In this document: piece after piece, positions 1 through 64,000 of the stretch
How positions within the stretch are numbered: position 1 is the first letter of the stretch
Layout: each line of letters starts with the position of its first letter
Assembly: GCA_951406725.2 (NCBI GenBank)
Contig: OX597817.1
Location: 10,602,001-10,666,000 of the forward strand
DNA length: 64,000 nucleotides
From: Octopus vulgaris
Taxonomy: Eukaryota
Reading direction: 5' to 3'
Notes under the pieces: generated by a model
Told to the model about the DNA's origin: nothing
The model's database searches: none
What the model saw: only the letters and a program-made list of their open reading frames with translations
Program-made: the position numbers and the translations under genes

Positions 1-1219
1 ACCACTAACGAGAAGATTCAGCAAACTCGAGAGATGATTATGGTGAACCGACGAGTGATCGTCGATGAGGTAGCGCGTTCTCTACAGATGAGTCATGGTT
101 CTGCCAATCAAATCATCCACGATGAGCTCGGCTTCCATAAAGTCTGTGCAAGATGGGTGCCAAGGGAGCTTACTGCAGAGCACAAGCGCCAAACGTCTTG
201 AGGTCTGCTAACATATTTACTCGATCGCTACAATTATGAGGACGAGGAATTTTTTAGCAGAATAGCCACAGGAGATGACACATGGGTCCATCAATATGAG
301 ACAGAATATGGAAGGAAAGCTTCCTGGCTCGCCGGCGACGAAGAAATTCAAGACTAAGCCTTCCGTGGGAAAGGTGATGCACACATATACACATTTATAC
401 TAGTGTATAAATGTGTGTGAGAGGGAGAGAGACAGACAGACAGACAGAGAGTGAGAATGAGATTGAGAGGTAGAGAGAGAGAGAGTTGTCACTTAATATG
501 GTTTCTCCTTCTTCATTCAATGACTTCCAACGAACGAGTATATCTCATTAGTTTCAATGCCGATTTCTTGGAAAATATATCTTAACTCAAAAGGGCCTAT
601 ACTAGAAGACTACCTGGAAAAAGGGTGTACGATCAACGGTGCTTTGGCCAACAAACTGAAGTCAGAAAGTTTTGTTGTTGTATAACAATACACACCAACA
701 CATGGCCGCTCAGACCGTTAAAACCTTTAATCAATTGGGTTTTGAGGTGCTGGAACACCCTACCAACAGCTCAGACCTTTCCCCTGTGGGATGACGTCAG
801 CAGCTGGGGAGCAGACCGGAACTTGGGGCTGACCGGAAGAGGAAGGGCGCAAGAGTGACGCGCGCGCAGGCAGGGTAGCATTGGGTCTTTTCGATCGGGG
901 TAGCCGACTGGGCTGGACGTGTGAGCGCTTCGACAAGACATTCCCCTTCCAACTATCATATCTTTGGACCACTCAAAGATCGTTTACGAGGTCGTCGATT
1001 TCCTACGGATGAAGATGTGATGGAAGCGGTGCATAAATGGTTGCACGGCCAACCGAAAACACTTCTTGGAGGGGCCACGCAAGTTTGTGGACCACTGGAC
1101 CAAGTGCATCGAAAAGGAAGGAGACTGTATAGAAAAATGATGTACTTGTTTGTCCCCTTCTTTTGTGTAAATACATTGAAAAAACAAGAGTGCATATAAT
1201 TTTTGACTCTCACTCGGAT
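1..1219 (+). mobile_element. Decayed mariner (Tc1/mariner) transposon, 3' portion, interrupted by a microsatellite block (~380-585) and a 156-bp insertion
   Basis: Manual translation across frameshifts gives KVCARWVPREL, RIATGDDTWVHQYE, SVGKVM, KVLLLYNNTHQH, LEHPTNSSDL|SPSNYHIFGPLK, matching mariner WVPHEL / TGDETW / HDNARPH / YSPDLAPSD. A right-TIR-like TTTTTGACTCTCACTCG lies near 1200-1217. Confidence 0.92.
785..940. mobile_element. 156-bp GC-rich insertion with TGT...ACA ends and 6-bp TSD (candidate short solo LTR)
   Basis: TTCCCC at 779-784 and 941-946. Removing the insert plus one copy restores the mariner frame D-L-S-P-S-N-Y-H. Confidence 0.7.
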
Positions 1220-1260
1220 ATATGTATAGTGAGAGAGAGACGTCCCTAAGGTGACTAAGG

Positions 1261-1339
1261 GTATTAGTCAGCACCAGTATTGCTAGAAATAAGAGTTGTT
1301 CTGACTTTTATTTCTAGCAATAGTGGAGCTGACTATTAC
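1261..1339. other. 79-nt near-perfect hairpin
   Basis: GTATTAGTCAGCACCAGTATTGCTAGAAATAAGAGTT pairs with GACTTTTATTTCTAGCAATAGTGGAGCTGACTATTAC around a 5-nt loop, with 3 mismatches and 2 G-U pairs. Confidence 0.7.
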
Positions 1340-1447
1340 TGTTAGTAATTTTGTATGCTTATATTTCTATAATAAGTGTGATTTGCTTGTCTATATAGTT
1401 GCATACGGGTGTCACGCGTGTATGCGTATGTAGAGGTTGGTGGGAGC

Positions 1448-1775
1448 ACACACACACACACACACACGCACACACATACACACACACACACACACACGCA
1501 CACACACACACACACAAATATGAATGAGTTGATATTTGTCTGCCAATTTGCGAAAGTATTTGTGCATATGTGTGTGTTTGCACATAGATATATAGATATA
1601 GATGTGTGTATATACGTATATGCACATATATATGCATATATACACACACACATGCACACACCTATACACACACATATACATACATACATACATACATACA
1701 TACATACATACATACATACATACATACATACATACATACATACATACATACATACGTACATACATACGCGCACAC
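1448..1775. repeat. Compound (CA)n/(TA)n/(TACA)n microsatellite
   Basis: Directly visible. Confidence 0.95.
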
Positions 1776-1998
1776 ATACGAGTATCACCAAATCAAATTA
1801 CAGAAAGACGCAGTTGACCTTCACGTTGAGAAAATTCTTAACAAAAAATCGTCATCAAAGACTTTAGCTTCTGCTATTCTTAGTCCACGTCTCCACCATC
1901 GAAAAATGCTAATTTTAGAACTAAAACAAATTCTAGTCACTTTAAACTTGTCAACAGAATTAAGGTCAGAGAAAGTTCAAAACGATAATACCACATAT

Positions 1999-2164
1999 AG
2001 GCGCAGGAGTGGCTGTGTGGTAAGTAGCTTGTTTACCGACCACATGGTTCCGGGTTCAGTCCCACTGCGTGGCACCTTGGGCAAGTGTCTTCTACTATAG
2101 CCTCGGGCCGACCAAAGCCTTGTGAGTGGATTTGGTAGACGGAAACTGAAAGAAGCATGTCGTA

Positions 2165-2205
<41 letters not shown>

Positions 2206-2430
2206 ATGTGTTTGTGTGTCTGTGTTTGTCCCCCTAGCATTGCTTGACAACCGATGCTGGTGTGTTTATGTCCCCGTTACTTAGCGGTTCGGCAAAAAGA
2301 GACCGATCGAATAAGTACTGGGCTTACAAAAGAATAAGTCCCTGGGTCGAGTTGCTCCATTAAAGGCAGTGCTCCAGCATGGCCGCAGTCAAATGACTGA
2401 AACAAGTAAAAGAGTAAAGAGTAAAGAGTA
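1999..2430 (+). mobile_element. tRNA-derived SINE family A, full length
   Basis: Head GGCGCAGGAGTGGCTGTGTGGTAAG (A-box-like) ... GGTTCAGTCCC (B-box-like), internal (TA)n(TG)n, tail GGCCGCAGTCAAATGACTGAAAC(AAGAGTA)n. More than 10 copies in the window. Confidence 0.93.
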
Positions 2431-2827
2431 TATAAAATTACTCCAGCTTAATTACTTTTGATAGAGTTCTGTTCGAATCTTCAGAAAAGTTAGATAATTC
2501 GGATAGAGTCATCGTTTCCTCTTCGATTCTTTCTACTTATGATGGAGTATCTATGCGTGTAATTAGAATTCTTCTGCCAAGTTATTTTCTAGTTGTCTCT
2601 AAGCCTGAACCGTAGCTGGACACGAAGTGTTTCCGTAAACGACTTTCCACTGCTCAGTGACACCTAAGCAAAAATATTTGAGCTGATCAAGATATATATA
2701 AAAGGGTTTCGAAATCTACAATGTATGTTGCCTGAAGACTGGAAACGAGAAAATCCGAGTTGTGACTGACTAGATTCAACTATGAATAAGCCGTCAGGTG
2801 AAACTTCAAATCCTAGTCGACAAGAAA

Positions 2828-3218
2828 TCTTTATATATAAAAGAGAGGTTGTGTGCTGTCTGTCTCCTACGATTTAGATTCCTAACTACTCCCACATTTT
2901 GCGGTGCAGTTTAACCAAAACCGGGTATCTTATAGTCGTGATTCATATCGAGCCCTTCTGGGTATTAGAGCGCATCTACGATGAGTCTACGATTTAAAAA
3001 AAAATTACCATAATTTTTTTTCCATTTTAATGCATTTTTTCCGCTATTATATAAGGGAAGTAACTCTCTAAAAATGTCTACGATGAGTCAACGATTTTAA
3101 AAAAAATTTACCATAATTTTTTTTCCATTTTTTTGCTATTTTTTGGCTATAACTCTCTAAAAATGCTTATATAGTTATTTCCCTTACAAACCCGAGCAAC
3201 GCCGGGCGATACTGCTAG
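2828..3218 (+). mobile_element. Non-autonomous Helitron, family H1
   Basis: A|TC 5' end, 3' hairpin CCCGAGCAACGCCGGG, CTAG|T 3' end, no TSD. Near-identical copies elsewhere in the window. Confidence 0.9.
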
Positions 3219-3329
3219 TTAATAATAAAGTTGACTCAACTCAAAGTATTGAGTCGCGCCAAGAGTAAATTTTTCTGTTATTTTACATATTTATCTCAAT
3301 ATTTATATATTAATATTTTCATTCGTTTA

Positions 3330-3640
3330 TAGTTAGTTAGTTAGTTAATTTTTTGGCTCAAAAAGCAAAAAAGCAATGCCATGTAGGGGGACATGGAGTT
3401 ATGTACAGGGTGGTGCTCATGTAAAGAGTTCAGGCCACTAGTGGTCAAGGGAGACTTTGAACCGAGCGGTCGTCGGCATCTTCACTATCTCGTCCGGCAG
3501 CTTATTCCACGGATCCACAACCCGGACGGAGAAAGCTCCTCTCCTTCGATTGAGATGAAATCGTCGCAGATAGAGCTTTTCGGAGTGACCCCGCAGCCGA
3601 CGCTCTGGAGCAGGAGTGAAGAACAGCTCTTTCGAGAGGT
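3330..3640 (-). mobile_element. 5'-truncated CR1-clade LINE 3' end with (CTAA)n tail
   Basis: Minus ORF reads RGHSEKLYLRRFHLNRRRGAFSVRVVDPWNKLP...FKVSLD, a typical CR1 ORF2 C-terminus. Second copy at 13024. Confidence 0.85.
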
Positions 3641-3764
3641 TACACGTCATTTTTTGATAAGTTGCCAGTATATGCACTGTTATGTAAATTGAATTTACCA
3701 GTTTTACAGATTCTTAGTTTGTGCCTATAAATGTGTGCGCGCGCGCGTGTAAGTGTGTGTGTGT

Positions 3765-4085
3765 AGCTGTAGGTGTGGCTGTGTAGTAAAATATGCTTCC
3801 AAACATGGTTCAGGGATCAGTCCCACTGCGTGGCACCTACCACTCTATTTCTAGGCCGATCAAAGCCTTGTGAGTGGATTTGTTAGATGCATCGTATGTA
3901 TATATAGGTGTGTGTGTGTTTGTCTCTCACCAGCTCTCACAACCGGTATTGGTTCGCTTACACCCACGGCATAAGAGAGAGAGATTTACAAAAAGCATTT
4001 ACTGGGGCCGTTCCATTCGACTAAAATCCTTCAAGGCGGTTCTCCAACGTAGCTGCATTCTACTGACTGAAACAAGTAACAGATA
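3765..4085 (+). mobile_element. Degenerate SINE A
   Basis: Diverged match to the SINE A head, body and tail. Confidence 0.7.
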
Positions 4086-4228
4086 GCACATGCATACATA
4101 CATACATACATACATACATACATACATACATACACATATTAAATATATTAAATTTATTAAATTTAGCAAGTGTGTGTGTGAGCATTTGTGTGTGTATGCA
4201 CACACACACACACACAGAAACATGCATA

Positions 4229-4809
4229 TCTATATATATCAAACTGAGAATGTGTGTCTGTCTGTATATATGTGTGTGAATTCCTAAAACTCGAGAAGTA
4301 CCAAACCGATTTCATTCAAATTTTACACATGCATTACTTAGGGTCCATAGAGTGTCGTGGGCCAAAAGAATTTTCAACTTCTTGCCTAATGCGGGCCAGG
4401 GGCAATCTTTTAGATTGGTTCGGTATCACGTGTCAAAAGTGAAAAAATAAGATCTATATTGTTAATGCGATATAATATTGTTTCACTTTTATTCTTTCAC
4501 TTTTCATTCTAATGTGATAATATTCAGATCATCTCATCTTATTTTTAATATATATTTGAAATAAATGAATAATTTATATCCTAATGTGAACAACATTACG
4601 CATCGGCAACTTTCCGTCTTAGCGGCCATGGCAGCGGAATTGTGTGTGTCAGTATGTGTGTTGACTGACATAACGAACGGCTGGAGGTGAAAATCTTGAC
4701 AAAAAACAATGAGGTGTGACAGGTCCAAGGTATATAAAAATACACATTTAACGTTCAATTACCAGTTAATAGTTATCGCGGCAGTTGCAAGGCTGCGAGT
4801 TATTTACAG
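4229..4809 (+). mobile_element. Non-autonomous Helitron, family H2 (degenerate 3' end)
   Basis: A|TCTATATATATCAAACTGAGAATGTGTGTCTG 5' end shared with the 26443-28012 element. Hairpin TCGCGGC...GCTGCGA near the 3' end. Confidence 0.65.
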
Positions 4810-4829
4810 TTAAATATTAACCCTTAAAT

Positions 4830-5251
4830 GGGCGCAGGAGTGGCTGTGTGGTAAGTAGCTTGCTAACCAGCCACATTGTTCCGGGTTCAGTCCCACTGCG
4901 TGACATCTTGGGCAAGTGTCTTCTACTATAGTCTCGGGCCGACCAAAGCCTTGTGAGTGGATTTGGTAGACGGAAACTGAAAGAAGCCCGTCGTATATAT
5001 GTATATATATATATGTGTGTGCGTGTATGCGTGTGTGTTTGTGTGTCTGTGTTTGTCCCCCTAGCATTGCTTGACAACCGATGCTGGTGTGTTTAAGTCA
5101 CCGTCACCTAGCGGTTCGGCAAAAGAGACCGATAGAATAAGTACTGGGCTTACAAAGAATAAGTCCCGGGGTCGATTTGCTCGACTAAAGGCGGTGCTCC
5201 AGCATGGCCGCGGTCAAATGACTGAAACAAGTAAAAGAGTAAAAAGAGTAA
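4830..5251 (+). mobile_element. SINE A, full length
   Basis: Near-identical to 1999-2430. Confidence 0.93.
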
Positions 5252-5289
5252 ATTAACATTTGATACATGTGCTGGATATATTTTTCCTT

Positions 5290-5670
5290 TTTTTTTTCAT
5301 TTTATCTAGTTTCAGCTCACGAGCTGTGGCCATGCTGGGGCACCGCCATTCGGTGTTGCTACATGATTTTACTTCACGAATGCTTTTTAGCAACTGACAT
5401 TTGGTGCATGAGAGAGTTTGACGCAGCTGCCCTCATTTGCACCTCCTGCCGTGAAGTTGGTTCATCTGGGACACCTGACAGGAAGAGGTCCAGCTTTATT
5501 TTAAAGACATCTGCATCCACCCCATGCAGGTCTCTCAGGTCCTTCGGGAGGATATTGAAGAGCTGTGGACCTCTGAAGCCCAGGCTATCACAGTATCTTG
5601 TCCTACATCTTGATGGCATATTTGGAGTCCTTGGCACTATGCAGTGGCACCCAGTTCTAGTATTTGTGTA
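5290..5670 (-). mobile_element. 5'-truncated CR1-clade LINE 3' end whose tail resembles the SINE A tail
   Basis: Minus ORF RYCDSLGFRGPQLFNILPKDLRDLHGVDADVFKIKLDLFLSGVPDEP. 3' end GGCGGTGCCCCAGCATGGCCACAGCTCGTGAGCTGAAACTAG. Confidence 0.85.
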
Positions 5671-5761
5671 GTATTTGTCTAGTATTAAGAAATTTATCTA
5701 TAATAATTATGTAGCTCTTACCGTTTATTAGCAGTTCGTACACGTGCTTCTATTTGGTTAA

Positions 5762-6065
5762 TCTTTATATATAAAACTGTAGTTGTGTGTGTGTCTGTCT
5801 ACTTCGATTTAGATTCCTAACTACTCCCACATTTTGCGGTGCAGTTTAATCAAAAGCGGGTATCTTATAGTCGTGATTCATATCGAGCCCTTCTGGGTAT
5901 TAGCGCGCGTCTACGATGAGTCTACGATTTAAAAAAAACATTACCATCATTTTTCCGCATTTTTAATTCATTTTTGCTCGATTTATATAAGGGAAGTAAC
6001 TCTCTAAATATGCTTATATAGTTATTTCCCTTACAAACCCGAGCAACGCCGGGTGATACTGCTAG
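5762..6065 (+). mobile_element. Helitron H1, shorter variant
   Basis: A|TC...CCCGAGCAACGCCGGG...CTAG|T; lacks one internal duplicated unit relative to the 2828 copy. Confidence 0.9.
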
Positions 6066-6329
6066 TTTACTTATATTTGTTTCATTTACACTGCATACAA
6101 AAATAACGACATACAATGCTTATAAAAATAGAGATTAATGTATAATTTTTAAAACTCACTTTTATTTATGCTTATCAGATTTAGTATGTGTTAAAAGTGT
6201 ATAAATTTTGAATTTTGTTTATAATTTTATAATTTTTATAATTTTATTTTCTTTCCTGTTGGACCCCCCTCTTCTTTGTCCACGACAGTTTTTATTTTCT
6301 TTTTCAATTTGGCAGTAATCATTTCCTCT

Positions 6330-6490
6330 ATCTGCATCCTCAAGATGGAGCAATCGTTTATCTGAACTTAAAGAACTCATTCAGTTAGCAGTGCAGAAGC
6401 TAACTCCAGAAATGCTTCAAAATGTGTTTCACGACGCTAAGGAGAGATTTGAAGTATACAAGGATTCAGAAATGTTGAAAATTTTCAATA
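6330..6490 (+). mobile_element. Tc1/mariner-superfamily transposase C-terminal remnant
   Basis: Translates LSELKELIQLAVQKLTPEMLQNVFHDAKERFEVYKD, resembling the C-terminal helices of Tc1-like transposases. Confidence 0.5.
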
Positions 6491-6512
6491 AAAGATTTAC
6501 GTAAGATTTATA

Positions 6513-6742
6513 AATCTCTTTTACTCATTTACTCTTTTACTTGTTTCAGTCATTTGACTGCGGCCATGCTGGAGCACCACATTTAATCGAGCAACTCGAC
6601 CCCGGGACTTATTCTTTGTAAGCCCAGTACTTATTCTATCAGTCTCTTTTGCCGAACCGCTAAGTTACGGGGACATAAACACACCAGCATCGGTTGTCAA
6701 GCGATGTTGGAGGGGACAAACACAGACACACAAACACACACG

Positions 6743-6745
<3 letters not shown>
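6513..6745 (-). mobile_element. SINE A, 3' half
   Basis: Reverse complement of the SINE A 3' half. Confidence 0.88.
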
Positions 6746-6781
<36 letters not shown>

Positions 6782-6844
6782 TGGTATCATAATTAAGTGA
6801 TAAGCATAAAACTGTTAGTTTTTTTTTCTAAATTTGCTGAATTT

Positions 6845-6964
6845 CATGGTTCCGGGTTCAGTCCTACTGCGTGGCACCTTGGGCAAGTGTCTTCTGCTAT
6901 AGCCTCGGGCCGACCAATGCCTTGTGAGTGGATTTGGTAGACGGAACCTGAAAGAAGCCTGTCG

Positions 6965-6995
<31 letters not shown>

Positions 6996-7180
6996 TTGTG
7001 TGTCTGTGTTTGTCCCCTTAGCATTGCTTGACAACCGATGCTGGTGTGTTTACGTCCCCGTCACTTAGCGGTTCGGCAAAAAGAGACCGATAGAATAAGT
7101 ACTGGGCTTACAAAGAATAAAGGCGGTGCTCCAGCATGGCCGCAGTCAACTGACTGAAACAAGTAAAAGAGTAAAAGAAT
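6845..7180 (+). mobile_element. SINE A, 5'-truncated
   Basis: Matches SINE A from CATGGTTCCGGG to the tail. Confidence 0.88.
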
Positions 7181-7253
7181 ATACTGTTAAGCGTAAAGCT
7201 TGGTCAAGCTGAAATCAAATAATTAGAATAGCACAAAGCAGCGTTGAATACAT

Positions 7254-7286
<33 letters not shown>

Positions 7287-7498
7287 TATAAGCATAGATG
7301 TATGAGCGAGAGGGTGAGTGAGAGAGAGAGAAAGAGAAAGAGAGAAATAGATAGAAAGGTATATGGTGTTAACTGCACGTCCTTACAACGTAATTCCTAC
7401 GTGTTAAATATAAAAGTTTTCTTTCCATTTTTTTTGTCAATCATATTTTCCTTATCACTGTAACACAACTTTTCTTTGTTTTCTCACTGACAACCAAT

Positions 7499-7881
7499 GG
7501 ATGGATGGAAGCACTCCGTCGGTTACGACGACGAGGGTTCCGGTTGATCCGAATCAACGGAACAGCCTGCTCGTGAAATTAACGTGTAAGTGGCTGAGCA
7601 CTCCACAGACACGTGTACCCTTAACGTAGTTCTCGGGGATATTCAACGAGAGTGACAAGGCCGGCCCTTTGAAATACAGGTACAACAGAAACAGGAAGTA
7701 AGAGTGAGAGAAAGTTGTGGTGAAAGAGTACAGCAGGGATCACCACCATCCCTGCCGGAGCCTCGTGGAGCTTTTAGGTGTTTTCGCTCCAATAAACACT
7801 CACAACGCCCGGTCTGGGAATCGAAACCGCGATCCTGCGACCGCGAGTCCGCTACCCTAACCACTGGGCCATTGCACCTCC
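7499..7881 (-). mobile_element. tRNA-derived SINE family C
   Basis: Head GGAGGTGCAATGGCCCAGTGGTTAGGG...GGTTTCGATTCCC, tail GTCGTAACCGACGGAGTGCTTCCA. TSD TGACAACCAAT. Confidence 0.92.
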
Positions 7882-8639
7882 ACTTGACAACCAATACCAT
7901 GCTTTGGAATATAAAATTTTAAAACCCTCAAATCAAAATACTCAACTTTTAATAATTTTGTCATCCTTAATCCAATTCAAGGAGACAGAGAATACAGAAG
8001 AGAAAATACGCATTTTTAACAAGCATCTTCAGAGGACCTTAACCTACTTACCGCCTTTCAAGAACAACACTATTCTGTTCTTTTTGGTTAACAAGCTGTC
8101 AGTAAACACGCCATTCCTACAAAACTTCTTTTCAGCAGACAAGCGACAAGTCTTAGAAGTTCTTCGCTTTAAAATATGCAATAAACAAACGAAACTACTT
8201 GTTTTCTTTTTTCAACATATTACGCCTATTAGGGTCGTTTTTCTTGGTTTTTTATGTGTGACTCTTTCAAACAAGACGAACTTTATGTTACCTTCTATAG
8301 AGCTTCTAAATATCTTTATTTAAATAGTGGCAACGTTTGGAGAGAGAAAACAGGCGTGGGTAGAAATAATTATTACACAAGAGTGACAAAGAGTAGTACT
8401 AAATATCTTATGAAACTGAACACAGACTGATCTTTCTACCAAATATTTTCTAACGTAATTGCGGTTAACGTAAAACTCAATGTATTATACGTACGTATAT
8501 TTTTTTGTTTTCTACAAAGATGAAGATTAAAATTATGTGTATACCGTATTCGGAAAAATTCAAAAAGAAAAATTTATAGGCCTAAGAATTTGTAGGTCAT
8601 ATGCCTAAGAATAGTTCATGCTAATATCTTGAATGAGAA

Positions 8640-9027
8640 AGGAAGCGAACTGGCGAAATCGTTAGTACGCCGGGCGAATTGCTTAGTGGCATTTCGTCTG
8701 CCGCTACGTTCTGAGTTCAAATTCCGCCGAGGTCGACTTTGCCTTTCATCCTTTCGGGGTCGATTAAATAAGTACCAGTTACGCACTGGGGTCGATATAA
8801 TCGACATAATCCGTTTGTCTGTCCTTGTTTGTCCTCTCTGTGTTTAACCCCTTGTGGGTAGTAAAGAAAAAGGCATTTCGTCTGTCTTTATGTTCTGAGT
8901 TCAAATTCCGCTGAGGTCGACTTTGCCTTTCCTCCTGTCGGATGAAAGTACCAGTTGAGCACCGGGTCGACATAATCGGCTCACTCCTTCCTTGAAATTG
9001 CTGGCTTTGTGCCAAAATTTGAAATCA
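8640..9027 (+). mobile_element. Nested SINE B: a Tx1-tailed copy inserted within an old-tail SINE B
   Basis: Head TGGCGAAATCGTTAG, B-box GTTCAAATTCC. GGCATTTCGTCTG is duplicated at 8688-8700 and 8872-8884 around body+tail2. Confidence 0.85.
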
Positions 9028-9149
9028 CTATTTTGAATGAGAATCTTTTGTTAAAGGATTTTGATATGAAGGTCAATAATGACTTTGTATATAATAGCTC
9101 AGTGAGATGCATATATGTATGGATGCGTGGGCATGGGTGTATATGTGCA

Positions 9150-9222
9150 TACACAAGTGATATATACACATGTACACAAGTGATGTATACACATGTACAC
9201 AAGTGATATATACACATGTACA
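9150..9222. repeat. 23-bp minisatellite, about 3 units (ACACAAGTGATATATACACATGT)
   Basis: Directly visible tandem units. Confidence 0.8.
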
Positions 9223-9852
9223 TATATAGCATATAAGAAATTTTCCTCCACTCGTTTTTATAGAGAAAAAATACAATGTCATAAAACTTTGCTTTATTAG
9301 ATTAATCTTTTATTATATATCAATACATTTTATATAAAATGAATTATTGAAGACTAATATTTAGGATTATAGCTGTTGTGCAGCACAACATACTAAACAT
9401 GGCATTATAAAATGTTTTGAGACAACTTAGGCCCCCCAAAATCTAGATGCAATTTATACACAACAGAATAGTATGAATAGATTTTTATTGCATACTGGCC
9501 TTGCTATTTTACTGGTCTTTTTATTTTATAGAACTCGTAGTGCCCAAACGAAAAGAGAAGCAAAACTGACTGCGGTAAAATATAAAGTCAGATCTCAGAG
9601 AAAGAAAAGCAATCAAATACCGAAAAACATTTTCGTCGTCATTTTACGAGTTCGATTGATCTGATAGAAACAGCAGGTAAATTTCTTTCAAACCGCATAT
9701 AGCTATGTTAAAAACTGGGAACATTATATAAAGTAGTTCGATGTACGTTGTATCTGAAAATACGTTATTTCTGAATGATCGAAACAGAATTGCTCGAACA
9801 GAGATGAGCTGGGATTAAACAACAACAGAAATTATAATACATTATTTACATT

Positions 9853-10263
9853 CTTTTATTCTTTTACTTGTTTCAGTCATTTGACTGCGGCCATGCTGGA
9901 GCACCGCCTTTAATCGAGCAACTCAACCCAGGGACTTATTCTTTTGTAAGCCCAGTACTTATTCTATTGGTCTCTTTTGCCGAACCTCTAAGTAACGGAG
10001 ACATAAACACACCAGCATCGGTTGTAAAGCAATGCTAGGGGGACAAACACAGACACACAAATACACACACGCATATACGCATATATATATATACATATAT
10101 ACGACGGGCTTCTTTCAGTTTCCGTCTACCAAATCCACTCACAAGGCTTTGGTCGGCCCGAGGCTATAGTTGAGACACTTGCCCAAGGTGCCACTCAGTG
10201 GGACTGAACCCGGAACCATGTGGCTGGTAAACAAGCTACTTACCACACAGCCACTCCTGCGCC
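9853..10263 (-). mobile_element. SINE A, full length
   Basis: TSD TTATTTACATT on both sides. Confidence 0.93.
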
Positions 10264-10932
10264 TTATTTACATTTGACGGATATTTGCAGTCACTAAGTA
10301 ATTGTATGATATTTACGTTGGTTGGAACAGAGAATAAATAATTCAGATATAAGCACTCATACGAAAAACTAAACTTAAATTCATATTGATGTGTTTAATG
10401 TTGGGAGCATCAAATATCAGTCAAAGACTATCATTATTTCAATTACAATTCATTAAGATACAACTAATAACCGTGTGTAATTAGCAATCAACAACCAAGT
10501 GGAATTAAATCCGTTTCTGTTGAGTTGTGATCATTCTTGATTTTATCTACTTGCTCTACTTGCTAAAGAGGCGCTTGGAAACAGATCAAACAAATTGCTA
10601 TAATGCACAAACTAATGGACTTTTGTAAATGTTCGTTGAATAAAAATAAATTCCAGTGAGTTGATTTACCGTTAAATATGAAAGAATGTTAAACTATTAA
10701 TATTAATTTCACGAACTCAGAAGGAATTCATTACGCACTTACACGATCTACGAGATATAATAGTTAATTCTTCCTAAAATTGCATCCTAAAAAACCCCAC
10801 AAGAATGATATATTGTTGGCTCTCTCATCGATGAATTTATATACCAAACCTCTTTCAATGTCAGAGGACCCAAACCAAGATTGGCCAAATATACCAGGGG
10901 CATGCGTCTACATTTTCAACTTAAATATATAA

Positions 10933-11316
10933 TGGAAGCACTCCGTCGGTTACGACGACGAGGGTTCCGGTTGATCCGAATCAACGGAACAGCCTGCTCG
11001 TGAAATTAACGTGTAAGTGGCTGAGCACTCCACAGACACGTGTACCCTTAACGTAATTCTCGGGGATATTCAGCGTGACACAAAGAGTGACAAGGCCGGC
11101 CCCTTGAAATACAGGTACAACAGAAACAGGAAGTAAGAGTGAGAGAAAGTTTTTGGTGAAAGAGTACAGCAGGGATCACCACCATCCCCTGCCGGAGCCT
11201 CGTGGAGCTTTAGGTGTTTTCGCTCAATAAACACTCACAACGCCCGGTCTGGGAATCGAAACCGCGATCCTATGACCGCGAGTCCGCTGCCCTAACCACT
11301 GGGCCATTGCGCCTCC
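10933..11316 (-). mobile_element. SINE C, full length
   Basis: 14-bp TSD ACTTAAATATATAA (10919-10932 / 11317-11330). Confidence 0.94.
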
Positions 11317-11520
11317 ACTTAAATATATAAACACATTAGCAGAAACGAGTAGAAACACCGACTTTCGGGAGGTTTTCTACGAGGCGCTGCTGTTTGCTTT
11401 CAAACCACATGGTTCTGGGTGCAGTCCCACAGCGCATCCTTTGGACAAGTATCTTTTACTGTAGCCTCGGACCGAATATCAGTTTCTGCAACATGATAAT
11501 TTACAGAGTGGGCTTGTTAC

Positions 11521-11662
11521 CTCCATATCCAACTCAGAACCTGGAGGACCAGGTGCAGCTTTTCGTTTGACTTCCACCCTGAAAGTGACTTCGTTGAACC
11601 TTTTGAATCTATGTCAACTGCCAGTTTAGCCTTCCGAATTTTGGAGCCACAGAAACATACTT
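11521..11662 (-). other. Candidate spliced exon (142 bp) of an unidentified host transcript
   Basis: Minus-strand acceptor TTCTTTCCTTTGTATTGCTACCTTGCAG| and donor GAG|GTAACA in unique, relatively GC-richer DNA. One frame is open, and another ends ATG GAG|GT. Confidence 0.35.
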
Positions 11663-11819
11663 CTGCAAGGTAGCAATACAAAGGAAAGAATATCATATAA
11701 AATATATATGCTGTATGGTTAATTACCCTCACCCTATTGATTTAATAAGTCAGCATAATTTACATATATAAATTCAAATTACGATGGAAATAAATAAAGT
11801 TTGCTTTAGAAGCGTTAAG

Positions 11820-11960
11820 ATGTATTGAAAGATAAGGAAATAATTTTATTCTCAAACACATTTTTCTGCAGAAAATATGGGTAGTTTATCCTATTCATGC
11901 TATATTATTAGCATTATCCTGCGTTTGAGAATAAAATTATTTCCTTATCTTTCAGTACAT
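11820..11960. mobile_element. MITE-like element with 38-bp terminal inverted repeats
   Basis: ATGTATTGAAAGATAAGGAAATAATTTTATTCTCAAAC (11820-11857) versus its reverse complement at 11923-11960, 1 mismatch. Confidence 0.65.
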
Positions 11961-12062
11961 ATATAAACTTTACTGAAATATTTTAATTACTTTTAGTTAC
12001 TGATAAATTTCCTTGAACACAATATTATTTATTTATCCCGTTTCTCGACTCTTGGTACCACA

Positions 12063-12525
12063 ACTTTAAAATTCTTCTTTGACAATACCACGTAGAGCTG
12101 ACTATGCAAGAACAGTGATATTGATTTGGTGCATGGTCTGACCATGCGGCTTCACGGGAAACTGCTTCTTTCAAAACTCAAAGAAAAATCCCGACTCTTG
12201 ACCACTATTATTATTTCAAAGGCTAAATAGCAGGCGACTTATGTATTATTCTGAATCAATATTTGCTTCAATGTCATGTTCCATAAGATTAGTTATGATA
12301 TATTGTGTTCCGTTACTCTGGCCATTTTTCTTTTCTTGGTTCAGCAGCAGCGTTATGGTTGTTCCATTTTGAAGTTATTGGATATGCGATTGGATTCTTG
12401 ATAGTTTGGGGGCAATCAATGAAATCTATTGGATTGAGTATCTCTTTGTTCACTTGGTCAGAGCTCTTGTAAAGTTTCTCCTTGCCTGGAAAATATCGCA
12501 TCATGTGTTCACTGACATACTGTAC
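12063..12525 (-). pseudogene. Decayed Helitron PIF1-like helicase C-terminal fragment
   Basis: Fragments EHMMRYFPGKEKLYKSSDQV..PIDFID, GQSNGTQY, KKQFPV, GQT and FLHSQLYVVLSK match the Helitron helicase motifs GLCNGTR / RQFPV / QGQT / FSHGQLYVALSR. Confidence 0.75.
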
Positions 12526-12529
12526 TACG

Positions 12530-14060
12530 AACTGCGACACCTAAACGAGACAGGCAAGCCCAGCAGTAACGGTTGCAACAATGATTCAGTTCTGAATTTG
12601 GTACTGCAATATCATCGTTCTTTCTCCATCTTTTCCTCTGAGGTCGGTCCAATCTGCATTCTCGAAGGAGAGATAATAGTAGATTGTGTACACCATCTGC
12701 AACTATCGATCACTAACAATAGTTAATAGGAGATCTGCTAAAACTTTCTTTCGAAAGTCCTTGAATTGCTTCTTCGGTGCCCTTCTGTCATGGTAACTAG
12801 TGAAGAGTTCTTCATATTCGCCATACAGCACAATCATGTGTAAGCAATATTCCTTCATACTAGAAGTGTGCCTTCCCAGTGCGGTTGCGGTTTTAACAGA
12901 ATAGTCTCTATATTCTTAACATTTCTCCTTTCATGGACTTCACTGTAGGCGATGAAGTCATTCCAATGGATATCATAGAGGCAACAGTATCAGAAGCGTT
13001 GAAGAAACCGAAATGTAGTCAGAGTAGTTAGTTAGTTAGTTAGTTAATTTTTGGTTCAAAATGCAAAAAGCAAGGCCATGTAGGGAGACATGGAGTTATG
13101 TATAGGGTGGTATTCATGTAAAGAGTTCAGGCCACTTGTGGTCAAGGGAGACTTTGAACAAAGCGGTCGTCATCATCTTCACCATCTCGTCCGGTAGCTT
13201 ACGGATCCGCAACCCGGACGGAGAAAGCCCCTCTCCTTCGATTGAGATGAAATCGTCGCAGATAGAGCTTTTCCGAATGACCCTGCAGCCGACGCTCTGG
13301 AGCAGGAGTAGGTAACCTTCAACTCGTACATTGGCTCTGTACACATTCTTTCAGACGCTTGTTATTCCAGTTTCTTTTATACGAGCTGCCGAAAGTGCTG
13401 ATTGCCTTTACCAAGCAAAACACCTTGGAATTGCATCAAATCCTGCCATTTCACCACTTTTTAATTGTTTTATTGTCTTGACTCTTCAAAGGTTGCGATC
13501 ACTTTAAAATTCTTCTTTGACAATACCACGTAGAGCTGACCATGCAAAAACAGTGATATTGATTTGGTGCACGGTCTGACCAATGCGGCTTCACGGGAAA
13601 TTGCTCCTTTCAAAACTCAAAGAAAAGTCCCGACTCTTGGCCACTATTATGATTTCAAAGGCTAAATAGCAGGCGACTTGTGTATTATTCTGAATCAATA
13701 TTTGCTTCAATGTTGCTTTGTTTTCTCTAAATGTTGTAGGATTGCTGGGTCATGGATCATGCTGAGTCAAGGAGATGAGTTTGGAAATGTTCACACCATC
13801 GGTTTAGGATAAATTTCATGCCTGTAAAGAAAGAGCTCATGTCCATCTCCACTGCATAAGGGTCTTTGAGCTCGCGGCAACGGGACATGCATCACCTTGA
13901 AAACTTCATAAAACCTACTGTAGTCACCATTATTTGCGAGTTGAATCTCATGGAACTGGTGCTTCAGTTTGCTGTGCTCAAAGCGTAAGGCTGCTTTCTC
14001 ATCAGAGAAGGTGTGTTTGGCGGACAACTCTCTTTTCAGCCAACAAGTAGCTAAGGTGTT
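12530..14060 (-). mobile_element. Decayed RTE-clade LINE ORF2 remnant, interrupted by CR1 (13024-13310) and a 213-bp Helitron copy (13501-13713)
   Basis: Fragments GDYSRFYEVFK...PLCSGDGHEL...ILNRWCEHFQT, TIKQLKSGEMAGFDAIP and IVLYGE...HDRRAPKKQFKD are typical of RTE/BovB ORF2. Confidence 0.72.
13024..13310 (-). mobile_element. CR1-clade 3' end, second copy of the 3330 family
   Basis: High identity to 3330-3620, including the (CTAA)n tail. Confidence 0.85.
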
Positions 14061-14422
14061 AATCATAATGTCGTGGGTTCATTTCCTGAACCGGGTGACA
14101 TGTTGCCTCCTTGAGCAAGACACTTCATTTAACGTTGCTATAGTTTACACATCTGGAAAGGAGTACCGGTTGAGAGCTGATGTAGCTTTCTGTCTCTCTG
14201 TCTCTCTCTATGCCTGTTTGACTGTCTCTCTCACCAGCTCTCTCTCTCTCTCCCTCCCTCCACCTATCAGTTTACAGTTCTACCGCTGAGCCAAAGGGTG
14301 GAAGGGGCGCCTAAAACAACTTAATAAAGCATGGTATTGTTACTAAGTAATACTCATTTCGATGTTGATGACGGTCTGTCCATAGCACTTAGCCTTACCT
14401 GCCACTCTTTGGATCTTCAAGA

Positions 14423-14435
14423 ATATAGAGACTAT

Positions 14436-14499
<64 letters not shown>

Positions 14500-14505
14500 T
14501 ATAGA

Positions 14506-14550
<45 letters not shown>

Positions 14551-14563
14551 GATATATGTGTAC

Positions 14564-14628
<65 letters not shown>

Positions 14629-14726
14629 TATGTATATATTATATAATTAGGGCTTAGTAAAATGGTCCTTTTACATACTGAACACTTGGTGAAATTGATT
14701 AATTAATTAATTTTACCCTCAATTGT

Positions 14727-14778
<52 letters not shown>

Positions 14779-14790
14779 TCTATATATGCA
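14423..14790. repeat. (TA)n microsatellite block with an embedded short repeat also seen at ~25900-25975
   Basis: CATACTGAACACTTGGTGAAATTGATTAAT occurs in both places. Confidence 0.8.
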
Positions 14791-15051
14791 TGTATATAGT
14801 CAATTCAATGAACAAAACATTTTAACAAACACGAATGGAAAACGAAAAGAAAAAGAGAAAATGGAAAAAAGAACGTGAAGACGAGTACAAGAAATATATT
14901 AGCTTGACCCTTGGGGAAAGAAGTGAGTTTAACACATTGAGCATAAATCGTCATCGGAAAGAAGAAAGAGAAAAGTCCCAAGGAGAAAAGATCCCCAACA
15001 GCCCACGTGTAATTACATTTCCCAAAACCCTAACCCTATATATGTATGTGA

Positions 15052-15128
<77 letters not shown>

Positions 15129-15130
15129 GA

Positions 15131-15178
<48 letters not shown>

Positions 15179-15208
15179 AGATATATATATATATACATAT
15201 ATATTATA

Positions 15209-15608
15209 CTAGCAGTATCACCCGGCGTTGCTCGGGTTTGTAAGGGAAATAACTATATAAGCATTTTTAGAGAGTTATAACCAAACAATAGCAAAAAAAT
15301 GCATTAAAAATGGAAAAAAAATTATGATAAATTTTTTTTTAATCGTTGACTCATCGTAGACATTTTTAGAGAGTTACTTCCCTTATATAATAGCGAAAAA
15401 TGCATTAAAATGGAAAAAAATGATAATAAATTATTTTTAAAATCGTAGACTCATCGTAGACGCGCGCTAATACCCAGAAGGGCTCGATATGAATCACGAC
15501 TATAAGATACCATGTTTTGGTTAAACTGCACCGCAAAATGTGGGAGTAGTTAGGAATCTAAATCGTAGGAGACAGACACTCACACAACTTTACTTTTATA
15601 TATAAAGA
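15209..15608 (-). mobile_element. Helitron H1
   Basis: Reverse complement of the 2828 copy with A|TC and CTAG|T ends. Confidence 0.9.
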
Positions 15609-15663
15609 TAAATATATATATATATGTATCTATATGCATAAATATATATATATATATATATAT

Positions 15664-15858
15664 TGTTGGCGATTTTTTCCCTCTGTCTTCCCTTCTCTGG
15701 ATCTTTCCTTCTCCTATGTTTCCGACGAAGAGCTCCGCTCGAAACGTTAAACCCTCCTTCTTTCTTTCTTTCTTTCCTGAGCGTCCAATAATACTATACT
15801 TGTTCCACATCCTCGCGTTGTTGTGTTTTTTTGTGCTTTCTTGTTTGGATTAACTACA
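15664..15858 (+). mobile_element. Short Penelope-like terminal-repeat element with a minimal hammerhead motif at 15718-15752
   Basis: GTTT-CCGACGA-A-GAGC-TCC-GCTC-GAAAC-GTT-AAAC, flanked by (TA)n. Four clear copies in the window. Confidence 0.72.
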
Positions 15859-16381
15859 TATATATATATATATATATATATAGTGTAATAAATAAAATAT
15901 ATGCATATATATGTGTGTGTGTGTGTTCCTTTGCTTTACTCCACATTTCTTTGGCTGCTAGCCCACTGTTTTTTCGTCGTGTATTATTGGTTTTTGTTGG
16001 GTTTTGTTTTGTTTTTTGTTGTTTTGTTTTTTGTCGTATATGTATTATTATATTTTTTGTTGCCTTCGCTTCGCCCGAAGGCCATATTCTGTTTATTTGT
16101 TTGTTTGTTTTTTTTTGTTTTTTTTTTGTCCCTCGTTCCTCCTTGTTGCGTGTCTTGTTTTGTTATGTTTTAGTCACTTCCCCCAGAAAGTTCTCTTGCT
16201 GTTTGCCTCCAGGATGGATGCAATATTATCGATACAGCCATGAAATTGCTCTCGACGCCCAGGCCAATAATTTATAAAGAATTTGTGATCTGTGTTTGTT
16301 CTCCATTCGTCTGTGCATTCAGTGCCTTTAGTATGTCTTTCCATCCGTTTGTTTATTGTTATATGTGTTTGACTTCTGTAA

Positions 16382-16430
<49 letters not shown>

Positions 16431-16436
16431 TGTGTT

Positions 16437-16500
<64 letters not shown>

Positions 16501-16525
16501 GCAGCGATAGATAGATAGATAATTT

Positions 16526-16746
16526 AAGGCGGCGAGCTGGCAGAACCGTTAGCACGCCGGGCGAAATGCGTAGCCGTATTTCGTCTGCCGTTACGTTCTG
16601 AGTTCAAATTCCGCCGAGGTCGACTTTGCCTTTCATCCTTTCAGGGTCGATAAATTACACACTGGGGTCGATGTAATCAACTTAATCCGTTTGTCTGTCC
16701 TTGTTTGTCCCCTCTATGTTTAGCCCCTTGTGGGTAATAATGAAAC

Positions 16747-16809
<63 letters not shown>

Positions 16810-17031
16810 TTAAGGCGGCGAGCTGGCAGAACCGTTAGCACGCCGGGCGAAATGCGTAGCCGTATTTCGTCTGCCGTTACGTTCTGAGTTCAAATTCCGC
16901 CGAGGTCGACTTTGCCTTTCATCCTTTCGGGGTCGATAAATTACACACTGGGGTCGATGTAATCAACTTAATCCGCTTGTCTGTCCTTGTTTGTCCCCTC
17001 TATGTTTAGCCCTTGTGGGTAACAATGAAAC
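16526..17031 (+). mobile_element. Two tandem Tx1-tailed SINE B copies separated by (GATA)n
   Basis: 16526-16746 and 16813-17031 are almost identical and share a private deletion (GATAAATTACACACTGG). Confidence 0.9.
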
Positions 17032-17050
17032 AGATAGATAGATAGATAAG

Positions 17051-17450
17051 TTTCTTTATTGGCCACACAGGGCTACACACAGATGGGACAAGTTACAAGG
17101 TAGAGCTTTTCTTTTGGGTGAAGAAAAAAACCAAAAACAAAAAACAAAAGAAACATAAAAAATGTGGCGTAGGTTTTCGATCAAAAGGGATCGTAAAAGG
17201 GAAAAAAAGAACAAAAAATAAAAAAGAAAAAAAAGAAAAAAAGAAAAAAAAGGAAAAGGAACAAAAGAAAAGAGAAATGAAAAAAAGAAGAAAAAAGGGG
17301 AAGAGGAGAAAAAAACGATCAATAGGGATCGTGTATCATAGTGTTATGATGTATGGTGTAAAGGGGAAAGCAAGTAAGGTTTATCCGTGGGAAGAAAAGC
17401 CTACGAAAAAGACCACGGTAACCTTGGTCAATATTGTTATATGTTACCAG
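17051..17450 (-). mobile_element. 3' UTR fragment of a Tx1-type LINE inserted in (GATA)n
   Basis: Ends TGTAGCCCTGTGTGGCCAATAAAGAAA, like the intact LINE tail. Homologous copy at 55125, also in GATA. Confidence 0.6.
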
Positions 17451-18142
17451 ATATATAGATAAATAGATAGATAGATAACGCTGTAGTACATAATTCTTTT
17501 CGTACGTTTGTACGTTTGAAAAAGCACTGATGTATGAAAATACTTGTAAAATATTCAACTGTATACATCATGAGATTTACCGTTATATGTTCTAACATAA
17601 CGGCAATGATTTTAATTTCATCTGAGTGAAAATTATTCCCATGACGCCTTGTGATTTAGAGCAGAGTGTGCCGCTATTAACAACTCCAATCACAAGAGCC
17701 AATTTTGAAAATGAGATTCTGAAAGTTTCGAAACGCCAGACTAATTGATCGAGGAATGTTATTGTTCTAGAGCAAACAAAAAATAAAACAGCAAAAAATC
17801 ATTACTAAAAAAGTCCAAACTCGGACATAATGGCATTTTTACAATAGTTTGAAAGGAAACCATTCCTTATTTACATAAGTACATATACATGAAAATGCAC
17901 TCATACACACACAAATATATTATGTATTATATTAAATATGCGCGCGTGTGTGTGTGTGTGTGTACACAATGAGTATATGCGTGTGGGTGACTGTGTAGTA
18001 AGAAGCTTGCTTTCCCACTATGTAGTCTTGTGTTCAGTCCCACTGCAGGGCACCTTGAGCAAGTGCCTTCTACTACAGCACCCCGAGCCGACCAAAGCCT
18101 TGTGAGTAAATTTCGTAGACAGAAACTGAAAGACGCCCATCG

Positions 18143-18217
<75 letters not shown>

Positions 18218-18228
18218 GTATGTATGTA

Positions 18229-18548
<320 letters not shown>

Positions 18549-18557
18549 ATATACACC

Positions 18558-18705
18558 CGGATATGTCTCCGCAAACAATAACTCTCTGCTCGAATGGGCC
18601 TTGGTGCCCAAATCCTGAACTGAAAGACTTCGCCAGGTGGTGCTATTAAGTTAGACATGGCCTGGGCCAATACTGGCCCAAAACCTTTCTAAGTTATTCT
18701 AAGTT
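18558..18705 (+). mobile_element. CR1-type 3' end fragment
   Basis: GYVSANNNSLLEW plus tail CAGGTGGTGCTATTAAGTTAGACATGGCCTGG shared with the 22225 element. Confidence 0.7.
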
Positions 18706-18753
18706 ATATATATATATATATATACATAAATATATATATATATATATATATAC

Positions 18754-18898
<145 letters not shown>

Positions 18899-18943
18899 AA
18901 TATATATATATATACATAAATATATATATATATATACATACAC

Positions 18944-19010
<67 letters not shown>

Positions 19011-19021
19011 CATACATATAT

Positions 19022-19890
19022 AATGAAGCAAAAACGCAATAGAGGACAATAAAACATAGATAGACGATACAAAGGCGGAGAGGAAAAACAACAATTAGAG
19101 GGAAAGGAAAAGAAAAAAAGACGGGTCATTCGTGGCCTTTTTTCTTCAGTCAAGTTACCAAATGTGCTTACAGTTTCGGGCAGTTACACTTGAGACTGTT
19201 CGATCTGGTTGACCCCCAAAAAGTCTAAGCTAAGAGAATTAGATTTTTTGTAAGAAAGCTAACGAATGTAAAAAAACGGAGAACATGGTACACAATTACG
19301 AATGCAGACAACAAGAATATAACAACTGGCGTCTTTCGACTGAGGACGAATCAAATTGAGCCGGCGTGTATAAAGTGAAAGCCTTAAGGCAGGAACATAG
19401 AAGATGGACATAAGAGGTGATGGTGGTCGGCAGTCAGGCCAAGAAAGGAAGATCATGGCTGGCCGAACACCGGTCACGTGGTAGGAGGAGAGGGGGTTGG
19501 GGGCAGCAGGATTGAAGGATTAGAAAAAAAATCAAAGAGACAAAAGCAAAGATACAGGGGAGATAAAAGGGGTGGAAAAGTGGGAGTTAAAGAAAGATAG
19601 GGCCAAGAAATGTGAGAGAGAGGGAGCAAGAAAAAGAAAAGTGGAAGAAAGTATGAGGGGGATTAAAAGTAAAAGAATCGTACAAAGTTCAGATGCATAC
19701 TTACTATAAGGTGAACAAAAGTGTACGTACGTCGCTATATGTATATGTAAATATGAAAAAAGGGAACAAAAACGCAATAGAGGAAAATATACCATCCGAA
19801 CACATAGATGATACAAAGGTAGACAGGAAAAAAAAAAGGACGGGTCATTCGTGGCCTTCTTTCGTCAGTCAAGTTACCAGATGTTCTTAC
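19022..19890 (-). repeat. Unclassified (TA)n-associated repeat with internal partial duplication, homologous to 63520-64000 (+)
   Basis: Shared GTCGAAAGAC...GTTGTT and AACTTGACTGA.GA...CGAATGACCCGTC blocks. Confidence 0.55.
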
Positions 19891-19894
19891 ATTC

Positions 19895-19944
<50 letters not shown>

Positions 19945-20045
19945 TCAAAAAATATATATATATATATTCAAAATGTGACCGCGTGTGTACCGTTGGCGAT
20001 TTCTTTTCCTCCGTCTTCCCTTCTTTGGATCTTTCCTTTACCTAT

Positions 20046-20080
20046 GTTTCTGACGAAGAGCTCCGCTCGAAACGTTAAAC
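20046..20080 (+). ncRNA. Minimal type I hammerhead ribozyme motif with canonical CUGACGA core, in a Penelope-like element (~19972-20181)
   Basis: Stem I GTTT/AAAC, core CTGACGA, stem II GAGC/GCTC, GAAAC, palindromic stem III ACGT, GUU cleavage triplet. Confidence 0.72.
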
Positions 20081-20180
20081 CCTCCTTCTTTCCTTCTTTC
20101 CTGAGCGTCCAATAATACTATACTTGTTCCACGTCCTCGCGTTGTTGTGTCTTCTCTTTGTGTTTTCATGTTTGGATTAA

Positions 20181-20231
<51 letters not shown>

Positions 20232-20557
20232 TATACACACACACACACAGAGACAGAGACTGGGACAGAAATAATCAGTATATGATTTAACTTATTAGAC
20301 ACAGTTCAACAAATATATTCATATTTATGTAATGGAGGAGATTAGATGTTAAAATGGATTATAGTTTTTATTTTTCATGTACAATTTGTTTCATACAAAA
20401 ATACTCTGATATTTCGTTTTGGGATTTGGTTTGCCAGATTCTTTATGTGAGTTCGTGTGTTGAAGTATATTCTGTTGTGTCTGGGGAGAGTCATTCTCTT
20501 TTGATGCCTTATAATTTAACAATGCATATATATATTTATAAATGTGTGTGTATGTAC

Positions 20558-20591
<34 letters not shown>

Positions 20592-20750
20592 AGAGAGAGA
20601 TAACATACACACATACAGATGTATATGGATATGAGTATGCATGTATACACGCGCGTGTGTGTGTGTGTGTGTGTGTGAGTTTCCGCCACCACTTGACCAT
20701 CGATGCTTGTTTGCTTACGTGACCGCAATCCAAAGACTTAAAACAAGAAA

Positions 20751-21154
20751 TCTTTATATATAAAAGTGAAGTTGTGTGAGTGTCTGTCTCCTACGATTTA
20801 GATTCCTAACTACTCCCACATTTTTGCGGTGCAGTTTAACCAAAACCGGGTATCTTATAGTCGTGATTCATATCGAGCCCTTCTGGTTATTAGCGCGCGT
20901 CTACGATGAGTCTACGATTTTTAAAATAATTTACCATCATTTTTTTCCATTTTAATGCATTTTTTCGCTATTATATAAGGGAAGTAACTCTCTAAAAATG
21001 TCTACGATGAGTCAACGATTTAAAAAAAAAATTTACCATCATTTTTTTCCCATTTTTAATGCATTATTTTGCTATTTTTTAGCTATAACTCTCTAAAAAT
21101 GCTTATATAGTTATTTCCCTTACAAACCCGAGCAACGCCGGGCGATACTGCTAG
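20751..21154 (+). mobile_element. Helitron H1
   Basis: A|TC...hairpin...CTAG|T. Confidence 0.9.
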
Positions 21155-21491
21155 TAAAAGATAAAAGAAGTTATGTGTGTGCGTGCGTGGGTCTGTGGGT
21201 GGTTGTAAGGGAAAAGTGCAATATTTGTTATGCATAAATGTGAATGAGTGTACAATAAACTACAAGAACTCGTTGAAAAAATGTGTGGGACGTAAATGCT
21301 TACGTCAGCTCCACTTTAAATTCGTTCATCAGTTCTGTATGGTCACTGCTATAGGAGATGGGATACAAATTGAGATCAGAACAGTGGCCAAATAGGAAAA
21401 GTCAATGTCAGTCAGTTCCGGCCAGGAAGTTAATTCTTACGATTGTGTAAATGAATGAGGTGAGCCGTTGCGTATGTTTGTATTGCAATCT

Positions 21492-21902
21492 CTCTTTTTA
21501 CTCTTTTACTTGTTTCAGTCATTTTGACTGCGGCCATGCTGGAGCACCGCCTTTAGTCGAGCAAATCGATCCCGGGACTTATTCTTTGTAAGCCCAGTGC
21601 TTATTCTATCGGTCTCTTTTTGCCGAACCGCTAAGTGACGGGGACGTAAACACACCAGCATCGGTTGTCAAGCAATGCTAGGGAGACAAACACAGACACA
21701 CAAACACACACACACACATATACATATATATATATATATACGACAGGCTTCTTTCAGTTTCCGTCTACCAAATCCACTCACAAGGCATTGGTCGGCCCGG
21801 GGCTATAGCAGAAGACACTTGCCCAAGATGCCACGCAGTGGGACTGAACCCGGAACCATGTGGTTGGTAAGCAAGCTACTTACCACACAGCCACTCCTGC
21901 GC
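21492..21902 (-). mobile_element. SINE A, full length
   Basis: Reverse complement of SINE A. Confidence 0.92.
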
Positions 21903-22193
21903 TATCTGGTTACGAATCCTTTTTGTAACTGACTTACATCAGCTATGCCGTTAAAATGCAGGGCCTGTTGAATTTAAGAACATCTCGGTACATCACCAAC
22001 AGGTTTCACATATTTTAAGGCCGCCTCGTTCGTGTGTTTACGATGGTGTGGCTGTGTGGTAAAAAGTTCACTTCTTAACTACATGGTTCCAGATTCAGTG
22101 CCACTACTTTAACCCCATGTTGACCAAAGCCTTGTGAGTGGATTTAGTCGACGAAAACTGAAAGAAGCCTCTCTCGCTCTCCCTCTCTCTCTG

Positions 22194-22224
<31 letters not shown>

Positions 22225-22229
<5 letters not shown>

Positions 22230-22570
22230 CGTCCCCTGCCCAATTCAAGATCACAACATACATGTACACTGCAACATAATTTCTTTTCCTCAACAGGCCC
22301 TGCCCTATTTAACATTGTCCCGAAAGAGATCAAAGAGGAACAGGATCCCATCAACTTTAAACGGAGTCTGGATAGATTCCTTCAAGGAATACCAGATAAG
22401 CCACCCATAATTGGATACAACTCACCCAACAAAAACTCACTACTTGAATGGACCATAAACAAAACTTGACTTAAACATGATTCAAATAATCCTATCAGGT
22501 GCTGCTATTAAGTTAGACATGGCCTGGACCAATCATTGGTCGAAACATATCTAAGTTTATCTAAGTTTAT
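22225..22570 (+). mobile_element. CR1-clade 3' end inserted in the microsatellite of a degenerate SINE A (~22045-22750)
   Basis: HNFFSSTGPALFNIVPKEIK...FKRSLDRFLQGIPDKP...NSLLEW, tail (TCTAAGTTTA)2. Confidence 0.82.
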
Positions 22571-22919
22571 GTATGTGTGTACGTATCATTTTATTTACAC
22601 CCACCATACCAGCGCTTGTCAACCGGTAGTTGTTTGTTTACGTCTCTGTAACTTAGTGCTTCGGCAATAAGAGATCCGATTAAATATGCACCAGGCTTCG
22701 GTGCCCCAGCATGGCCGCAGTCTAATGATTGTATCAAGTTAATAGATAAAAGAATAAAAAAAAGATAATCATCTCATTTTATCGTTACATTTATTGGTTT
22801 TTAATCGTATGTAATAATGATGCCTAAATTCAGCTTGTACAGAGTGCTAATACATTTAGGAATGAATCTAAGTAAACAGCATAGGGAAACAAACAATTGG
22901 ACATTTCAAAATACACATC

Positions 22920-23300
22920 AAGGAAAGCAGCAAGCTGGCAGAATCGTTATCACGCTGGCCAAAATATTTAGCGGCATTTCGTCCGTCTTTATGTTCTGAG
23001 TTCAAATTCCGCTGAAGTCGACTTTGCTTTTCATACTTCTGGGATAGATAAAAAAAAGTACCAGTTGAACACTGGGGTCGATGTCATCTACTTAAACTCT
23101 CTCCCGAAATTGCTGGCGATGTGTCAAAATTTGAAACTGATGAGGCAGCGACATGGCAAAATCGTTAGCACGCCGGGAAAAATGCTTAGCGACATTTCGT
23201 CCGTGTTCATGTTTTGAGTTCAAATTCCGCCGAGGTTGACTTTGCCTTTCATCTTTTCGGGGTCAATAAAATAAATACCAATGAAGTACTGGAGTCGATG
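22920..23300 (+). mobile_element. Two older SINE B copies in tandem
   Basis: Diverged SINE B heads and bodies; the first has the old tail ...AAAATTTGAAAC. Confidence 0.8.
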
Positions 23301-23744
23301 TATCAATATTACTCTGCTGCTATTTGGATCGGCAACTTATGTCGACCCCTTGATACTTTATTTGCAATCGTAATATACATTAATATCTTTTTTACATCCA
23401 CACCTTCAAAAAAGGACAATTCAGCTGTTGTTGAATACTTTTGGGAGCGTTGATGAATCGTAATATACATTAATAATAAACCCTTAACGTGTTCAGTAGG
23501 CAAAAAGGATACAAATTTGTTACGCTATTTCTACAATGCTGCTTTAATTGCTCCACGTACTTACTATGGCTAGTTATAAGCATTATCCAGTTTGAGGGAT
23601 GGGTTTTTACTGACCTCAATAATCAAGAGAAACTAAAGCATTCTAGCGACGCAGCGTGCTTTTGTTATTATTCATTGCTGACAGCCAAAACAATTTCCTT
23701 AAAAATACAATTTCCATGTGTATGTGGGAGGGGTGTGTGTGCGG

Positions 23745-23800
<56 letters not shown>

Positions 23801-23929
23801 ACGTATGCATGTATTTGTTTTACAAGATTCCTGATGTGAAATCGTATGTTTGAAAAACATTTTTATATTTGGAGATGGTCATTTTTCGCTAATTAAACAC
23901 ACGCACTATATGTTTGGTCTTTACTTCAG

Positions 23930-24307
23930 CTTTATTATTATTATTATTGAGTGAGCGAGCAGAGCATGCCATCAAAGTGACACTGGGGTACAAATATACA
24001 AAGCCCAGTATACTCATCATGACTACCCGTCTGATAAGGGTACACTAGGCACATGCATCACAACCATATGTGCGTGACATGGTGATCTTATATCAAGATA
24101 AACAGCACATGACCTTGCAGGTGGGGCCAAGTTAGAATTTTCTTCTGGTCGAGTAACCCATCCCACTCAAAAGGTCCTTGAATAAGGGTTATTTAAGGAT
24201 GTTAAATGAAACACCCATGTTTCCAGAGGTGAATCATTTAAACCCCAAATAATCCCTCTCAACACATGGCTATGGTGCTCCCCCACTACTCCTGCTCGTG
24301 ATCAGAG

Positions 24308-24352
<45 letters not shown>

Positions 24353-24510
24353 GAGCGAGAGTGCATGCCATCAAAGTGACACTGGGGTAAAATATACGAA
24401 GCCTGATAAGGGTACACTAGGCACATGCATCACAACCATATGTGCGCGACAAGGTGATCTCATATCAAGATAAACAGTACATGACCTTGCAGGTGGGGGC
24501 CAGTTAGAAT
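23930..24510 (-). mobile_element. Retroposon 3' ends with (TAA)n tails, two tandem copies
   Basis: GCATGCCATCAAAGTGACACTGGGGTA...GACCTTGCAGGTGGGG is repeated at ~23963 and ~24362, each beside (TTA)n. Confidence 0.65.
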
Positions 24511-24801
24511 GGTCCAAATATTAAGAGAAGAAATCAATCCTTGGACTCGAGGGACGAGCTGATGATATATAGACACATGCATACACACACGAATATACGT
24601 ATTATCTATAATTTCCAATTAAAGTAACGTTTTTTGATTAAGGTAAGCAATTCTTCAGATGAATACATAGTTTTAACAATCCACACATATATAGACAATG
24701 TAGAGAAATCCATTTAACATTTACTATAACGTGAAGAACGATTTCAGCTGAATAGTGAAAAGTGATTAACGATGACTGTTTAGTATGTCGTTGCATTTAA
24801 A

Positions 24802-25195
24802 TCTCTCTCTCTATATATAGCTGAAGTTGTCTGTGTATGGCAGATTTGGTAGCCTTCAACTAACACTATCTCCTCCGAGACCCTGCGGCGCAAGTTGACC
24901 AAAATTGAAAGTATGATAGAAGAAGGCTTGCTCTTCCTTCCATAGAAGAAAAAATTCAAATCGGACAATGTTAACACCAAAAATTATTTACATCAAAAAG
25001 GTGCTTTTTTTCTATGAAAATCCCTGCTTTTTACGATTTTTTTACTACTGTGTCGCCATTTTTCGGTGTATTTCAACAAAAAAAATGTTCACTTAAAGAG
25101 AATAACAAGCTACATAATGCAAAATGTTTCCTTTTTAAAAATTCCAATTCTAAAGGGTCGAAACAAACCCGAGCAACGCCGGGCGATACTGCTAG
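24802..25195 (+). mobile_element. Helitron H3 (different body, H1-type 3' end)
   Basis: A|TC 5' end. The terminal ACAAACCCGAGCAACGCCGGGCGATACTGCTAG|T is identical to H1. Confidence 0.85.
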
Positions 25196-25604
25196 TATTT
25201 TATAAAATGTAAAAGCAAGATGTTTTGGGGGTTCCTAATTGTTATTTACTGAAAATTTTATTTGGTAGTCGGTTTATAACATTTAAACGTTTTCAAATTT
25301 TTGTGAACACTTGAAATTGCAATCTCGTTCTCTCTGTTCTGTAAGTGATCGTGTGTTTTAAGTGCTTCGAGTTTATATTGCCAACATTCCTTCCAATTAT
25401 CCTTATATGTTGGAGTAGTAGCTGTAAGTTTCAGTTATAACATAACACTTCAGCTGTAACATTTCAGTGCAGTTTGAAATCTATAACCATTGACTTAAAA
25501 CTCCATATATATTCTGCTACTGATGAATGTATTAACTTTTAGATAGCTTTCACATTAATATCTTTGCTGTGTTTATTTTTGATATGTATATATATATGTA
25601 TATA

Positions 25605-25638
<34 letters not shown>

Positions 25639-25979
25639 AATATATATATATAAATATAACATATATATTAGAAAAATAAATACTCCATACTAACTCATTA
25701 GAAATAGCAGCTAAAAACTTTTTAAACTATTTCTATTCTAAAAAAATCTCTCTCATATATGTCCTTATAAACTTTTGTGAGTTGAATTAAGCAAACGCTA
25801 TATATGATTTTCTTTAAGTATTATATTTTAATTTCTAATGAGTTCATATAAGTAATTTATTTTTCTAAGCCCTTTATATAATGTAATAATTTGAATTCGC
25901 CTTAAATGGTCCCTTTGCATACTGAACACTTGGTGAAATTGATTAATAATTAATTAATTTTACCCTCAATTGTTGAAAT

Positions 25980-26440
<461 letters not shown>

Positions 26441-26442
26441 TA

Positions 26443-28011
26443 CTAGCATTATGACCCGTCGTTGCCGGGTCATAGTACTACTGCATGTATATATGTGTAT
26501 ATATATGTACATCTGTATATCTGTATATATATATACATCTACACATAAAATACAAAATACAAAGTTATATCTTGATATCGCTAGTGATAACAATACTCAA
26601 AATATATAACAGAATGGAATTGTAGGCTCGTCTCTTGCAATTTCGATCAATCGTATCTTGTCCTCCCTCTTGTATAGAAGTGTGGCTACAATCCAGCCAA
26701 CCTCTACTTCTGGGAGGGGGGACATTTTAAATTTTTATCCGGGACGTCCTACGTCCCAGATATAAAGGTCGAAAATAAAATATTTACACTTTGCAAGGTT
26801 CGAGTCGAATACTCCCTTGCACAGCTCCGTTGACTCGAACCTTACTTCTATTGTGGCGAATTTACCGCTTCTGGTTAGATATCTTTCATAGTCGCACCAA
26901 GACACTTTTTGATGGTGCTTTCCTCCAGGTGTTCAAATCTTTTTTTTTCTCTATATTGTATACTTTATAGACAATAGTCTTTTCTTTAATTTAATTTTTT
27001 ATTTCGTGTGGTGGTGTTATCCTAGATTCACCGTCTTTGTCGGTGATCAATCCGTATTTCTTCCATTTTAATTTCAATGAGTTCGCGCCCGCCGACGGCT
27101 GCAGCGAAATTCATTTTTGGACTTTCTTCTATCGAAGGCATTCTAACAAAAATGCTTTCGTGTAAACGGTGAAAATATTGTCAATTTCCCCAAACAGGGA
27201 CACAATTCAATTTTTAAACAACAACCAAAGCTCCTTCTCCCAAAGGGGGAGGGTTACAGTTTACAATTATTTAACAAATGCAACACAACAATGTTTCCTT
27301 TACGAGGAACCAACAAACGTGATAACAATAGTTAAACAGTAATAATAATAACAAACCTTACGATGAATCAGAAAGCAGTAAGCAGTTAAAGCTTTAGTCC
27401 TTTATGTATAAGAAATAAACCAACAGCAGTACTCTGTAGGAGCGGCTGTTCGAGAAAACAGATATTACATACAGCCAAACTTCATATAGATACTTAATGC
27501 TAGCTAATTAGCAGATAATCTAATGTAAAAGCACAGCTTCATCTGGACTATTCCATTTCTGAACGCTAATTTTATTTTTAATTTATTCCCATTCATGTGA
27601 AACCACTTATTCAAGTTCAAGTCATTGATGCAATTTTATACCAATTGCTATTTTTACTTTTGTTATGTTACGATTATATTATACTTTAGTTTGATTTTAA
27701 TTATTATTTACTACATATAATTCAATTGTTATTATTATTTTTATTGTTAAAGTGAAAGTATCTGACATAAAATAGAGAAATGTTTTTGTTTCACTCTTAA
27801 CACGTAATACTGAAATAGTAGAGAAGATATGATATTGCTATGGGCTCGCTCTAGGCAAGACGTTGAAAATTTTTTTGCCGATGACACTCCCCGGACCCTA
27901 AGTAAGGCATGTGCAAAATTTGAATAAAATTGGTTGTGTAGTTCTCAAGTTTTAGGGAAACACAGACAGACAGACAGACAGACACACATTCTCAGTTTTA
28001 TATATATAAAG

Positions 28012-28012
<1 letters not shown>
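26443..28012 (-). mobile_element. 1.57-kb Helitron (H2-type 5' end) carrying a Tx1-LINE 5' fragment
   Basis: 5' A|TCTTTATATATATAAAACTGAGAATG; 3' hairpin TATGACCCG...CGGGTCATA followed by CTAG|T. Confidence 0.85.
26620..27145 (-). pseudogene. Fragment of a Tx1-type LINE ORF1 (N-terminal to middle part), paralog of 35889-37376
   Basis: MPSIEESPKMNFAAAVGG ~ VPSIQIEPK...SFALAAGG; KEKTIVYKVY ~ KQKTIIFKTY; KFATIEVRF ~ KFGTVEVRF; YLGRRTSRIKI ~ YMGMRTSRIKI; PEVEVGWIVA ~ PEVEPMWLLA. Contains stops and frameshifts. Confidence 0.85.
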
Positions 28013-28087
<75 letters not shown>

Positions 28088-28491
28088 GTGTATGTATGTA
28101 TGTATGTATGTATGTATGTATGTACTGTTTAATAGTGTGATTTCTTCCATTAGTTGAAGAAAGTTCAGTTAAAAGGAGGAGTACCATGAATTTATACGAG
28201 GAATATTCTTATATTTTAAGAATGGTTAGAAATACTTTATATCTCTACCACATATATTATGTGGAGTAGGTGAGGTGATTATATAACAATTTTGTCATAG
28301 AATCTTCAGCAGATGACCGAGTAGTGGGATTTCTAAATATCGCTTGATGTCTATTATTATAAGCATTAGTAGGAACGACTGTATTACCCTACAAATTAGG
28401 GTTACAATCAGTGAATGTATTAATTCAGAGAGACAGATGTAGTTAAATAACTTTGGGTGTATTTATTGCTGAGTATAAGATTTTTAATGTA

Positions 28492-29017
28492 TTGGGTTGG
28501 CAACTAAGTTCCCGCCGTTTTTTTTTTAAATTTTGGAATTTATTGCGTTTTTAAATTTTGGAATCTTTTTTTGTTTTTCGAGAATTCTATTTATCAATTA
28601 TTTTGGAATCTATTTTGTTTGTTTGTTTTTCTAGTCAATTTTAGTTAATTTTTGTTTATTTTCAGATCATTAAAATGGAATGTCAAATTAAGAAAAACGA
28701 GCATTTTCGACCCCGCCTTCTTTTTGCTTTTAATCAAGGTTCTAAGGCCGCAAAAGCTGCTCGCGACATTTGTGCTGTGTATGGAGAGGGTGCCATAGCT
28801 GAAAGAACCGCTCGTGATTGGTATGCCAAGTTCAAAAATGGAAATTTTGACCTCGAAGATGCACTTCGTTCTGGCCGTCCAGTTGAGTTCGATGAAGAGC
28901 AAATAAACCAAGTTTTGCACGAAAATTCTCGTCAAACGACAAGGGAACTGGCAGAGAAAATGGAATGCTCCAACACTGCTATAGAGAAGCATCTTCACTC
29001 GATGGGAAAGGTTCAGG
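28492..29017 (+). mobile_element. Mariner 5' fragment: left TIR plus transposase HTH region (ORF from 28675), truncated just before WVPHEL
   Basis: TA|TTGGGTTGGCAACTAAG TIR; MECQIKKNEHFR...CAVYGEGA...WYAKFKNGNFDLEDALRSGRP...TTRELAE...HLHSMGKVQ. Confidence 0.9.
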
Positions 29018-29955
29018 AGTATGTCACTTCAGAAGTGTCACGACTGCCCCCACCCCCACAAAAGAATTTTGAGCCTTGTGCCTGGAGTAGAAAAGAATAT
29101 TGTAACATTAAACAACCATGAAATTTCACAAGTTATTAATTTATACACATCAACAATAATAAATAACTTATTAATACTCAAAGCATTATTAAATCTCTGA
29201 ACGAGATGTAAACAGTAACCGCTCGACAATGTAAAGTATAATAGCCATCTCAATATGGCTAACTACAAAGGGTGTTACTGTAGCTTTTAGCCCCAGGAGA
29301 TCATCGTCTCCAGCTGGCTTTAGGCACACTATCTGTGCCCTTATGGTATTTGCAAAGGGAGGCTATCCCTTTCTCGTAAGCCTAAGTGATACGCACGGAC
29401 TGCAGTTTCAAGGTTGTTGCCTCTTGTCAAAGTTATATAAATAACTGTTAAGTTCTAATTATATAAATAATCATTTAGTTCTAATTATTATTTGTGATAT
29501 TTAATGAATCTTTATATATTACAAAATACCTAAAACAGAAATTAGTATATCCTGAATTACATCTAGTGTCGACCATAAGGGATGAAAGGTAAAGTTGACC
29601 CAGGCCAGATTTGAATTCAGTGCTGAAAGTGTGCACAGATGTAAGGCATTCTAACCAACTTTACCAATTCACTATTCATTTCTCTCTCTCTCCCTCCCGC
29701 CACCTCTCTCTCGCCGTCTTTCTCTTTCTGCCTCAATGTGCATACACACACACATACGCGCGCGCGCGCATGTATATATATTATATTCCTGTCACAACAC
29801 TGGGACCTTGAAGACTGCTTAAATGCAAGAAAGTATACTAGTCCCTTAATATTTGATATTCAATATTTCATCTATTCAATAAGACAATCAATATTTCATT
29901 TCATTTTACTATATATACTATATATTCTATATTCTACATTAATATTATAAAGAAT

Positions 29956-30119
29956 AGGCGCAGGAGTGGCTGTGTGGTAAGTAGCTTGCTTACCAACCAC
30001 ATGGTTCCGGGTTCAGTCCCACTGCGTGGCATCTTGGGCAAGTGTCTTCTGCTATAGCCCCGGGCCGACCAATGCCTTGTGAGTGGATTTGGTAGACGGA
30101 AACTGAAAGAAGCCTGTCG

Positions 30120-30164
<45 letters not shown>

Positions 30165-30391
30165 GGGTGTGTATATGTTTGTGTGTGTGTGTGTTTGTCC
30201 CTCTAGCATTGCTTGACAACCGATGCTGGTGTGCTTACGTCCCCGTCACTTAGCGATTTGGCAAAAGAGACCGATAGAATAGGTACTGGGCTTACGAAGA
30301 ATAAGTCCCGGGGTCGTTTTGCTCGACTAAAGGCGGTGCTCCAGCATGACCGCAGTCAAATGACTGAAACAAGTAAAAGAGTAAAAGAGTA
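29956..30391 (+). mobile_element. SINE A, full length
   Basis: Matches the family consensus. Confidence 0.92.
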
Positions 30392-31352
30392 ATATAATAT
30401 AAATAAAACATAAAAAAAACAGACAGAGCTGGAATTCCTTTAAATAATATAATACAAACCTCTTTATATATATATATATATAAAACATTCGTATAAGTAA
30501 ATGTATATATATATATGTGTGTATATGTGTGTGTGTGCGTGTGAGTGTGTGAGTGAGTGTGAGTGTGTGTGTAGGTGTGAGTGAGTGTAAATGATACGAA
30601 ACTAGTAGTTGTAAGCTAATATTACTATTCTCCCTGATGAACAAAACACGTATTTTCTAGTACAGAATCGGGGTTAAGAGTTTAGAATTCGTAATGACGT
30701 CTTAGCACGTCTCTATTACAAATTATTGCAAACCTTTTCCAACAGTATCAATAACGCGAGTAAAGAGAAATTTCTTTGTCTGGGAATCGAAATCGGATTG
30801 TATATTTGACATGCCGAATGCTTAGCTGTTTATCATTTTACATTTTTAGCAGCCCTTTCTTTCATACGAAGTTATTTTTCTCAAATATGTCACATTCTCT
30901 CTCGTTCCTGTTATTTTGTCGGGAAGCGGCTAAGAAAAATATTTTCCACATACCAACATGCAGTTACGAGGTCAGGGAACCGGACACCCTTCCCACAACA
31001 CATGCCAATCAATTGAAACTGACAAAAATCTGAATGGGTAACCAGAGAATTTAACTGAATAACTTCATAACGAACACATATTGCTTGAAGCGTGTCAGGT
31101 GTATTTCAGCACACTTCACAACAGATAGAAGCGGGTAGTCAGGTCAGACAGAGAAAGACAGAGAGACAGACAGACAAACAGACACTATACAGTAATGCGT
31201 CGATAAACAACTTAATTTGTTGCCAGAGAAAAACGAGAATTCGTAAAGCAGAGCAATAATTTCCCATTGTAGCAATGTTATAAATCGTAATTCGTTCCCA
31301 GAAAAATATTTTACCAAACTTTATAATACTCTTAAATAAATGGCAATAAAAC

Positions 31353-31404
<52 letters not shown>

Positions 31405-31440
31405 CACAGAGATCGTTTCTACTGGATACACACGGCCTCA

Positions 31441-31567
31441 ACTTTGGAGGAAGGGATTAAGTTGATTACATCGAACCCAGAGCGTAACTGGTACTTATTT
31501 TATCGACCGAAAGGATGAAAAGCAAAGTCGACCTCAGCGGAATTTGAACGTAACGGCAGACGAAATA
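31441..31567 (-). mobile_element. SINE B fragment starting at TATTTCGTCTGCCG, next to (GATA)n
   Basis: Reverse complement matches the SINE B body. Confidence 0.7.
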
Positions 31568-31570
31568 GTG

Positions 31571-31662
<92 letters not shown>

Positions 31663-31666
31663 TAGC

Positions 31667-31714
31667 AAAAACTGTCCGATGAGCGGCAACGGGAAACTCA
31701 GAGTAACAGGTTTT
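31667..31714 (+). ncRNA. Hammerhead ribozyme-like motif, second family
   Basis: CTGT-CCGATGA-GCGGCAACGG-GAAA-CTC-A-GAG-TA-ACAG: stem I CTGT/ACAG, stem III CTC/GAG, GUA triplet. Stem II is degenerate. Confidence 0.55.
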
Positions 31715-31789
31715 GTTGAATTTTCTGCTGCTTTAAATAACGTATATATATATAGCAGTTACTGTCTATATCTCTTTTATTATTATTGC

Positions 31790-31823
<34 letters not shown>

Positions 31824-32274
31824 ATATATAATTAATCAATATAAGGGTAGCAAAAAATTCAATAGAAATTTTTTGATTAATTAATGATTTTTTGACTAAT
31901 TCTGAAATTAAATCAGCAGTTTATATTTGCTGCTGATAAGTTGGTGCGATTACGGTAGATTTTGAAAATTTAGAGTATATATTCCCGAAGCATAGATGCT
32001 GCTGCCTCGTGAATATTTATTCCTCCTGGCTTCTTTGCCGATGAGACGAGCCATTGGTAAATTGACTTGATTAAATTTAATTTAATCTAATTAGGCTGGT
32101 TTGCCATAAAGTACGTCAAAACAATGCATTGTTCAAAGATAATTAGGGTAAATGTTTTTTAATTTTCCTTTGATTTCTGAATTACTACTACTTAGCGGTT
32201 TGAGCTTTGGCTGCTCTTTCTAGTGAGTCGAATGGCCTATTAGGGCCATTCCTTAATATTGTTGAAATTATATA

Positions 32275-32679
32275 TACTCTTTTTACTCTTTTACTCTTTT
32301 ACTTGTTTCAGTCATTTGACTGTGGCCATGCTGGAGCACCGCCTTTAGTCGAGCAAATCGACCCCGGGACTTATTCTTTGTAAGCCCAGTACTTATTCTA
32401 TCGGTCTCTTTTGCCGAACCGCTAAGTGACGGGGACGTAAACACACAAGCATCAGTTGTCAAGCAATGCTAGGGGGACAAACACAGACACACACACATAC
32501 ATATACATATGTATACATATATACGACAGGCTTCTTTCAGTTTCCGTCTACCAAATCCACTCACAAGGCATTGGTCGGCTCGGGGCTATAGCAGAAGACA
32601 CTTGCCCAAGATGCCACGCAGTGGGACTGAACCCGGAACCATGTGGTTGGTTAGCAAGCTACTTACCACACAGCCACTC
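32275..32679 (-). mobile_element. SINE A
   Basis: Reverse complement of SINE A. Confidence 0.9.
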
Positions 32680-32828
32680 ATATATATATATATGCCCGGA
32701 CTTGTGTCTAGGAGGGTAACTTTCTAGGTGCAATCCCATGGTCATTCATGACCGAAGGTGGTCTTTACCCTTTTATATATATATATATATATATATATCT
32801 CATCTAGAGAATTATTATTGCTATATAT

Positions 32829-32906
<78 letters not shown>

Positions 32907-32908
<2 letters not shown>

Positions 32909-33235
32909 GTAAGACCACCTTCGGTCATAATGACCATGGGATTGCACCTAGAAAGTACCCTCCTAGACACAAGTCCGGGCAAGGTTGTTTATGGAAGACC
33001 AGCAGTCGCCCATGCATACCAGCCTCTCCTCTCCACGCCACCAGTGTTATCCAAGGGAAAGACAAAGGTCGATACAGCTTGGCACCAGTGACGTCGCATC
33101 ATTTCTACAGCTGAGTGAACTGGAGCAACGTGAAATAAAGTGCCTTGCTCAAGAACACAACACGCAGCCCGGTCCGGGATTCGAGCTCACAACCTCACGA
33201 TCGTAAGCTCGACGCTCTAACCACTGAGCCATGCG

Positions 33236-33237
<2 letters not shown>
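32907..33237 (-). mobile_element. tRNA-derived SINE D with CORE-like domain; an inverted copy of its tail lies at 32694-32772
   Basis: Head GGCGCATGGCTCAGTGGTTAGAGCG...CTCGAATCCC; CORE-like TTGTGTTCTTGAGCAAGGCACTTTATTTCACGTTGCTCCAGTTCACTCAGCTGTAGAAATG. Confidence 0.8.
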
Positions 33238-33296
<59 letters not shown>

Positions 33297-33351
33297 CATA
33301 CATGCATGCATGCATGCATACATACATATACATACATACATACATACATAC

Positions 33352-33389
<38 letters not shown>

Positions 33390-35430
33390 GGATGGATCGA
33401 TTTATCGATAGATAGATAGATAGATGACTGGTATAGCAATTATTTAGAGTTCAGTTCTTCAATACTTCCACCAGTTATGTAGTTGTCCCGAGTCTATGAA
33501 GTGTTAAATTTCAAACAGAGTAGTTAACATTTTGTGGCATATCATTGTTCAGTTTCTCTACGGTACTTGTATATTTGCCTACTGGGACCAGGAGGCAGTC
33601 TGACTTACAGGAAATTGTATGTTCCACTCCTTAAAAACTTTCTCTTATCTTTTTATCCGTTTTTTTTCCCTTTATTCTTTCTTCTGACTCCTTACTTTTG
33701 GCGAAATAAAATCATTAACTTATCCGAGTAGACATCAAGTTCACTGGCGTCGACATCAGAAGGGCTTCGAGGTGAATCTCATCGGATAAACGCAGTAGCT
33801 TGCTTCTGGGATGAAATCCTCAGTGAATTATTCAAGGAACATTCGAAACTGATCTTTTCTGTTTGGGAGTAAATTTTCAATTCCTTCAATTTCTGATGGA
33901 ATTGATTTCATATTCGCTGTAGTGATGTAGTTTTATATGCTAATCAATGCCATAAAAGTCATTTTTACCATAAATCAAGAAATAAAGAGTTGATGGCTTT
34001 TAAAGTTTGCAAATTTGGGGTAATTCTAGCCAATCGTAAACCACAGACACATCCATGCCTGTTTCCATAGTAACAAGCTAAGCATGAGAACTCTTTTGTC
34101 TGCGACAAAGCACTTGTTGACAAATATATTCTACTCATTGAGGTGGTGGCGAGATATGCAAAAAATAACATTTAAATAGGCCTTAAATCATGCACCCCCA
34201 AATTCTTTGTTTTGGTTTTTGCATAATTGTGGATTCCTCTGTGTAGAATACAAATTTGCAAAAAATTTCTGAAAATTCCAAAAAATAAGAATGTTATGAG
34301 GGGTTGTATGGCGTGCGTAAAGCAGAATTCTGTCAGTATTTCATTTGTTGACAGTTGACAACACGTGCTGTCACGCACAAAATGACAGATTCCAAATCCT
34401 GTTTCCTGACTGAGTGAAAATCATCAAACTTTAAACCTCTATAACATTTTTAAAAAATTTTCTGGCAAAAGTGAAATATCTCTTGAGATTCAACTTGGAA
34501 AATTACATTAATACAATAAACTTTGAAATTTCCACAATTGCAGTCAAGCAGAAAATATCCCTCAAAACAATTTAGTGATTTAATATGCCACCATCCATTC
34601 ACACCAAATTATATGCCTCGTGTGATTGACCCGGTGGTTCTCAAAGCGCTTAGCTCGATGGATTCCGAAAATATCAGTGACTCTGGAGGGATCAGACCAC
34701 GCCATCTGAAAGACCTGTGAGCTCTAACAGAGCTTTAGAGGATCGACAGGGCTGAAAGATATTCTAACATTAAAGTGGAACGTTAGTATTTGGGATGAAG
34801 TTTTTGCTGAATAGTGTGTGTGGGGTCGCCAAGAAAATTCAACAAAGATTATGAGGACTAATACTTGTGGCAACCTTGAATTTTAAACTGTGTGTTATGT
34901 ATGGCAAGACGGGACGAGATACGATATTGTGTTCTTGATATGAGTAGTTACTGGGTCTTTCAAGTTAACTTGCAGAATAACCAGTAGTAACTACTTTATA
35001 CTATCACTTCAACGAAAATGATATTACTATTGCTAAACACAGTTAATATCTTACAGGGTGCACTGGACTACAATCTTCAATGTGCTTTACGTTGCACAGC
35101 AAGTAAACTCGATCAGATAGATTCGATAACCCAATGCAAAATTCTAGTGGACTTCTTACTTTAAAAGCACCATGATTTCGATCTTATTTTTTACGCTCAC
35201 TATTCTATATGAGTTTTATCCATTAGAGATATTAAAACGAATTTACAAAATCAACACACTCGTATATACCATTTTCTATGCCTTCGACATTTTCTTCATC
35301 GAACATACTTTATTGCCTGAAATCAAGTGCTGCGGTGTTTCCATTCTGCTGACATTCTACGCCACGAAAAATTGGTTTGAAGCAGTCAGATTAATGCTGA
35401 AACTGTTCTCAATATTATTATGGAACATAG

Positions 35431-35640
35431 ACGGCGAGTTGGCAGAATTGTTAGCATGCAGGGAAAAATACTTCGCGGCATTTCGTCCGTCTTCACGTTC
35501 TGAGTTCAAATTCTGCCGAGGTCGACTTTGCCTTTCATCCTTTCGGGGTCAATAAAATAAGTACCAGTTGAGTACTGCGGTCGATGTAATAGACTTACCC
35601 ACTTCCCCGAACTTGCTGGTCTTGTGCCAAAATTTGAAAT
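35431..35640 (+). mobile_element. SINE B with old tail
   Basis: Head, body and tail CTTGTGCCAAAATTTGAAAT. Confidence 0.85.
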
Positions 35641-35888
35641 TAATATTATTATAGAATATAAAGGCGGCGAACTGGCAGAATCGTTAGCACGCCGGGAGAA
35701 ATGCTTAGCCGTATTTCGTCTGTCGCACATGTGTTCGTGAAGTAAGAATTGCTGTTTCGTGGTGTTAATATTGTTAACAACTGTTGTTTCTTGTTAAACT
35801 GTTGAATAACTTAACTGTTGGAGTTTTCAATTGAAAACACTTAGTGCTTGTGGTAGCACGCGTTGTTCATTCCCCTTTGGGGGGAAGA

Positions 35889-37376
35889 ATGTCGTCTAGC
35901 ATGGAGCCTACCGTTGGAGCAGAAATACTTGTTTCTCCTGTTGAGAGGAGGAAATACATGTCCGGCGAGGAGCCAACTACAGACAAGGAAATAGGGGTTT
36001 CCCCCGTTACAAGAAGGAATAGCAGAGAGGATAATATATTTGATATTTTTGGAGATGTGTCTGAGAGCTCGTCAGAACTTTCACCAGAAGAGTTTCCGAC
36101 TTTGCCAGAGAACAAAGGCATTGTGTCGAAGAGAATAATTGATGTGCCTAGCATCCAGATAGAACCAAAAAATGGAAAAAAAAGTTTTGCGTTGGCTGCT
36201 GGGGGTGGAACCCAGATACTGTCGACGAATAAAAGCGAAATTATGAAATACAGCAAAATGATGGAAATAACTGACAACGGTGTGAAAATTGAACCTCCGC
36301 AAAAGTTATTACAGGAAGAAAAGCAAAAAACAATAATTTTCAAAACATATTGTCTACAAAAAAGAAAAATTGAAAGAATGTCAGAAGAGAAAATAGAAAA
36401 GTGCTTGAAGCCAATATTGGGCGACGTAGTATTTCTGAGAAGAGGAAAAAAATTCGGAACGGTAGAAGTAAGGTTCACCAATAAAGAAATAGCACACAAG
36501 AACTCAGTTGAAACGTTGAAAACGAACGACGTGGAGTTAATCCCCTATTATATGGGGATGAGGACGTCGCGAATAAAAATTACAAGGGTCCCGCCAGAGG
36601 TCGAACCTATGTGGTTGTTGGCGGCAGTCCTAATCAAAGAGGTAGAAAAAATTACTCTCCTCCAGGCTACCGCTACGGAAAACCCACGCTGGGATGGTCA
36701 AACAATTAATCTTCTCATTCAAGCGGACCCTAAAATAATTCAAACAATTCCTGAGACAATTGAGGTAGGGGAGGAGAACCTCGTGGTGTTTGTTGAGGGC
36801 CGAAAACCTCGATGTTTTTTATGTGGTCAATTAGGCCACATTCGAAGGAACTGCAAGGAAAATGAAGAAGAGGAGGAAGAGGAGAAAAAAGAGGAAGAAG
36901 ATAAGGAAGAAACAGATGAGAAAAAAACAACAAACAAAAGAAAAATACAACCAGCAACCCAGCCGAGAGCGGCGACTACTACAGAACAACGACCAAAAAA
37001 GACTGCCAGAAGAGAAAAAGAAGAAAAAGGCATAATAGCCGTATACACTAAAGATACTGAGCTCATGAGAGACATTCAACTCATAAAGACTGTAAAAAAA
37101 ATTGATAACCTTTCAGAGGAATTTATCAATTACGACATATATGAAGTCTCAAATAAGACTTATAGAATTCTACAAAATAAGTACAGAAAGACTGTATCTT
37201 CATTGAGATTAGATTTTAACAAGTCGATATTTCATGGATTACCAGCTCCGATCCCGCGAGAAAAGGAAAAGGTGGAGATTCCCCCTCCACCTGATAATTC
37301 TGTGTCGGTGGTGAGACGGGATTTTGACAAATCTATTTCCCAAGACCGTCCACCTCCGACCCTGGATCAATCCTAA
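35889..37376 (+). CDS. LINE ORF1, gag-like nucleic-acid-binding protein with CCHC zinc knuckle
   Basis: Intact ~495-aa frame from the first ATG, with CFLCGQLGHIRRNC followed by an acidic/basic tract. Confidence 0.9.
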   Translation: MSSSMEPTVGAEILVSPVERRKYMSGEEPTTDKEIGVSPVTRRNSREDNIFDIFGDVSESSSELSPEEFPTLPENKGIVSKRIIDVPSIQIEPKNGKKSFALAAGGGTQILSTNKSEIMKYSKMMEITDNGVKIEPPQKLLQEEKQKTIIFKTYCLQKRKIERMSEEKIEKCLKPILGDVVFLRRGKKFGTVEVRFTNKEIAHKNSVETLKTNDVELIPYYMGMRTSRIKITRVPPEVEPMWLLAAVLIKEVEKITLLQATATENPRWDGQTINLLIQADPKIIQTIPETIEVGEENLVVFVEGRKPRCFLCGQLGHIRRNCKENEEEEEEEKKEEEDKEETDEKKTTNKRKIQPATQPRAATTTEQRPKKTARREKEEKGIIAVYTKDTELMRDIQLIKTVKKIDNLSEEFINYDIYEVSNKTYRILQNKYRKTVSSLRLDFNKSIFHGLPAPIPREKEKVEIPPPPDNSVSVVRRDFDKSISQDRPPPTLDQS

Positions 37377-37391
37377 TTAAACAGGTAAGTG

Positions 37392-40300
37392 ATGGCTATT
37401 CCCATTGGTTGTTTAAATGTTCATGGCCTGTTGTCAAGCTGGAAGCAAGGACGCTTTCTGAATGACATCAGGTCGAGAAATTTGGATGTAATTGTTGCAA
37501 CGGAAACCCGGATGAAGGGGCCAAGAGATCTGCTCCCCCTCCTGAACGGCTACGAGAAATACGTTTCTCCGAGTCGGGCGGGAGGTGGGGGTGGGGTGTT
37601 GGTCCTACTAAAAAGAAACCGGGTAGCCGAGAAAAAGTTGGTTTTTTCTGACCCAGAAGGCAGGCTGGTCGTTCTCGACTTGACATTCAGTTGTGACAAG
37701 ACAATCAGGCTGGTCGCTATTTACGCACCAAACATTATTGGCCCGCAAACTGAATATTTTCGTGGCCTAGGAAAGTTCCTAGCCACGTCGCATTCACTAG
37801 TAGTGTTAGGAGACTCTAATACAATATGTGCAGCACACACAGATTGTGTTGGCTCAAACTCGAACATGAACAGAAAATGTAACCCAGGCTTTCGGGATCT
37901 GCTAAGTCAATTTCAGCTAGCAGATCCATAGAAGGTTGGAGCACCCGAACACTTCACAGTGGACGTGGTCAAATAGTGATGGGTCTACCAGAACATATCT
38001 AGATAGGATTTTAATTAGAGAAAAAGATAAGTCCATAGTTGAGTGTCCACAGTTTTTTCTAGTCAGCTACAGTGACCACAAGATGGTTACCTGTAAACTG
38101 ACGGTAGATAAGTTGCATAGACAGGGATCTGGCTACTGGAAACTCAATACGTCCCTTTTGGCGATTGAGGAGTACAGAAAGCGGATCAAGATGTTAATAC
38201 AGAGGGCATTAACAGGTACCATCATTAATAACAAATGGTGGTACGCCCTAAAAAGAGCCATCAAATATGAGTCTATTAGGTTTAGCATAAGTTTAGCTAA
38301 GAAGGGACGTAAAATAGGAGATGGTCTAGTTAAGGAACTAGAAGAAGCCTGGAGGACTGGTAATACAGACCAAGCGAGGGTGAAAAGACTGGAGTTAAAC
38401 CAGCATCTTGAAGCCCACCACATGAGAAGTATTACCAGAGCTAAGTTACGTGCAATGGGAAGTGAAGGAATCAAAGCCGCTGGATGGGCCCGAGTGGTGG
38501 AAGCTCGGCAAGGAAATAGTTCCTCTATTCGGTCTTTGACGAATCAAAATGGTGTCTTGATAAACGAACCCGAGAAAATGTGTGAGGTCTTTCAGGAGTA
38601 CTTCGCCCAGCTGTTCGGGGGTGACGGCGGTCCTGGTGGTGGGAGAGCCCTCGAGGACTTTCTTACCGGGCTGCCGTGCCTCTCGGGGTCGGATGCGGAG
38701 TCTTGCGAAGGGCCAATCACACCTGAGGAGGTGATGGAGGCTTTGGCCGATTGTAAAGCGGGTAAGTCACCGGGACTTGATGGTCTTCCGTACGAGCTGT
38801 ATAAATGTATGCCAGACTTGTTCGGGCAACTACTGACTGACGTGTACGCGAACTGGAAACAGAATGGGTTTATCCCCAGATCTGTGCGCCGGGGAGTAGT
38901 GACGTTGGTCAGAAAGGACCCGGACAAGGGGGACGTTCTAGAGAATTTCAGGCCCATCACTCTGTTAAACGCAGAAGTGAAGATTTTGGCCAAGGTTCTA
39001 GCAAAAAGGTTGGCGCGTGTCGCGAATGGTATAGTCGGGGAGGCACAGACATGTGCCATCCCAGGCAGAACCATTCAGGATACCCTCCATCTTATTCGCT
39101 ATACCATAGAGAGGTTTGGTAATAAATCTGGCAAAGGTGGGGCATTGGTGCATTTGGACCAGTCTAAAGCTTTTGATAGGGTTAACCATCGATACCTAGC
39201 GACTGTACTTGCGCGGTTTGGCCTGGGCCTTGGCTTCCTCAGGTGGTTTATCGCTTTGTACCACAACATTGACTCGATAGTTTGGGTGAACGGTTTCCTT
39301 TCGAAGCCGTTCTGCATCAGACGCTCGGTTCGTCAAGGATGTCCGCTTTCACCACTTTTGTATGTGATGGCTCTCGAGCCATTACTGCAAAGGTTGAGTG
39401 GCATCCCGAGAGAACCAGGACTAGAGGAGTTTGTTACGGCTTTCGCGGATGATATCACTATCAGTGTAACCACAGTGGCACGCCTACGTGAAGTAGGTAA
39501 GACTATTGAGGCTTACGAGGAGGTAGCAGGAGCAAAGATTAACCGGGAAAAGTCGGTCGGCTTGCAGCTCGGCACCTGGGTTGGCAAGTCGATGCCTTCA
39601 GACAGTGTTGTTAGGCGCTGGACGGAGGGACCGGTTAAGTTGCTGGGAGTCTGGTTTGGACCAGGCCTCCAGATAGAGAAGAACTGGACGGAGGTATTGA
39701 GCAGGGTGGCTGCAGTAGTCAAGACCTGGTCTTGGCGGTGGCTATCCCTGAAAGGGAGGGCGGAAGTGGCCAATGTGTTTATCGCATCGGTCATTACCTA
39801 CCGCCTGACCGTCGTGCCCTGTCCGGATTCGTGGTTGATCAGGTTGGAGAGACAGCTCTTTCGCTTTTTGTGGAAGGGCAGGTCGCCACTTGTGAAACGC
39901 TCTGTCTGCTGTCAAAAGCCTTTAAATGGAAGGTTAGGGATGCCTTGGTTAATGATGCGCAGACATGCGTTGAGGTTGAGGCACCTCTGGATTCTCCTGG
40001 ATAGTGAACGGGTGTGGTCTCCGCTGGCCAGACAAATGTTCCCTGAGTTCAAGAGTTTTTGCGAACAGGAAGCCTGGTGTTCTCGTAGACCGAGGTCGAG
40101 TGAGTGGCATAAAGAGTGCCGTAAGGCCCTCTTGCTGTTCCGGCGCTCGGGCAACGCCAGCGGTGGGGGTTCCACACGGATTTTATATAGTGGGTTGGTA
40201 GAGTCTGAATGCGACGATGGCCTGGGGTAGACTCTAGGTCTCGGATTTATTTAACTGGACAGCTTGTTTCATCGTACATTCGGGTTGAGAACGTTAGACA

Positions 40301-40797
40301 ACTTCCAAAAGTCCTTAACCTGGCAATGCTACAGAGGTGCCTTGCCCGTTTGGGATAAGCTCGCAAGACATGGTAAACGTCAGTCGCCGACCTGTCCAAG
40401 ATGCGGGGGGGGGGACAGGGAAACCGTCTCTCACGCTATTGTTCTGTGTCCGGAGATAACTGAAATGTGGGCTTATGCTGAACATCTGTTGTCCGGCGAA
40501 GGAAGAGTACGGCTGTCGACTGAGTCAATTATAAAAATTGACCCACCGGGAGTTCTAACGAACGAAGGTAAGAATTGTTTTCTCACGGTTGTAGCAATAG
40601 CAAAAGAGGCTGTATGGAAGACTAGGATAAAAGGAATTAAGACAGGAAACTTTATCTCTGGTGACAATTTACGATCCTTTTTTTCTTTTCATTTGAAAAG
40701 GAAACTGTGGCTGGAGAAGAGGTGTCTGTCAGAGTGTACGTTCCAAAAGAGATGGAAGTATGTTGCACGAGTGTTGTGCGTGCAAGGAACCGTGTGA
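37392..40797 (+). pseudogene. LINE ORF2 (APE endonuclease, reverse transcriptase, C-terminal Zn motif), disrupted
   Basis: LNVHGL, ATETR, LGDSN, YLDRIL, SDH (APE); GYWKLNTSLL, SPGLDGLP, QGCPLSP, FADD (RT); CPRC...HAIVLC. Frameshift/stop near 37930, in-frame stops at 40228 and 40252. Confidence 0.93.
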
Positions 40798-41045
40798 ATA
40801 GACGAGGAAAAAAAAAAAAAGGAAAAATAAAAAGGTATCAGCGGTAGATCGGGGCTTGTGGGATCGGAGCGTAACTTGATCATCGCTTCATTTGTATTGT
40901 TTTTGTACTGTGTATTCCATTCGATTTTTATGTATTGTATTTTATTTTTGATGTCACATTTATGTAAAATCATATCGATTCACTGATCCCATCAGTTGTA
41001 CTGTCCATATCTATGTTTGGCCCCCGGTGGGCAATAAAGAAATTC

Positions 41046-41392
41046 GTATTTTGTCTGCCGTTACGTTCAGAGTTCAAATTCCGCCGAGGTAGACTTTGCC
41101 TTTCATCCTTTCGGGGTCGACAAATTAAGTACCAGTTACGCACTGGGGTCGATATAATCGACTTAATCCGTTTGTCTGTCCTTGTTTGTCCTCTCTGTGT
41201 TTAGCCCCTTGTGGGTAGTAAAGAAATAGGTATTTCGTCTGCCGCTACGTTCTGAGTTCAAATGCTGCCGCGATCGACTTTGCCTTTCGTCCTTCGGGAT
41301 CAATAAAATAAGTACCAGCTGTTTACTTGGGTCGATGTAATCGACTTACCTCCTCCCTCGAAATTGCTGGCCTTGTGCCAAAATTCGAAATC
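41046..41392 (+). mobile_element. SINE B body with Tx1 tail (to 41228), followed by a further SINE B body with old tail starting at the same motif
   Basis: GTATTTCGTCTGCCG recurs at 41230-41244. Confidence 0.87.
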
Positions 41393-41825
41393 CGTAGTAT
41401 TATAGAAAATAAGAACTAAAGGAATGAAAATATAGCTATATTGTAATGTTCATGTTTTTCACTGAAACTGAGGTATTGTCTCTATTCTTCAGTAGCTTAT
41501 ATTTCATTGTACAGCGCTTGTTGAAACATAACAGCTTTGAAGTATTTCATTTTATTTTTTAGCGCCGTAATTCCTAAGATGTACCTCACTATCAATTCCT
41601 GCTTTAAATACTAAATCCAGAGCAGATGTAGGCTAGATGACCTCGGTTAAAGCACGATAGTTACTATTTCTCTGCCCTTATTGTCGGTGCTGAGCATCTA
41701 AGCACGGTGTTGGGTGTTCAGCAAGGCTATTGGTGTTGTAGTTATTTTTGTGTGCATGTGTTACTTATATTTTCGCAAGCGAGAAGAGATGATGTTTTAT
41801 GATGTTTTACTCGTGTTCTTGTATG

Positions 41826-42050
41826 GAGCTGGCAGAAGCTTTAGCACGCCGGGCGAAATGCGTAGCCGTATTTCGTCTGCCGCTACGTTGTGAGTTCAAA
41901 TTCCGCCGAGGTCGACTTTGCCTTTCATCCTTTCGGGGTCGATAAATTAAGTACCAGTTACTCACTGGGGTAGATGTAATCGACTTAATCCGTTTGTCTG
42001 TCCTTGTTTGTCCCCTCTATGTTTAGCCCCTTGTGGGCAATAAAGAAATA
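41826..42050 (+). mobile_element. Tx1-tailed SINE B
   Basis: TSD TCTTGTATG (41817-41825 / 42051-42059). Confidence 0.9.
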
Positions 42051-42450
42051 TCTTGTATGTCGTTTAGGTCAAGATAGTGGAAGTTGATTTTTTCATATCG
42101 CAACAAGGCTTAAGTAAGCTGAAGCTTACTGTGGCAATAAACTGTGGCTGTCGTAGGTTCAAGTAAATTTTAATTCTTAGTATTTTTGTTTTTTGTTGCG
42201 CAGTTAGTCTGCGGTTGGGATCTATGTACAACCTGTTATAATGCGTTGCACACCTGTTTCAAGTTTTTTGTAGTGTATTATGATTTGTAGTGGAGGGATT
42301 GTGGTCCCAGGTATAGGACTAGCACAATCCATAATAGATCTAATGAACTGTTTGTACATCATTTCATTGTTTTCTTTCTGTTGGCCAAACGTCTAACTTG
42401 TTGATTTATGTTTGTGTCGATTTGCTTTCTTTAGTCTCCTATAAATATTA

Positions 42451-43802
42451 CACTGATCAACAAAATAAAACTTCTATTTTCTGGCATAAATTGTTTTAGA
42501 CTAATTTTTAGGTGCTGATTCCAAAACTGACCTCAGATTTGCTCAATCCCATCACATTTTTGTGCCATCGGTATAACCTTTATTGATCTGGCGCATACCA
42601 AAAGTTAGCTTTACACCACTATTTGTGGGTATTTTGACTGGATTGTCATGCTAATTTTGAATATGTTCAAGTTGAGTTTTGCTTTAAAACCCTTCCTCTT
42701 CTTTTCAGGTGTGAACTGAGCTACTGTGGTCTAGTTATGGATACAACATCAAAAAGGACTTACTATAATGATCCCGATATCTTCTGTTACATCTGAGGAA
42801 ACGCCACCCCACAGGCTTAGCGGTACAACATTAATAACTTTGTCAAGAAGGTGTATCTTGTTCACTCTAAAGTAGCACTTAGAGACCAGGACAAAACCTA
42901 GGCTCCCCACAAAGTTTGCAAAACCTCTGTTGAGAATTGGTGTAATGAAGCAATTTATCAAAGATCTTGATCACAATGGAGACTGCTTCAGATATATATG
43001 TACATTTGTACAACCTTTCCCGGTCTCGGTGATGATAAAAAGAAGGCAAGAATATTTGATAAATCTCAAATAAGAACACTCTTCAGGGATCCACATTTTA
43101 TTAAAGCAATGAGTACGGCGGAGGCTAGAGCTTGGAATGCTTTCTCTGATGTAATACGGAATTTCCTTGACAGCTGACAACTATCAAGAGATTGTGGAGG
43201 GGCTGCTCTTGAGCTTGCAAGCACTTGGATGTAGAATGAGCATTTAATTGCTCTACTTACACAGCCACTTCGGTGACTTTCCAGAGAAACTGGGTGATGT
43301 TAGCGAAAAACAAGGTGAATGCTTTCATTAAGATGCAAAAGTAAAGGAAGAACGCTACTAAGGCTGATGGGGCTCAAACATGATGGCGGATTACTGCTGG
43401 AGCTTAATGAGAGACTCCCAGAAGCTGTACGCAAGCGATCGGGAAAAAAGAGGAAATTTATACGATGATCATAATGAATGACCACAATGAATAGAGATTT
43501 GTATTCATATTTTGTTATAACCAAGCTTAATTCTTATATGCTAATGTGCATTTACTCACACAACTTTGTGTATTGATTTATTACATTAAAAAAAGACATT
43601 GTTTATTAAAAATTGCATCTACGTATGTTTAATTTCTTCTTTTATGAGCATTAAATAGCTGTTTGTAGCGAGACTAAAAGATATTATATCTAAAAAATGT
43701 GATATGATAGACAAAAGCTGATGCCAAATTTGGATTCAGCACTCTAAAATTAGCTAAAGACCACTAATAAATCTTGTGCCAGAAAATATGTGTTGACCAG
43801 CG
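42451..43802 (+). mobile_element. Internally deleted Tc1/mariner-related DNA transposon (Tc4/m44-like)
   Basis: TIR CACTGATCAACA / TGTTGACCAGCG with longer imperfect sub-terminal IRs and TTA on both flanks. Remnant peptides NDPDIFCYI, DQDKT*APHKVC, GVMKQFIK, YLHSHFGDFPEKLGDVSEKQGECFH, MMADYCWSL. Confidence 0.8.
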
Positions 43803-43804
43803 TT

Positions 43805-45350
43805 ATAAATGTTGAGTGGTTTGTGTTTTTGATATTCTGTGTGTATGGTGTGTTTATGTTGTAGAGTTTGATAGTACCTTATCTTCTCTGGAAAGAATCA
43901 CAGAAACAGTGAATTCGACAGACAATTGTTACTTTAAATTTGTGGTTGTAGAGACAGGTTTTATTTTAAGTGATTTATGTAAAGCAAGAGTAAATGTGAT
44001 GCAGTATCCAGAGAATGGCGAAAGGATGTGACTGTGCCTGAGATTGTCTCTATGTTTATGAGGGTGTAAAAATATAATGTAAGTATATGTTTAAAAGTGT
44101 AGGGGGGAAAGGCAGATCTGTGAGGTACTGGGACTCTAGAAATTGCAGATTCTGAAAGCCTCGTTCTTGTACATTCCATTGGCGTGGCGGTCTGACGGAA
44201 AGTTTGCAAGCCAGTATTTTATGGTATTTCATAAGGTAGTGCTGAGTATGTTTTGTATGAGTGATTAGCATAGAATGAAGTAGGAAGATTTACTGATAAC
44301 GATGTTAGTTTGACTGGACGTGTGAGAGGTCTTTTGTTGTCGAAGCCATCATTATATTTTCCGCGTGTGAGTAATGTAATGGTTGAGTGTAGCGGTCTAA
44401 ATCCGTGTTGTGATTTCGAGAGTGGGGTGTTTAGGTTTAATGATGACAAAGGTTAGGTTTCTCGAACGTTTGAAAGGATATGCATAGGTGAATAATGGGT
44501 CTGGTGAATGTTAGCTAACTTGGGATATCTATTATAATTTTATCCAGCTAGCAAAGTCTGAGAATTTAACAATATTAGTATGAGTAGTTACAGATATTAA
44601 TGAAGTCAGGAATTCCTTTAGACCATGAGAGTTTTATGTTCCTTCTCGAGCCATGCCAGGCTCATAAGGGCCGGTTTCCCGGTTTCAGTGGCGTAGAAGT
44701 TCCCCACCTGGACGGGACGCCAGTCCGTCACAGGATTGCTCATTTTTGCGAGCTGAGTGGACTGGAGCAACGTGAAATGAAGTGTTTTGCTCAAGAACAC
44801 AACGCATCGCCCAGTCCAGAAATCGAAACCACGACCTTACGATCATGAGTTCAACACCCTAACCACTAAGCCACGCGCCTCCACATTAGAGATTTAGGTG
44901 TTTGTGATTTTGTTTAGTTCTGAGAAACTGAGTTTTAGATTTTGGTTGGGAGACGTGTGATGGAAGGAAGGAATCAAAATCTCTTTTTTAGGCGTTAGTT
45001 GCGTATTTTTTGTTTTATGTTCCTGCTGTCTTGGAGTGGTTACTAAAGACTGATTTTCGAGGAATATCTAATAAGGGCATTCGCTTGGCATTGTAGTAGA
45101 GGTATATTATTTCAAGCTGTTATTGTGAAATAGTTGTTATTGTGTGTTCCGATCGTTGGTGTTGTCAGTGGAGGCGCTGATGTTTATTTCATTGCCCTGT
45201 ACAGTGTATTGTAGCTGATATTGTTGTTTATATCAAATATAAATGTTTGGCTTTTGAAAACCGGTAAATGTTGAATACACTGACATGTCTCTAATGATTG
45301 ACGTTGTGAAAGTTTTAAAGTGACGTAGCGGAGAGGTTTAAACTGGTGGG
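43805..45350 (-). mobile_element. Highly decayed LINE ORF2 remnant, probably continuing at ~41640-42440
   Basis: LSKSQHGFRPLHSTITLL (RT domain) in ORF 44219-44449. Confidence 0.55.
44620..44882 (-). mobile_element. tRNA-derived CORE-like SINE (family D relative); degenerate relatives at ~14055-14190 and ~61670-61910
   Basis: Head GGAGGCGCGTGGCTTAGTGGTTAGGG...GTTTCGATTTC, CORE-like block, then GACGGACTGGCGTCCCGTCCAGG. Confidence 0.8.
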
Positions 45351-45406
45351 AATGTTGCCGACATCACTGGTGGGTGTGGTTGTATGGTAAGAAGCTTGCC
45401 ATACCT

Positions 45407-45850
45407 AAGGCGGCGAGGTGGCAGAAACGTTAGCACGCCGGGCGAAATGCTTAGCGGTATTTCGTCTGCCGCTACGTTCTGAGTTCAAATTCCGCCGAGG
45501 TCGACTTTGCCTTTCATCCTTTCGGGGTCGATAAATTAAGTACCAGTTACGTACTGAGGTCGATATAATCGACTTAATCCGTTTGTCTGTCCTTGTTTGT
45601 CCTCTTTCTGTGTTTAGCCCGGCATCGGTTGTCAAGCAATGTTGGGGGGACAGACACACAAACATATACAGACACATATATACGACGGGCTTCTTTTCAA
45701 TTTTCGTCTACCAAATCCATCCATTCACAGGGCTTTGGTCGGCCCGAGGCTATAGTAGAAGAACACGTGCCCAAGTGTTCCGGGTTCAGTCCCACGCTTA
45801 CAAACCATGTAGTTTGTAAGCAAGCTACTTACCACATAGCCACTCCTACG
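45407..45850. mobile_element. SINE B (+, Tx1 tail cut at ~45620) abutting a degenerate SINE A (-)
   Basis: The sequence switches at GTTTAGCCC|GGCATCGGTTGTCAAG. Confidence 0.8.
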
Positions 45851-45861
45851 TCTATATATAC

Positions 45862-45915
<54 letters not shown>

Positions 45916-46896
45916 ATTCATTATTAAATTAAAAAGTATTAGTCATATAAAAAAAATGTTTAAATCAAAACAGCACAAACTTTATGTGTGTGTGTATTAA
46001 GCAGAAATTTCTTAAAATGAGATTTCTTTATTCCATGTGCTAGCATTATATTAAGTAATTAAGTGTTTTGACAACCTAAGACGGTGTGCTCGATCTTTGA
46101 TTTCTACTTTAGACGACCCTATAAGGAAGAAAAAAAATACAAGTGTAATATCATAAACAGAATACTCGCTGCAAACTTTAGAAACCCTGAGATTTTCTCG
46201 GCAGTTTATAACCTGCTGTGAGGCAGAAACCTACAATACCTTCTCTATTGATCTATCGAGTTGTACGGCCCTCGGCCCTTACAGCGAAACATATACAAAA
46301 CCTTACGAAATTTTTCGTGTTGTGCAGAGGTAACAAAATTCATCCTGAGATTTGATTTGCTAAACTTACGATTTATTTACTGTGGATCTTGACTTGTTTG
46401 CCTGTTGAGGTCTTAATGGACTTTCCATCTACCATAGAAATGGAAAATTTTGTTCTCCTTGACCTTTCGTGACCTCCATTTCATAAGTCCTCGTTTAATT
46501 GCACCTTTAACATAAGCAAGAACAAAGTTTATTCAATCAGCTAACGATATTCTTACGACCGCTATACACATGATAGAAGATATCACTTCAGTCTTGAGTT
46601 AAGCTAACCCAAAGCTAAAGATTTACCTCTTCAACATGAGAGGCTTACTGCATCCTCATCTGTCACTATAACAATATGATGGACAACGCTTTCACCCACG
46701 CTCCTATCGCTACATCCCATTGCCAATATCTTCGCCATACTCGACTGCAACGATTTCGATCACAATTACCGCTACGTCCAGCCACCTGCCTGTCACCAAT
46801 ACACACACGTTCAAATTCTAAATGCAAATAAAAGTCTTCATGGACATATTGCTATGCACATGCTTGAATTAATAATGATAGTGTTTCAGTATTAGT

Positions 46897-47092
46897 TTCA
46901 AATTTTGGCGCAAGGCCAGGAAGGGAGTTAAGCCGATTACGTCGAACCCAGTGCTCAACTGGCACTTTTTCTATCGACCCCGAAAAGATTAAAGACAAAG
47001 TCGACCTCGGCGGAATTTGAACTCAGAACGTCAAGACGGATGAAATTCCGTTATGCATTTTGCCTGGCGCTGTAGCGATTCTGCCAGCTCAC
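46897..47092 (-). mobile_element. SINE B with old tail
   Basis: Reverse-complement match. Confidence 0.8.
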
Positions 47093-47353
47093 CACTTTTA
47101 ATTGTGATTCAAATTTAATAATTGTAAACATTCGTGTTATAAATATTATATATGTATATATATAATCATGTATAACTTGTTTACACTTAGTGACTCCTGC
47201 ATTCACATACCATTAAGCCCCTCCTACTACACAAGTCTTTATGTACGTTACAAGACAGTCTTCGCTATGAAAGTGTCTGATTTGGGTTCTGGTAGTATGT
47301 TTGTTGAATTACTGCAACATGAATGCCTGGGTGTTTTATCTTTACCCCTACAT

Positions 47354-47554
47354 CAGTGCTTTTCAAACTTTTTGCTGGAGCGGAACCACAAGGAAACATT
47401 CCACTGGCTCGAGGAACCCCTGTGCAATAATTTAATAGTTTTATGCACACATATCTGCACAGGAAAATTAAAAATTACTGCCGATTTTAGCAGTTTTGTA
47501 ACTTCTTGCGGAACCCCTGGACTGTACTGGCGGAACCCTGGTTGAAAACCACTG
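47354..47554. mobile_element. hAT (Charlie-like) MITE
   Basis: TIR CAGTGCTTTTCAA / TTGAAAACCACTG; perfect 8-bp TSD CCCTACAT. Confidence 0.92.
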
Positions 47555-50500
47555 CCCTACATTGTGGAGGAAAATCCGTTACTAGATCTCAAAGTTGTTT
47601 TCTTGCTTACTCTTAAATCAGCTTAAAAATTAGTTATGGTATTTCTCAGAGAGATTTTAATCCTTTGTATGTTTATTTGTGCAACATACGATCTCAAATT
47701 TTTGCTTCAAATTTAGCTAGACGGTCAAACAAATAAATGCAGACAAATATAGAATTTATGAAGTTTCTGATCATAATAAGTGAGGAGGCCTATATCTGTT
47801 GGCAACCTTGGTTATAGATACAAATGTAAGAGAGATAAAAGCATAGATTGAAAAGATTAACACAAGCTTACATACGGAATGTAGAATCAAACACAAGAGG
47901 TGAGAGACAGACGTAGCTTGTTAGCTACGTTATAGATAGCCAAACTGACAGACAAACATAACAATATAAAAATAGACACAGATAGAGAAAGAGATACATA
48001 AATAATTTTTTTATAGGCGAAAATATATATGAGAGAAAGTGGGAAACACACGGGGGCAGGGCGAGAATGAAAGAAAGAGAAATAAACAGTGACAGGCGGA
48101 CAGGTATATTAATTGTGCGACGAGTACAGTCACCTGAAAGATATACAAATGAAAGAAGAAACTGAAATGAGATAATAGTTTCTTACTTAGGCAGAAGGCC
48201 AATTATTAGAGAGGGCGGAGTGAAAAATAGTATAAGTTAAAAACTTGACGATTACAAATAAAACTGCGAGGAAAAGCATTATAAAACAATTTTCTTCTCA
48301 TTTCTTTCAATTTAATAATGTCTTTTCAATGTCGGAAGACTAAAATTACTGCAAAGTAATGGAAATAAACAAGCTTACATTGAAATCTGATAGATACACT
48401 AAAACAACTACCTCTTATCTAACAACAGGTCCGTTGTATACGAAGGAAGTTGGCTTGTATAGTGCAGTAAATACAACAGAAATTAATGAGATTATGAAAT
48501 ACCAGTTACACACCTGTCGTACACTACTATCAGCCTCGCCGTCGTTGTGTCCAAACCTCGCTTCCGCCTCTATAATGACGTAATTATTTCGAAATTTGAG
48601 AAATTTTATCTGTAAAAAACGAAACGGAACAGAACAGATTGTTCCTCTTAACAAGCATCGCTCCCCATATTTGTGTCTGTGTCTGCTTGAGGTAATGATA
48701 GAAGTGATATTGGGAGTGCTTGGCTTGTTAGATTTGATGTTGCAGATAAGGATAGAAGTGCTACTTTCGTTGTTGATGTTGTTGATTAGGGAAACATTAT
48801 TTATTGTTATTAACGGAAATGTTGATCTTACTGGAAACAGTATTTGGTGTTGTTACTAGAAGCATTCTCCACTTGTTTAGTCTAATGAATTAATCCACTG
48901 TGATACAAGAGAAAAAAAAAGCAATTAAGTCAATGAGATCGTGGGACTAATGGGGAGTTGTGATTTTATAAAGATCTCTGTCAAGTAATGGCTGAAGTTC
49001 GTTCCCAGAATGATGACAAAGAACTTTAATGTTAATTGGAGATTATATAACCAATAATAAGTTTATATAACCAATAATTTATATAATTTATATATTATAT
49101 TACCAATAATAAGTTTCAATATATTTCGCTGGGTTTTTTTTTGGTTTTTTTTTTTTCAGTTTTAACGACAGACCGAAAATCTTGTATCCTACATATTAAT
49201 TTCCAATATTATTCTAGAGTGTTTGAACGGTACTTGCCTGAATCTTTTATCCCTACACATACAGGGTGTTAGTTAATTATCTTTACATAGAAACATAGCA
49301 AACAATGATATACTTCTTAAAAGAAAAATTCCAAATATTGAGAACTAATGTGGATATCGAAGGCAGAAATAAAACTGATTCCTTAAAAGAATGAATGCTG
49401 AACAAGAAACTATTGTCAGTGAAGATTTGTAAAACGCTAAGGCTGTTCCTTTGTGAACACCAGATAGAGGAAATATATAATCAAGACCTGCCCCCTCCGC
49501 AATAAAACTAAGAGTCTGAAGTATCTATAGGAACACAATTGTTGCTATGGTCCTACAGAATTACATCATTTAAATGGTATTGATATTCACAGTAAAACAT
49601 TAGTGCGACACTAGTTTATTTCCGTAATTACATTGAAAAACCTCTCAAAGTTGATAGAAGTGTCTGTGTGGTGAGTTTAGTGTGTTGCGCCCCAGCTCTC
49701 ACAAGCAGATTGTAATTTGACCATTATACTTTGGGTTTCATAAAATGGTTTGAACTCCTAAGAAATTCAAGTAATTCATTTCCACTGCCAGTTTCTGAGA
49801 AAGCAATGAACGCAACAACTTTCATGTTTCCTTAACTAAAAAGTTATCTCCTGGCCATATAAAAAAAAAAGCAAATGAATCTTCTGTTACAAAACAGTAA
49901 CATTTGAACTTGGTAGTAATGAGTTACATCCATTTCTCTCGTTGTACTTATTCATAATTGAGCTGATTCAGCATGAGTTGTGGATTTGGGACATAAAGAT
50001 CCTGTAATACCAGTGACTGGATATGATCCTTTTAATGTTTGCCTGTTAAACTGATATCTTATCGATTCTGTCAATTGACCTAAAGAGCAACAATCATTAG
50101 AAAAACGTCGACAACTTCTACCGGTGGGACTTTATTTCGGGAGTTTTATCTATAAGAAAAATTCCATGGAAAATGTTTTCTACATAATAATCGCCAAAAC
50201 ACTACACTCGAAGAGAAAAGGAATTTGGTTTACTTTTAAAATAGTTAAACGGATATTAAATGTTCTTCTCCTTATTACCACATTTTCTATTTTTAACTCT
50301 ACTTGAGATATCCACTCCACCCTCACCGTTCATAACGATGACTCGTTCTGATGCAAGTTCCGGTGAAATATGTTACGGATAAGGCGAACATCTTATTGTG
50401 ACATCCGTTTCTCAGTGACATTCATTCAACGAATTCCTCGATCCCGTACCCACTATGATTTGAATATACTTTATGATCGCTGGTGAGAATTCTAAATAAA

Positions 50501-50667
50501 AGTAGTTCGAAAAGAAGAAATAGAAGTGTCGTGGTGTCATAGTTCTGATATTTTGTAAAGGAAATAGGATCCTGTGACGTTTTACTTTCTTAAATAGAAT
50601 CAGAATGATGAAGTGTTGCTGCTTGATCTCAAGTCAGCTCTGATAGAACAGACATACCATCCTAGAT

Positions 50668-51050
50668 GGGAAGCACTCCGTCGGTTACGACGACGAGGGT
50701 TCCGGTTGATCCGAATCAACGGAACAGCCTGCTCGTGAAATTAACGTGTAAGTGGCTGAGCACTCCACAGACACATGTACCCTTAACGTAGTTCTCGGGG
50801 ATATTCAGCGTGACACAGAGAGTGACAAGGCCGGTCCTTTGAAATACAGGTACAACAGAAACAGGAAGTAAGAGTGAGAGAAAGTTGTGGTGAAAGAGTA
50901 CAGCAGGGATCACCACCATCCCCTGCCGGAGCCTCGTGGAGCTTTAGGTGTTTTCGCTCAATAAACACTCACAACGCCCGGTCTGGGAATCGAAACCGCG
51001 ATCCTATGACCGCGAGTCCGCTGCCCTAACCACTGGGCCATTGCGCCTCC
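50668..51050 (-). mobile_element. SINE C, full length
   Basis: TSD ACCATCCTAGAT. Confidence 0.93.
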
Positions 51051-52039
51051 ACAACCATCCTAGATACGACCATACTGTCTGTTCTTTTAGAACAATGTAT
51101 ACATTTTCCAAAGAAGGTACGGTATCACTTTAGGGAGACTGGGTTGTAGCTGATCAAACGAAGACATAGAATCATCTTCATGCCCGTGTTATGAGTTTCT
51201 CTTGTACGGTTGAACATATTTAATGCAAAGCATCAAAAATCAAAGTAGATATACTAAGGCGGCGAGAAGAGAAAATAAAACTCAAGTAGCTTTACATTAT
51301 TTCTGTCATGTCGACAATTACAGTAAACAAATCCGAACAAGTTTCTATATTATTAAACCTCTACAGCGAAACAGAAACTTCATCTTACTTATCGAAGTAG
51401 TGATAAGGGTATCGTTATGTAGGATTTCAGTTCTGTAATGTCAGTAAGCGTGGGGGGTTGGTATATTTAGAAAACCAAAACAACCGTTTTATATGGTTGA
51501 CATCTCATACTTTCGATGTTTTTAGAGTAGGGTGTTTAAGATATAAATTATTTTTATTCGTACAAGAGATAGAATAGCAAGTAAAAGGGAAGGCTTGGCG
51601 GGGAAATCAGCAGGCGTTATGGCAAAGAACGTGCCATAAGCGAATGCGAAAATTCTTATTATTGACATTGCGACAGCATAATGTTTAGTGACAATAATTA
51701 GCGTTATAAATGAAAGGAAATGGCCCCAACTGAGAATAAGAACTTGATAATAGATTCAGTTTACCAAGAACTTACTGTAACATTACATCGTAGAACTACA
51801 TTACTGAAACATGTGGCCTCTATTAGGATGGGAGTTGATTTATTCTGTCAGGAAACTGCAGTACTTTGCCAGCAATTAAGTTATCGTGTCTCTATCAAGT
51901 GCGGTTTGAACTCATCATTTTTTAAAAATTATGTATATATAAGAATAAATACCGCATAACTTTTTTTATTTGATATCCCATCCAAGAAGTAGAGATAGAA
52001 TATTTCTTTGACAAGACACAAAGCCCTCTTGTGCGTGTG

Positions 52040-52180
<141 letters not shown>

Positions 52181-52785
52181 AGTGTGTATAGTCAATTGAT
52201 TAGATTCTCATATTTAACAAGTACTTATTTCATCAAGCACAGTAGTAGAAACACAAAGTTGATTCCAGCGTGAATTTCTTACAAAATCTTCCTCTTTTTT
52301 TTTTTATTTGTCTTTAGTTATGATTCAATTTATTAAAACTTTAGTTCCACTCACCGGTTGGCCTCAGAATTGTCAAATTATTTTTGTTTTATTGTATTTT
52401 CTCTGCGTTAGAAACAAAAATGCTTTCTTATTTCTTTTCCGATCTTTCATGCCCTGTCGGAAAAGTTAATCACGACCCTTCTTGACATCACTCTCATAAT
52501 TTCTTTGCTAGTTAAAAATAAAGAGAGCAACGACCAGGGGCCATTTATCAGTCGCACCTAGAAATATGACAAGACCACATGCTTAACTTTCGGTTTCTAA
52601 CTAAAGCTATGGGCAGGTACGGCCAGCTACCATCAAAACTATTACAAATAGTCCGCCTGTCACACACCTAATTACTGTGAATAGCCACTTCACTTCTTGC
52701 ACCTAATGTATTCAATTGGCAGAATCATTTGAGCGTCGGACTCTTGCTTTTCAGTATTGCTCTAGCATCGATATATTTATCAATG

Positions 52786-52854
<69 letters not shown>

Positions 52855-52866
52855 TGATAGATAGAT

Positions 52867-53249
52867 GGAGGTGCAATGGCCCAGTAGTTAGGGCAGCGGA
52901 CTCGTGGTCGTAGGATCGTGGTTTCGATTCCCAGACCGGGCGTTGTGAGTGTTTATTGAGCGAAAACACCTAAAAGCTCCACGAGGCTCCGGCAGGGGAT
53001 GGTGGTGATCCCTGCTGTACTCTTTCACCACAACTTTCTCTCACTCTTACTTCCTGTTTCTGTTGTACCTGTATTTCAAAGGGCCGGCCTTTTTACTCTC
53101 TGTGTCACGCTGAATATCCCCGAGAACTGCATTAAGGGTACACGTGTCTGTGGAGTGCTCAGCCACTTACACGTTAATTTCACGAACAGGCTGTTCCGTT
53201 GATTGGTTCAACCGGAACCCTCGTCGTCGTAACCGACGGAGTGCTTCCA
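52867..53249 (+). mobile_element. SINE C after (GATA)n, within a cluster of old SINE B remnants (~52715-54040)
   Basis: Matches the family consensus. Confidence 0.9.
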
Positions 53250-54889
53250 GCTTTTTACGTTCTGAATTTCAATCTCCCCAAGGTCAGCCTTATTTTTCAT
53301 TCTTTCGGAAAATGAGGGTCAATAAAGTAAAGTAGCAGTCAAATACTGGGTTCGATTTAATCGACGAACCTTCTCCTCATAAAACTGCTGGCTTTGCACC
53401 TAAATTAGAAACTATTTATTTATAAGGTGGTGGGAAGTGCAGAATCGTTAGATCGTCAGGCGAATACCTTGTGGTATTCGTCCAAGCTCTTTACGTTCTG
53501 AGTTCAAATTCTTCCGAGGTCAACTTCGCCTTTCATCCTTTCGAGGCCGATAGAATAAAGTATCAGTCAAGTCAAGGGATCACAACCCTCAAACTTGTAA
53601 CCTTGTGATTATATTAAAAACCCTTTAGATTCAAATCCCTGGTTTGATTTGATTTTCATCCTTCCAGGGTCTATAATATAAAGTACTCATCCAGTACAGG
53701 TGTCGATACAATCGTCTGCTCCTTCCCCACCGCAAATTTCCGGCCTTCTCTATATGTAAGAAATCATTAATATTTATTTATTCCTCATACAATCGCGATT
53801 AAATAGTGTTAATTGTTTAACCTTTCGGTGACCAGAGGTGCTCAGCAAGAAGTGAATAACCATATTGATTTCTTTAGGGAAGAGAATAATCGGTTATATC
53901 GATCGACCCAGTACTTGAGGATACTTTATTTTATTAACCCGGGAAGGATAAATGAAAAAGTCGATCCTCAGTTAAACTATCAGGGCTATTACTATATACT
54001 GTAAGGCATTTTGTCTGACACAGTTGTACCAATCCACCATAGCCGCCGCCGCCACCGCCACCACCACCACCACCACCACCACCACATAATCGGATACTGC
54101 AGAGTATTTTAGTCCGGCAGTCTTATATTTTCTGTCGCTCTATCACACTGTGACTCATAAAAAGTGACTATCGTGTCTTAGCAAGACATAAATCCACGCA
54201 AGTTGTTGTTTACCCCCAGGTCAGCCATGGTTGAGCAAACTTACGATCAAGAGCATTGACCATACAGTCTTGTTTGAGGGAGCAGAAAACCCAGGACCGC
54301 TTTAGCCAACGAGCTCTGGTTCAAGAACAAGAGATGGTTTGAAAGAGATATAGCAGCCATTTCTATCAGATCAAATGATCGCGTAAAACAGTGGTTTCTT
54401 ACCTTGCACACTTACCCTTTATATTTTAATGGCAGTGCCCTTGGAAATTCCACAGTAAATACGAAATTTTGTATATGGTTGAAAGTTTATATAGAACCCT
54501 AAAAGTTAGTTTCTTTTGAAATTGTATATTCTGCCTTATTTTCATTTCAAAATAAATTTCAGTATTTCTGGATAAGACTGTAATTGAGAGAGCATTACTT
54601 TCCCATTCTCTCTGCCGTTCAGCGGTTCATAAAAAATCTTAAATTATAAATCTAAGATCATTGTAACAATGATTACAGGAAATATTCATGTTACTAACGC
54701 TGTAAATTTCAGGCATATGTTTACATTTTTTTGTTGTTGTTGTTGGGTTTATGAATTATGCTCAAGGTGGCTTCGTCATTCATACGTGCCATCCTTGCTA
54801 CATTCACCCATCATTTTTTGAAACATTCGCTAGACAAAACTTGCCTCTCTACTCTTACTTTCCTGTTCAAGTGATACTTGAAGAAGTTG

Positions 54890-55500
<611 letters not shown>

Positions 55501-55936
55501 AAAAATTGAATATTAAAATGTTATTTTTTTTTTGACAGTTACATTTCATTTGCACATTCAGTCAGGTGGCAGGGAGATATATAGGTCACACGAACCAGGA
55601 AACCAGCCTTATGAGTCCATACGACTCGAGAACAATCTTTATCCCGCCATTCTTTTAATAGCTCCTACGTTGTGGCAACCACTACCTGATGTGGAACTGA
55701 AGTCAGAAAATTAGCTAGCTTGATGAAACATTATTTCTCCATTAATTTCCAGCCCAACAGAAACCGGATAAATCATTCAGGAAGAAAAAAGATAAAAGAA
55801 ACATATATACACATATACACACATAAGCGCAAGAGAAAGATCTTGTTTTCTTTATATAAAAAAAAATGCCATCTTGTGTTTTATTTATTTATATATTTGT
55901 TTTATTTTCTATTACACATTATTATTGTTGTTGTTG

Positions 55937-56010
<74 letters not shown>

Positions 56011-56166
56011 GAAGATTACCACCAAATATGGCCGTTACTAGGTGGCGTATGCGTATGATAAGATAAATGTGTCTCGGAGGTACAATTATTGTTTATTTCT
56101 ATTCCACTAAAGTTAAATGTTTACAGACACACTTAAGATGCCCTCCTCTTTCTCTCTTTCCCCTCA

Positions 56167-56225
<59 letters not shown>

Positions 56226-56906
56226 TCACACACTCACGCGAACGTGTGTTAGAGTATAAATATATAATATATAATATAATATGTAATATACATATATATA
56301 TAGTATTTAATATATGTATATACAGATGTGCTATATATTCTATATATACCATATAAGCGTGCGCACACACACACACACACACATACACACACATAAATAT
56401 ATATACACATACATAAACACACAATTGCGTGTGTGGCGTATGCATCATATATATAAACACACTTTCTTGGGCAGGAGCCAATAATTTCAGGCGCTACATT
56501 TCAATAAGACAAATCATATGTATGTGTAAATACTGACATAAATGCATTTACATATATAAGTTCTCTCTCTCTCTTTCTCTCTCTCTCTCCTCTTCCCTCC
56601 TCTCTCTCCCCCTGTCTATCTCTCTCTCTCTCTCTCTCAAATTCGCGCGCGACTTGTATAAACAGTGGCACACAGACTTTTCTTATACTGATTAGCGTAA
56701 ACATATTCATATATACACATATGCACACAAATGTGAACTCACACACACACACACATACGCACTTACACATGAACTTCAATGTGTGTGAGTTTGTGTATGT
56801 GTCTGTGTGTGTGTGCATGCGTATACGTTTGTATGTATATAGCTATCTATCTATCTATCTCTATTTTTCTATATATATGTACATATACATACATTCATAC
56901 ACACAC

Positions 56907-57000
<94 letters not shown>

Positions 57001-57004
57001 GTGA

Positions 57005-57235
57005 AGACGGCAAGCTGGCAGAATCGTTAGCGCGCCGGGCGAAATGCTTAGCGGTATTTCGTCTGTCGTTACGTTCTGGGTTCAAATTCCGCCGAGGTCG
57101 ACTTTGCCTTTCATCCTTTCGGGGTCGATAAATAAAGTACCAGTTTCGCACTGGGGTCGATGTAATCGACTTAATCCCTTTGTCTGTCCTTGTTTGTCCC
57201 CTCTGTGTTTAGCCCTTTGTGGGCAGTAAAGAAAT
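57005..57235 (+). mobile_element. Tx1-tailed SINE B
   Basis: Ends GCCCTTTGTGGGCAGTAAAGAAAT. Confidence 0.9.
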
Positions 57236-57325
57236 ATATATATATATTTTAGTATGTGACCTCGTGAATACCACCGGCGATTTCTTTCCTCTGTCCTCCC
57301 GTCTCGGGATCTTTCCTTCTCCTAT

Positions 57326-57360
57326 GTTTCCGACGAAGAGCTCCGCTCGAAACGTCAAAC
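57326..57360 (+). ncRNA. Minimal hammerhead motif (GUC triplet) in a Penelope-like short element (~57250-57455)
   Basis: GTTT-CCGACGA-A-GAGC-TCC-GCTC-GAAAC-GTC-AAAC. Confidence 0.65.
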
Positions 57361-57452
57361 CCTCCTTCTTCCCTTCTTTCCTGAGCGTCCAATAATACTT
57401 TATTTGTTCCACATCCTTGCGCTGTTGTCTTTTTGTTTTCTTGTTTGGATTA

Positions 57453-57496
<44 letters not shown>

Positions 57497-57498
<2 letters not shown>

Positions 57499-58030
57499 AA
57501 AATAGTAAAGTGTAAAAAAACGACAGAAGGCTTAAATGTTAAAAAATATATATATTTGTGTCAAAATGTCTGGAGAATATTGGAAAAATTTTTTTCCCTT
57601 TCCTTAAAATGACATAATTTTAAAATTTTTAAAGAAATTACCGGTTTCGCGTGTAGCTTTTCAAATTTCTTGTGACGTTATGTTTATATTGCATGGAATT
57701 ATCGTTGTTTTTATTTCCAGGAGATTTCTAAATAAGGGGAGGTAGTGAGTGATTTTTTCCGGTGTAGGGGAGATAATCGCTTAAAAATTTTTTTTCCCTT
57801 TTCCTTGTTAATTTCTCTGTGTCAGTATGTTCGGATGGTTGAGTCTGGGTTTGTACTTTTCAATGAAGAATGTTTCCTTGTTCAGTCTCATTTGTGTTGA
57901 TGATCCGAAAGCACATTGGTAAAATGGGAAGATTAAAAATTGTGGCAGTAGTTGCTTTGCGCATTTCTCAATGTGCTCACTAAAAGGTATCATTCTATAT
58001 TCTGGGAATGCAATCTGTTGTCGATGCATA
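57497..58030 (-). mobile_element. Penelope-like element 3' remnant: GIY-YIG C-terminus plus terminal repeat with a degenerate hammerhead (57632-57671)
   Basis: HRQQIAFPEYRMIPFSEHIEKC...FLIFPFYQ...RLNKETFFIEKYKPRLN; AAGAAAT-TTGAAAA-GCTACACGC-GAAA-CCGG-TA-ATTTCTT. Confidence 0.72.
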
Positions 58031-58099
58031 TATATATATGAAAATTCATTATATTTTCCGGATATTATTGAAGAACTGCCGTTCTTTGAATTCTAAGCC

Positions 58100-59075
58100 A
58101 TTGCAGTGTCTAAGTCCTAAATCAAATGAAATAGTAGACCTTTTGGCGTTTTGCTGTGCCAACCAATTCGGGATTTCCCCACAGCTACCAGTGCCAAGTT
58201 ATTTTTACCAGACCATTAGAGGGCTTCAAAAATATATATTACTGCTTCGTTTCAGACATTAAAGTCTTAATGGTTGAACTTCTACGAGTAGATCAGCTGA
58301 TACATGGAGACAATTTTCTTCGTGTAGGGCATTTATTTAGATCGCATCAGCTTCTGTAGTGAGCCTGACACACTGAAGTCACCATAGATCGGAGCAATAA
58401 ATGCTACCGGCTAGAAACAGGTGTCTATGCTGTGATCTTAGTCTCAACCGCTTGAATTTGATGTCTCATTACTCATGATTCCAAAGTCGTGCACAAATTC
58501 TGAAGGTGGGATTACAATATTTCCTAGCGTATTGCAACCAGATTGTACAATAAATTTTTAGCAGATTTTTAAAAACTTTCCTGCATAGAATTTCGTGTTT
58601 ACTCATTAACCTACCTACATATAACATTGAGCTCTTATTTGTAGCTTGTTGATATCATCAGAATTCATTAGTTTTGAGATTTTGATATCATTACCAAAAA
58701 TCTAGCGAGAATTGCTGTTCTAATAGTTGTGTTTGTAACAGCTATTACAAACACTAACCTTCCGAAAATACTCAGAATTGTTCGCTTTTCCCTAAAGTAT
58801 CACTGAAATGCAACAACTTGTTTTCTGGCTTCAATATATTATAAATTGATTTCATTTTCTTTTTACCAACGGGAAGATGTTGCTGCTTTTATATAGATTT
58901 GATTCATGGTCGCGAGTTCCCTCGGCAGAACTTCAGATTTGAAAAATTCATCTGGCTGTCCATTTGTATATTCACAAGTGGAGTAGTAAAATAATACTTC
59001 AATTGCACATTCAATATTTCACTTAATTTTTGAGGATCTAAAGTAATATATTTCCTGAGTATTAACATAATAATC

Positions 59076-59121
<46 letters not shown>

Positions 59122-60000
59122 TCATAGCATTGTTTTTTGTTTCCTTCGGTCCTTGTATTCGCGGATGCATTTTAATGGTCTCAGTTCTAAGAGAACCATT
59201 ATATGGGATTTTTCCTTGTCAATTGTTTTACCTCCTCAATTAAGTGACTGAGAATTATGTTCTTTGTCTCATGAGAATTTTTTAGTCGCTGAGAATTATA
59301 TAGTTTTTGTGAACACTGGCCTTCCTCTCTGAGGCATATTTGATGAAAATAGCATATTGCGTGCATTGTTGACATAAATAGCTTCAGTTTCATATTGTTT
59401 TACAGAGAAAATATATCGAGCCAGTGTAGCTTGCAGATCTCTTTAGTAATCCAGTAGTGTACATGCATGTCAGCAAAAGCAAAGAGCTGAGCTAGCAAAG
59501 TTCTTCAATTTACAACTTCTATTGGCATAAAAGAAATTGATGAAAAAGCTACCATAGCTAACGGGTATCTGAACTCAGCAGCTGGCCTTGGTGGCTTCCA
59601 AACAATTATCCTAAAAACATGAAAAATAACACCCTAACCAAATCATTTAAGATATTTTTCCAAGTATCTCTTTAAAGTGGTAGGCTCATTAAAAAGCTGA
59701 TGAAATATATATGCATTGTCCATAAGTGATGTTGTAGAGAAAATGCTAAAAATTGTCAACATTTTCCTCAGAACTCGAATATCAGTAAGATCGTGGAATG
59801 ATATGCCAAGTAATATCTACAGTGGTTTCAACTCTAGCAAAAACTACATCATGCAGCCACTATATCATTAGGACTGGGCGTTAAATAGGTTGCTCCGCCT
59901 GGACTCTGAAAGAAGGCTTCAGACAAAGTTATGCGATTTTGGCATAAGGAAAAACTAAGAGTGTGGCTGCATGACTTCATAAAGAACAGAAGTCAATTTG
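58100..60000. mobile_element. Heavily decayed CR1-like RT remnants on both strands
   Basis: Minus: RFFGNDIKISK (FADDTKI-like), IPPSEFVHDFGI. Plus at ~59520-59680: NSAAGLGGFQTIILK...KIFFQVSL. Confidence 0.45.
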
Positions 60001-63000
60001 TTGCAGCAATCATGGCCTTATAAGTAAAATGAAAAACCGAATGCAGCGTGCCTCAGTGTACTATCACTTGATTTACTGCCTGTGGATATGACCGTCGTTA
60101 TCAGGATATGAGTACAGTCAACCTTACTATATAAATTAGTGATAGTAAGTATCAAAGTAATCTGTGATTCTTACAATCACTAGAGTCCCGATTATAACAA
60201 AAATTCTACACAAGAGCATTGATGCTACAAACAAGTTACTAGAAAAAAACAAACAATATTGAAATACTGAAATAACAATACTATGTGTATGTAGGTTGCA
60301 AGGCTGAAAATAGAGTGTGTAACATTACACAGTCTATTTTCAATCTTGCAACTTGCATGCACAGACCTCAAAACGATTACAATGCGAAACTCGAATCTGT
60401 GTTGCATCTGGGAATTACTACAAATAATGCCGTATCATAAAATGATGTACAAACGCTGAGCGGGATGGAACCTGAGTCCACCGAGCACCAGAACAATGAA
60501 GGTCATACTTTCTCTGGTAAAAAAAAAACATTTGCTCCCAGTCACCTGGATTATTGCTCCTCGCTGCATTCACCTAATGGTACCAAGCTCACTATATGAA
60601 TTATAAGCAATCCCAAAAGTCCTGTGCGCGCGAAAACATTTTAGATTACTTCTTGTAACGAAGACGCGAAAGAAATTCAATAATTGTAGGGGGTCTAGCA
60701 TCGAACTTATGCATTCATCGTTGTATCAGAATCTTGGCCATAAGATATGTCTATGCCGCCAGCCTCTCTTCTTCTAGTAAGGACTAAGTATTGCAGTAAA
60801 TCTGAATTTCAAAGAATCACAGACATTTAATATCCAACCACAAAGTATAAATGACGTGTATTCATGCAGCTTAAAGTTTTCACTGTGTAATTCTATATTG
60901 CGTCAGGAAATGCAAATGAAGGCGGAAGCATCATGAAACCTCAAACAGAAAATACCATTCGTAAAGCACTGCATTACATATGATCGCAGTCCAAAGGATG
61001 AAGTTGTTAAAGAAAAAAAAAAAACATACATTTACTATCATACACATTTGCACGTGCGCACATGTCTATTTATATTTCTATGTCCTAAATCTATATTCTC
61101 CTGGAGGGATATCCCTGCAGGAAATGTGATTTATTGTTCTCTCTCTTCCTTGTAAAATGAAGGTATATCGAATGTCTTCCTCTGTATCTATTTTTAACAA
61201 ATTTTGATAAAAGTAATTTAGCTTTTATCCCCTCTCTAATCATTGGCAGACAATTTCAAAATTCCACTTCTCATCAGTGTGACGTATTCAAGAGGTTTTA
61301 AGTACATAAAGCTACTTGAACACATTTATTGAAGTAGATGAGTATTTAAAAGAAATATATTTCTAAAAGTTGATAAAAGTCCTGTTTCATTTAAAATTTT
61401 TCTGCCAAGTTTTTCCAACTCCAAAACAGACCATCTTCCGATTGCTACGATGCTGCATGGAAATACGTAAAAATAGGTTAATTCTAGCCACACTAGCCAT
61501 ATATACTAGTTATGTGTGGGACAGAGAGAAACATAGGTCTCCTACATACCTCTATACACGGAATCCCCGTAAATGCTGTCTATCGAGAGCTCACATTCAT
61601 GACCATTATCATGCAGCATGAGGGATTTCAATTCTTAGTTTGATTAGAATTTTCAGCCCAATATACAAGTGGACTCGTGGACTAGTGGTTAGGGTGTTAC
61701 GCTCACAGTCGTAAAGTTGTGTTTCATTTTCTGAACCGAACGGTGCGATGTGTTCATGTGGCTCCAACTCACTCAGTTATAAATTAATTTCAGTAATAGC
61801 TGGGAATTCAAGTCTGCGACAGACCGGTGTCCTGTTCAGTGGGAATTATTGTAACCTTAGTCGTTTATATGCTATGTGAACCGATTCAAGTACCGACCTT
61901 ATGAATGGTAGGACTCACGTTAGACTTAAGTCTATACGAGTATTTTTCCTGACTATTCTGTATTCTTTGCAATAGAAAGTATTCTTAGTAGAAATGATAT
62001 GCTTTTATCTCCTTTCTTCATAGAATTATATATATATATATAAAAAAAAAGATATTTCTTTCCTGTATCTGTTTTCAATAATTGCTGATAATTTTATTTT
62101 ATTTTTTAATTTAACAATAATCCTGTATACAAGTCTGCAGACAGGCTTTTCTGGAAATTCCATTTTCTTATCTATGTAACTTGTTCCAAAAAATTAAGTA
62201 GAAATATACTTGAAAAAGTTTATGAAGTAGATAATGACGCTTGCAAAGATTAATGAATTTCCTTTTATCATACACACGGATACATGTACATATATGCACA
62301 TGCATGGAACCACACACACACACACACGTACACATATGCACATGCATACAATCACGCATACACACACACACACGCACACACACACGCAAGCATATACACG
62401 CTCACACACAGGTGCGATCAGGCACAGGGATGGGATGCATTCTTGTCTGCCTCCTGTCAGAGCTTGTTTCTCCGCGTTCACCAACTCAACTTGTCTAGGC
62501 TTAGTAGCCCCTCCTGTTTGTTTTCACTGTCTTGTTTTTGTTACCAGCTTTGACCCTCCGCAAAATCCCAAATTTTATTTAATTTGCTTTGCGGGAGCAA
62601 CTGTTATATCGAAAACGTATCTTGTTGTGAATTGCTCGAAATACGAAGCAGGAAAACAGCCAACAACTGATGAAGAGTCGTTCTTTCATATTACTTGTCT
62701 TGTTTTCAAATTGTTTCCTTCATTGTTCGCAAAAAAGTTAGTATTCCATATTTTCGTTTGGCAAATTATTTTATTTGCTATTTATTTGCAATTTATTTGC
62801 AAATTATTTTATTTGCTAAAATAGTCTGAAACCATGGTCCAGGAATTAGATGGTAAATGTTTTTTTTTTTTTCATTTCCTTCTAGATTTTATCTCTAATT
62901 AGTGGTTTCAACTTTAGCTGTTCCTTCTAGCATAAGGGAGTCCTATGACGGATACCTCTTAATGTGTTTAAATGTACACTGTATTCTATATTTAATAATT

Positions 63001-63072
63001 ATAGTCTATTGACTAATTTTTCTATACGCTAGGTCACTGGTAGTAAACATTTCTAAAATCTTTATTACCCTG

Positions 63073-63110
<38 letters not shown>

Positions 63111-63112
<2 letters not shown>

Positions 63113-63517
63113 CGCAGGAGTGGCTGTGTGGTAAGTAGCTTGCTAACCAACCACATGGTTCAGTCCCACTGCGTGGCATCTTGGGCAAGTGTCTTCTGCT
63201 ATAGCCTCGGGCCGACCAATGCCTTGTGAGTGGATTTGGTAGACGGAAACTGAAAGAAGCTTGTCGTATATATGTGTATATACATATATATATATATATG
63301 AGTGGGTATGTGTGTGTGTGTTTGTCCCCCTAGCATTGCTTGACAACCGATGCTGGTGTGTTTACGTCCCCGTCACTTAGCGGTTCGACAAAAGAGACCG
63401 ATAGAATAAGTACTGGGCTTACAAAGAATAAGTCCCGGGGTCGATTTGGTCGACTAAAGGCGGTGCTCCTGCATGGCCGCAGTCAAATGACTGAAACAAG
63501 TAAAAGAGTAAAAGAGT
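63111..63517 (+). mobile_element. SINE A, full length
   Basis: Matches the family consensus. Confidence 0.92.
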
Positions 63518-64000
63518 ATACATATATTCTGTACGACTCTCTTACTCTTTCTTTCAGTCCCTTCACACTTACTTCGTTCTTTCCACTTTTCTTTTTCCCG
63601 CTCCTCCTCTCTCACATTTCATAGCCTTCCCTTCCTTCTCACATTCCCTCCTCTTTTACCTCACTCTGTCCCTGTCGTAAGGTTTCACTTCCACATACGC
63701 CAACTTAATTTAATTCGTCCTTAGTCGAAAGACACCTGTTGTTAATGTCCTGTTGTTTGTATTTGTAACTGTGTACCATTTCTCCGTGTACCATTTCTTT
63801 TTATGCTTTTTTTTTCTTCGACCTTGCTTACATTCACTTGCTTTCTTCCAAAGAATCTAGTGCTCTTAGCTTAGATTTCTATGGGGCCGGTCAGATTCGA
63901 GCACTCTCGAGTGTAACCGGCTGAAGCTACTGAGAAAATCTGGAACTTGACTGACGATAGAAAACTCCGAATGACCCGTCCGTATTTTTTCCTGTCCTTT

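Follow-up and report, generated by a model that had tools for sequence, protein, structure and literature searches.

A young octopus SINE shares a poly(A)-less 3' tail with L1/Tx1-type elements and lies, in part, at a LINE target site inside older SINE copies

Results

An L1/Tx1-type LINE inside a SINE

We analyzed a 64,000-nucleotide stretch of the Octopus vulgaris genome (contig OX597817.1, positions 10,602,001 to 10,666,000; hereafter the window), in which a LINE interrupts a copy of a short repeat, SINE B, within a larger composite. Its parts, with the neighboring SINE, are as follows.

35429..35641 (+): old SINE B monomer with the end called tail1, adjoining the LINE composite
35644..35661 (+): left outer target-site duplication (TSD) of the composite, AT-rich, 16/18 with 41395-41412
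35661..35709 (+): SINE B head with A-box-like motif, 5' of the LINE
35710..35722 (+): left LINE TSD, 13 bp, which is the SINE target site; 12/13 with 41045-41057
35723..41044 (+): L1/Tx1-type LINE, full-length copy without poly(A), with breaks in ORF2 near 37931 and 40228
35835..37376 (+): ORF1, stop-to-stop frame of 513 aa, zf-CCHC
37389..40797 (+): ORF2 in three pieces, with AP-type endonuclease (Exo_endo_phos), RT (RVT_1) and zf-RVT
40996..41044 (+): LINE 3' tail, ~48 nt, common to the SINEs with the end called tail2 and to two microsatellite-resident elements
41045..41057 (+): right LINE TSD, 13 bp
41045..41228 (+): tail2 SINE B unit, the remainder of the SINE hosting the LINE
41229..41394 (+): tail1 SINE B unit without a head, its first letter at the target site
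41395..41412 (+): right outer TSD of the composite

Immediately 5' of its TSD the LINE terminates in AATAAAGAAATT and, unlike mammalian-type (relaxed) L1, has no poly(A). When a profile of ORF2 from this LINE and 19 relatives was compared with the PDB, human L1 ORF2p was matched at E 1e-118 vs. 1e-37 for R2, and the ORF2 is therefore nearer to L1 than to R2-type elements. With the same profile an L1/Tx1-loop chimera (2v0r) scored 88.8 bits vs. 84.9 for the L1 endonuclease; it was absent when the window's own loop region was searched, and we set it aside. An RT tree of 19 rows grouped the LINE with two Argonauta proteins and one unnamed protein (support 97/97). The best named relative among the matches listed was an Argonauta hians protein (60%), and no named Tx1 protein was among the 240 matches listed. 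These relationships point to a host that is probably an octopod. The label Tx1 appears to fit the anatomy and the target preference with TSD, the RT tree being one from which named Tx1 references were absent. The ESM Atlas returned only generic RT clusters for the LINE, and 80 metagenome loci held distant relatives at 24-43% identity. The "TX1" of PMC4176376 is the name of a protein fragment and irrelevant to the LINE. Elsewhere in the window, a decayed ORF1-like remnant (26627-27071, -) is 30% identical to the LINE ORF1 and has no SINE head upstream.

SINE B has two tails

SINE B is short, dispersed and high-copy, with TSDs and thousands of matching contigs per public sequencing run; 16 units or fragments were aligned within the 64-kb window. 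The alignment revealed two ends, the older tail1 and the younger, derived tail2, and no poly(A) at the SINE B end; tail2 is a LINE-type 3' end replacing the old tail. The tail2 copies discussed below, besides those in composites, are the following.

16526..17031 (+): tail2 SINE B inside a (GATA)n run, a local duplicate pair (16526 and 16812)
41826..42050 (+): dispersed tail2 SINE B with a 9-bp TSD (41817-41825 / 42051-42059), the partner in the 31/34 match given below
45407..45620 (+): tail2 SINE B whose tail is interrupted by a SINE A copy (cut at 45619); A-box-like motif at 45419, target site at 45456, B-box-like motif at 45483
57004..57235 (+): tail2 SINE B inside a (TA)n run, box-like motifs at 57016/57080

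The first-pass annotation had described diverged SINE B copies with one tail and near-identical copies with a LINE-type tail. Our alignment bears this out: body identity was 92% among tail2 copies (15 pairs, six copies) vs. 80% among tail1 copies (10 pairs, the five units showing tail1), with the local duplicate at 16812 left out of the identity sets, and tail2 is for this reason taken as the younger form. Motifs resembling A and B boxes were matched in the SINE head at 45419/45483 and 57016/57080, by the usual box consensus. ARAGORN reported no tRNA in the window, and an Rfam search with one copy gave no match for the head. No name for SINE B could be derived from the accessible part of PMC4824008.

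Several further observations concern these repeats. Both copies of the pair at 16526-17031 carry a common 11-nt deletion and terminate in GAAAC as the microsatellite-resident elements do, yet face the opposite microsatellite strand. A head-less SINE unit at 31439-31573 (-) follows a (GATA)n run and starts from the target site; with a tail2-like 5' part and a tail1-like end, it is possibly an intermediate subfamily. The same AT-rich site of ~18 bp flanks two successive tail1 SINE insertions (35411, 35642, 41395), which suggests that the partner element of tail1 reuses sites. SINE A (1995-2433 and six more copies) measures ~420 bp, has an internal TA/TG tract and has 24 nt of low-complexity sequence in common with the linker that precedes tail2. 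Another young repeat family of ~385 bp is 94-98% identical across four copies (7505-7885, 10932-11320, 50669-51052 and 52866-53249). The stretch at 42400-43460 resembles a decayed DNA-transposase remnant.

The tail belongs to a group of LINE-type ends

The first-pass annotation rested on a match between two 34-mers, one at the LINE end (41010-41043) and one at a SINE B end (42016-42049). Both read as quoted there and agree at 31 of 34 positions. This is the best of five LINE-SINE pairs: over a 33-nt core, from which the copy at 17030 was left out because of one gap, the LINE matches the five SINE tails at 26, 28, 27, 30 and 27 of 33 positions. The copy at 42016 is the best-matching SINE, and the depth-majority form of tail2 in public contigs differs from the LINE at 42019 (X2, X4 and X1, three of four runs). 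The shared module extends over ~48 nt rather than 34 and was found in three LINE-type ends and six SINE copies. A degenerate pattern of the tail occurred at eight places in the window vs. none in each of 100 shuffles. It was absent from the viral and metagenome contigs searched, and the tail had no match on the 80 metagenome loci with distant LINE relatives (best E 2.2). A GGGTAGT variant of the tail is present in both units that lie inside other SINE B copies (8837-8869 and 41194-41226) and absent from the three other copies of the core table.

Besides the LINE at 35723-41044, two elements in microsatellites, which the first-pass annotation had overlooked, carry the tail.

17051..17440 (-): 3' UTR of LINE-like character, 5'-truncated and ending in this tail, within a (CTAT)n run; it has no coding part in the window
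55124..55340 (-): second copy of this element, same tail (at 55126), in a (CTAT)n run

Both are pyrimidine-rich, 5'-truncated and clearly related to each other, and they align to tail2 over 49-50 nt. Against the same five SINE tails, the 17051 element matches at 26-29 and the 55126 element at 26-27 of 33 positions; summed, the LINE reaches 138/165, the 17051 element 136/165 and the 55126 element 132/165. In these longer alignments, five of six SINE tails give the 17051 element a higher score than the LINE, and one gives an equal score. A fragment resembling the LINE C-terminus (47%) begins in the same microsatellite at 54891 (-), and the 17051 and 55126 elements are unlinked to coding sequence in the window. 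This ORF2 C-terminus-like fragment (54739-54891, -; 47% over 32 aa, E 7e-4) lies directly after the (CTAT)n run and has no 3' tail. Loose contig ends contained further non-SINE sequence 5' of the tail in three runs (7, 2 and 4 contigs). Judging by these alignments, the tail is the end of a group of L1/Tx1-type elements and no signature of the LINE at 35723-41044 alone. In another run, X7, the loose ends of 12 contigs before 41994 had a different sequence 5' of this tail, which may belong to a further SINE body.

The direction of transfer might also be reversed, with LINEs gaining the tail from the SINE by read-through into a downstream SINE followed by deletion. The LINE does lie upstream of the tail2 unit at 41045-41228, an arrangement that would suit such an event. 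The LINE-type tails, however, differ from one another at 7-9 of 33 positions, more than the tail2 copies do (93% pairwise), and the microsatellite-resident elements carry the tail as well. For both reasons the tail looks older in the LINE group, and we regard transfer from SINE to LINE as very improbable.

In the stem-loop proposed in the first-pass annotation, the GCCC and GGGC segments can pair, but covariation was no higher than in shuffles. A single hairpin accommodates the nine tails: 95.5% of 89 cells were paired, vs. 46-52% once the pairing was slid. One of the ten pairs was changed on both sides, and a covariation score as high was reached in 290 of 500 shuffles. Seven tails folded singly gave energies no better than shuffles (z -1.3 to +0.7), and in read-through RNA the pairing of the tail with the downstream site was likewise no better than shuffles (z -0.5 and +0.6). 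A hairpin in the tail is plausible.

The LINE family probably favors one site in SINE B

The target site of the LINE lies between the A-box-like and B-box-like motifs of the SINE head. A TSD of 16 bp was considered and replaced by one of 13 bp. The LINE sits inside SINE B, as the first-pass annotation had it, and its fixed site there is upheld by the 13-bp TSD and by family contigs that reach the site; family specificity was judged from the contigs of five of the 24 listed public runs, through short overlaps. In run X2, six LINE-family contigs showed 8 differences in 2400 nt from the window copy (~0.3%), at a depth of 75-112 vs. 5.4 for a flank contig, depth being no copy number. One family contig of X2 passes the tail to 41056 at a depth of 87, and a contig of X4 ends at 41051, so that overlaps with the site at the LINE 3' end come to 7-12 letters (X4, X2), with depths of 75-90 in X2. 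On the other side, family contigs of X15 and X7 begin at 35698 and include 25 letters of the SINE head. Extension into the site was thus seen in four runs, which accords with target preference with TSD, each time by fewer than the 31 letters set as the bridge threshold. Contigs assembled from many copies are expected to end where the sequences around those copies part, and by this reasoning most copies appear to share the site. These data suggest, as a hint of fair strength and not as a count, that ~15 near-identical LINE copies lie mostly at the SINE site.

Two composites hold a tail2 SINE unit within a tail1 copy

A second composite in the window has the same order of parts as the one around the LINE.

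8639..9028 (+): old head, young tail2 unit (to 8869) and old tail1 unit from 8872

Its inner TSD (8688/8872) matches at 13/13 and its outer TSD (8625/9029) at 14/15. Since outer TSDs enclose both composites, the head and the tail1 unit of each represent one original SINE. At 8639-9028 the head differs from a four-copy tail2 reference at 10 of 49 positions, as tail1 monomers do (9-12 of 49), the insert at 9/168 and the second unit at 9/59 (head vs. insert, Fisher p=0.003 in a post hoc test, picked after the alignment was seen). The identical 13-bp repeat carries a locus-specific variant at both junctions, and the head is joined seamlessly to the insert. At the 35661 locus, where the counts are 4/49 for the head and 9/168 for the insert, the test is uninformative (p=0.5), and of the two composites only that at 8639 shows a significant age mosaic. 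The head of the dispersed copy at 41826 was left out of the head counts because it is 5'-truncated and flank was aligned in its place.

These structures could instead be dimeric SINEs mobilized whole by way of tail1, or they could have arisen when abundant copies recombined or underwent gene conversion, with the LINE alone being site-specific. Outer TSDs flanking whole composites would suit that account, as would the lack of an age mosaic at 35661, and the two tail2 copies checked contain no four-T run, so that a read-through dimer RNA is possible. The second units, however, are of different subtypes and differ at 31/149 positions, which argues against a single dimeric master; the insert at 8639 is much younger than the head and the second unit around it; and the inner 13/13 repeat, with its locus-specific variant in both copies, has the length and position of the LINE's TSD. 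We therefore consider dimers or recombination a quite unlikely source of the composites. The simplest reading of the 8639 sequence is that a young tail2 unit was inserted, without a second head, into an old tail1 copy with the stagger of the LINE. From this one informative locus we infer that old copies may be seamlessly overwritten.

Tail2 SINEs land at several kinds of site

Five independent tail2 copies in the window have intact 3' ends, not counting the local duplicate at 16812 and the copy at 45407, whose 3' end is cut. Two of them, lying inside older tail1 SINEs, are followed by a head-less tail1 unit that starts exactly at the LINE site (8872 and 41229), in agreement with the earlier claim that the SINE sometimes inserts into other SINE B copies. 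In a rough model of uniform insertion, the chance that two copies in five fall on a single position is p ~6e-6. The remaining three lie in (GATA)n, in (TA)n and at a dispersed site with the 9-bp TSD. That TSD (41817-41825, 42051-42059) loosely resembles the SINE site, ending in GTATG vs. GTCTG, in this one case.

In public runs X2, X4 and X1, the largest class of tail2 ends comprised 380, 49 and 209 contigs, with a consensus starting AGTATTT at an agreement of only 0.40-0.43. Further classes were (TA)n (108, 13 and 44 contigs) and CAAATA/CAGATA (46, 4 and 19). Contig counts understate self-insertions, because these collapse into few contigs. Most distinct tail2 junctions lie outside the SINE site, their flanks are diverse, and self-targeting accounts for only a share. 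The LINE and the tail2 SINE use a common target, as in systems of the Tx1-Mar/SINEU type.

The tail was probably donated by a relative of the LINE

According to the first-pass annotation, the LINE lands in SINE B, has donated its tail to the SINE and now mobilizes it; in the strict form of this account the landing itself supplied the tail, and the family is the SINE's sole carrier. It draws on the 31/34 match, on the LINE's position in SINE B and on the marginal lead of the LINE among the three ends over the 33-nt core (138 vs. 136 and 132 of 165). The tail, however, meets the SINE body ~120 nt 3' of the target site, and tail2 cannot therefore be the product of a simple truncated insertion there; such an insertion would also have removed the B box. 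Age, too, speaks against the LINE as the source: its ~0.3% divergence from the majority form of its family makes it ~10 times younger than the tail2 copies, which diverge by 2.5-7.4% from their own window consensus. The SINE hosting the LINE already had tail2 when the LINE landed. Nor is the tail this LINE's own, as the two microsatellite-resident ends match the SINE tails equally well, the 17051 element surpassing it in the longer alignments as described, and three of the five intact tail2 copies lie away from the site. Donation by this family as sole carrier is thus unlikely. Depth over the RT region at 88% likeness was several times the LINE family's own depth, from which we conclude that related LINE families exist, among which the donor might be found. 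Our best description of the donor is an ancestral or sister element within the group. The SINE-LINE pair and the self-targeting are themselves fairly well supported.

Discussion

Our preferred reading, which we hold to be probable, is that young SINE B copies carry the ~48-nt, poly(A)-less tail of an L1/Tx1-type group and are likely copied by several of its members, one of which inserts at a fixed 13-bp site between the A- and B-box-like motifs, where young SINEs also lie inside old ones. The SINE likely rides on the LINEs that share its tail, and it is likely to supply and renew the sites at which they land.

Such a system could have arisen in three steps. In the first, a single event of template switching or recombination would have brought the tail into the tail1 lineage, its source being an ancestral or sister element within the group. 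The ORF2 proteins of the group would recognize the folded tail, and the SINE would therefore inherit the target of whichever family copies it, whether that is the SINE site, a (TA)n or (GATA)n run, or a less strict site. In a SINE-into-SINE insertion carried out by the SINE-targeting family, the SINE cDNA would find its complement in the 13-nt staggered end, which would anneal to it and prime second-strand synthesis, with the old head joined to a new body and tail. No seam would be expected at this junction, because the passenger carries the whole site. A tail1 locus would become a tail2-ended unit, and one target site would become two. We infer this cDNA-annealing step from the form of the SINE-into-SINE junctions.

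More tentatively, and with somewhat less than even confidence, we suggest that this amounts to SINE homing. With the carrier's target site contained in the passenger RNA, each SINE-into-SINE insertion would be sealed by 13-nt homology, reuse the old head and A box, supply a fresh B box and tail, and double the site. In this way the young subfamily would take over old loci and multiply the landing sites open to SINE and LINE alike, a positive feedback that may lie behind the abundance of this octopus SINE. The group would also be the first in animals among L1/Tx1 elements shown to choose its RNA by a folded tail and not by poly(A).

If the ~48-nt poly(A)-less tail of an animal group serves families with different targets, natural variants would allow two questions to be tested, namely what guides L1-type proteins to their RNA when poly(A) is absent, and by what means an AP-type endonuclease changes its target. 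The counting and dating of SINE copies should also take account of a passenger that serves as its own target, because a single locus can combine a head and a body of different ages. Builders of insertion tools may further take an interest in a site-specific AP-type retroelement whose tail is short and portable.

For O. vulgaris itself, an annotation of 2026 reports 13 recently active L1-Tx1 families and SINEs making up 11.6% of the assembly; the words "target" and "nested" are absent from its accessible text (PMC13282606). Among accessible titles, abstracts and passages, which do not extend to subscription papers, Repbase and supplements, we found no description of a LINE that targets its own partner SINE, and the accessible part of PMC10886601 has no passage on self-targeting.

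The closest known case is that of the Tx1-Mar LINEs and SINEU of crocodilians, which share a target in a Mariner transposon and have poly(A) ends; no LINE with the 3' end of SINEU-1 was found there (Kojima 2015, PMC4494074). As with SINE B, a mobile element provides the target that a Tx1-type LINE and its SINE passenger have in common. In that case the target is a Mariner DNA transposon, the heads derive from snRNA and the ends are poly(A), whereas SINE B is its own target, shares a tail without poly(A) and has no Rfam match in its head. The same work describes passengers that read out different Tx1 targets, different LINE families giving them different target choices (PMC4494074). Target-specific Tx1 families include Tx1 in Tx1D, Keno in U2, Kibi and Koshi in microsatellites, Dewa and Mutsu (PMC4494074, PMC3706591). 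Like the LINE described here, they use multicopy targets and have sister families on microsatellites; unlike it, they have, among the targets described in the accessible text, neither a SINE nor a passenger of their own.

Shared tails in the L1 clade are known from ZmSINE2/3 with LINE1-1_ZM and from SINEX-3_CR with L1-1_CR, and SINEs with L1 tails make up three of 58 SINE/LINE pairs, in grasses and an alga (Ohshima 2013, PMC3747384). These pairs resemble SINE B in a conserved 3' end of ~45-50 nt with a hairpin, common to L1-clade LINEs and SINEs. They are found in plants and an alga, with no target specificity described in the accessible text, whereas the SINE B pair is from an animal. For R1 and R2, annealing of the cDNA to the cleaved top strand gives precise 5' junctions, and ancestral R1 had a fixed 14-bp TSD (PMC2718515); there the homology consists of a few bases or of co-transcribed rRNA, whereas the SINE B passenger contains the whole target site.

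In molluscs, one SINE body can carry the tails of different LINE partners (PMC11481361, PMC4758252). The bivalve SINE paper explains tandem SINEs by recombination between TSDs, and Tx1 does not occur in its accessible text. This exchange of tails on a single body is the feature that mollusc SINEs have in common with SINE B. The families of the present system may be listed in Repbase, Dfam or the repeat library of PMC13282606, and the system combines known kinds of arrangement: a stringent-type tail on an animal L1/Tx1 group, and a passenger that is its own target.
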